NCBI RefSeq assembly: GCF_006345805.1
Contig: NC_042999.1
Span: 52,080,001-52,144,000 of the forward strand
Direction of reading: 5' to 3'
Length of the DNA stretch: 64,000 nt
Source: Octopus sinensis
Lineage: Eukaryota
Positions within the stretch are counted from its first letter, which is position 1. Each line of letters opens with the position of its first letter. The notes beneath the pieces were generated by a model. The model ran no database searches and was not told the origin of the DNA. It was given only the letters and a program-made list of their open reading frames with translations. Position numbers and translations under genes: made by a program. Shown in pieces: positions 1-64,000 of this stretch.

Positions 1-465
1 TAACTTACTGTAATGCGTTTTTTTGCATGACATTATTGCCCGAGGTTACCGTGGTCTTTTCTGTAGGCTTTTCTTTCCACGGATAAACCTAATCTGTTTC
101 CCTCTTTAGTGGCTCTGGAGTTTATTTTAGTATAAGCAGTGCTGGTCAGCACCCTCCGCCACTTTTGTGACCTCTATTAATTTTTGCTATGTATGTATTT
201 ATTTATGTATGTATGTGTGTGTGTATGTATGTATGTATGTATGTATGTACGTACGTACGAGTGTGTGTTAGAAAGAGAATTCGCTCATATAGTCCGTTCA
301 ATGAAGTCGTTGTTGTGCAGTTATCCAATGAACCCATCTGGAATATTGTTTAGTCCCTCTCTTACTGGAAAGAGAAGAACATGCGATACTTTAGCGATAT
401 TTGAGACACTAACTCCCTCTACCTTCAAACATGTATATTACTTATACAGATATTTTATATACTTA

Positions 466-893
466 GGCGCAGGCGTGGCTGAGTGGTAAGAAGCTTGCTT
501 CCCACCACATGGTTCCGGGTTCAGTCCCACAGCGTGACACCTTGCGCAGGTGCCATCCACTATCACCTCGGGCCGACTAAAGCGTTGTAAGCGAATTTAA
601 TAGACGGAAACTGAAAGAAGCCCGTCGTATACACACACACATATATATATGCATATATGTATGTATGCATGTATGCATGTACTTGTGTGTCTGTGTTTGT
701 TCCCCCACCATTGCTTGTCAACAGATGTTGGTGTGTTTACGGCCCCGTAACTTAGCGTCCTCGTAACCGATAGAATAAGTACTAGGCTTACAAAGAATAA
801 GTCCTGAGGTCGATTTGTTCGATAAAAGGCTGTGCTCCAGCATGGCCGCATTGGAATGACTGAAACAATTGAAAAAATAAAAGAATAAAAGAA
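466..893 (+). mobile_element. tRNA-derived SINE, family A, full length
   Basis: A-box-like TGGCTGAGTGG (476-486), B-box-like GGTTCAGTCC (518-527), internal CA/TA microsatellite and A-rich tail; near-identical reverse copies at 13175 and 53603. Confidence 0.9.
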
Positions 894-1007
894 CATCAAG
901 TCGGTTACATAACCTAGATATATTCAACAAGTATTTTGCACTGGATATGTGGTCAATTTGCAGCACTCAAAAAAGAAATACTACTCTACCCTACAAAACC
1001 ACAACCT

Positions 1008-1239
1008 ATTTCTTTACTACCCACAAGGGGCTAAACACAGAAAGGACAAACAAGGACAGACAAACGGATTAAGTCGATTATATCGACCCCAGTGCGTAAC
1101 TGGTACTTAATTTATCGACCCCGAAAGGATGAAAGGCAAAGTCGACCTCGGCGGAATTTGAACTCACAACGTAACGGCAGACGAAATACCGCTAAGCATC
1201 TCGCCCGGCGTGCTAACGTTTCTGCCAGCTCGTCGCCTT
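1008..1239 (-). mobile_element. tRNA-derived SINE, family B
   Basis: Reverse strand has B-box-like GAGTTCAAATTCC and the central GCCTTTCATCCTTTCGGGGTCGATAAATTAAGTACCAG; copies at 2232 (+) and 40430 (-). Confidence 0.9.
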
Positions 1240-1246
1240 CCAACAA

Positions 1247-1420
1247 AACCACCACCACCACCACTACCACCACCACCACCACCACCACCACCACCGCAAA
1301 CATCACCGTCGCCGCCACCACCACTGTCAGCATCATCACCACCACCATTACCACTGCCAACACTGCCACTGCCTTCTCTACGAACGTCATCACCATCACT
1401 ACCTCAACAATTAGCGCCAC
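1247..1420. repeat. (ACC)n / degenerate CAY trinucleotide repeat
   Basis: Direct reading; source of the poly-T/P/V ORFs. Confidence 0.9.
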
Positions 1421-1926
1421 CAGCACGAGAGAGCAGCAGGAGGGGGGAGGAGGCTGGGAATGCGAAAGAAAGGAAGGAGGAAAGAGGAAGAAAGTGTGGG
1501 GGGGGGGAAGAATGAGATAGAGGAAAAGAAAGAGAAAGGTTAACTGTTCAATTTGTAGCGGGGGAAAAAAAAAGCAATGACAGGGGTTCAAATGGGTGAA
1601 ATACCAGCAGATATCAGTTAGAAGATCGATTGACAATGAAATCTATCTATCAGCTATGTTTATCAGCATATACATATCTATTACATTCTTAATACACACA
1701 CACACACACACACACACATGAAGGCGCGCATACGCGTACTCACATGCGCACACACTGATTGAGATAATCAGACAATCAATAAACAACCCAGATATAAAAG
1801 CCGGAAAATTTTGTGATACTCCGGTTTATTTTCAGGCCACAATACTCTCAATAAACTCCCTATGAAATGCTTAGACTGTCTATAGCAATCTGTTCAAGTC
1901 ACATTGAACTCCTAACATTATATATC

Positions 1927-1930
<4 letters not shown>

Positions 1931-1980
<50 letters not shown>
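1931..1980. repeat. (CT)n microsatellite
   Basis: Direct reading. Confidence 0.95.
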
Positions 1981-1983
<3 letters not shown>

Positions 1984-2231
1984 TCTCTATGTCTCTATGT
2001 CTCTCTGTCTCTTTGTCTAACTCTCTTTCTATTTTACTTCTTGTTCTGACTACAGATATGTAATGACAAATCACCATATTATGGGTTGTTCCACTATGAA
2101 GTATTAAAACCGTCCTGATGTGGAATCACGAAACCGTTACTTTGCGGTGAGCGCATTTTAAATTCTAGTTCATTGAAACAGGGAACAAAGCATGTGTTTT
2201 GATTAATGGGTGAGTGGTATTATTTCCAAAA

Positions 2232-2445
2232 GACGTTAGCGCGCCGGGTGAAATGCTTAGCGGTATTTCGTCTGCCGTTACGTTGTGAGTTCAAATTCCG
2301 CCGAGGTCGGCTTTGCCTTTCATCCTTTCGGGGTCGATAAATTAAGCACCAGTTACGCACTGGGGTCGATGTAATCAACTTAATACCTATGTCTGTCCTT
2401 GTTTGTCCCCTCTATGTTTAGCCCCTCGTGGGTAATAAAGAAATA
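2232..2445 (+). mobile_element. SINE family B copy with 14-bp TSD
   Basis: Reverse complement of 1008-1239; GGTATTATTTCCAA duplicated at 2216-2229 and 2446-2459. Confidence 0.9.
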
Positions 2446-2482
2446 GGTATTATTTCCAAGTGGCGTACGCACCAACAGAAGT

Positions 2483-2845
2483 GGAGGCGCAATAGCCCAG
2501 TGGTAAGGGCAGCGGACTCGCAGTTTCGATTCCCAGACCGAGCGTTGTGTGTGTTTATTGAGCGAAAACACCTAAAGCTCCACGAGGCTCCGGCAGGGCC
2601 TGGTGGCAACCCCTGTTGTACTCGCTCCAACTTTCTCTCACTCTTTCTTCCTGTTTCTTGTCTCCGATTTCCTACACAACCGCTGAGCCTTGATGCGTAT
2701 TCATCAATCCGCCGATGCTCTCGGTGTCGGGGGTTGACCCGCTTTCTCTTCTGCGGGTCTTACGAATAGCAAAGGACCACGTTTCGGACTTCTCCCACTA
2801 TACTCTGGAACGAAGACCGCTTCGCTCAACAAACAAACAAACAAG
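2483..2845 (+). mobile_element. tRNA-derived SINE, family C
   Basis: A-box-like TAGCCCAGTGG, B-box-like GTTTCGATTCC and (CAAA)n tail; related heads at 28940-29099 and 53380-53589 (-). Confidence 0.75.
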
Positions 2846-3047
2846 CACCAACTGAAAGAGATGTTCGGGGCATTCCCTGTTGCATCGATATGCATAAATA
2901 CATCCATATATTTCAACAGGCATGCATCTACTCATCTATATTACGCACAAAACCATGCATAAATACATACATGAGTGTCTTTATGCCTAGTTATCAGTAA
3001 GCAACATACATATTTGTATGCATAGATCAAGATAAGTGCATATATGA

Positions 3048-3330
3048 GCACTCCGTCGGTAACGACGACGCGGGTCCCAGCTGATACGATCAACGGAACA
3101 GCTTGCTCGTGAAATTAACGTGCAAGTGGCTGAGCACTTCATAGACAGGGTGGTGGAGATCCCTGCTGTACTCTTTCGCCACAACTTTCTCTCACTCTTT
3201 CTTCTGTTGGCCTGCTCGTTTAGCCAGCGGGGTGGCGTCATTTGAAGGCTAAAAAACAATGCGAAGCGCATTGTGACCAGCGACGTGTAGCAACATCTGA
3301 TAGCCTGGTCAGTCACGGTCACGGTCACGG
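3048..3330 (+). mobile_element. SINE body fragment sharing a module with family C
   Basis: CCCTGCTGTACTC...AACTTTCTCTCACTCTTTCTTC shared with ~2611-2650; ends in (GGTCAC)n. Confidence 0.55.
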
Positions 3331-3337
3331 TGATTTG

Positions 3338-3388
<51 letters not shown>

Positions 3389-5422
3389 GTGTATGAAAGC
3401 CCACATGCATGTGAGTGTGCTTTGAGAGAATGATGCAAACGCAGGCAAGATTAAAGACACGGTGTCGTTCTGCTTTTGTCCCTCTCACCATCACATATGC
3501 TACAAACCGTTGCTGAACAGGATGAAAGCCAGTCACCATCGGAGACATATCTCTACAGTTTGCCATATGAGAATTCGCAAATAATAAATTGAAACAGAAA
3601 TATCTGTACCTCTGTTTTCTTTTCTTTTTTTAATTGTATTATACAAACACTATCTCATGTTTCCTCTCTATCCCGCTGTACTTGTGTCTAACCTGTCGTG
3701 TATGTGTAATAGATATGTTTACTTATAGAGAAATACAAATATATACGCATGAACCATACCTGAATACATGCGTGTGTGTGTGCGTCGGTAATACACATAG
3801 ATACGTATCCACATACGCATACATAGACATATTTTTTTATGATCTGCATATGCATAGTCACATGCATTTTATAAACATAAAAGTACCTCTATACACAGAT
3901 GTTCAGATTAATTCAGACTCCTATCTGTTTTGTAGCGATCCAATTGATAAATAAGCCAGTGATTTAGGAGTCAATAATATGTTTTGTCAGTTCAATAGTT
4001 AACATTGACAAAGGACTGTTTAAGCAGTTGCTTTTCCTCTTCACAGAGACACAGCTTCCCGCGTAACTTTCATCTTTATAGAACTCGTGTATGTGAAATA
4101 TTTTATATCGTTCCTGCATATCGTCATTGGAAGGAAAATGATAGATGTATATTAAGTATTTTTGTTTCATATTTTTATTAACACAGGTACACACGCACAC
4201 ATACGCACACACATACAAACACGCACGCAAACACAAACACACGCATACGAATACACACACGCGTACATACACATATACACACGCGTATACACACATTTCT
4301 ATACGAATGAATGATCTTTGACGGCTGTTATGGATGCTCTAAACACCTGTACCCAAACGTTTTCTGCTCATGGTGCCGTCTGAGCTAAAGTGTTTTTGAA
4401 GGAGTAGCGGTTGTCTAAGAACGCAACTATTCCTTCTCTAGTCTATCGATAGCATCCAATGGAAATGGCAAAGTGGACACAACTTGGCGCTAGCATCCTC
4501 ACTGTTATTACCTTGACAATACTAAGAGACGTAAGAGATATCATGGCCTCCTGTATGATACTTTACTGACTCTGACAATTGCTTCTAGACTGAAAATATA
4601 TTTAATGACCTGGACAGGTTGAAAGACAGATCGAGCCCCTGCTCAGTTATACTAATAACTGATAGATAATGCCATTTAATAAGTGTCTCAGAAAAATTAA
4701 GATATGCTTTGTCGGATCCATGTTTGATTTGGAACATACAAATTGATTCTGATTATTGAAAAATAATCTCAATATCCCCTGCAATAGAGACTTTCGGAGG
4801 GATTTTTCTCTATTTCGGCATGACAACAGTTTGTTTTTCTGCAGTATGGAAATGTGTTTATTAAGCTCCATTCCCATAACCAGGTCACTTAAAAACTAAT
4901 TCTTCTTTGCCGACTACATTGGCCATAATATAATCCAGGCCGATTAGAATAAAGATTTAGTTGATTTAGTCGGCCTGGGATAGCATCTACTTTAATTCCT
5001 AAAGAAGGTACAGTTCAGGAGTGAACATCTGCGGATGAAATAATTATTCGAGTGTTTGTTTTTATTGGAATAATTAGATGATGATATGTTTCTAAGAGGC
5101 GAAATGAACCATATCTATATCAAGTGTTCACAGTACCGCTCCGCTATTAAAACAGCTGAGATGTGAGATGTCACAGGAACTGCTAGATGCTCAGTAAATA
5201 AATATTCACTGCTTTTCGTTATATAATATTATTTAAAATTCATTCCCTTTCTCTATTTTGAATAGAAGTTGAGCGTAGACACAACAACTTTCTACTTACA
5301 AATAGGCTGCTGCCAATGAGTAAAGCCATCTATCGGGTGAATTAAGTTGTACTTCGTAAAATCCATGATTGTCTAACTTGCCTCAGCCATACGGACACAA
5401 CACGTATATATATAAATATATG

Positions 5423-5459
<37 letters not shown>

Positions 5460-6932
5460 ACGTGCGTGTGTGTGTGTACGTGAGTGTACGTGTCTGTGTA
5501 TGTGTGTATGTGTGTGTGTGCGTGCGTGCGTATGTGTGAGTAATAATAATTTTATTGGTGTATGTAACTCACTCGTTTACTGTATTAAGCTCATCTCTCT
5601 GACAAAGCTGTAAGCTGAAAATCATTTGTCTATCACAGAAATATTTGAAAGTCCACGAGTCTCCATAAAATGTAGAAAGGATGGAATGAACAACTCAGTT
5701 TACTACTTCTAAGTACAATTGTTTCGCCTTAATTAAAAAAAACCCAATTAATCTCGTAGTGTCGTGTAATGATTTATGCAACTGTTGATTACTTTCCATA
5801 TGCCATTCTGTTTAACCCGAATAAGATTCTTCAGAATTGCATAAAAGATGACAAATTGAACGAACTTAAAGATTATGGAATATATAAATTTCGATTTAGC
5901 ATGTTCACATCATCAGATTTACATAATACAAACAAATCAGTACCAAGAATTTAATTGCTCAAAGAAAACATTTTTTAGTACAGGTGCGATAATTATCAAT
6001 TGGTTGTCAAGTCTGATACCGGCAACAAAATTTAGTAACACATTTTTTGTAAAGGTTCAAATGAGCCTATAAGTTGCATTCCGTTATTAAACATTGATAA
6101 AATAATATAAATCCAGTTTTCAGTAAGAAAATTTGAGAGAGCTGAATTTATTTACAGAAATTAAAGGCTATTTTTATGAAATCATCAGCAGATTTGCACA
6201 CAAGCCTCGTTCTCACCCATCTCTATAGCGTGGACTTTGCTTTAGAAGTCAGATTTTCTCAATCTGTTCGCTAAACTCCACCTTGTAGATAAATACTTCC
6301 TACATTCTGTTCTTATATAAATTTGTCTAAAACCAACAAATATATTCAACAAAAGGAAAAAAAAACTGTTGATAGATATCCTACGATTGTTCGGCTTTTA
6401 AGAATATGCTTTGAAGTAGAGTTGATCCTCGTGCAGATCTTCAAGAGTGCTTCATGAAGTCTGTTTTGTTTAAGTATTTAGGCGAGTTTCTGGTCTAAAA
6501 TTACATTGCTCCTCCCTCACGTTGACAGTATTTAAAAGATGAGTGCCACCACCATTCTATCTCTGACTCAGAAAATATCTTAATGTCTTGAATTCAGCAG
6601 ATTTATTTAATCGACTGGCTTTCATTAAACAAAATTGTGTTGAAAAAAAACTGAGGTCATGTTAGTGCTATCTTAACGTAATGAGGAATAATTTAATTAA
6701 CTAAGAATAATTAATAATGCAGAGAAAAAAAACTTTAAATCAAATACCAATATTAATTTAGCCTGATAAATAAATGATATCTGCTATTATTGAACTCGTG
6801 ATTTGTCTAATTCACATAATTTAGGGTCCCATAACGATAGAGGTGGAAATATGTAAGGTTTTACTGTGAATGCCTTTTTCAAGATGTGACAATTGTTCTA
6901 CCAATGCCAGATGATTACATCTTCGACGATAC

Positions 6933-6994
<62 letters not shown>

Positions 6995-8898
6995 GTATGT
7001 GTGCTTGTAATTACGCGTGTTTGTGTGTGAATAGCGTCAATGTGTCATAGGGAAGTGAAAAGGTGTCGATGACTAAACAAGAAGTCAATGGTTCATATAC
7101 ACATCGAAAACACGTCACTCTCGCTGGCCCAGTACACCTGACCGTAAGTAGCTACACCCAGTTGTATTGCCTTACCACATCAAACACATTCTCTATCATT
7201 TCACCCTGAACAATTGTTGAAATGGTCTGCAGTAACATGTAAAATCCTTTTGAAATGGGAAAGGTACAGCGAATTGCTTAGCAACTCAAATACTCAGCAC
7301 GGTGATGTCACCGAGGCAAATAAACGTTAGATCACATGACTGCGTACTCCTGAAGGTGTTGTCTTACAGAGGTCAAAACGACTGGAATATATGACGCAGT
7401 GCATTTGAAAGTATGTTGCTGTAGCAGAGTAATCAACAACATCGGAAAATGTGCCTCGAAGAATATGGCTGTGTCCACTTGAAATCTGTTAGTAAGGTAA
7501 TATAATACATCCATCAGAGCAAATGCCACTCAGAAAACGATGATTTCCTGAGTAATTGACTTAATGCTTATGGTCCAATTCCAAACTACGGAAGGTCTAA
7601 AAGACAGATCAGCTTTCAATTTATTTAAACCCTACACTTCGGACTGCAGATGTTGCTATGCCGTAATGAAATTCACAATGAAACCACAGTATCCGCAGTT
7701 CGATCCCGCTGCAAGGTACGACATATATACGTCATCCCTATGGTTCGGCGAAATCATTGTGAATGGAATTCTGTCCATTGGTATCTTGTCGAAAGAATGT
7801 AACCCATCCCTCGATTTAGTACGTCCATCACGGGTCCCTTTAACAATATGGAAATCACTTAATTTTTTTCTACCCTGATAAATGCTTCCCTATCGCATCT
7901 TCATTAATCCAATGAAAAGAAAACAAAATTGATACCGTTAGAAAGCACAAACGTAAACACAAACGTTCATTGTTTGGATACTTTACAATAATTTTTTAAT
8001 TGTGGTTTTACACCAAGCTTTCTTTTCCTATTATTTTCTCATCTTCTTTCATTTAAATAGTTCATTCTTCCAAAATTTAATGATTCTGTGCAAGCTCTAT
8101 AATAAAGATAAACCATTTATTTCTAAAGAGTTTATATTTTCTTTTTAATTTCCAAGTTCTGCAAAGTATTAATAAACGGTTGTTTTTTTGACTGACTTCT
8201 TTGCTTTGAGAGAAATTTATCTATTATGTTCTTGATAGTGGAAAATTTAATTAAAATTCACCACTCTTCGCTCTCACTTACAATTTACAGAGACTCTTCA
8301 ATACATACGTCTCTGTATAAATATATTTATATTGTATATTTATCATTGGAATTAGATTAGTTTTTATGGCCAAATTAAGATTGGACATTAAATATTTGTT
8401 TAGATTTTCAAGCGGAGTGTTTTTGTGCAGTTATACAATGCCAATATTGACGTCAATAGGACCTTGCAACTTACTGTAATTGCTGCACAAAAGTGAATTA
8501 ATGATGCAGTGTAAATTGCACGAAAATTACAATAATGACAATGTGTTCGATTCTGACGGAGGATCTTAATTTGGTAAACATGCATTTATAAGTGTGTATC
8601 TCTATATAATTATAACCAGCATATGATATCTCCAGTAAAGCATCAAATCATCGGAAGAGAGAGAGAGAGAGAAAACAAAAGAGAGAGATGAAGAGAGAGA
8701 AAGAAGAAGAGAGGAACATAAAGAGAGAGATGAAATGAGAGAGAGGAAGAGAGAGAAAGAGGAAAAGAGAGAGAAACTTTAAAAGATACGGAGAACGGAG
8801 AGAGTCAATGTGAAATGCAGGACTAGCACACATAACAGGCTTTGTGGACAATAAAGGAAAACCACAAACACACACACCACACACACACACACCACACA

Positions 8899-8948
<50 letters not shown>

Positions 8949-10300
8949 ACAAAGAATCACAGAGATAGAGCAAGAGGAAAGGGAGTCAATAACAGTATTT
9001 ATTTTATGCAAAAGAGAAATTTGTCTTATCTAATTTTATTTTAAGGTAACAAATAGTTTTCTTCGCTCGGAAAATAGTGTTCATAGAATCACCTGGTATA
9101 AGTTCCCAGAAACTTGTTAAATTATAGTTAATGTGTCTGTCTGTCTGTCATATTACCCTTGACTGTGGAAGTATACTTTCAAGTGTAGCCGTCACGTGAC
9201 GGGTAACACTCGAGTCAGCTCATATGTTCTAAAGTACTCAATCTTGTGGGCGATAATTATCAATTTTATACACAACCGAAAGAGCTAATGATGGGTTCCT
9301 GATTCATGATAGTTTAATAAGGCATATTTGTAAAATACATCATGTATCTCCAAGCAATCTTTCAGGGCCTGTTTATGCGTTAAATATATTTTTAAAACGA
9401 AGGACGCTGGACAGTGAGCAGTTTCTCAAATACCAAACCGATTTCGGCATTTATTTTGTTTACCAATGGTAAAAAAATATATAATTAAGGGGATTAAGAG
9501 AGTTCAAATTTACAAGGGTAAATTCGGAAAAGCATATTTAAACGATCAAATGTTCAGATATTCATAGAAATTTCAATGAGTTTCACAGAAATAGACAGCA
9601 TTAAATGTTTAAACGTTCGATGACAATCAAAGCAAGTATACACGGTTGAAATTTCAGTGATATTGAATTTTCATAAATAAAAGGGACAGAAATAAAGAGA
9701 AAGAAAAGAAGCTTTTTTTTACAATTTCTGTCGTAGTCAATATAAAAGCCCTACGTCCATTTCTGTCATAGTACATGAAGTTCTTCCTCGTTGGTCACTG
9801 GTTTAGAATTCAAAATGTTTTAAGTTGGAATTTTTTAGAATATATATATGTTTTTAATGGAAAAGATCAAATTTTGATTCTTGGTAAATTTGCTGACGCC
9901 ATTTCTTTTCTCGTGGATGTTTTGGTCAAATATTTTTGTTTTGTCAAAATCCTGCGCTCTTGTTTGTTGACTTCCTGGTGACGTCATTTGTTTATCTAAC
10001 GTTTTCATTTCTTGTTGACCATTAGAGGTCCACTGCTCTGTTCACTTGCTGATTTATTTTCTGCTTACGTTGATTCATTGTTGTCAAAGGACTTGTTAAC
10101 CTGTTTAAGTGTGATGGTCATCAAACGTTCCGGTTGGTTGGTTCCCTTATACATAACTGTTTGTAAACCTGGTTTCGTATTTGAATAAATCTATTACAAA
10201 TTTTAAAACGACTACGAGTTTTGAGATTCAGAAGCATTTTCAAACTCCGAAACAAATTCTCCTACATTCGTTACTGCGTGAGAACATACACTTCTTCTCC

Positions 10301-10349
<49 letters not shown>

Positions 10350-10350
<1 letters not shown>

Positions 10351-10935
10351 TAATCATTCTTTAGTTAGTTACAGATCATTTGGTAAATGACGGAGTTTGA
10401 TGCTGCTGCCTTCATTCCAGATTGATTTCTGCTGTGAAGTTGCCTCATCAGGGAATCTTGAGAGTAGGCAATCCAGTTTAGTTTTGAAAACATTTGCATC
10501 CACACCATGTAGGTCCCTCAGCTCTCTCAGGAGGGTATTGAAGATATGTTGGCCCTTGAACCTCGAGCTACTGCAGTATCTGGTTCTGTATTTTGATGGT
10601 CGGGGAGGGACTTTTCAGGTTCTATGCAATGTCAACGTCTTCTGGTGTTTGTAAAACTTCCATCACCAAAGTTTGGGACAAGTCGTTCCAGATGTATATT
10701 GCAGCATATCTTTCCTGCTTTCTTTCCGGAGATTATAGGCTTAACCTCTCGAGTGTTACCCTGAAGCTAAGTTTCTGCTTCGAGGCTATATTCTTTGTGT
10801 AGCTTCGCTGGACTGCTTTGATTTCTGCTATTAATTTCACACTGTATGGTGACCATAGTTGGCAACTATTGTCATAATGGCTTAGGAAAAATGTCGTCTA
10901 GAGGACCATCATGGCTCCCTGCTCACTTGTTCTGA
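10350..10935 (-). mobile_element. CR1/L2-like LINE 3' fragment
   Basis: Reverse translation RYCSSSRFKGQHIFNTL...VDANVFKTKLD..LSRFPDE; homologous to 24600-25070 and 50080-50630. Confidence 0.75.
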
Positions 10936-11244
10936 AAATTCTAAGAATTCATCCACTCTGCCGCCTATATTTCATTACCAAATTAGTAATATGCACTACT
11001 CATATCATTGACCGGGTCACAAATTAATTGTGATTCTGGAACAGCGATCCCTCTGATTCCAGTGTATTTTGTCTACATTGCATTAAACTCTGTCACCTGA
11101 TAGTGTAGGGCTTGGAAATTTACATATATTATAATATATTATCCATAATAGATACACACAAATACAGGCATACATACACACACATACAGACACACACTCA
11201 CACGCACACATGCATATATATTATATATTTATAAAATATAAATA

Positions 11245-11480
11245 CTGTGTTGAGTTAAAAGTCTAGCAATATTTTGGGAAACTAATTGCTGTATTCTTCA
11301 ATTTTCAACAAAAACAGCCTAGTATTCAAAGTGTTGCACTGTTTGAAGACAGCTTTTTGCCAGTTCTTTAACCCCATGCTGATACCAGTTTTTGCCCTTC
11401 AACGCCAAGAACTCTGTCGATGGTGCTGAAGTTTCCACTTCCACTTCCACTTCGTTGATGAAGCAGCGCAAACGCAGGAA
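11245..11480 (-). mobile_element. mariner transposase C-terminal remnant
   Basis: FLALKGKNWYQHGVKELAKSCLQTVQH resembles the C-terminal helix of mariner transposases. Confidence 0.6.
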
Positions 11481-11549
11481 GTGAGCCGTGACTGAAAGAA
11501 TAGTTCTCAGCAGTGTGTTATGCATTATTAAATAAAATAATCTTGGATT

Positions 11550-11601
<52 letters not shown>

Positions 11602-11629
11602 AATACATATATATGCATGTATATATATG

Positions 11630-11718
<89 letters not shown>

Positions 11719-13097
11719 CATTGTCTGAAGAGCATGAGAAAAAAGGGCCTCACTTCTTGATCCTTTTCCTCTTACAAGGCACTCACACGACTGACATTTT
11801 GTACTTGGGGTTTATTCCATAACATGTTAGTTACCCCATAGTTAGGTCAGAGTAGACCAAAGAAGATGGTGGTTAAGAGGCCGTGTCACACTCCCCAAAG
11901 TCATGGAACTCTCGAACCAGGGCCCCACTAGTTTAAAGTCATATCCAAGACACAGGTAATATATCTAATATGGTGGTACGTAGGAGAGCGAACATTGAAG
12001 TTCCAGACAAAATCTATATTTTGTCAAAACTGAATTCGTGAATCAACTGTCACTGTTAAACACAAGGCTAATGAATATCTTACAAACTATCATACGTACA
12101 ACACGAAATTTTTGTGACTAAATATTGAGATTCTAGATTGAAATCAGTTTGCTGAGTTGATGTAATGATTATTGATTGATAGATAATCACAAAATATGGC
12201 AAATCGGTATTTTCATGAAAAATGTTATATGCAGCAGATATGTGTTCATGTTTTTGGTTCTTAAGTAAGCAAAATAAATCATAATTGTAATTGTAAAGCA
12301 AACATTCGAATCAGAGATAGGCTTAGTAATTTCATTATATTGACTCTGATGTTATACTCGCCTGTTTAAACGAAAGCCGCCAGTTTGAAGGAAAAACAGT
12401 TTCATGCGGCTCTCGTGACTCTACAGGAGAAGATAAAATCTAGATAAATACGAAGAACTTAATGATAACTGGCATAAACTACTGTTCTCTTTTGCGTTAA
12501 CTCTTTACATCGCTTCACTGATGCGTGTTAAAGTTAAGATGTGAGAACGGAATGTATGGATGACTGGTTAGATTATCGGAGAAATTCTGAAAATAATCCG
12601 AACAAGTAATGTATTATCCCGCGAGAGAAATTTATTTAAGTTAATGTCGTTCGGCTGGCACTAACACTTATAAAATTGATATTACTATATAGCCATGAAT
12701 TAGGAGTGGGTTGGGAGTTTATGCTGGAGGGTAGAAATACATCAGTAATTTAATGATGGAAGTGAGGTTGAAGGAGTCACTGTGAATAGTGACGGCACGA
12801 TCAAATTAAAACTTATTAAATTACCACAGTATGAAGTGACTACATGAAAGTTCTCAAGAGAAGGGAAATGATTTTAATTAGAGTCAATCACACAAAAAGT
12901 AGGTAGATATATGTATAGACAGGAAGAAATGTAGCGAAATATTTCCGGTTACTGTGTCTGATAAAATCTTAGCATAAAAAGTAGTTCTGATTGTGGAAAC
13001 TCATTATGATAATCGATATAACCTACATTCTTTCTAATTATTTATAACTAAAACACTCTCATACAGGTGTACAGGGGTGTATGTATATATTTGTATA

Positions 13098-13173
<76 letters not shown>

Positions 13174-13174
13174 C

Positions 13175-13381
13175 TCTTTACTCTTTTACTCTTTTACTTG
13201 TTTCAGTCATTTGACTGCGGCCATGCTGGAGCACCGCCTTTAGTCGAGCAAATCGACCCCGGGACTTATTCTTTGTAAGCCCAGTACTAATTCTATCGGT
13301 CTCTTTTGCCGAACCGCTAAGTGACGGGGACGTAAACACACCAGCATCGGTTGTCAAGCAATGCTAGAGGGACAAACACAA

Positions 13382-13414
<33 letters not shown>

Positions 13415-13563
13415 CATATATACGACAGGCTTCTTTCAGTTTCCGTCTACCAAATCCACTCACAAGGCATTAATCGGCCCGGGGCTATACCAGAAGACAC
13501 TTGCCCAAGATGCCACGCAGTGGGACTGAACCTGGAACCATGTGGTTGGTTAGCAAGCTACTT
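13175..13563 (-). mobile_element. SINE family A, 3' part (interrupted)
   Basis: Matches 53603-53989 almost exactly; the head continues at 15890-15927. Confidence 0.9.
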
Positions 13564-15889
13564 TATTTCATAACATTTGCCATAAAGGCAGTACATAGAG
13601 TAAGTTAGCTTTGCGGGCTGGACGAGGACATTAATGAAGTGAATGATAATGAAAGAAAGATGATGGGGATGGGAGAAGACAAAAAGCGCCCGCCGACTTC
13701 TGCTTCTCTAAAACATTGTTCTTTTAAAAACAAACACAAAACGAGGTATTAAACCTCTTACAATTTCTACAACTTTTCAATTTTCGGACTTAACAGTCCA
13801 TTACTAATATCAACATAGTTCAATAATTACATATATAAATACAATACACAAAGCCCCTCCTCCCAGACCTGGCTTACACTTCCCTTAGGAATGCGCCAGC
13901 TCTAGGTCGGGGCCACTCAAGTCGTATCACAATTTGACTCGTCCTCGAAATAAATTGTGCCCTCATCCTCCACCATCCACCACGCCTCCCTCAGAATGTA
14001 ATCGAATTCCGAGTTAGCGTCGCCCGGGACCAAGCTATAATCCTCATTGAGCTCCTTCAGCCCAAGCGTCACGTCGAACGCCACGGCCTCCACAGCTACC
14101 TGCGGAGGCCATTCGGGGTCCTGTGTGAAGGCTAAAGGTGCTCCCTTGTGGTGCTTTTCCATCACCTTTTCAATCTCTCCGCCTCTATAGAAGAGGATCA
14201 ATACCTCGTTTTTGCTCGGGTGCGGGATATTCAATTCTTTTGTTGGCGGCACAGTTCCCGCCAACGGTATTTCTTCTCCTGTCGGTGGCACAACCCCAAC
14301 CGACGTAGTTCCGGGACATTCCGGTGCTGTGTCACCGACAGCCGGTAATGTCCCGTTTCTCTTCCTCTTTTTCTTTTTTTTCTTTTCAACTGAGGGAGGG
14401 TGCATCTCCTCCGTGGCCGGAAGATTCGCCTTTCCCTCCTCATCCCTAGTATCCTTTGGTGAGCACCCATTGTTGCTCACCTTCCTCTTTCGGCCTCTGT
14501 TTGAGGAGTCCTCCGCTTCCTCGGCCGTTTTCATTCCCTCTTCTACAGGGGTTTCACAACTGTTCCGGGATCCTATTTTGTTCCCGGGGACAGTTCTTCT
14601 TTATATGGCCGGACTCCAAGCACCGATGACACTTAGAAGGGCGACCCTCAAGCATCACCGGGTACCTGCACCCGGCCATTTTCAAAAAGTATGGAAGAAC
14701 CAGATTGGCTGATTGGGTCCAAAGGGTCAAAATTGCTTTTGACCCAACCCAAGCAGCCGCAGGAAGAACTTTCACATTAAGGAGCTTAGTTTCGCTGCCA
14801 CCCAGACCCCGGCGGATAGTCTCCTCTATCCACTCGGGTTTTATCCCGGGTGGCAGATACAAGCTTTCGTCAGTCTCTTTTTTTGGTACGTGGGCAGGAA
14901 TAAAATTTCCTTACCCTCCAGGGGTTTACTAGCAAATTTGCAAGCCTCTTCAGGGGTGTCAAATAGCAACCACACCGTTGCATATTTGACACCCCTGGAA
15001 ATGAATTTAATTGTTGGCAAATACTCTGCCAACTCCTTTTCAATTGCCGTCCTTTCGAATTGGGCGATGGTGTCGAGTGCCTTGGAGTAGGTTCTCAACA
15101 CCACCGTCCTATCTTCACGGTCTTTTAACCACATTTTAGGCGGTATAATCTCCCATTCCAAAATTTTGTTAGTTTTCATTGCCATGTTCCTTTGTTTTTT
15201 TTTTAATATATTCAAAATAAACTTAAAAAGCGAGAAGAAAAAAGTTCAAAAGTCCAAATAAAATTTGATAGATTTTTGAAAAAACAAAAAGGAGAGAGCA
15301 CAACAGAAGGGAAGAAATCAACGGAAAGTCGCAATAAACAAAAAAACAAAACAAAAAGGGGAGTTAAATGAAGTTAAGAAGAAAGTCAGTAAACTGCAAA
15401 ACAAAGCAAAAATATTCTGGCCTTACGGTACTCCCGGCCTGAGTTGAACCTGGAACGCCGCAACTGGAACACAACCTCCACAAAAATTGGTCCAAAAAGT
15501 AATCCAAAAGTGGCTTATTCTTATAATTTTCTTGCGATATACTCCGACAAAGGAATAAATTCAACAAACCTAACCACAGCACTGGCCACCGCCAACGGTA
15601 ATTTTATCAGTAACTGTATTGGGTTTCGAGGATACGCGCCTCCACTGTTTTTTTCTTTCAATAAACACAAAAACGGCAGCCGCCGAGAGCAGGCGAAATT
15701 GTCTCAGAGTTGGACACAACTTACTGAAATAATAATTAGCACGCAATAAATTATGCCCAACTCACAATAAACAAAATCACTCACCTCGACAACTTTCCGT
15801 TTTTGGTCTTTTTTCTGTAATTGGACGGAGCTGGTTAACTCACGTCCACTCTGGCTCAACGGGAAGCAACTGACTAACTGCGCATGTGT
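13564..15889 (-). mobile_element. ORF1-only (HAL1-like) L1/Tx1-type non-LTR element
   Basis: 15-bp TSD GTTAGCAAGCTACTT (13549-13563 and 15890-15904); ~700-bp 5' UTR; one gag-like ORF; AATAAA at the 3' end; no ORF2. Confidence 0.75.
13917..15186 (-). pseudogene. L1/Tx1-like ORF1 (gag-like, RRM-like region plus CCHC knuckle) with two frameshifts
   Basis: Track ORFs 14841-15215, 14554-14862 and 13917-14534 join head to tail; contains YLPPGIKPEWI, knuckle CHRCLESGHIKKNC and a basic/Pro-rich tail. Confidence 0.7.
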
Positions 15890-15927
15890 GTTAGCAAGCT
15901 ACTTACCACACAGCCACTCCTGCGCCT
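15890..15927 (-). mobile_element. SINE family A 5' head (displaced)
   Basis: GTTAGCAAGCTACTTACCACACAGCCACTCCTGCGCCT is identical to 53976-54013. Confidence 0.9.
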
Positions 15928-16063
<136 letters not shown>

Positions 16064-16065
16064 AT

Positions 16066-16288
16066 AGGGAGAGTTTGCAAAAAAAGAAACAAAAGATGAA
16101 GACAGGTGGTGTACAAAACAAACATATGTATTAGTATAACGCTCAGGAATAGAAAAAGTCTTTCACGTTTCGAGCCTACGCTTTTCTACAGAAAGGGACA
16201 CAGAAAAAAATAAGGAGATAAACAAAGAGGGAAAAAAGGAGAGAAAAAAAGGAGAGAAAAATGTGTAGCGGCTAACGATCTATCATGC

Positions 16289-16351
<63 letters not shown>

Positions 16352-16437
16352 ATCCAAACATGAAAACACAAAGAGAAAACACAACAACGCTAGGACGTGG
16401 AACAAGTGTAGTATTATTGGACGCTCAGGAAAGAAGG

Positions 16438-16440
<3 letters not shown>
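16066..16440 (-). mobile_element. Penelope-like pseudo-LTR fragments in a (TA)n tract
   Basis: Degenerate minimal hammerhead at 16160-16195; 16348-16424 recurs inverted at 21940-22016. Confidence 0.55.
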
Positions 16441-16479
<39 letters not shown>

Positions 16480-16758
16480 GCGCATAAAGTAATGTTCATC
16501 GCCACGTAAACGTGGGCGTTCTATCAGAACAGACAATGCTGCTCTTTAGCGAACGAGTGTCCATCAACGAGGATGACGAAAATGAGGTCGAAATCACGTG
16601 GCTTGGCGGTCTCCGAGCTAGAATATATATCTAGTACGAAATGTACTGTGTTTAAAATAGCAGTATCGAACATCCATGTTTAGGTGGCGATAAACGTTAC
16701 TTCTCCGAATAAATAGTACTTTCGGCGCTAATAGAAATTTCGTTAACGAGCTAGTTTG

Positions 16759-16797
<39 letters not shown>

Positions 16798-17259
16798 CAC
16801 ACACACGCACACATATATATATTTTTTTAAAGTCTGTCGGTCTTTCTTTCTATTTCCTTTCTCTTCTCTTTTCTTTCTCTTCCTTGTTCCTGTCTTTCTC
16901 CCTTTCTTTACGAAACGAATTTGACATCTTGAATTATCATCAGAATCAGTTACTTGTAATAAAGCTACAAATCAGACAATCTTCAAATACATTCCTTCTT
17001 TCTCTCTACTTTCTTTTCTCTTTTCTGTCCTTCTTCCCTGTCTTCCCAACTTTCTTTCTTTCCTCTCTTCTTTCCTCTTTGCTCTTTCTTATTTTCGATA
17101 TACGTACTTATACATAATAAAAAAAATCATCCCCTTTTAGATTTGTATAAAATGGTAAAAAAAGTTTTCTATAAAACTTATATCTGAGGAGTTTCCATGA
17201 TTGAGATGAAAGCGCTAATAAAGAATTATCTTAAATTCTGACCCCTTCCTTTTCCGTAA

Positions 17260-19680
17260 TATATAAAATCTGTACATCATTTCAAGCAATCTCCACTCAG
17301 AACGCGGAACAACTCCGCGCAGAATTATCTGGGAAGTCGAATTTTCCGATCTTTAAACGGACAAACTGTTCACCACTGTAGATAAAGCAGTGAATGATAT
17401 TCTTGCACGAGGTACTCGCCTTAAAAATACCCAAGCGATAAGAACCAACGACACAGACTTTACCAATGAACCACGCCCATCTCAAAGAAAGATTTACAAG
17501 AAAGTAACAAAAGTTGATATACAAAAGCAAAATCCATTGAAACCACAATTCGGGAATAAACTTCTGAATCAACACAAACATGCATATTGGAAAAGCGTTC
17601 GATGTAATAACATAGCCAACACCTACCGAAATTGGCGAAGCAAAGAAATTCAATCCTTCTCAGAAAATTCCCTCATTAAAGAAATAAAAAGTAAAATGCT
17701 ACAAGGAAAACAAAAACGATACGTGTAAACTTAGCATTACGCCGTCTGGAAACTGAAATACCTCTTCGCCAATCACAAAAAGCATGATACGAAGAAAAAT
17801 TCAAACAATTGCTACAGTCATATTTGCTCTCTGAACGAAGTGACAATAAAAGTCAATAAATAGTATAACTATGGAAAGAAGACCACAAAACGAGAAGAGG
17901 AAAAATCTACAAAATGTGGGAAAACCAACAAAAGTGGTTTATTAATTAGGAAATAAACTATGGAGAACAAATCCATTATGAAAGAAAACCACAAGGAAAA
18001 TCAATACCAAACGTAGATATCGATGCTAGAGGAACCAGACAAAGGTATGAGGCCTCTAGTCATCGAAATGTATATGCGGAAATGGCCTCGATATCATCCC
18101 AAATTGAAACTAGAAATCCGTACGCTACAAAACCAAAATATAACTGTAGTATAAACAAATGCACAGAGTATAGATGACAACCATCAACCCATAATGCCAC
18201 ATAACCTAAAGGGACGAATCCATGTGGGGAAAGACAGGGAAGATATAGACAATATAGAAATAGTAATGCAAATAGACATCATTGAAAGTCTATGACTTAC
18301 GACTATCAATTTCAAACATCCCGAATGACCTAACAAGCATCGAAGAAGATGGGAAGAAGACAGACTCTATATCTGATGGAATTTAAACCGAGAACATGAA
18401 CCTGTCCCTCATCTAGGAAGAAATCGTAACTCCTGAAACATAAAATGGAGACACAATACTACAACTCCTTTTCAAGGGAGAAAATGTTGACCCTAAAATT
18501 ATAAATTTAATCAAAAAAGATGCCTCAACAAAAGTGAAATGAGTCTGTCATTGAATGGCTTCAAATGCATCTCTGCATCTACCTCAATTTCATGGAAACA
18601 AAACAGACTTTGAACACCTGCGCCTGATAGAATTCTTTGGCAATAAGAATAAAAATAATGAGTCGATTGTCGACATTTTTTCGATTCACCCCTTACGCGG
18701 GGGTGAGTGTAACAAACATTTAGATACATATATGGTTACAATTTCCAAATTCCCTCTCAATACTCGTAAATGCAATCAAAATCTTCGTAAAGAAGAAAAG
18801 GAAGCTTTATTAACACTGAAGAATGACAACGCAAGCATCCTGAAAGAAGCTGATCAGGGCAGGGCGATAGGGACTATGGACAGACTATCATAAATACCAA
18901 ATATTGGGACAGTTAACAGACTAGAACTGCTATAAGGAAGAATCAAGAAATCCGAAAAATAACAATAATGAATGAAATCAGAACATTAATTAACCAATAC
19001 ACAAACCCTTCATGGTTAAGAAAATACATGACTTCTGTAACTCTGTAATTAAAACGAGCAATTTCTACGGATTATCCAAGATCCACAAAAACTCATGAAT
19101 GCTTTTGTGGATCTTGAAAGCCACACAAAAATATAAATGCAGAAAGCTATAAATGAACAGAAAAACCATAACATAAAAGATAATAAAATCTACTTACCTC
19201 AAATTGAGACCAATAGTTGCTGGGCCTCAATCCATAGCAAAATAACTAAATCATTTTGTTAAGTGTTAAATCCTTATGGCCAATATATCGAGCGATATAC
19301 GGGACGACATCGATTTTCTCACATACATCCCACACACTCTCCCAGAAGGCACTATCCTTACAAGCTTCGACATTATTAGCCTTTATATTAATATACCTCA
19401 CACTTTAGGCCTGTAAGCAATCAAACATTGGATAGAAAACATGTAGGAAGGATAAACGAACGCTTCAAAAAGTAGACTCCATTAAAATAGCCACACGCCC
19501 AGTACTAGAAGAGAACCCCTTTAGATTTACTAATAAAATATATCAACAGATAAAGAGCACAGCTATGGGTACGAAATTTACACCCCCATATGATAACCTC
19601 CTTGCGGGTTTCTAGGAAGAAAGACTATACAAGGAATTGGAGAAAGATTTTCACCAAATTTTCAACACTGTTTCAGAAGA
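17260..19680 (+). mobile_element. Degenerate Penelope-like element (N-terminus plus RT)
   Basis: ILKEADQGRAI, SNFYGLSKIHK, LRPIVAGP, ILTSFDIISLYINIPH and YQQIKSTAMGTKF motifs, with many stops and frameshifts. Confidence 0.8.
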
Positions 19681-19989
19681 ACTGAACAGCATTCTTAGTT
19701 AACCCAAATTTCTAGTGGTATTCTTGTATTCATGAATGTGGCACACTATCATATGCCTTTTGGTACACGGAGGTCTTGCTGATCTATATATAGTAGGAAG
19801 TTTTTCTTTTCAGAAATTTTCTTATTTCTTGCTAAATTTTTGGTAGCAGAGCTCTCTCCTCAACATACTTCTATAAATATTTTACAACAACAAATGTTAG
19901 CAACCTTCACATTAGTAGAAGGCAAGTTATTGGTCAGTCGTTGCTTGCTATTTTCCCTTTATTTTGATCTTTCACTGCCAACACCGCGC

Positions 19990-20578
19990 TTCCTTTTGTC
20001 ATCTATTCAAGAATGTTTCCTGTCTCATGAAGCGCAGTGGAACATTTCAACCGAAATCCCAGGATCAATTCTGATCCCGGAGTTTTCCAGTTTGATATCG
20101 CTTTCAAGACAATTTAAAAATTTTTTCCTCTGATTGTCGAAGCAGTGCAGTACATACACATACCCAGTGTTGAGGTCTTCATCTTGAGCAGCCACCCATA
20201 AACTCTCAGTTTCTTTCTTTAAATCTCCACCCGAGGCCTCCCCCATGATCAGTCATGAGTTTTCACATTCTTCGAGTCTCTGTGGAACCACACATATAGT
20301 TACATTTCTTCTAGCGTTTCCTTTTCTTTTTTCACAAATTATCCTGCTCTTTTATGGTTTCCTCCACTCAGGCGTAACACTTATCCTGCCTGAATCTATC
20401 GCAGTATGTCCTAAGTTATTATTCTACACTCTTTGCAAGATAATTGTTTATTGGTCTTTGTTTTCCCTTCAATATATGCTAAATATTCTCCTTCCAATCA
20501 GATGATTCCTTTTATTGAAGATTGACATTTGGTTTTCTATGAGTGTTCATGGGCATTTAGCGTAGCGATTCTCTGTTT

Positions 20579-20635
<57 letters not shown>

Positions 20636-21480
20636 GAGTGTATGTGTGACGCCCTTGATTCATCTTTAATCTTCTTCATTATTTTGCACTAAATCACACT
20701 ACTAATGAAAGTGCCTTTGTGATTATTGGGTTTATCAGATTCTTTGAATTGAATTTGGTCTTCACTAAATGCAAACTATAATCTTTAAAAATTTATGTCT
20801 TTTGAGTTTTCTTCGTTTTCTACTGCATATCATCAACTTCCCCTGCTCCTAGAGACTAGCATCTGCTGTCATAAAGTTTAGTAATTAGTTCTTTAAATAT
20901 GTTTTCATAAAATGAACTCTGTCCTCTCTCTTCATGGCTAAAACTTCATATTTTGTTATACCAAACTCCACTCCAAGATCACTGAAACATATCTCTACTC
21001 TATCGACAAGTGAATTATTCTTTCCTACTGATTTCAAGCTATTTGTGAAGAATAAATGTTGTATGAATCTCTTCCAGGTTTAACATGCATTTTGACTTAA
21101 CTGTCTTCGTAATGGGCATTGCCATCACGACAAATAATTAAGGCAACAAGGACTCGCTCTGGAACCTACCTCTTTTAATGGTTACACTTCCCAATGTTTG
21201 CCTGTTCCCCATCAAATGGTGTCCTTAGTCATATTGAAATCAAACACGCCAAGCAGAGTCTGTCCTTACTTATCGTTCTTCATTATCATTTTGTCAATAA
21301 TCATATAGTCTTTGGTACTTTTTGAGTGTTTCCTGCACTTTTTCTCTTCTTTTTTTCTGAAAGATACCTGTTAGTCTCTTTCATAACAGACAGAAGCACT
21401 TGATTGGTCGATAATTTCCAGCTACTTTTCACTTCGTTGGATCATTCATTATCAAAGTCGCATTTCCTTCCACCATTCCA
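19990..21480 (-). mobile_element. Degenerate R4/Dong-like RT remnant
   Basis: GDLKKETESLWVAAQDE, GVEFGITK and STKDYMIIDK motifs, homologous to the 30-38 kb elements. Confidence 0.7.
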
Positions 21481-22024
21481 GTTCTGTACGATGTCTTGTC
21501 TTAGACGTTCATTCAAATAGTGTTGCTTGATCGGCTCTTTCTCTGAAGTAAAGCTTAAACCATACATGTATTTGATTCAAGGCGACATATGTACTGATTT
21601 TTTCGTAAGTTACGGTTTTTTCAAATTTCCATCTTGCTGAATTCTCCTCTAAAAATCGTTATGCCACTTTCAATGACTCTATTCCATCATGTATTTCTCC
21701 TCTTTCATACCTGCATGTTTTAAAAACCTTCTGCAGTAAACATAAACTTTACTTACATAGCCCCGAGGAAGCTATAAAATATCACGGAAGTACTTAGCTC
21801 CGAGTACAAGAGTACAATACTCCTCATAGAAGAAACAGCTGTAAGCTAATGGAAGTGATCATGTAATTCTTGATCTTTTATCATTCATTGATTTACACAC
21901 ACACACACACATATGTATGTATGTATATATATATATATAGCGTCCAATAACACTATACTTGTTCCACGTCCTCGCGTTGTTGTGTTTTCTCTTTGTGTTT
22001 TCATGTTTGGATTAACTTTACATA

Positions 22025-22162
<138 letters not shown>

Positions 22163-22327
22163 AAATATTAGGGAATGAATCCAAAATTACAGGGAAAAAT
22201 TTAGGGTTAAATCCAATCTTATAGTAAAATATTATATAATATAATTCGAGACAAAACCACTATTTTAAAACCAAACATGGAAAGACTTAATCAATACATA
22301 AAATTTTAATATAAATTAAATAAACCG

Positions 22328-22371
22328 CCACTACAAATGTTTCATGTCTGTTACCGACAATCTTCAGGTGG
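22328..22371 (-). ncRNA. Minimal type I hammerhead ribozyme motif
   Basis: CCAC-CUGAAGA-U-UGUC-GGUAACA-GACA-U-GAAAC-AUUU-GUA-GUGG: conserved core, stem I CCAC/GUGG, stem II UGUC/GACA. Confidence 0.7.
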
Positions 22372-22688
22372 ATTTTCGATCTAAAAATAGCAATATTTTA
22401 AAATAATTTAAAATAATAAAACAATAAAATTATCAATGAAAGAATGTAAAAAAATAAAAATATAATCTATATATAATCTATATATAATCTATATATAATC
22501 AATATATAATCTAAAATAATCTAAAATAAACCCTATAAACAATTGAATATAAATATGAGAACTTTTATAATAGGTTTTTATATTCAATTGTTTATAGGGT
22601 TTATTTTAGATTATTTTAGATTATATATTGATTATATATAGATTATATTTTAATTTTTTTACATTTTTGCTATTTTTAGATCGAAAAT

Positions 22689-22732
22689 CCACCTGAAGAT
22701 TGTCGGTAGCAGACATGAAACATTTGTAGTGG
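22689..22732 (+). ncRNA. Minimal type I hammerhead ribozyme motif
   Basis: Same as 22328-22371 except one loop II base (GGUAGCA). Confidence 0.7.
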
Positions 22733-22830
22733 CGGTTTATTTAATTTATATTAAAATTTTATGTATTAAAATTTTATGTATTGATTAAGTCTTTCCTTGT
22801 TTGGTTTTAAAATAGTGGTTTTGTCTCGAA

Positions 22831-22938
<108 letters not shown>

Positions 22939-23185
22939 TCACGTAGATATACATACATGCATATTTACACGCAGAAGATGCACACATACACATATATACA
23001 CTTAGAACTATAGATACAATATACATTCCCATCACGCAACCTACGCATAATTAAATGTAAGAATACTTAAAACAACAAACGTCTTTACTGCCTGAAGGAT
23101 TTCCAAATGACAGCTTTATATTGTCCTTCAACGTAATCTATGTGTAACATTTTTAATAAGCCAATTTTGGAGTTATACATTTTTA

Positions 23186-23590
23186 TTACCCATCATGTTG
23201 AAACCTTATATCAAATATTGAACGCAATAAATTCTGTTTCACTGTTTTATGACAGAGTGACATCATAAATGCCATGTCTGGAACAATTGACACTAGGTGG
23301 ATCGGGGTTCTGAGCAGCGAGCTAGCAGAATACAGATGCCTCTCCACCAACTTTACTATTTTTCTAAATAATGGTTTGTAAATGAATGTCTGCATTAATG
23401 CATAGTCTTGGAGAAACTTTGCAAGCTTTACAAATATGTAGATTTTCGTGTATTTTAGGTAATCTGTAGAATAGACTAGGTCTGTATTTAAAATCCGATA
23501 AATAGTCAATTTTATTTTTAGTGAGGCCCTTTCTATGTATTTGAGGTAAGGAGGATAAGTTAACCACTGCAAATACTTTTTTCAAAGTTC
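23186..23590 (-). mobile_element. Penelope-like RT fragment
   Basis: PSLFYRLPKIHEN and LVSIVPD motifs; frameshifted. Confidence 0.65.
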
Positions 23591-25077
23591 ACCGAAATGC
23601 GGTACATTTCCTCAAACGTTAAAGGAAGTAATAATCTGCCCTGTCTAGAAAGGAGGAAGCGAAGCAGATACTATAAATTACAGACCTATCTGTCTGGCCT
23701 CACTTGTCAGCAAGATCATGGAACGCATTGTCAGAAAACGACTGAGCACGTTCCTATAGTAAAAACACTTGCTTACAGATACGCAACATAATTCCTGTCC
23801 TGGTATGAGCTGCCTAACACAGCTACTACAGCACTTCCACTGGGTACTAAAACAACAGCTCAACCATTCAGATGTGGATGTGATATGTCTCGACTCTGCC
23901 AAGGCGTTTGACAATGTAAATCATAGGATTATTTGTCACAAATTGCTTTACCTCGATCTCGCTGGCAAACTGGGAGAGTGGCTGCATGATTTCCTAAGGA
24001 GCAAAAGTCACAGCAAATGGTTCTCTCTCACTTTTAAGTGTCACCAAACCTCAGTGGAATCTCCCAGGGAAAAGTGCTGGGTCCACTACTGTTTGTGGTT
24101 GCTCTCTCGGACATGCCCTCAGCCATAGAGTCAGCCACACTTACTAGCTACGCCGATAATACGAAAGTATTTCAGGCGGTCAAGGATCCTACTGAATCCT
24201 ATGATTGCAGAATGACCTGAACGCAATATATAAATGGGCTGATGAGAATAATATGCTGCTCAATAGGGCAACATTTCAAACATTCCGCTATCAGCCCACA
24301 AACTACAGCTGAAGTACACGGGAGAAGCAGACAATCCCAGTGTTAGAGTCGGTGCATGACCTGAGAATCCACATGAGCAACGACACAATTTTCCATGTGC
24401 ATATTGCTGAGATGGCAATACTATGCAGATGGGTGGCATGTTGGATCCTTAGATGTTTCAGGGCCAAGAACTTAGACACAATGTTTTTGCTTTGAAGAAC
24501 CTCTGTTCTCAGTCGTCTGGTCTACTGCTCCCAACTGTGGCCTTCACGGAGTGTAAAACTAATTGCGGTACTAGAAGCGATCCAACACCACTTCACAAAG
24601 AAGAGAGACTCAGTAAAACATATGGGCTACTGGGAGAGATTGAGGGAACTGGGGCTCTGCTCCCTGGAGAGGAGATGTGAGAGATATACGGGTGCTATAC
24701 ACGTGGAAAATAATGGAGGGTCTGGCTCCATTTTCGGAATTGAAATCTACAACGATCTCCTTAACTGGACGGCACTGCACGGTACCAAAGGTACCACCCT
24801 CTCCATCGAGGATACAAACCTAATACTGTAATAGCTTGGATTCAAGGGCCCGCAACGTTTTAATGTCATACCTCATCAGGGGGCTTTGTAAGGTGTATAC
24901 ATGGAAGTCTTCCATTAACATTGAAACAGCTTTTTATCTGTAATTACGGATGAACACACGTCGCCTTAGGAGGCACAATGAAGAGCGGTAAGGTTCAACT
25001 CGCTACTTCACCAGAAGCAATACTGGAAAAATACCCGGACACAGTAAAGGCCTCAGACTCTGGCTGAAGCCCATAAA
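23590..25077 (+). mobile_element. CR1/L2-like LINE, 5'-truncated and degenerate
   Basis: YRPICLASL, VICLDSAKAFDNVNH, SGISQGKVLGPLLF, YADNTK and YWERLRELGLCSLERR motifs. Confidence 0.85.
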
Positions 25078-25215
25078 ATGAAAATATATGATATATATAT
25101 ATACACATACACATATATAGTATATATATATATATATATATATACATACACATACACATATATTATATGTAATTATGTATATGTATGTGTGTATATATAT
25201 GTATATATGTTTATG

Positions 25216-25551
25216 TCAGGTCACTTTCGAGTGCGACTGATAACATGTAACCCAGTACAACCTGTTCCATAGTCGGGCCGTCGGCGACTAAACCGGTAAC
25301 CCCACCAAGCTTGCTTGGTGAGGAGAGTGTTCATTGGACACCCTGCGGGATGAAAAACAAAAGCCGTCAAAGGGCGGAGGAACTCTTGAGAGTCAACGGC
25401 CGTCCAATAAATGTGTAATTATATATTTACTGTATATCTACCTTTTTCTCACTAATTTTTATATATCGTATATTTTTATAGCTTGCTCATTATATAAGTT
25501 TTTATATACTTCACATCACATATTTTATGTATATTTTGTATATCAATGTTT

Positions 25552-25605
<54 letters not shown>

Positions 25606-25962
25606 TATGTTTTATTTATTTATTTATTTATTTTCTCATTATATCAATCTTATCCAGCTTAAGGCTGTATCATGCACGGGGACATAGAAATAATCGGACT
25701 GAATACCCGATCGCCCGGTTAAACCATTGGGAATGAAGGACTCCTAGCCTTTGTTAGGGCATCTTTCTAGGAGAAGGTAACTCGGGTAACTGGGATAACT
25801 CCGACATAAAACCTGCGGCTCAGTGGTTACCGATGATGCTGACTTGTTCTTCTTTTCGGATTATGGTTGCTGTTGCTTAGTGAGTGGAATTGACTCAGTG
25901 CACAGCCTTTCCTCACTTTAAAAAAATCTTCTTGCACAGGCAAGAACATTGATTGATTGATT
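25216..25962 (+). mobile_element. RTE-5'UTR-like non-autonomous element interrupted by an AT-rich insert, (ATTG)n tail
   Basis: HDV-like fold at the 5' end; TAGGGCATCTTTCTAGGAGAAGGTAACTC resembles RTE 5' UTR motifs; tandem-repeat tail; no ORF. Confidence 0.5.
25235..25296 (+). ncRNA. Degenerate HDV-like ribozyme candidate
   Basis: P1 GACUG/UAGUC, P2 CCAGU/ACCGG (one mismatch), P1.1 CC/GG, P4 GCC/GGC, J4/2 GACUAA; P3 disrupted. Confidence 0.45.
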
Positions 25963-26153
25963 AAATTGAATAACTAATTTATGATTGTTGATAGTGCTGT
26001 GAGTCTCAGCTGAATGGCTGGCTGTAGCCTTAAAAGCAAATTGTAGATCTTTAGCTGGGCTAAAAAGTCACATTCAATCACAGCACCAATAACAGTTAAG
26101 CTTCGTGCAATGGCCATACTCGATAACGAGGGGGCAGCCATCATATGCATATA

Positions 26154-26306
<153 letters not shown>

Positions 26307-26339
26307 ATATGATTGAAAACCTAGACGAGAGTGGAGATT

Positions 26340-28400
26340 TATTCACATTCAAAGTTTATTGTTAAAATGTTTTCTACAGCATATGTAACAATGACCAACA
26401 TACGTTTGTACTGCAGCAACTGCACATTGCTCTGTAAGCTAGCATGCATCCTAGTCGTTGCAATGTTTATCGAGGGTCCACCACTTACGACGTTTTCAAA
26501 GTGAACGAATTCAAAAAGGTTTCTGCGTTGGTATTCAGTTGAAGTTGATAGCGCTACTTTTGAATCGAATTGAATTCTGGTCCTATAATCACCTCTACTG
26601 CTATTACAGTTGAATCGTGGTTTTAAAATGTTTATTTATATTATGATTAATTGTAGCAGTTTTGTTTACATTTTACTGTATGGAGTTTCAGAGCCATTTC
26701 ACTTATTTTTGGTTTGGACACTGAATTGATATTATTGTTATTATTATTATAATTATATTTATTAGTATCATTTGCATAAGCATCATTAATTATCACACTC
26801 ATTATTTTGATTAGTATAATTACTATTGATGGTAAAGTATGTTTATTGAAATCGTTTAAATGTATATTTTGTCCAGTGTAAACATTTCATAGTCTGTTCC
26901 TCTCTAGTATTTATAAGAGTAAATTTAGAAGTGAAAATTTGGTACATTTCTTCCACACAAAATTATATATATTTGTTTCTATATTATAAGATTTTGCATT
27001 AATAATTATTTCCCATATAATCGAAAATACTTTGTTACTATCTTTTAGTGCCTAAAATAGCTTACTAAGGCTAGTAGTATTCATTTTGCTCCTATTTCTA
27101 AACGAACTTAAATGACTGATAGAAGTACTTCCCATGCTCTGAGGTAAACTTACATCTGTACACGTTATTTTTATAGCTACAATAAGAATTAAGCGGACAG
27201 ATCTTGTTCCTTGCACAATCGCATTTAATAGATCAACTACTTTTATTACTAGTATCCACTTCACCTACACTAGATGTGATTTCTATATTCTCCTGACTTT
27301 CTTCTAAGCTATTAGTCATTTGCACATAGACAACATTCTGAGTACTGTGCTTTTTATGATTCACATCTTCTGCTTCCAAGCTAATGGGGAGTTCACTTCT
27401 TGGGTCTCTTCTATTTTATTGGTTCTCAAACCATAGTTTCTATTCTCGTACCTAGTTGTGTTACTTATGGTTTGTCCTCTCATGTTGATATTATTGTTAT
27501 TTATTGATCTGTGATTATAACTATGGATATTATTATTGTTATTGTTCATATGGGAACTGATAAGTTCAACAGCGTTTTGTGCTAGATATGTGCTAGATTT
27601 TGACTAATCTATGTTTATTAAAAATTTTATAGTTTTTACTGTCTTTAGGAAACTGTTTAGTCAATGCCGATTAAAACAATTTTGGCATTGTAGAAATTTT
27701 TGTTTTCCGAAGGGAATTAAATACCATTCGAGTTATCCATATTACTGAGGTATGTATTTCTATTTCAACCTAAGCTTTTTGAAAGCTCTTCATCTGGTTC
27801 TTATCACGGCGTTGGGCTTGCATCATGCTGTTAAACTTGACATTATATTTATCAGTTTTTTGTATAGTATTATTTACAGAACTTATATATTGGTCACACC
27901 CACCCTCTTTTATTTGGGACAGATTCATGTAAATTTTACTCTTCTTGTTTCTATGTACTCTATTATTGCATTCTAATTGCATAGACTTCCTATCCTTAAC
28001 TCTTCCTTCTGTCTCTTATTTTTGGTTAGTGGTGTTCTTCATGTTATGCATACTATTAAGATTATTGTCAGGGTGGTCCATCCCGCTACCTATATTATTT
28101 CTACTTTTAATACCGTTAAAGAATTTATATTTTTCTCTTTATTCCACCTTCTCAAATGCGAAATTGTAAAAGTCTTCATATAGTTTAAATACTTTTTCGG
28201 TCGCTGAGATGTTACTAATGCGGATTGTTATATTTTCTACTTTAGATAGGGTTATACTTTTTGGGGTGATTGCTATTTTTATGAATGTATCTAAGGCTCG
28301 TATTCGGTTTATGATATGGCCTGCATATACCTGTACTTAGGTCTAAATTAACATCCAGAAAGTTAGCTGAGTCATGCTCTTCTTCAATTGGTATGGAAAT
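26340..28400 (-). mobile_element. Probable internally deleted Penelope-like element
   Basis: A-rich, K/N-rich degenerate coding sequence similar in character to 17.3-18.2 kb; decayed hammerhead at its 3' end (26393-26478); no RT motif seen. Confidence 0.4.
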
Positions 28401-28835
28401 ACCTACGTATTAAAAAAAAATTTACAAAATTCTTTTGTAGATTTTTCTATGCCCCGGTTTGAAGGGTTAAACAGGGTGAAAAATGCATCATCCCTGTATA
28501 GGCCCCATTCCTACTTCAGAGAGTTCCTTATACAACCAGAATGAAATGTGAATCCCTACTAAGTCAGTTACCTGTACAGAATCTGTCGATCCCATTTTAA
28601 TATCGAATGGTTCTGATTTATCATTTCTATGTGTGCGTTTGTATGTATGTATGTATGTATGTATGTATGTATGTACGTATGTATGTATGTTTGTATGTAT
28701 GTGTGTCATTCAGTTTTATTTCAACATTTACACATATACGTGTGAAAACATGTATGTATATGATATACTCCTCCGTCGAAGATGAGTTATGAGCGTTAAC
28801 TATTTACCAAACGACCTGCACAAATGATTTGCTTA

Positions 28836-29545
<710 letters not shown>

Positions 29546-29552
29546 TATAAAT

Positions 29553-29591
<39 letters not shown>

Positions 29592-30289
29592 TATACACAT
29601 ATAATATGTGTGTGTGTGTTTATATATATATAGTTCAGAAGATCTTTTCCGAATCTATGCTATGATTTAGTTAACTTCTTAAAACAATCAATATTGTATA
29701 TAAATGGTTTCCGGCTAAATTTTCCTTGTAGCTATTTGGAATAAACCAGTTTCGATTAGTGTCTTTAGATGAGAGACATTGCAGTTGCAAATTTAATTTC
29801 GGTGCAGCCGAGTAGAAATGCGTTGTTTATGTCAACTGTTTGCAATTCAAAATATAGCAGTCTGTGCTTAGATAATCTAATTTGTAGGAATAATATCTAA
29901 ATTAATTCTATATTCCTGAGAGCTCTTAGCAAACAAAGTTATATAAACATATACATTTATAAACACATGCAAGCCCATGTATGTGTGCGTTTGTATGTAT
30001 GCATATATATATATGTATGCAAGCATGTATGCATGTATGTACGAACATATGTATGTATGTCGTTATTGAGTTTTATTTAAAGATTTCTTGCCAAAATAGA
30101 ATGAGCCGGTTTCTAACCTAGGTTCAAGGTTCCTTCTATGAAATTTCAACAACGGCAACAGGATATTTTTGCATGTATGTTTGTATGTATGTATGCATGT
30201 ATGTATGTATACATGTATGTATGCATGCATGTATTTATACGTGCTTTGTTTTATGTATATCTTCTCCTGCATATACTTGCATATCTAAT

Positions 30290-32075
30290 AGGTATAAAAG
30301 GGATGCAATATGGATAGAGACTATCAAGACAGAATTACAAGGAGGAAAGAAACAAAGAAATATTGTCATAAGCATGGGTCATATAACAGAACAAGTGGGG
30401 AAAATGCCTAAGTAAAAGCCCCCGGACTAGATGAGATTCATGGATTCTGACTGAAGAGATGGTATGCATGAAAGACTAGCAGTCCAATGGAATGAGTGCG
30501 CCCAGAAAAGTAGAGTCCCTGTGTGGATGGTGACTGGGAGGACAACACTTGTAATGAAATATAGACGAATGGAGAATGTTGTGGGAAACTAACGTGCCAT
30601 AGCATGCCTAAACATAATCTGGAAGATACTCACTGGAATATGTGCTGCAAAGACATACACTTTCCTGGCACAGGAAGAAACACTACCAAGGTAACAAAAA
30701 GGATGTAGGAAGAGTTCTCGGGGTACCGAGGATCACCTGGTCATCGATAAAACAGTTTTGAGGCATTGTAAAAAACATTGTCCCCGGCTTCGATTCACTT
30801 TAAGAAGGCATATGATATGATACCTCATTCTTGGATCGTTGTATGCCTGCAGATGTTTGGTGTTGCTGAGAGCTTCACAAATTTTCTGATGCATAGTTTG
30901 AAAGAGTGGTAAAACAAATTGTACTCAAGTAATGTAATCCTTGGAAAAGTTAATATTAAATGTGGAATCTTCCAAGGTGACTCGTTTTCACTGTTACTTT
31001 TTGTAATTGCACTAATACCTATAACAATGACACTTAGGAAAGTTAAAATGGGTTACCGATGCGTGAAGAAAGGCCCTTCATTGAACCATCTTCTGTTTAT
31101 GGATGACCTGAACTTGTTTGAGAAATCTGAAAAATAGATAGATTCCTTAACCAAAACAGTCCAGAAGTGTGGTAGTGACATCGGTATGGAATTTGGGATT
31201 ACCAAATGCTCAGTACTTAATATGAAAAAAAGAGGGAAGAAAGCTTCCTGCAGAGGATTCCGGTTACCATCAAGAGAAACCATGGGTGAACCCGACAATA
31301 GTGGGTATAGATATTTAGGGATTTTAAAGCTGGATGACATTCTACACAGAGAAATGAAAGTTAAGGTCAGCGAGGCATATCAGAAAAGGGTGAAGATGGT
31401 GTTGAAATCCAAACTGAATGCCAAAACTTTGATTACCGCAATGACTATCTGGTCAGTTACGGTGGTCAGATATAGTGCATCCATCCTCAAATGGACTAAG
31501 GAGGAAATATCAACACTGGATAGAAGGACGAGAAAGTTGATGACGCTGTATGGGGCGCTACACCCTAAAGCAAACGTAAACAGACTGTATATGAAAAGAA
31601 GGAATGGGTTACCGATGCGTGAAGAGGACTAATTAGTATAAACCATTGTATAAAGAGTTAAAGGAGAACGCTTACCGACTATTTGGTAAATAGTGATGAA
31701 GACCTACTGCAATATGCCGCGAAAGATATGGGGGTAAATACAGATGAAATGATGGGCAAGGAAGAGTTTAACCAAAGAGAAAAGAAGACCGTCTTGAAAT
31801 GAGAATGCATGGACAGTTTGAAAGGAATACACAGGACGTTAAGGATAATACAGCATCGTGGTCATGGGTGGAGCGAGGTGATTTGAAGTGTATCGCATAA
31901 AGCCTGATCGTTGCTGCACAAAACCAGGCTCTCGCTACCAATTCAGTGAAGTATAACATCTATAGAGTTCTGACACCCAGAAATGCAGGCTCTGTGGAAA
32001 GAATGTGGAAAATGTGACCCACTTGATAAGCGGATGTGAGAGCCTTCCACAAAAAGAATACAAGCGCCGCCACGA
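30290..32075 (+). mobile_element. Old R4/Dong-like retrotransposon (RT to zinc knuckle)
   Basis: [62 protein letters not shown] and CRLC..H...C; many stops. Confidence 0.9.
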
Positions 32076-32089
32076 TAAATACCAATATG

Positions 32090-33138
32090 AAGTAATAGAG
32101 AACTGATATGAGCATGTAACAAGTAAAGTTATGCAGGAGGATGGACAGGATGTAGGAGTTTGGATGCGAACACATTAGAGCAGAAGAAAACAGCAGAGCA
32201 TGGTATGTAAAAAATGCCACAGAACCGCTATTACTACAAGTAAGAAGGTCAGACCTTTTTAGGATGAAAGATTGCAAAGATAAAGCACTATACAAGCAAT
32301 TGAAACCGAATGAAACTGAAAATAGGTGGGTATAGAAAAGAATGCATTATCAATTTCGTAGAGATGTTGACGATAAGACAGACAGAGAAAAAAGAAGGCT
32401 GTGGATGACTAAAAGTGATTTAAAACCGGAAAGGGAGGCTCTAATCTATGCTGCCTAAGAGCAAGCACTAAGAACATACTACATAAAATACAGAATTGAC
32501 AACACAGCAGAAAATGATAAGTGCAGAATCTGTGGACAAACGCTGAAATCGTATGGCATATTACCAGCCAATGTACGTCACTAGCCCAGAAGAAATATAA
32601 GAGACGCCACGACAATATAGCCAGACGTGTCCATTGGACACTCTGCAACAAGTATGGACTTAACAGAGCAAACATTGGTACGACCACAAACCTGAAGGTA
32701 TTGTCGAAAATAGAAATGCAAATGTCCTATGGTATTTTGTGATTCAGTGCGACCATGAGATTGAGAATAGGAAGATTGAGAAAGAAAACAAACTATGCTG
32801 GATCATAGACATAGCACACCCAACTGACAATAAGGTATGTGATAAGGAAGAAAGAAAAGTTGATGGATATGACAGGTTAGCTTGGGAGGTTAAGCAGTTA
32901 TGGATGACGAAAAAATTTGTTCTAGCATTAACAATTGTCGGAGTGAGCAAAAATCACGAGAAGTACAGGGAACAACTAGGGGTTGCAATAAGGTTGGAGC
33001 ACTTGCAGAAAACAGCACTGCTTGGAACCGCTGAATACTCCGGATGGCGCTCGAAAAATAAGGGGCGTCAATTTAATTCCCTGGTAGTGAATAGCTGACA
33101 TCCTAATACATCTCCAGCGTTAGAAGCTGTACAAAGGC
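32090..33138 (+). mobile_element. Second old R4/Dong-like 3' fragment (knuckle plus RLE)
   Basis: CRICGQ, KRRHDNIARRVHW, WIIDIAHP and LQKTALLGTA; followed by (GAT/TAA)n. Confidence 0.85.
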
Positions 33139-33347
<209 letters not shown>

Positions 33348-33699
33348 ATTAAAACAATACCTGTTGTCATAGGTGCCCTGAGAATGATAGCAAAAGGGGC
33401 TGATTGCTCCCTAACTCAGATACCAGGAAATCCCAGAATGGCAGAAATTCAAAAGATAGTGCTCATGGAAACTGCTCATATCCTACGCAAAATACTTTCT
33501 TTGTAATCTCAAGTTTTTAAACAAACATAATTTTCATATGGGTTTTTTTAGGCATTCACTAGAACAACACTAAGTACAAAACCAAATATATGACACCCTA
33601 GGCATAACACCAACATGAACTTCTAACTTGTTGTCTCTTGAGGTCTCTGGGTGAGACTTGGAGCCAGCTTGTGCAAATGTAAAGCAAACGTCAAACATA

Positions 33700-33700
<1 letters not shown>
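33348..33700 (+). mobile_element. 3' end of a third R4/Dong-like family
   Basis: KTIPVVIGALRMI...IQKIVLMETAHILRKILSL* plus a distinct 3' UTR, then (AAT)n. Confidence 0.85.
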
Positions 33701-33771
<71 letters not shown>

Positions 33772-33783
33772 CAACAATAACAA

Positions 33784-33899
33784 AACACTTTCAATACAGT
33801 TACCATCAGAGCATCACAACAGAACACAGCACATACCCAAGGCACACAGAGCTCCGCTCGGTAGTGAGGTGAAGGCACGCTTTAAAAATAGAACTACTG
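33784..33899 (+). mobile_element. 3' tip of the young Dong-like family
   Basis: Matches the 3' UTR at 35480-35594; flanked by (AAT)n. Confidence 0.9.
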
Positions 33900-33928
33900 A
33901 ATAATAATAATCATAATAATAATAATAA

Positions 33929-35591
33929 TATATATGGATGACCTAAAACTATACGCTGCAAATGACAAACAGCTGGAAACACTATTAAAGACAGTTCATG
34001 GATTTACCAAAGAAATAGATATGAAATTTGGATTAGAAAAATGCGCCAAAGTAACCATGAAAAGAGGAAAACTAGTTAAGAGTAACAACATCACACTAGA
34101 TAAAACCAATGAAATAAAAGAATTAGACCAAAGCCAAACTTACAAATACTTAGGAATCCATGAACTAGATAAGACACAACACACACAAATGAAAGAGAAA
34201 ATAAAAAAAGAATATTATAGACGAGTTAGATCAATACTAAAAACAGAGCTCAATGCTAAAAACAAGATAATAGGTATCAACACTTTAGCTGTTCCAGTTA
34301 TAAGTTACAGCTACAATATCCTTAACTGGACACGAAATGAACTGTCCAAAATAGATCGGAAAACAAGAAAAATACTGACAGGATCTAGGATGCATCACCC
34401 AAAATCTGACATAGAAAGACTATATATACAACGTATAGAAGGTGGTAGAGGCCTTATACAGCTGGAAAACTACTATAAAATAACCACCATAGGATTGCAA
34501 GAATACCTACTTCAGAAGGAAGGAAAACTGATCCAGATAGCAGCAAAACACGAACAAAACAAAAAACTGTTCTCAGTATTTAAGGAAGCTGACAAATACA
34601 AACAAGAAATCATACCACCTAATAAACACAAAGAAGAAGAAGAAGAAGATGATGAAGAAACAACAAAAGTTATAAAACAAATGAAATCCAAACTAAAAAT
34701 AGAACAGCAACGAGCCATGATAAAACGATGGCAAGAAAAGCCCCCTTCATGGTAAATACTGGACTAAACTAAACGCAAAAGAAATAGACAAAGAAAAATC
34801 CCAGCAATGGTTGAGAAGCTCAGGACTCAAAGCAGAAACAGAGGGATTTTTAACTGCAGCACAAGACCAAAGCCTCCCCACCAGAAATTACCAAAAACAT
34901 GTAATGAAAAGAAATATTACAAGTAACTGCAGAATATGTGGAGATGGACAAGAAACAATAAATCATATTATCTCTAGCTGCCCAGTCCTGGCTAAGAAGG
35001 AATATATTCACAGACATGACAGAGTTGGAACCTACATACATTGGAAGCTATGCCAACATTATGGAATAACAACAGAAAAAAGATGGTATAGGCACACACC
35101 AGAAAAGGTCACAGAAAACGAGAAAGCAACCATACTCTGGGATATGCCGATACACACAGATAGAGAAATTAAGGCCAACAGACCAGATATAGTTGTCAGA
35201 GATCATGAAGAAAAAAAATGCTTTCTAATTGATGTATCAATACCGGCAGATGACAACGTGTCTCTAAAAGAAATGGAGAAACTCTCAAAATACAAAGACC
35301 TGGAAATAGAGGTAACTAGAATGTGGAACCTGAAAACAGAAACAATTCCTATCATAGTAGGTGCATTAGGCATGATAAAAAAATATTCAGACAAATACAT
35401 AACAAAAACACCAGGACTTACAAACACATATAACATACAGAAAATTGCACTACTAGGCACCGCACACATCCTACGCAGAACACTTTCCATACAATAACCA
35501 TCAGAGCATCACAACAAATCACAGCACATACCCAAGGCACACAGAGCTGCGCTCGGTAGTGAAGTGAAAGCACGATATAAAAATAAAACTA

Positions 35592-35594
<3 letters not shown>
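33929..35594 (+). mobile_element. Young R4/Dong-like retrotransposon, copy 1 (5'-truncated at YMDD)
   Basis: YMDDLKL, CRICGDGQETINHIISSC, RHD, RPDIVV..LIDVSIP..KLSKY (RLE); one frameshift near 34741; (AAT)n on both sides. Confidence 0.95.
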
Positions 35595-35660
<66 letters not shown>

Positions 35661-35661
35661 C

Positions 35662-35714
<53 letters not shown>

Positions 35715-35715
<1 letters not shown>

Positions 35716-36269
35716 GCCCTGATGCAGTACCAGGCAGTGGCTCTCATGGCTTCTGATCTTAACTGATTGGAAGTGTTATCATATACATTGTTTTGTCTTG
35801 GTATAAAAGATGGGCTACAGCAAATATTCTGCTCAATACCACAGATTTGCTTGTCAGTTGTTTGACCTTAACCAGTTGAGCATGTCCCTTAGTGGCTGAC
35901 GATATGTGCATCTCTGATCACGAGCAGAAGTAGTGGGGGAGCATCATAGCCATGTGTTGAGAGGGATTCTTTGGGGTTTGAATAATTCACCTCTGGAAAC
36001 ATGGGTGGTTCTTTCAACATCCTTAAACAACCCTTATTCAGGGACCTTTAGAGCGGGATGGGCTACTCAACCTGAAGAATATTCTAACTGGGCCCCACCT
36101 GCAAGGTCATGTGCTGTTTATCCTGATATGAGATCACTATGTCGCGCACATATGGTTGTGATGCATGTGCCTGGTGTACCCTTATCAGACGGGTAGTCAT
36201 GATGGGTATATTGGGCTTCGTATATTTTACCCCAGTGTCACTTTGATGGCATGCACTGCTCTCTCACTC
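35715..36269 (+). mobile_element. 555-bp non-coding element embedded in (TAA)n, copy 1
   Basis: Colinear copy with the same termini at 50744-51288. Confidence 0.8.
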
Positions 36270-36313
<44 letters not shown>

Positions 36314-36335
36314 TAGTAATAATAATAATAATAAT

Positions 36336-38231
36336 ATCCCCCACACATGGATCCTCGAAACACTAGCCATTAACAAAGTAGCACCAACAATCATAAAATT
36401 CATAGAGCACTCTATGAATAAATGGCAAACAGTCCTACACCTCCAAACAAAAGAGGGACTCATGAAAACCAAAGACATCCCCATTAGAAGAGGAATATTC
36501 CAGGGAGACACGCTCTCTCCACTCCTTTTCTGCTTGGCACTGTCACCTCTATCTGATATGCTAAATAGAACTGGATGCGGATATAAATGTTACGGCAAAA
36601 CGATCAGCCACCTTTTATATATGGATGACCTAAAACTATACGCTGCAAATGACAAACAGCTGGAAACACTATTAAAGACAGTTCATGGATTTACCAAAGA
36701 AATAGACATGAAATTTGGATTAGAAAAATGCGCCAAAGTAACCATGAAAAGAGGAAAACTAGTTAAGAGTAACAACATCACACTAGATAAAACCAATGAA
36801 ATAAAAGAATTAGATCAAAGCCAAATTTACAAATACTTAGGAATCCATGAACTAGATAAGACACAACACACACAAATGAAAGAGAAAATAAAAAAAGAAT
36901 ATTATAGACGAGTTAGATCAATACTAAAAACAGAGATCAATGCTAAAAACAAGATAATAGGTATCAACACTTTAGCTGTCCCAGTTATAAGTTACAGCTA
37001 CAATATCCTTGGCTGGACACGAAATGAACTGTCCAAAATAGATAGGAAAACAAGAAAAATACTGACAGGATCTAGGATGCATCACCCAAAATCTGACATA
37101 GAAAGACTATATATACAACGTATAGAAGGTGGTAGAGGCCTTGTAGAGCTGGAAAACTACTATAAAATAACCACCATAGGACTGCAAAAATACCTACTTC
37201 TGAAGGAAGGAAAACTGATCCAGATAGCAGCAAAACACGAGCAAAACAAAAAACTGTTCTCAGTATTTAAGGAAGCTGACAAATACAAACAAGAAATCAT
37301 ACCACCTAATAAACACGAAGAAGAAGAAGAAGATGATGAAGAAACAACAAAAGTTATAAAACAAATGAAATCCAAACTAAAAATAGAACAGCAACGAACC
37401 ATGATAAAACGATGGCAAGAAAAGCCCCTTCATGGTAAATACTGCACTAAACTAAACGCAAAAGAAATAGACAAAGAAACTCAGGACTCAAAGCAGAAAC
37501 AGAGGGATTTTTAATTGCAGCACAAGACCAAAGCCTCCCCACCAGAAATTACCAAAAACATGTAATGAAAAGAAATATTACAAGTAACTGCAGAATATGT
37601 GGAGATGGACAAGCGGCCCAGTCCTGGCTAAGAAGGAATATATTCACAGACATGACAGAGTTGGAACCTACATACATTGGAAGCTATGCCAACATTATGG
37701 AATAACAACAGAAAAAAGATGGTATAGGCACACACCAGAAAAGGTCACAGAAAACGAGAAAGCAACCATACTCTGGGATATGCCGATACACACAGATAGA
37801 GAAATTAAGGCCAACAGACCAGATATAGTTGTCAGAGATCATGAAGAAAAAAAATGCTTTCTAATTGATGTATCAATACCGGCAGATGACAACGTGTCTC
37901 TAAAAGAAATGGAGAAACTCTCAAAATACAAAGACCTGGAAATAGAGGTAACTAGAATGTGGAATCTGAAGACAGAAACAATTCCTATCATAGTAGGTGC
38001 ATTAGGCATGATAAAAAAATATTCAGACAAATACATAACAAAAACACCAGGACTTACAAACACATATAACATACAGAAAATTGCACTACTAGACACTGCA
38101 CACATCCTACGCAGAACACTTTCCATACAATAACCATCAGAGCATCACAACAAATCACAGCACATACCCAAGGCACACAGAACTGCGCTCGGTAGTGAAG
38201 TGAAAGCACGCTATAAAAAATAAAACTACTG
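36336..38231 (+). mobile_element. Young R4/Dong-like retrotransposon, copy 2 (5'-truncated)
   Basis: IPHTWI, RRGIFQGDTLSPLLF, YMDD and RLE; two small deletions near 37479 and 37613; (AAT)n on both sides. Confidence 0.95.
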
Positions 38232-38406
<175 letters not shown>

Positions 38407-38499
38407 GTTTCAAATTTGGGAACATGATAAATCGGTTACATCGAACCGCATACTTATTTTATCGACGCCGAAAAGATGAAAATCAAAGTAGGTCACGGT

Positions 38500-38820
38500 G
38501 GAGAAAAAGATTGAGAATTACAAACCACTAAAAGATGAGGTTGTGCGAAAGTGAGCAATGAAGAAAGTAAGTTTCATCGCAGTTGTTGTAGGGAGAATAG
38601 GAGCATTAAGAACCAGGTTTGAGAAATGTGTTGGAGAAACTGGGATTGACATGGGAGCAGAAAACTGTTCAGAAAACTGCTTTATCGGTGACAACACGGA
38701 AGTTGAAGTTGGTACTTGGAAGAATCATAATATAAGACGCAGTGAAACGCTTGACAGCAGATTGTTGTCTGTTCTTACGAAATTAACTGCAGTAATTCAA
38801 GTCGAGTTCTCTGACAAATA
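38500..38820 (+). mobile_element. Diverged R4/Dong-like 3' fragment
   Basis: KKVSFIAVVVG.IGAL and CAGAAAACTGCTTTATCGG parallel 32900-33030; followed by TAA-like repeats. Confidence 0.55.
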
Positions 38821-38990
38821 AAATGATAATAATGATAAAAATAATAGTAATTATTATAATTATAATAATAATACAAAATGCATATTTTTGCCGATCGACA
38901 TCGAAAGTGTCCCACCCAAGTGTTGTACTAAATTGCTCTGTCTTTTGTTGCAGAGAAGTAGAAACTCATAATCTTCCCTTGCCATCACCC

Positions 38991-39480
<490 letters not shown>

Positions 39481-40429
39481 TTTAGGTCCAGGTTACAGTA
39501 CAAACCTAACGAGGGAAAAATATTCCAGTCATAGCCAACCTTACATTTCAGGGGGACACGCTATCCCTCATTACTTGTATGATTTAGCAACCAGTAAGAT
39601 GCATCTTTGTTGCTTTTTAGGAAGGGGACAGATGAATTCCAAACACATCATGGATTCCCCTTTTGTCATTAAAATGACGCCCCGTGTCAAGGCAAGATCT
39701 GAACCTGTATCTCTTCATTCACTTGACCAAACAACCTATCTGTCCACACACCACTCTGTCAACTAATGTTAAAAAAATAAGCCTGCATTTCTGTTAGAAA
39801 GGAAACGTTAATTAAATTCTGTGAACACCAATAAAATGTTTGCAACCATAGCTGCTATGAGGAGGTGGCTGACACACCAGTCATTCGCTCCTCTTCCCTC
39901 TCCTCCAGTACTAAGTCTATGGTGAAATATGGCATTAAAATTTATGATCGCTATTCATCGATTATTCATCAGTTTGTGTATCTATAGTAACACGATGACG
40001 GTCGTTTCTTATTGGCTTAATAAGCTGTACACTGAAAGACAATATATGCGAGTGGTACCATTAAGAAGGAACCGTTGTAAATCAAATGTGACAGATCAAT
40101 AAGTGATATATTTCATGGCACTGCAATATTAATAAACTGTTCGAACGGTGTCAGTGGTATTGTCCTGTTTAGATTACAATACTAACTATGCGGGCATTGA
40201 AAAATATGGAAGGCTATACATATTCAGGCAGATTTCGCTACAATTGTAAGCTCATACGCTTTCATTGTGTCAACTGCAAACTACGGAACAGTGTACAGTT
40301 TCATACAGCCTACTGTGCATTATAAAACACTAATCAGATGTTATGTAGTTTAGTATAAATTCCAAAAGATGAAAGTCTGTACAGAAACTATAAACTACGG
40401 GAGACTTTATAGTTCCTATGTTGACTACC

Positions 40430-40630
40430 TACTTCTTTATTACCCACAAGGGGCTAAACACAGAGAGGACAAACAAGGACAGACAAACGGATTAAGTCGA
40501 TTACATCGACCACAGTGCGTAACTGGTACTTAATTTATCGACCCCGAAAGGATGAAAGGCAAAGTCGACCACGGCGGAATTTGAACTCAGAACGCAGCGG
40601 CGGACAAAATACCGCAAAGCATTTCGCCCG
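40430..40630 (-). mobile_element. SINE family B, 5'-truncated
   Basis: Near-identical to 1008-1208. Confidence 0.9.
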
Positions 40631-43600
40631 ACTACCGTTAATCCAGTCTTTTACTCTCGGTCGGAATTTTCCTTGCATGAGGAAACGTAACAGTTTATTC
40701 ATCCCTTCAAAGGACAATGTCTCTGAGTCCGTTTTCTATTGGTCAGTGACCCGTTCCTTCTCAGTCTCTGTCCCCATCGTCAGCTTTAATTCTCAGTCCA
40801 CTAACGCCCTGCTCCCATCCCTCCTTTTTTTCCACCACTGTCCGCTTTTCTAACTCCTCTATTTCTAACTCCAGTTTTCAAGATGAGACAAAAATATCTT
40901 TCATCACTACGTCTTTTGCCTTCTTCGGTGAATACTAACAGGGTCTCTCTAGTACTAGATCTCTCGATGTCTGATAACCATACTTCATGTATCGTCGGTT
41001 CTTGCTTTGGATATGTCAGTACTATTGCTATCAGCAACACCGTTTCAAAAAAGGCATACAAAATTTACCATCTATAGATTCCACTCCATTTCATTTGCAT
41101 AATTACGGTCTGTCTAGTCTCCCCTTCTTTCTTTCGCTCTGTCTGTCTGTCTGTCTGCCTCTCTCTCTCTCCTTACTTTATCGCTTTTTATCTGTCTCTA
41201 TATTCTCTCATTTAATTTAACCAAGTGTGGCCGTTTGTACTGTAGAAACATGTAAGATTTTGGCGAGTTCTATACGAGTCAAAGATGATAATGAATAAAT
41301 GATATATACTCGTATTAAGTGGCAATATATAACGGTAGAAATATTGCTACATTCGTAGACACCTCATTAGTGAAATATATAAAAGGTATCAACGGAAATT
41401 AGCAACAAGCGAAATATTACGTACAGATGTTTATGGCGTCAAACGTGTTTGAACATTTCCGGTTAATGACGCCTTTTATACTGTTTCAGAATTAATTGAT
41501 CTCACTTGTATAATAATGCTGACTGTATGTAGTTCCCAGATTGTGTTGAAACTTAATTTAAACAAAATGAAAAATATAGACGAAATGAAGTAAACAAAAT
41601 TACATTAACAACTTGTTGTAAATGCTATTGGTAATGCATTCGAATGTTTTCCGTTCATTTACCTCGGGTATGTAGTGTTTGTAAGGGGTGGCGATAATCA
41701 TTGGAAATATTAAAAAAACGTTGAACAGAAAATATGTGATTCTTTGGCTTGTCCGTACATTGGTGATTAAAATAATGTTTGAAGTAATAAATGCTTATGT
41801 ATACATGCTTACTCACGTAATGACATTCATATATACGTGTGTTTGTGCATGTGTGTGTGTGTGTGTGAATATCTCTGTATATATATATATACAAACACGC
41901 ATATATAAGTATATATATATATACACACAAACACACACACACACACACATATATATGTGTAAATATATGTGTATGTATGTAGTTTGTGTGTGTATGTATG
42001 TATGCAAATCAGATTCACTTAACTAGTGTTGGCGTAAAGTTTCACAGAAAGAAAGAACTCTAGGACTTGTGTATTCATTACCGTTTCGTATTTAGAAATT
42101 TAGTGTCTTATTTGTGATATGATAGAAGATCTAGATAACTATTAATTAGACATATCAAAGACCTAGGTTTAATTATACCTTAGAGCTTTACAGAAATTTT
42201 GGCATGTATTTGCAGTTTTTGAAACTCTTAATTGTCTCTGATATGGAAATAAGAAACAATGACCACAGGCTTTTGCAACAAGTGTTAGATTCAACTCAGA
42301 GACACCCAATATACGTGATTGATTTTCCACAAGTTAATCAGGCAAAGTAGTTTATAGTGAAATCCTGTCAACGCCTCGCTTGTTCAAGTTGAAATTTCAT
42401 TAATAATGGAATCTCCGACACATAAATTTATCCAAATAAAATTCTCATTTCTAAAATCATGATTTACTAAAAGAAGCGACAATTTTAGCGACGAAAGTCT
42501 TAGGAATTAGGACGTTCAAAACTTTTCTAGAACCATTAGTATTCTAGAACTGTTATAACGAAAAGAAAAAATCTGCTGGTGATGTCATTGTTATCCATTG
42601 ACGACAAGGAACAAAGCTATAATCATTTAAATATTTCATTGTTAACATCTCTGAAGAGTAACATTCGAGCCAGATGTAATTTAGAACTAACGGCTGAAGT
42701 ACAGGTTGGCCTATTTCTCATGTCTGGTTTACATTCCTTCTTATAATGTCTGATATAACATTAGCATGAGATTCTTGGCAATTAATTCCAGTACAAGCAC
42801 GAAGTCATTTGTTTTGGAGAGGTGAAAATTTTGTAATTAAAATGTAGCCAAAGTGTTTTGAAATGAAAATGGAAGGTGATGGCTGAGTGAACTTCACGGA
42901 TATTAAAGTTGACCATTTTTTACTCGTCCCCTATTTTAGCTCCCATATTAGATTGTTGTTGGGGATTAAAAGAACAACATGAATAAACGATCGTTGATTG
43001 CATTATGTTTATCCCAGTCAGTGTCACATCCAAACCATTGAAAGAACGACCCTTATTTTAAAGTTTTGATGCAAAAGCTATTTAAAAGCTCGACATTAAC
43101 TAAGTAAGCACTATCTTTTCGTGTGCTTGAAGTTGCAAACATCTGCAGAGATACGCTTTATCAGACACAAAATTATGAATGGAAACTTCCGTAAACGTAT
43201 GAATGGGTATGGGTGTGTATGTGTGAATACGTATGTGTGTGAGTGAAACAAGTGATGCTTCTTTTTTTTTTACAAAAATGTAATACTGTAAATATCTCTC
43301 CGCGTGTATGTACAACCGGCTACAATGTGTGACAAACAAATACACATATATACATATGTAATTGTGATAATTGTAAATATATATAGATCCCTCTCTATAT
43401 ATGTGTGTGTACGTATACACACAACACATACACACACACTTAAACACACTTTGATATATTTATATTACATATATAATGTATATACACAGATATATTATAT
43501 TAATATATACACATAAGTATATGATAAGAGTTTCAGATATTTGTCTTAAACATTGAGACAAACAAATTCATGATTCAGATGTATCACATGAGATATTACT

Positions 43601-43751
43601 CCATTCATATAACCACATATTTATATTAAGATAGTGATGCCTTAATATAAATCTCTAGCTCATATACGAGCGAAAAAGCAGTTGTTCTATATACTGGAGC
43701 CTTATCTCCATTAAAATTCTCGTATATATATATATATATATACATACATAC

Positions 43752-43828
<77 letters not shown>

Positions 43829-43837
43829 CACACCTAA

Positions 43838-43931
<94 letters not shown>

Positions 43932-45475
43932 CACGCACACATACACACACAAATATCTAAGCTATATGCATACCATGACAAATGATATTTAATCAGGAAT
44001 ACAAACGTAATTATTTGCAAAGAAAATTACAGTTTGCCTTCAGCTGTCATTGTTGAAAACTTGAAATATTTTATTCTTTCATTGCATCTTTTGCTTACTC
44101 CCGTTCTATCTTCCCCGTTCTTCTCATTCCCAATCTGCTTGTTGTTGTCGCTGTTGTGAATCATGATCACGATTATCATTACGATCATCATGATGATCAT
44201 CATCTTCATCATCTACATTGTCTTTCTCTTCTTGAAATCCTTTTATCTCCTTCCGTTTTTTACAGTCTTTTTATTACATTGTGATTAATGGTAACAAAAG
44301 TCATTGATGACGGTTTTATTCTCTCAAAGACATTTTTCAAGTAAGATTAAAACTTGATACACATCTTGGACATGTTTTGGAAAGAAACAGAAAAGAAATC
44401 ATAAGGAAGCAAATGATAGTTATCTTTCATCATTAGTTTAAAGAATCTGAAGAGAAAATATACGAAACGAAAGATTAAATTATATTTCATTATTGAAATC
44501 TGCCGGATTTTTCTCCAATAATTGATCTCAATTGTATTTATCATATTTCATCTTTTTTTTTGTTGCAGTTGGAGATTGATTTTGAAACGGAACTTCCTTG
44601 GAGAGTGAAGTTAAGAGTAAAACAGCTGTGTATATCATTGTTGGTATACTGGAGGAAAAGTTTGATTCTGAAGAAAAGAAAAACATTTTCGCTTTTGTTT
44701 AACAGGTACCTTTTTAAGTTACCTGTCGACTCGGGTTCGTATCTTGGTTTCGTTGTTGTATTACAATGGTTTCCCTTGGTTGCATACTGAATGCGTGTTG
44801 TAAAGCATGGAAGTCACAGTTTTACAAAATCTTCTATTGTTATCCGCTGAATACCATTGATTAACAGTTAACCGTTATTCAACGTCTCCTTCACTTGGTA
44901 TGGAAAAAGCCAGGATAATTTAGTTTCACTGTTTAAAATGGTCTCCTGTTGTTGCATCGGTATTTCATCATTTGTGAACATATTATCTTATTAGGGATCG
45001 AATATTATTAAATCAGAGATGGGACATTAATCATTGATTAATTTATTTTATTTCCAGACTGGTCTTCAGATTGACAATGTGTATGCATCAATGCCAGGAT
45101 ATCACTGTGCTCGTTTCAAAGAAATTTATAAAGTAAAGATTAAATTACTTCTAAAGTAAAAATATATAAATAAACGTGGCCAATAAGAATGAATGTTGTG
45201 TGATTTGTTAGGTGCCAGTGGTTAGGCTAAAGAAAGATGTCATGTTTCCAAAGTGAATGGGAGGAGAACACATGACTAGCAATAATACTGGAAAAATTGG
45301 CTTCTTACAAAGAATCTCATTTACGCATCAAAGAGCATTTTAGATAAACAACTACTTGAACCAAAAATAGTGAATCTAGCACAATTGCATTCAAAATGAG
45401 AGTTGATGAAGAATGATGTCAAAACAGGGACGACAGATACTGGTTGCTTAAAATATAATTGTGAAGAATATCCAA

Positions 45476-45575
45476 GGCTGGCTGTGTAGTAGGACGTTTA
45501 CTTCCCAGACTCATGGTTCTGGGTTCAGTTCCACTGCCTAGCAACTGACCGGCCAAAGCCTTGGGAGTGGATTTA
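45476..45575 (+). mobile_element. SINE family A head remnant
   Basis: GGCTGTGTAGTAGG...CATGGTTCTGGGTTCAGTTCCACTGC. Confidence 0.65.
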
Positions 45576-45967
45576 AGCCTCAGTCACATTTTAAAAAAGA
45601 AAATTATATCAAACTTGGTAATGTTAATTTAATTTAAACATTACCAACTATGTGAGAGTAACCGAAAAGATCCAAGAATTAAAAAATACACACATTAGGC
45701 AATACCCTTAATTATATTTTCAGTTTCTGTTTTATACGATGTATCTAGATTATATTAGCTTTCACGGCTGATACACTGTACTTTAAGACATACCTACTGG
45801 AGGATTTGAGTTTAGTGGTGAGAGAGCTCTTAAGACACGTATCAGTTATTCTGTCATCTAGCTATTTACTTCTGCATCTCTAATAATGTTGTTTCATTAC
45901 GATAAAAACGGACATTGCCATCTGTTAATCAAAGACTGTTTTTTTTTGTTTCAACTAAAGCAAATCT

Positions 45968-47056
45968 TTATGGTTGATGTGCTTTATCTAGTTCTAGATC
46001 ATAGTCAAAATGTTCGAAATCTAAATAGTGCTTTTCGCGTATTTTCTTCAGAAGCTTAGGACTTATAGTTTGGTAAGCCTTTGCGAAATACATCTGGCGT
46101 TGATCGCTCCATTCTTTTCGATTTGTCACGGGGTTATTGTTATATATTTTGTTGAATACAGAATTAACAGTTTCAGGATGCAAGATTGTCGCATTTACGA
46201 AATCCACAGCATTGAAGACTGTACCTCTGTGAATATAACCTTGAATTTGGAAAGCAGAAACTAACTTCGAAAATATTAATTTCTCCTCGTAGCAATGTTT
46301 GGGTGACCTGCCACTGACATGTTTAATTGTAGACCCAATTAGATCTTCCATGGCTGAAATGGAATAGTTGTTGTGGGGTATTTTACTATTTTCTAAAACA
46401 GTCTTTTTTTATATCCATTTGTCCAAAGAAATCTGCCCTATATTTTACAAATGCTTCTAGCTTGATAATGAAATTATACTTTACAGAACACGATTTGCAT
46501 AAATTAGTGATCGGATTCCATGGCAGGTTGGAATTATCATTGCGTTCAGCGGTTATAAGTTGGAAAAATTCGTGGAATTGGACATCGTTGCCACATGTTA
46601 CAGAATATGGACTCTTTCTATTCACATACGTTTGTATTTTTACTGCAAGAGTCGGCCATCTCTCAGGTAAAGATATTTTATCAACCTATACCGAATAGAG
46701 GCGAGTAAAATGATTTCGTGTGACAATAAGTCTATTTCGTGTGTTTCCAAATTCCTGAGTTCTTGAAAGATTTGGATGGTTCATCGTATGCATGTGGAAA
46801 TGCAATGCTTCAAATGGATTTATTTCTGTTTTCCGTGTCTCCCCAGGGCACATGAAACCCGCATTCAATAAGTGCAATATACTTTAGGAACTTTGCAGTA
46901 AATCAAATCCAATGGCCGAAACAGCCACAATTCCTTTGAAATTTATCTCATGAAAACCAAGTTCCTTGCACGTTTCTTGTAATGATTTTTCTCTTCGTTG
47001 AAATTGCGATTCAAATAAAATTATTGAATCCTGATTCCGAAAACCGAAATATTTAC
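45968..47056 (-). pseudogene. Carbohydrate sulfotransferase (Sulfotransfer_2, CHST8-14-like) catalytic exon, disrupted
   Basis: Acceptor TTTTTCAG ending at 47057; 5'-PSB-like IYCKVPKVYCTY*, 3'-PB-like RNHFTRLYSV*VDK, WNPITNLCKSCSVKYNF.IKLE and C-terminal HYLDFEHFDY; in-frame stops and frameshifts. Confidence 0.85.
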
Positions 47057-47443
47057 CTGAAAAATTGAAAGAATTTGCATTTTAGTTATTATTAAATAAT
47101 ATTGCTTATTCTTCTCGAGCATTTACGTATAATAATGCTGACTGGACAGTGCTGATATTAATTCCTTCATGAAGGCTGTGGTATTTTAAATGTAAAAAAC
47201 AAAAAAATGCCTTCACTCACGAATTGAAATCGCTTTATACAGAACGGTGACAAGCTAACCTCTTTACGGGAATTTTGGGGCTACTTGATTTGTATAATTA
47301 CAAAACGTAGCCTAATGGTATGAATTTTAGTAATTCAAGTATGTAGCGATGTTGTCGAATTCTTCTCCCCGTGAAGCATCCTAATCGATCGAATATAAGA
47401 TCGCTTAAATATGTATCAATGATGCACTGTAGCATTTTGAGTT

Positions 47444-47620
47444 GCAGTAAACCCTCGACTATCGCGGGTGTTACGTTCCAGATCCCCATATCCGCGATAA
47501 GTGAAAATCCCCGAAATAGAAACAATACTGTGCTATATATTTTTTTAAAATTATTTTTATAATTTGTATATATTTATTTTATTATAAATGCAAAGCAACA
47601 CCACGGAGGAATCGGCGTAA
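47444..47620. mobile_element. pogo/Tigger-like DNA transposon end
   Basis: CAGTAAACCCTCGACTATCGCGGGTGTTACGTTCCAGA..CCGCGATAAGTGAAAATCC is typical of Tigger-like termini; partner end not found. Confidence 0.6.
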
Positions 47621-48344
47621 GATCAAATAATAAATAATAAATTAATAATTATTCTAGTTTTGAAAATTATTGCGATATTTTGTAAATCTCTCCAGTTGAA
47701 ATACAGAATAATTTGTAAAATGGGAGTCTTTACAATAAAAACCATTCCCTAAGTACAGAATGTCCACTTCATTTACCTTAGTCTTTTCTTCGCATTGCAA
47801 TATATTTTTTCACTCAGCATGGATTCTTCTCGGTCTTTATCTCACACTGGAATATATTTCTCAACCCAAGCTTTTTTTCGTTCTTAGGAATGGATCTGTT
47901 AATATATACACTTATTGATCTATTGATCACCCTTAATCTTTTACCTGCTGAACTAAAACACTCGCGTATAGGTCTATCAATGAACTTATAAGACTTCATT
48001 CACTTCTTTAATTCTTTAATCATGGAATTACATAACGCAGTTACTTCTCAGTAGCACTCATAACTATGAATATCCTTAATTAAGTATCTGTCTTTCTGTA
48101 TCGCTTCACCTTGATCTCTCTGATGACGACATATTTGGATCACGTGAATTCGTCACGCATTAACATGACCCACTCGCTCAGGTATTCCATAAACAGCTGT
48201 AAGACACTCTGCTTAGGGACCATAACTGTTCTATACTTCGTATTTTTGTAACTTATTATGAAGTAAATATCCTTGAATAACACCAGATGTATGTATATAG
48301 ATAATGTTTGATAATGTTTGAGTATGGCCATTGCACGAAGCTTA

Positions 48345-48550
48345 ACTGTTATTGGTGCTGTGATCGAATGTAACTTTTTAGCCAGACTAAAGATCTACAA
48401 TGTCTGGTACAGAATTGGCAGCTAAAACCTTTACCAGTAATAGCCGGCTGTAGTTGTAACTGGGCTTCATGTACCTTTGCATGTCGTTTAAGTCCCCCTG
48501 CCGAATTACTACATGCAAACAAAACATACATAAGTGTGGTAGGTGTTCTA
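48345..48550 (-). mobile_element. RTE-like LINE 3' fragment
   Basis: Terminal C2H2-like finger FSCQFCTRHCRSLVWLKSYIRS. Confidence 0.5.
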
Positions 48551-49469
48551 ATTCCTCAGAAAATACAAAAAGCATTTAAAGGGATGGAAAATTCTAACTT
48601 TGTGAATTATCTTATTATTCGCCTGTTCGGCAGAAATATATGAAAACTTATACAACATTTCTGTTGACATGTTGAAACATTGAACACTCTTAATGTACCG
48701 AGGAAGTGAAATATCTCTTGTACCACACCAAATTTCCCACTAAGTAATTCTTTCCCGATCACTGGCGCGCTTGACTGCCTTGTTGATTATCTGTAAAACA
48801 ATATGAAGTAAGTGATTGTAACAAGATGTACAGTAAAAGCCTTATGTTAAATGTCAATATAAATAGCACTAGAGTTCTATAGCCGAGTGGTTGGAGGTTA
48901 ATAGCATCTCTCTAGCCACAACAGAAATGTCTAGAAAGTATATGAATTGACAATAAGATCTTTGGCCTCTAAAATCATGACATTGTTTCGGAGTTGTAAG
49001 AAATATACAATGACGAAGCAGACCATTCTTTTAAAAATGAAAATCAAACATTTTAAGAGCGGGATTGATGAAAGATGCGTAGCGCAAAACAGGAAATCGT
49101 GGTGGGAAAACAACAGAGAATGAATGACAGATTCGAAGGAATAGCTTTCTGAGCGAATACCAATGTATTCAGTAATACCAGTGTAATCGATTGGAATTGT
49201 TGATACGAACTACTTTAAAATGTTTGTCATTCTTTACAAATAACGAATGACTCATACGAATAATATCTAACAGAGACTTCTGTATTACCTCTTATTCATT
49301 TCTTATTAGGTTAATAATTGTACTTGAATGCACGATGTCTTTCCACAAAGTCGTTGTTGTGATGCAGCTTAACTGTTGTTTAAAAGTGCTGCAGTTTTCA
49401 CGGCGATTTAAATTTAATTTCACTATTTGTGTTGATATATTTTGACACTGAGTTTCATAGGAAATATTT

Positions 49470-49522
<53 letters not shown>

Positions 49523-49998
49523 TATGAGTATGTTTATATATATATATATGTAAATTTATATAAATAAGGATAAGATCGTTAATTTAAAAATAAAATTACA
49601 ATTTTATCAAGTGGTCAGCATGGAAAAATAACCTTTGAAGGTTATATATATATATATACATATGCATATATACATACATATATGTACGTACCTACATCTA
49701 TATGTATATATACATGCATATATGGGTACAGGATATAAAAAAAAACGTCGAACACAATGAGAAACGAAAACATAAAAACAAAACCATGGAAAAGGACAAT
49801 TTTTTTAAAACAACGAAAAAACACAGTACAAGACATACAACACAAGGAAAATTATCCTTCTTCAGCTGCCTCTGCTTCGTCTACTCCGTGTTTCGAAGGT
49901 ATTTGTTATTATATGATGGAACGCCACGCATCCACTTTCAAGTAAGTTTTATCTTACATATACATACACACACACACACATACACACACAAACACACG

Positions 49999-50076
<78 letters not shown>

Positions 50077-50077
50077 A

Positions 50078-50630
50078 TTAACTGCGGAACTCGAAGTGAC
50101 ACAATGAAGCTACACAAAGAAAATAGTCTCAGCGCAACACAACAGCTACCGAGAAAGGCTGAAAGAGTTAAAACTCCTCTCTCGAGAACGAACGCGGGAA
50201 AGATATATAGCGATATACATCTGGAAAATCCTGGAAGGCCTCGTACCAAAACTTTGGCATCGCAAGTTACGCAAACAGCAGGGCGAGGCACTACAGTATA
50301 ATGCCGAAGATCCTAGCGTCGCCATCAAAATGCAGAATCAGATACTGCAACAGCTTCAGTTTCAAGGGCCCATAACTCTTTAATATCTTATCAAAATGCC
50401 TAAGAGGCCTGCGTGGTGTGGATGTAGGTGTATTCAAAACAAAAGCAGATCGCCTCCTGTCAAGGGTTCAAGATGAGCCGAAAGCACAGATGAGGGTAGC
50501 AGCCACAATCTTCCTTATTCACCAAATGCCACATATCAGAGGAAGTTCCAAATAATGGTTGTAGCGCAGCCGACGGTGGCGCCCCAACATGGCCGCAGCT
50601 TTAAAGCTGAAACGATTTAGAGAAATTAAA
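50078..50630 (+). mobile_element. CR1/L2-like LINE 3' fragment
   Basis: Homologous to 24560-25070 (YIWKILEGLVP, RYCNSFSFKGP, VDVGVFKTK). Confidence 0.8.
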
Positions 50631-50743
50631 TAAAAATACACACACACACGTATAAAGTATATAGTTTAATTAGAGCTTGTTATGAACAACAATAACGACA
50701 ACAACAGCAACAACAACAGCAACAACAACAACAACAATATAAT

Positions 50744-51288
50744 TGCCCTGATGCAGTACCAGACAGTGGCTCTCATGGCTTCTGATCTTAACTGATTGGA
50801 AGTGTTATCATGTACATTGTTTTGTCTTGGTATAAAAGATGGGCTACAACAAATATTCTGCTCAATACCACAGATTTGCTTGTCAGTTGTTTGACCATAA
50901 CCAGTTGAGCATGTCCCTTAGTGGCTGACGATATGTGCATCTCTGACCACGAGCAGAAGTAGTGGGGGAGCATCATAGCCGTGTGTTGAAAGAAATTCTT
51001 GGAGGTTTGGATAATTCACCTTTGGAAACATGGGTTGTTCGTTCAACATCCTTAAACAATCTTTATTCAGGGACCTTTTGAGCGGGATGGGTTACTCGAC
51101 CAAACGAAAATTCTAACTGGGCCCCGCATGTGCTGTTTATCTTGATTTGAGATCACCATGTCGCGCACATATGGTTGTGATGCATGTGCCTGGTGTACCC
51201 TTATCAGACGGGTAGTTATGATGGGTATACTGGGCTTCGTATATTTCACCCCAGTGTCACTTTGATGGCATTAACTGCTCTCTAACTC
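50744..51288 (+). mobile_element. 555-bp-family non-coding element, copy 2
   Basis: Same TGCCCTGATGCAGTACC start and ACTC end as 35715-36269; (CAA)n upstream, (AAT)n downstream. Confidence 0.8.
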
Positions 51289-51677
51289 AATAATAATAAT
51301 AATAACAATACCTCACATTAATACAGAAGGAAAATGTAGTGCTCATTGTGAGCTATATGCGAATTACTATTATTATGAAGGCAATTCAGTCGAAGACTAA
51401 CAAAACATAATAGAAATACGCATTCAACATTTATATAAACATATATCCTCTATAAAATGGAAATAAGATACACAAATATATATAGACAAATATCAATGCC
51501 ATGCATAAAACACGATTGAATTTAGATAAAAACGATGGAATTTAAGAACATCTAAAATTATATATTGTATGATGAATTAAAAATTTAACTTACAGACATA
51601 ATAGTTAAAGACATCATAGTTCTGGAAGGAAAGTGTCACTATAAGAAACATTTCTTTTTAATGTTATTATCAGTCGG

Positions 51678-52119
51678 AATACGCTTGATGCACGTTAGAA
51701 CTGAGGAAGAAACTACTCGCTGCGTTTTGACACGAAAAATATATCTCTTTTGTTGACTGCGTCACCTCCCTAGACTGTGAGATGCTAGCATTTCAGGGTA
51801 GTTATCTGCTCCTCGGTCACAGACACTAGGAAGACGACGCTTCGGTGAACCGCCGTATAGTACTACCAAATACTGTATGGTGACTGGAAAAGCATAAGAG
51901 AGCCAATTTCTTCAGTCAGCTCGTTGCATCGTCTGCCTAGTGTCTGTGAACGAAGAAGAGATAACTATTCCGAAATGCTAGCATCGAACAGTCTAGATAG
52001 GTGGCGCTGCGAGCTGATCTAGATGTATACACACCATTCGTCAACAAACGAGATATATTCTCCGTGACAAAACGCAGTGAGTATCTTGTTCCCCAGTTCG
52101 AACGCGCATCAAGCATATT
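51678..52119. mobile_element. MITE-like element with long imperfect inverted arms
   Basis: 51678-51830 is the approximate reverse complement of 51936-52119. Confidence 0.75.
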
Positions 52120-52751
52120 CATTATGATAAATATATCACAGTTTTACTTATCACTGCTTAGCGTTCCCTTCCGTAATATTTCTCTCTTTTGTCCACCTTT
52201 CAAACGTTTCAGAGTATTTTGAAAAGAAGGATTACATTAAGTTGATAAGAGCTACATATCATGGTTTCTTACTTTCTCATAAATCTCTTTCGGTAATGGA
52301 CAAGGTATATAGGAAATTGTTTGTAGGAAAGCCCATTGATAGCATTTATTTCATTAAGTGCTAGAACTATATGATGTTATGCCCATAGTTAAGTTAAATA
52401 TCTTAAGTTGTCAGAATGAAATACACTAAAGCTCTTATCACCATTCCTTCTCCTGCATGTAAGTCATCTATAACTAAGAAAATTTGTAAGTATAAGATAT
52501 ACTATTAGAAATACTAACGACTCTATGATTTCACCTATCATTTCGGTAGATGTACATTATAGAGACTACATGATATATTGAAAATATCGCCGAAAGATAA
52601 AAGATGAGATTAATATCCACGATAAGAATATTTCCGGTGACATGATCGTTCTAAGCTAGTGAGTCTGCCGGTGTTTAAAGGTGTAGGGTTTTTCCATTTA
52701 TTTATTGTGAGACGTTCGCCCATTTATAAATATTGAAGGCTAATATATATT

Positions 52752-52955
52752 AGACCCGCGCAGTTGTCGAGTGGTACCCGTGCAAGCGGAAACGACCACC
52801 CGGAAGACCTCCACGCCGGTGGAGTTACGATTTCAGGAGGACGATTGGGATCACATGGATAAGAAAGGCGCGATCCAGAGAGAAGTGGACAGCGTGCTGT
52901 GACCAGTGGTTTCAAATGGACGCCCGACGGACTGGTCGGTCAAGGTCAAGGTCAA
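52752..52955 (+). mobile_element. RTE LINE 3' fragment
   Basis: KRKRPPGRPPRRW...W...ARSREKW; (GGTCAA)n tail; AATATATATT on both flanks. Confidence 0.75.
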
Positions 52956-53379
52956 TATATATTTATACATAATTATCTATATGTGTGTATGTGTTTAATG
53001 TATATTTAGAGGCAATTATGCAGATAAACAAATTAGATACGTTAAATATATTCGCCTAATTGCCTCCATATCTGCTCAACTTGATCACCCTTACTGCCAT
53101 TCTTTACCCCGTGAAATTTATCCCCGGTAAAGACATCAGGGTCTAAGTTTGGATCACTTGAGCACAAGTAAGTCTTCTACATGGATATCATCAGATGATT
53201 ATAGATATGTACATCGTGTCACGCAGCATACTGCGTTGTTTCGCTGTTTTATTGTTTCGTCAAATTGCCTAGTTTGTCCTGATACGCTCCGTCGAATAAC
53301 CCCATCGGAAGGTGTGACTATGTTCGAATAAACTGTGATATAGGCATGGATCAATTTAAAGGATTACATAAATAGATAA

Positions 53380-53589
53380 ATGCTTCCAGCCATGCCAGTC
53401 TCAGTGGAGTACATATTTCCCACCTGATGGGACGTCGGTCCGTCGCAGGGTTGCACATTATTGTCAGCTGAGTGGGCTGGAGCAACGTGAGATGAAGTGT
53501 TTTGTTCAAGAACCCAATGCATCGCCCGGTCTAGGAATCGAAACCACAATCTTACGATCACGAGTGGAACAACCCTAACCACGCCTCCA
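53380..53589 (-). mobile_element. SINE family C-like, diverged
   Basis: B-box-like GGTTTCGATTCCTAGACCGG on the reverse strand. Confidence 0.65.
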
Positions 53590-53602
53590 CTTCTAGATTA
53601 CA

Positions 53603-54013
53603 TTCTCTTTCTCTTTTCTCTTTTACTTGTTTCAATCATTTGACTGCGGCCATGCTGGAGCACCGCCTTTAATCGAGCAACTCGACCCCGGGACTTATTC
53701 TTTGTAAGCCCAGTACTTATTCTATCGGTCTCTTTTTTGCCGAACCGCTAAGTGACGGGGACATAAACACACCAGCATCGGTTGTCAAGCAATGCTAGGG
53801 GGACAAACACAGACACACAAACATATACATATATATATATACATATATACGACAGGCTTCTTTCAGTTTCCGTCTACCAAATCCACTCACAAGGCATTGG
53901 TCGGCCCGGGGCTATAGCAGAAGACACTTGCCCAAGATGCCACGCAGTGGGACTGAACCCGGAACCATGTGGTTGGTTAGCAAGCTACTTACCACACAGC
54001 CACTCCTGCGCCT
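53603..54013 (-). mobile_element. SINE family A, full length and uninterrupted
   Basis: Colinear with 466-893 and with the split copy at 13175-15927. Confidence 0.92.
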
Positions 54014-54532
54014 ATGCTAGTATGTAAACCAAAAGTAAAAGTATAAGGAAGGTTATCGGTACATAAATGGACTTCGTATAACTGACTTATATATGGGAGA
54101 GTGCAAGCTGAAAGCGATTCGATTTCTATTTCTAACAAGCCGAGCACGGAACACACACAGATACCCAACAACTGGACGTACCATACTTGAATCTAACACA
54201 TGAATAACGTATGTGAATATCCTATGTGAATATCTCATGTGAATATTCTGTGCACCACGATATTTTGACCTTTAAGAATATCAAAGTAACATTTAAAAAC
54301 CACTGACAGTACATAACTAATAGAAAATGTTAAAGGACAACATATAAAAGCGTAACGCTTTCGATGCACTTTGAAATTTAGCAGATGTTTCACATTCTAT
54401 GCAAAAGGGGCAATAATGAAATCCAGCAAAAAATACTTAAAATTATTCTTAGCGGAAAGAATTATATGATATCATGTATAGAAATTTGTATAACGGTATC
54501 TGTTTGTCTGTCTGTTGCCTGTCTGTCTCTGA

Positions 54533-54534
<2 letters not shown>

Positions 54535-54612
<78 letters not shown>
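54535..54612. repeat. (TATC)n microsatellite
   Basis: Direct reading. Confidence 0.95.
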
Positions 54613-54820
54613 AAAACTTTTTTATGTCCTTAACATGTCCCTGTTACCAAAGACTGTATATATGTAATATAGCAATTTGTAACAACCAATGTTTAACGCA
54701 ATCAAACTTCTACATGTTACTTTTGACAATCTTTTTCCAAAGAGTGAAGCCGGTAAAGTAAATAAACATCATTTAATTTTCATTTTCAAACCTTCTTTCG
54801 TATATAAATATACATATATA

Positions 54821-54853
<33 letters not shown>

Positions 54854-54885
54854 ATGTGTGTATGCGCGTGTGTATGCGTGTATTT

Positions 54886-54930
<45 letters not shown>

Positions 54931-56472
54931 TGTGTGTGTATTGGATTCTCACGTCGTTGAAGTCGACTTTACTCAAATATTTGAACTGAGGAAAATCAGG
55001 ACTGACACCTGGTTCTGTATTCTGATGCTTTGCTTTCCCAGAAAGAAAAGGGAATGCTGCATTGCTTCAGATGGTCTTTTAGTTTGTCTTTGAAGCACAA
55101 GAGTGGCCTTCAAACTGACCTTTCTGTTGGGAATTGACCCAAGAGAAGTTGATTTGGATTTCTGATGCCACTCATACGTGATGCATGATCTGACTATCTT
55201 TTGGTGAGGATGGTTTCAATACCTGATAGGAATTTTGTTAGCACTTCACTGTTACTTATATGGTCACTCGGAGATATTACTTGCATAAATATACATGTGT
55301 GTGTGTGTGTATACGCACACACACGTACATTATTTTCTAAATCCAAATGCATGCAAATGCAAAATCATAACTAATGCATGTTCGTTTGTGTGTATATATG
55401 TAAGTAAATGTATGCCTGTGCTCTCACACACACATACACATATATTTACATATATATCTGTACGTATACATATATATGTACACATATGTATCGCTCTCTC
55501 TGTATGCAAACACAATATATATATATATATATATGTGTGTGTGCGTGTGTGTGTGTGTGTAATATGCATGCATACAAACATTCATATGCACACATATACA
55601 TACGCAAGTGCACTTGGTAATACAGATGGAAGCACAGGTATACTCAAACATACGCATGCGCACATACACCACCATAATGTGTAAACTTGATAGAAATTCA
55701 CGGGAAATTTATTACAGTTAAAAAGAAACGAGAGAAAATATCTTTTTTTTTTAATTCATTTTTGACATTAACCATTGTTTGCCTCGTCGCTAATGTCTCC
55801 ATTTGTGCCTTATATTAATTTCTCAAAATCATCATATTTCTTCTGTTCTGCCGCTCATATTACCTCTGTTCTGTGAGAACGAGTTTTATATTTTGTCCAT
55901 CTTCACATTTTACACACAACATTTATCCCCCCTCCCACGTAGCCCCCCCTCCCCACCTGATTTTGTTATTTGGTTTTTGCCTAATGCATTTTTTCTAATG
56001 ACCTATTAAATTTAATAGGTTTTCGCGGTTTATTTGTAATCTTCTTTTGTCGCCGGTGGAATGGGATTGGGGTTCTTTGTGATATACTCGAGAAACACGC
56101 AAAGATATTGAATACAGTAGAATAATAGAAACCTACAGACTTTCATTCCTTCTTATATTTTTCATTTGTAATCCATTTTCCCCTTTATAGATTTAAAAAC
56201 AGTCTTATGGTTGGCTAGTGGAAGTATTCCACAGAGACTAAGTTCCACAGAGACGAAGGTATTGTAAAGCCCCTTCTTCGTTGTCTTATTGAGTAAGAAA
56301 CACAAACAAGTTTCTAAAATGTTGCTATTTGGGTGACATTTTCAGAGCCAAGATAACCTTAGAATATATTCTTTTTTAAGTACTTTTCTAACTCTACACT
56401 CAAGGAAACACGCCCGCAGATATATAGACATGTGTGTATGTGTGGACGAGGGTGCTTGTACTGAGTTATGTA

Positions 56473-56548
<76 letters not shown>

Positions 56549-57939
56549 CTCTGCATATTATTCCCCACAAAAGTTACTCATTTTTTTTATCGTAAGATAC
56601 AGCAATTTTGAGAATAATTGCCGGGGATAAAACATATCTGGTTACGAATTCTAGTTACTATATCTTTCATCATTGTTTCATATAAATATTAGTTTATTTA
56701 AAGGATATGAAAAGATAGGCAAAATGAAAGAAAAATGCCTCTCTTCCTACAAATTAGGCAATTTCCATGGCTAGGTTTTATTTTTATCCCTAACACATAT
56801 CACCGATACCTTCACATAAGATATCAAACACTTTAATATTCATCTCACTTGTTTTACTCGTCACGGTGACTCATTATTCACGTTAAAAAATTCTTCTTTT
56901 TCTGGTCGCAAATATTTTACTATTGACTTTCTACAGACGATCGTCTTCTCCGAATATATATATATTTCCCTTGATAGTAGTATTATGTATATATATGAGT
57001 CTTTACTTCTAAGGTACGCATAAAGAAATTTCAAATAAATAATCTAAACTCTTGCAATTCAAGTAAAGTTTATAGAAAGTATATAAAATACTTGTAAATC
57101 CAAACTGGTCTGAGACCGTCTTAAATATGGCAACGTTATGTCTGGTACTAAACCTATTGTGTAAAGAATTGTTTGATGATAATATTCAGAAATATGATAA
57201 ATATATTCAGAATTGATTTGTCTTTTATATTTCAGCTTTATTTATGCTTTATTTACATATTTTCTTAAAAGTCAATAAAACTTTACTGAAATTGAATATA
57301 AATTCATGTGTACAGAATGACGCTATTTCTAAATAAACATATTTCAAACAATATTTTTTTATGAAGTTGAACGTGTTTTTAATATGAACATATTTTGCTA
57401 TCTTCCTAACTTTGATTATATTATAATTTTGGTTAGTAATAAATAAAACAACTTGAGTACTTCTTTTATAACTTCAGTTTTGTTTTATTCTTTCCACTTA
57501 TCTCTGTGAACATAGTTGCAAGTGGACCTAGACACCAGTTTCTTGCGCTAAATCACTGCTCTCATAAGCTGGCTATTCCTGTTAACATTTAAGGTGAGGT
57601 ATGTTGTGTGACAGAAAATAGAGTTATACCAGTAAGGAAAATAGAAAATTGCTTTCGTTTTGTAACTGTTGAAGTAGCATTACACAAGTAATTCTCTTTT
57701 CCTTGATGACTAAATAATCTCTATTCAAAGACGTTATTTAGTCCAAATTTCTTCTTGATGGTCATCTGTGAGATTCATATACGTAAAGAACTTTTTGTTC
57801 TTTCTCGTACAGAATATTTGTTCCATTTAAAAAGAACCAATCAAAAAGATTAGCAAGATTAGCAAGATTAGTTTGTTAATTGTTCATCAAATTCATTAAT
57901 ATCGAGCACATTATGCCCAAAGTTGGTCTTCATAGATTA

Positions 57940-60762
57940 CAGTGAGGGAACATTTCTGAAACAAAATTGCGTTGCTTTTTACAACTAGCCTTGCCTAGTG
58001 AGTTCAGAAATGCCCACATAATTTTTTCTATCACGTCAAATATTTTGTTTCTAAGGAATTCATTATTTCCATAAAAATGTCGCGTTTATCATTAAATACA
58101 ATACTGAAATAAGAAACTAAAACGCAAATCAAATAGTATTTTTTATTGTTTAAAAATTATAGGACAAGAGATGTACCTGCATAGCAAGTGATTTGATCTG
58201 CATAGCAAGTGATTGCAGCATGGAAGGTATTTGTAAGCTATTTAAGAAACACACAAAAGCCGTTCGATTCACTTCAACATTTAAATTTAATTTGTCAAAA
58301 TATTTTGGTCACTGACAGTGAACAGGTCGCGGTCTTAAAGCGACCAAAATATTTTGACAAATTAAACTTAAATGTTGAAGTGAATCGAACGGCTTTTGTG
58401 TGTTTCTTAAATGGCTTACAAACACCTTCCAATTATATGACACAAAATTATTAATTACACAACTTAGATATTTCTGTCAAACTGGAGTTTCAGCTACTCA
58501 AAGGATGAACGTTCTCTTTGTTGCTGTGTGTGAATAATTTGCACTACGACACTTTCTTTGCAGAGAGCAGCAGTAGTCACCCATCATGTTTGTGTTCTGC
58601 CTGCGTTGATACCTAGTCTCCATGCTTTTGATATCTTGATGAAATCCTTCATGTTGCTCAACTCTCATTGTTCCAAGATTTTCAGAAATATAGTCGAGAT
58701 GACAGTGCAGGACATTGACTTTTATACGCATGATGCAACGCAATGCTCGAAATTTGGTTGAGTCTGTACAAATTCAGCGTAATTTGACTTCTTGTTTCCT
58801 AAGAAATCAGATACAACGGTAGCAGAAACATTCCATGTTTCTTCTTCAGTGCGAGATATGGTCTCCAAGATCTGCAACAACCACCTAACCTGTGGCCCGT
58901 CAAACACACCAACCTTAATTTTCTCACAAGGCAAGACCGGAAACTTTCTGCTTAGGAACTTAAAGCAGTCACCATCCTAGTCGAAGACTGATATGCAATG
59001 GGGGAAGCAAAAGCTTCCTGGGATCAACCAGCTTCCTGTCTAAAACATTTTCTCTCCAGTTTTGAATCCCCTTCTGTCTGGTCATATTTTTCTTATCCCT
59101 GGGTCACTTCTTGTTCGACTATCCCAATGACACAGAAACCAATGACTCGTAGTAAAACCATATTGTAAACTAAGAAGCAATCCAATGATTTTCAAGTCTC
59201 CACATATCGTCCATTTGTGCTTCTCCTACCTCATCTTTTCAAGCACTATTTTCATGCAACAGACGTTTTTATTTAGCATCACTAAGGAAGCAAACACATT
59301 GCCGTTAAGTAGATTTTCAACTGTTTTATGAGAAGCCTTCAGTCTTCTGAATAGTATTCACATTCCATGGCAGCCACCAGTCCAGTCCGTTAACATCATT
59401 GCAATAAACAAATTCCTCATTTATGCTGAAGAACCATTCTTTTGATGCCTATAAAAGGTGAACTTGGTTCCCGGTGCAAACGGGTTCTTTTCTTTTTAAA
59501 CGTGATCCAATCTTGATCACGGACTAAATCATTTAACTTTGCCTGTGTAGAAACGTTTTGGCAGGGCCTCCTGTCCCGCAGTTCCAGGTTACCATATTCC
59601 ATCTCTTCATTTTCATTTTTTCTATCATAAAAAAACGACATGGCGTATGGTAGCGACAAATCATTCGAGTGTGGCACAGGTTGAATAGTGGATGCCAGAT
59701 TTTGATAACCGATGTGGCACTTAGTAGCAGTTATCATGATAATTTTGTGGGTCCCCCTACACCATGAGAATGCCAAAGATTAGGTGATTTCCAATGACCC
59801 TTTGTGCGCTGCCTCAGCGTTTCAACACATATTTTTCATATTATATAGGGTGACTAGGATTTGTCTTAATCACTCAGTTTCCTGCTAAAGCTTTCTTCGT
59901 AAAATCTGTGATTTTGTTTCCTACCTATTTGAAGTGAAATATTCACAAAAATGTCAGAAAACTTCCGAGCCGTTTTGCATATTTTTCTTTTAAACTGGCC
60001 ACATTTCTGAAATGCAAAATATATATTCAAGCCAGTTGCAATCTGGCTAGAGCATTCTTGAATTTGTCAACAAAGTAAATAAATACAGGTTTGTGGTGAC
60101 CAAAATCCATAAAGAGCATACATAACATGAAGTTCTTTGACCTTACTTAACAAAACAAAAAAGACCTTAACTGATTTAATATCAGATTTGCAACATTCAG
60201 AGCGCATTCAAAATACCAGTTTTCATATGAAATAGTTAAAGGTTCAACAAAACAGATTTCATCTGATTTGCAATGATAGTTATACTAAATTAAGCACAGT
60301 ATGTGCTCATCTGCGGATAAATAAAGCAAATTCCACAAATATGAGACATACATGATGTCAAGGACTGCCAAAATGTGCTGTTTATTGATATCTAATTGTA
60401 TAAAGGGTACTTCTGTCACCATTATGGCATTTAAATCTGGTTAGATTGAAAATAGTGAAAGTTGCTCAAGTTTGATACGTTGCTTAAATCATGACGTTTG
60501 ATTTCCCTTCTTACGTTGAATTTACTGTAAATGACATTGAATAACTATGTTTTCAAAGTTATGTCAAGCTCCATACATAGATCTGCATTTACTGAAGCCA
60601 AAATCTAGTCTTAGAAATGGTAACTACCAGAAATGTTGAGGAATGGACATTTGAGTTTGTAACGTGATAGAGCAAACTGAATTTCATTCTTGAAGCCATC
60701 ACCCCCACATTACTAGGAAACATGTCTCCAACACCAAAAAACAAAATCCATGTTCCCTAGTG
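57940..60762 (-). mobile_element. Chapaev3-like DNA transposon with decayed transposase
   Basis: TTA on both flanks; termini CAGTGAGGGAACA / TGTTCCCTAGTG; subterminal CTATCACGT / ACGTGATAG; peptides GD*DKS*SPYII*KIC, WTICGDLKIIGLLL, KIKVGVFDGPQVR and FHQDIKSMETRYQ..MMGDYC. Confidence 0.7.
58221..58431. repeat. ~90-bp-arm palindrome (MITE-like)
   Basis: 58221-58310 is the reverse complement of 58342-58431 with a few mismatches. Confidence 0.9.
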
Positions 60763-62789
60763 TTATTTGAACAGAAAATCACAAAATAATTGTGAACATC
60801 ACAATGGAAATATCTCTATTTCGTTAATAAACTGTTGCTGGGATTCCTGTTTGAAGAATTAATTATTTTACACTCAATCAGAGAATCTCTATTCTGTGGA
60901 ACTATCTTAATTTGTTGACTTGGGCTTAACTAGGCACTAACCACAAAATCAATCCAAATTGATCCTAAGCTTCAGTCGGACTTCCTGTAGATATCTAACA
61001 GGAATTCTAAATTTCCTCTAGTTAGCAATATGAGAAACCGTGAAAGTACTAAGCGAAATCGAAACTAGTTCAGGTACTAGATTCACGGTCATGTGTCTTG
61101 TCAGTTCGATTCCTGACAAGTTCGATTCAGACTGGGCGGTGCGTTGTTTTATTGAACAACTTCTTCATTTCATGTGTCTTCAGTTGAAAATGAATACAAA
61201 CTTAATTGCTTGTGCATGTGTATTTCCCTTCAGCTATCGCATTCGGATGTTCCGTTGAGTGAAAACTTGGAGGGTTGATAGAGTGCATCAATAACTGTTC
61301 GCGGCTAAATGGCACCGGAAATAATTTGCAAAAGAAGGATGCATGCTGTAATACCATTCTTGCTTGAGCACCACCGCTATGCTTGGTTTGATTTTGTTTT
61401 CTTCTTTTTATATCAGCCATAAGTACATTTCATCCTTATTAACTCTGAATAACGACCATAAAGGTATTATGGTCCATAGCACTAAGTGGAAACTATACTG
61501 AAATGTCACGAGTCTTTCGTTAGTTTGTAAAGCTAAGTTAAACTTTCTTGTGTGAAACATTGCCTTTTTTAGTTGTTGGATCTGAAATCAACTCGTCTTT
61601 ACAGTATGGCAAATATGAATGACATTAAAACTTGTGTTTATGTCACATACACAAGAATATCTTTGAAAGCTGGAGTTAAATTATAAATAATGTTTTCTAA
61701 TAAAACGTTTTTGTAATTGAGTTTCTAATTATGAGAAATTTACTGCAAGATACTTCTCTAATTAATCATGACATAAAAAGTTCATGAGGATATGTTAGCC
61801 AAATCGAAAAGCAAGTTTTTACACTTGAAAGAGTTTAATTTGGAAATAACCATTAAGTTCACGTAATCAAGAAAATAACAATTCTGTGGAATGTCCATTA
61901 ATACTTGATGATATTTCCTGATGTCAAATATATGATACATGTTATACGCTATAAAAATATGTGTTGTCAAAACATTAGTAAATCAATGATGAAAATGATG
62001 CCATAGAATATGTGGATGTTTTCTTCTAAAACGATAACAGAATGATGACCATCATGAAAGTCCCATGGAACTCTTCTGCTTGACACTCATATTATGGTAA
62101 TCATTTCAGATATTACCACTCTTTGTAAGTAACAGGTTTATGCAGCGATTGAACCACTTTGTGGTCATTAGATTTGCTAGAAATAACACACAAATTACCA
62201 TCAAATGATTTGCTACAATATTGTAGCAAAGAAATGATTGGTACAATTGGCACGGCGTAATATCATTATTGTTATTCATCCGATTTCCCCGTGTTTAGAT
62301 CATGAATACTATTAAAGGCATTTCTGACATTATAATTACTATTAATCGTGCACTTGGTTACCGAAATAGCCACTTGTTCAAGATTAGAACTGAGGTAGTT
62401 AGTCAAGCATCCCAGTGTTCAAATTATTATTAGTATAATGCTGTAGCTGTATATGCACGCACCGATGTGTATCAATATGAGAATGTATATCCAAGAGTAT
62501 ATGTATGAGTGAAGGAACTGAAGGAAAAAAAACTCTGGTGGTGACCATGAACGAATTTCCATGTGATATTTGATTTGTACTAAATTATAAACATTCCTTT
62601 ATACTCGCGCCGTTGGAAGTACAATGACGGATTGATAAGTCCGTTGGGGAATTGCAACGTATTCAGCAATTGTACGTCAGTTGCGATAGAAAATAATTTA
62701 CAGGAAGAACTGTAATAAATTAAAACGTTGTTTAAGTAATGTGATTCTTCGCAGGTTTGACACGAGGTATTTTTGCTTAACAGAACTTC

Positions 62790-63430
62790 TATACGAGATC
62801 TGATCAAAAAGTATCAGGACTGGTGCTGTAAAAAGAAAACTACAACACAACAATTTGGCATTGAATCTCCTTCGAAGTAATCTCCTTCTGAATTCTCACA
62901 CTTCATGCAGCATCGTTTCCATCGATAGAAGCATTCCCGGAACTCCTCTTCTTTGGGATGGCCAGCAGCTGCCTCATCGCATTCCCTTGGATTTCCCTGA
63001 CGTCTTGAAATCTTGTTCCTTTCAAAAGGGTTTCCTTTCAAGTCTTTGTTTTGGGGTCATAGACGCAGACCTACGATTCATCACTTGTTATGATCGTTTT
63101 CAAACCGATGTCTTCATCAACACAATCAAGGAGATCCTGCGCAGCTGAAATCCGATCTCCTTTTTAAGACGATCACACTCTACACACTTTATTTCCAAGC
63201 AAGCATGTCATAGTTTATTGTGCCACAGAGTTGAAGGTCAATCTGTGTGGCTTCAGTCTGCGTACTTTAGCTCTGTTAGCATAACGACTGTCCTGGTACT
63301 TTTTGATCAGACCTCGTACATCCCAGTAGCTAGCCAAGTTCATAATGTAAATGTATACCAATCAAATTTTGAATTCATCGATACGGTTGGTCATTCTTCT
63401 TGCCAAATTAACGGAACGATTCTTCACCCC
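62790..63430 (-). mobile_element. Internally deleted mariner remnant
   Basis: TA then CGAGATCTGATCAAAAAGTATCAGGAC TIR-like end; C-terminal EEEFRECFYRWKRCCMKCENSEGDYFEGD. Confidence 0.75.
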
Positions 63431-64000
63431 CCTCCCCACCAATAACATTCTTTCCAGCAGACTTTATGACGATCTAATCACTACCGCTAGCAAACAATTC
63501 TAACACACGCTTCACGTGTACACCTTTTATGTATACGCACTTCTACACATATATGAATACGTGTGTTAATATACATGTGTAAATACATACATATTCATAT
63601 TGGTTTAATATTTCTATGCAATGCGTATGTATATCGTAGACGATAAAACGCTGCGATGATGTAAATCTTGCTCGACAATTTTATTTACAATAGCTTGTAA
63701 GTGAGAAGAAATAATAATATTGTACCTTATTAGTAAACACAGCGTGAAAGTTAATTCTCGAATCTATGTATTAGTTACTGGACTGTTGCATACAATCTAC
63801 AAGTAAAATCAGGTTGAGATTGAAAACTTTGTGGAGCCATAGCTAAAATAATTGTGAGTCAGCGTTAAAAAGATATGGAAGAATAACTTCGAATAGATAA
63901 CATCTGTACAGACAGAATTGATGTTAAAATGGTATTAGGTGTGTCTGGCTAAAAGACAAACTGAAGAATATATCACAATTCTGTTCTGTATGGCTGATCA

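What the first reader, a model, noticed from the sequence alone, without database searches (positions are those of the whole stretch)
35715..36269. 555-bp structured non-coding passenger of the TAA-targeting system
Seen: two colinear copies 15 kb apart share exact 5' (TGCCCTGATG) and 3' (ACTC|AAT) ends within AAT/CAA repeats. I see no convincing ORF, no B box and no similarity to the neighbouring Dong 3' UTRs. Possible pairings include terminal GCAGTG/CACTGC, TACCC/GGGTA, and AC(T/C)ATGT/ACATATGGT, where the T/C difference between copies preserves pairing with G. Inference: a SINE-like RNA of unknown origin that borrows the Dong RT/RLE. Its fixed 5' end, unlike the truncated LINEs, implies an internal promoter or a processing step. 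This is the least explained element in the window.
Basis: partly seen in the sequence, partly recalled or inferred. Interest (0 to 1): 0.75.

Follow-up and report, generated by a model that had tools for sequence, protein, structure and literature searches.

The report
Non-coding hitchhiker bearing Dong's 3' hairpin
This 556-base non-coding repeat, with an estimated tens of thousands of copies in what is probably an octopus genome, sits almost always in AAT repeats and likely borrows the copying enzyme of Dong retrotransposons, possibly by carrying a look-alike of the RNA hairpin that many Dong lineages share near their ends.

Summary
Real and abundant. The element is 556 nt (it starts one base earlier, at A 35714). 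Nine copies lay in 600 kb of evenly spaced samples (about 40,000 per genome). It is a non-autonomous non-LTR retroposon: 120 of 128 intact 3' ends join AAT in Dong's phase and orientation, bystander copies are mostly 5'-truncated (23 against 5), and some repeat their first 13-19 nt, as full-length Dong does. There is no ORF, tRNA/5S/7SL head, A/B box or recognisable ribozyme, and no alignable match to sampled Dong 5' or 3' UTRs. New here: ten Dong lineages share a covarying 3'-UTR stem-loop, and a model built without the element finds its best match at nt 461-505 (0-4 of 1500 tail shuffles; weak over the whole element). Covariation inside the element was not found. No parent LINE was found and the promoter is unknown. 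The scan noted this element before on other DNA (e1-10333100). Verdict: new variant of a known kind (EhSINE1-like or SIDE-like passenger).

The parts
35714..36269 (+). Full-length copy of the 556-nt non-coding retroposon (young subfamily, 99% to consensus)
50744..51288 (+). Second copy, older lineage, 10-nt internal deletion, 92% identical to the first
36169..36216 (+). 20-bp 3' hairpin (element nt 456-503) with pentaloop GGGUA (36191-36195); its core 36174-36218 is the best match of the Dong 3'-UTR model
35714..35732 (+). First 19 nt, found as head-to-tail 5' duplications in other copies; marks the RNA 5' end
35802..35809 (+). TATA-like word TATAAAAG (nt 89-96); several truncated copies begin here, which microhomology to AAT may explain; function untested
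35816..35985 (+). Segment (nt 103-272) also carried inside a separate MITE family
35595..35713 (+). (AAT)n target tract, left flank
36270..36336 (+). (AAT)n target tract, right flank; junction CACTC|AAT
33929..35594 (+). 5'-truncated Dong-like LINE, family A (RT end, CCHC, RLE, 3' UTR); 3'-UTR stem-loop at 35526-35569
36338..38234 (+). Second 5'-truncated Dong-like LINE, family A; stem-loop at 38162-38205
33351..33700 (+). 3' end of Dong-like family B; stem-loop at 33631-33674
32670..33138 (+). 3' end of Dong-like family C, whose stem-loop (33065-33108) looks most like the element's by eye

Best explanation
It is a non-coding, non-tRNA retroposon family that sits in (AAT)n repeats in Dong's orientation and phase and is likely copied in trans by the reverse transcriptase and restriction-like endonuclease of Dong-type LINEs, which probably recognise a Dong-type stem-loop 73 nt from its 3' end. 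Shown: abundance, target, polarity, precise 3' junction, 5' truncation, 5' duplication, several linked subfamilies, absence of an ORF and of a Pol III head, and a 3' hairpin that fits a model of Dong 3' UTRs. Inferred: (1) the + strand is transcribed with a discrete 5' end at nt 1, more likely by Pol II from an internal promoter than by Pol III (three T4 runs, no A/B box); (2) Dong protein binds the 3' hairpin, nicks the (ATT)n strand and primes reverse transcription at CACUC-AAU; (3) early stops give 5'-truncated copies, and reiterated copying at the template's 5' end gives the 13-19-nt duplications; (4) each insertion leaves AAT on both sides, so copies pile up beside Dong elements.
For: Target and phase: 120 of 128 intact 3' ends are followed by AAT; next six bases AATAAT in 60 of 72 copies against 33 of 36 for Dong A. 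A simple-repeat flank on both sides in 101 of 140 matches away from locus edges, on neither side in 7. Polarity: 23 copies 5'-truncated with intact 3' end against 5 of the reverse among 59 bystander matches. 5' duplication in 8 of 72 copies and in 2 of 5 full-length Dong A copies. Four direct, co-oriented Dong/element junctions without AAT between (L293, L161, L072, L049; 4 of 52 non-microsatellite flanks). Dong 3'-UTR stem-loop: 10 lineages, 15 cells changed on both sides, 0 of 500 shuffles as high. Model built without the element: best match in the element at nt 461-505, + strand, all 11 pairs kept, 7.9 bits, E 0.15. Own profile: 11-13 bits, 0-4 of 1500 tail shuffles as high, also with family C left out; leave-one-out Dong scores run from -2.6 to 29. 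The three frequent variants in the hairpin (460A, 468T, 498C) all keep pairing. Dong A is very abundant and young (19,519 candidates; 150 of 150 scored identical over 100 aa).
Against: No plain sequence match to any sampled Dong 5' or 3' UTR (3 of 54 tests at p<0.05, as chance gives; family C p 0.14). Over the whole element on both strands the hairpin score is weak (10-25 of 300 shuffles), neither window copy reached E 10 in the 64-kb scan, and I saw the resemblance by eye before building the models. No covariation in the element: covariation term +0.96, 3 of 129 pairs with a double change, and that consensus fold lacks the hairpin. A frequent T>A at 36211 in run X20 breaks an outer pair. Two copies lack the hairpin region yet have an intact 3' end (L004, L235). 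The four chimeric junctions could be deletions between neighbours. No promoter, ribozyme or transcript was shown.
Confidence: 0.68

Rival explanations
1. Dong still moves it, but recognition is relaxed: a read-through (AAU)n tail annealing to the nicked target is enough, and the hairpin match is chance.
For: No alignable sequence shared with Dong UTRs; hairpin support is weak over the whole element; copies without the hairpin region exist; several Dong lineages themselves score low on the model.
Against: The best model match falls on the sense strand within the distance range of Dong lineages (loop 37-83 nt from the end; element 73). Other sequences ending at AAT runs score near zero (17 tRNA-SINE ends, median -1.0). 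Frequent variants keep the pairs.
Confidence: 0.17
2. It is a SIDE-type internal-deletion derivative (5' UTR joined to 3' UTR) of a Dong lineage that is rare, extinct or unsampled. The mechanism is the same as in the best explanation; the origin differs.
For: Dong-type 3' stem-loop; Pol II-like anatomy; PMC13282606 supplement lists 51 Dong-R4 families in O. vulgaris, while I saw about 20 UTR clusters and clear 5' ends for four families.
Against: The element's 5' end resembles none of the four Dong 5' ends. No LINE-like branch among the best-supported loose ends in 7 runs (24 of about 1,500 and 24 of about 1,040 rows shown). No longer form among 151 matches.
Confidence: 0.1
3. The RNA is the - strand and an ATT-tailed LINE of another clade (for example the ATT-seeking Tx1-like family noted in e1-9939279) moves it.
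For: The microsatellite flanks alone do not fix the strand; an earlier, unchecked note reports such a LINE in this genome.
Against: The precise junction is at CACTC|AAT and truncations remove the other end. Only the + strand folds better than shuffles. All four chimeras are co-oriented with Dong.
Confidence: 0.03
4. It is an ordinary Pol III SINE with a decayed or unrecognised head.
For: Size under 700 nt; a weak A-box-like word near nt 25 (two mismatches, by eye).
Against: No tRNA, 5S, 7SL or snRNA match; no A or B box in a consensus built largely from 97-99% identical young copies; three internal T4 runs.
Confidence: 0.02

Closest known systems
EhSINE1 of Entamoeba histolytica (PMC2996970, PMC1635306; passages read)
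   Same: 500-600 nt, no ORF, no identified precursor RNA, relies on a LINE with restriction-like endonuclease
   Different: EhSINE1 shares about 70 nt of alignable 3' sequence with EhLINE1 and has no targeted insertion; this element shares only a stem-loop-level likeness and is strictly AAT-targeted
R2 SIDEs and R2/R1 hybrid SIDEs of Drosophila (PMC3414825; abstract read)
   Same: Short non-coding passengers of a site-specific non-LTR element, with TPRT-type junctions
   Different: SIDEs are a 5' HDV-like ribozyme plus a recognisable LINE 3' end and are rare; here no ribozyme or parent was found and copies are estimated in tens of thousands
Bipartite non-autonomous LINEs of RTE, Ingi, Vingi and R2 (PMC5786205; section 23 read)
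   Same: ORF-less, probably Pol II, dependent on a LINE
   Different: That 2018 paper lists only those four clades as sources, not R4/Dong; no homology to a parent's 5' end was found here
Dong of Bombyx mori and Dong-R4 LINEs of octopus (PMC3774820, PMC1635306, PMC13282606, PMC9115989; passages or parts read)
   Same: Insertion into TAA repeats; here also the same strand, phase and 5' behaviour as the neighbouring Dong-like families
   Different: Dong is autonomous, and B. mori Dong has a self-cleaving HDV-like 5' ribozyme, which I did not detect in the element or in Dong A
tRNA-derived octopus SINEs (Ohshima and Okada 1994; seen only as a citation in PMC3531059)
   Same: Abundant short retroposons in octopus
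   Different: They have tRNA heads; this element has none

Membership tests
SINE (SINEBase definition, PMC3531059) | Short (<700 nt) and non-autonomous | tested here: met
   556 nt, no ORF
SINE (SINEBase definition, PMC3531059) | Head from tRNA, 7SL or 5S with internal Pol III promoter | tested here: not met
   No Rfam or ARAGORN hit, no A/B box, three T4 runs
SINE (SINEBase definition, PMC3531059) | Reverse transcription by a partner LINE | tested here: inconclusive
   Inferred from junctions, polarity and chimeras; no assay
SIDE / bipartite non-autonomous LINE | 5' part homologous to the 5' end of a LINE | tested here: not met
   No match to four clear and five tentative Dong 5' regions; library incomplete
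SIDE / bipartite non-autonomous LINE | 3' part derived from the LINE 3' UTR | tested here: inconclusive
   Structure model matches; plain alignment does not
SIDE / bipartite non-autonomous LINE | HDV-like ribozyme at the 5' end (R2 SIDEs) | tested here: inconclusive
   Own descriptor found none at the 5' end but had no positive control; Rfam none
SIDE / bipartite non-autonomous LINE | Insertion at the partner's target with the partner's junctions | tested here: met
   120 of 128 3' ends at |AAT, same strand and phase as Dong
EhSINE1-type passenger | About 70 nt of 3' sequence shared with the partner LINE | tested here: not met
   0 of 20 UTR clusters at p<0.03 against the 3' 130 nt
EhSINE1-type passenger | Abundantly transcribed | not testable with these tools
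   Only contigs of runs not on record as RNA were served
Dong/R4 (neighbouring LINEs) | Single ORF with RT, CCHC finger and restriction-like endonuclease | tested here: met
   Pfam RVT_1 and zf-RVT; best solved relatives are R2 proteins; PD..D motif visible in the C-terminal translation
Dong/R4 (neighbouring LINEs) | Insertion in TAA repeats | tested here: met
Dong/R4 (neighbouring LINEs) | Placement in the R4 clade on an RT tree | not tested
   No tree with named references was built; the name Dong rests on domains and target
Solo LTR, Helitron/HINE or MITE | TG..CA ends with short TSD, or TC..CTRR ends with 3' hairpin, or terminal inverted repeats | tested here: not met
   Start is A, 3' end is fixed and 5' end variably truncated, no TIR

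The most novel reading that the evidence does not exclude
A non-coding RNA unrelated by descent to any LINE or Pol III gene has acquired its own Pol II-type start and mimics a 3'-UTR stem-loop conserved across ten or more Dong lineages, letting it parasitise the whole Dong community and aim at AAT microsatellites: a natural, ORF-free cargo RNA for an R4/Dong-type site-specific integrase, of a kind I did not find described.
Probability: 0.3. Interest if true: 0.7.

Novelty: new variant of a known kind. Interest (0 to 1): 0.47.

Why it matters
Passengers show the minimum an RNA needs to be inserted by a site-specific LINE enzyme. A 44-nt stem-loop shared by many Dong lineages and by this passenger is a direct, testable candidate for the RNA element that Dong/R4 proteins recognise, which bears on using R2-like enzymes for RNA-templated insertion. 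A 2018 survey listed only RTE, Ingi, Vingi and R2 as sources of ORF-less LINE derivatives; a very abundant Dong-dependent family would extend that. The family also helps explain the stacked insertions in AAT repeats of this genome.

Tried and rejected
Rfam at E up to 10 on the element and up to 5 on eight loci with Dong 5' ends: only simple-repeat noise. HDV-like descriptor: nothing strict; relaxed hits also came in 14 of 15 shuffles; no positive control. Hammerhead: core words occur at nt 183 and 359, but by eye stem II does not form, and nt 183 lies in a long stem of the predicted fold. ADAR-type A>G excess: none in young copies (5 against 8), p 0.01 in older ones where copies are not independent; not used. 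Plain alignment to Dong UTRs: chance level. Search for an older or longer ancestral form with two diverged copies: returned ordinary copies. A DNA search with Dong sequence returned nothing because common words are skipped; the protein search worked. Expression: no RNA holder listed, which is no evidence either way. Paper searches showed no description of this element or of an R4/Dong-dependent passenger in an animal; only listings were seen for most hits. Repbase, Dfam, SINEBase sequences, the Zenodo repeat library of PMC13282606 and the 2015 octopus genome paper (not held) could not be checked, so the family may already sit there as an unclassified repeat.

Full report
Observation. The two copies are as described (35715-36269 and 50744-51288, 92% identical). 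A search of the own genome G000 (2.72 Gb) gave 2,504 first-look candidates, a lower bound; 40 were scored and gave 43 matches of 94-100%. In 60 evenly spaced 10-kb stretches there were 12 matches: 9 copies, one split match, one 56-nt fragment and one MITE. That is about 40,000 copies per genome (my arithmetic; Poisson range about 19,000-77,000; copies cluster). Twenty listed runs from five coded organisms hold 0.69-0.98 of its words, and contigs of all five organisms laid on it. That the genome is an octopus is my inference from its size and repeats; no call names it.

Boundaries and polarity. The element starts at A 35714 and is 556 nt. Among 151 non-redundant matches, 120 of 128 intact 3' ends are followed directly by AAT. 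The next six bases are AATAAT in 60 of 72 copies and in 33 of 36 Dong A ends. Among 59 matches not chosen by the full-length query, 23 are 5'-truncated with an intact 3' end and 5 are the reverse. The larger count, 55 against 8 of 120, is biased, because the queries favoured the 3' part. No copy extends upstream of nt 1 into shared sequence, so it is not a LINE's 3' UTR with variable truncation. Eight of 72 copies reaching nt 1-3 carry duplications of the first 13-19 nt, three of them with three or four head-to-tail 19-mers; two more are visible. Contig joints also return to nt 1 with 1-5 letters between. Two of five full-length Dong A copies duplicate their first 23 nt. Only the + strand folds better than shuffles (consensus z -3.3, 0 of 100). 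Together these make the + strand the RNA, with a discrete 5' end, inserted by target-primed reverse transcription (inferred).

The likely partner. The neighbours are single-ORF LINEs with RT, CCHC finger and restriction-like endonuclease, inserted in TAA repeats like Dong (PMC1635306, passages). I collected about 20 3'-UTR clusters, a few probably spurious, and clear 5' ends for four families. None aligns with the element above chance. Four of 52 non-microsatellite flanks are direct, co-oriented junctions with Dong coding or UTR sequence; template switching or deletion between neighbours would both give these. A tRNA-headed SINE in the same genome touches AAT on only 13 of 79 and 15 of 49 ends, so strict AAT targeting is not a property of every retroposon here.

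A shared 3' stem-loop. Ten Dong lineages align almost without gaps over a 44-nt stem-loop; I dropped two poorly aligned rows of the first 12. The structure covaries: 15 cells changed on both sides, 0 of 500 shuffles as high, and it beats all slid controls (the tool warns that shuffles ignore relatedness). A covariance model built without the element ranks four of the window's five family A-C Dong ends first and the fifth sixth, and misses a further diverged end near 38,800. Within the element its best match is nt 461-505 on the + strand with all 11 pairs kept: 7.9 bits, E 0.15. That is below the E 10 cut of the 64-kb scan, and in 19 loci only two element copies passed (L110, 9.6 bits). A profile of my own scored the element's last 120 nt at 11-13 bits, reached by 0-4 of 1,500 shuffles, but by 10-25 of 300 when the whole element and both strands were allowed. 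Leave-one-out Dong scores run from -2.6 to 29, and of 10 held-out clusters, some spurious, only 2 scored 10 or more. The hairpin is 20 bp with pair probabilities 0.76-1.0, and its three frequent variants keep pairing; none is a double change. I noticed the likeness by eye before building the models, so the support is moderate, not strong.

Structure elsewhere. The element has linked subfamily variants, but RNAalifold on 20 copies found no covariation and a different fold. Of 21 frequent variants at well-paired non-CpG sites, 13 keep pairing and 8 break it; most are transitions, so this says little. The overall fold is predicted, not shown.

The 5' end. There is no tRNA, 5S, 7SL or snRNA head, no A or B box, and three T4 runs. 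[quoted passage not shown] An internal Pol II promoter is my preferred reading, about even odds against processing or read-through.

Comparison. It works like EhSINE1 (PMC2996970, passages: 500-600 nt, no precursor RNA known, about 70 nt shared with EhLINE1) and like R2 SIDEs (PMC3414825, abstract), but fails a defining test of each, and it is not a SINE by the SINEBase definition (PMC3531059, passages). That EhLINE1 belongs to the R4 clade is recalled, not from a call. PMC5786205 (section 23 read) lists only RTE, Ingi, Vingi and R2 as sources of ORF-less bipartite LINEs. PMC13282606 (two of three parts, plus a supplement search) reports 5 recently active Dong-R4 families and 893 unclassified active SINE families in O. 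vulgaris without describing this one; its sequence library was not visible to me. PMC9115989 and PMC3747384 were seen as passages. Ten paper searches found no description (calls listed under Tried and rejected). The scan noted what appears to be the same element on another piece of this genome (e1-10333100) as sharing no detectable sequence with Dong. That agrees with my alignments and is not independent support; the stem-loop is the addition here.

Verdict. A real, very abundant, AAT-specific non-coding retroposon, likely a Dong passenger (about 0.9), probably through the shared stem-loop (about 0.6), of unknown origin. New variant of a known kind; interest 0.47.

Noticed in passing
L085:100-595; L141-L155; L107:7818-8039: A MITE family of about 500 nt with long imperfect terminal inverted repeats carries nt 103-272 of the element (96% between consensus sequences). 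L107 has the arms without the insert, so the MITE likely captured the piece.
   Followed up: partly
window 33065-33108, 33631-33674, 35526-35569, 38162-38205 and loci of alignment A3: A covarying 44-nt stem-loop is conserved in the 3' UTRs of ten Dong lineages whose C-terminal proteins are often only 25-60% identical; a candidate protein-binding element in its own right.
   Followed up: yes
L067, L070, L072, L078, L224, L227, L234 (5' ends): Full-length Dong families begin with purine-rich words; families A and B both have a GTAAGT splice-donor-like word roughly 110-120 nt from the start; no HDV-like fold was found in family A.
   Followed up: no
window 32670-38830: One AAT tract holds stacked, co-oriented ends of at least three Dong-like families, the element, and a further diverged C-terminal and UTR remnant ending near 38,820.
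   Followed up: partly
L083 and many random loci; window about 38406: A 207-nt tRNA-headed SINE is very common (125 matches in 600 kb) and touches the microsatellite in the opposite orientation in a minority of copies.
   Followed up: partly
L086, L111, L116, L129, L178: A tRNA-like piece followed by AAT shares the 10-mer CCAGGCAGTG with nt 17-26 of the element; probably chance. It may be the tRNA-headed Penelope leader of earlier notes, which I did not check.
   Followed up: no
L048:932-1414; L238: Inverted, head-to-head pieces of the element, resembling twin-priming or fold-back products.
   Followed up: no
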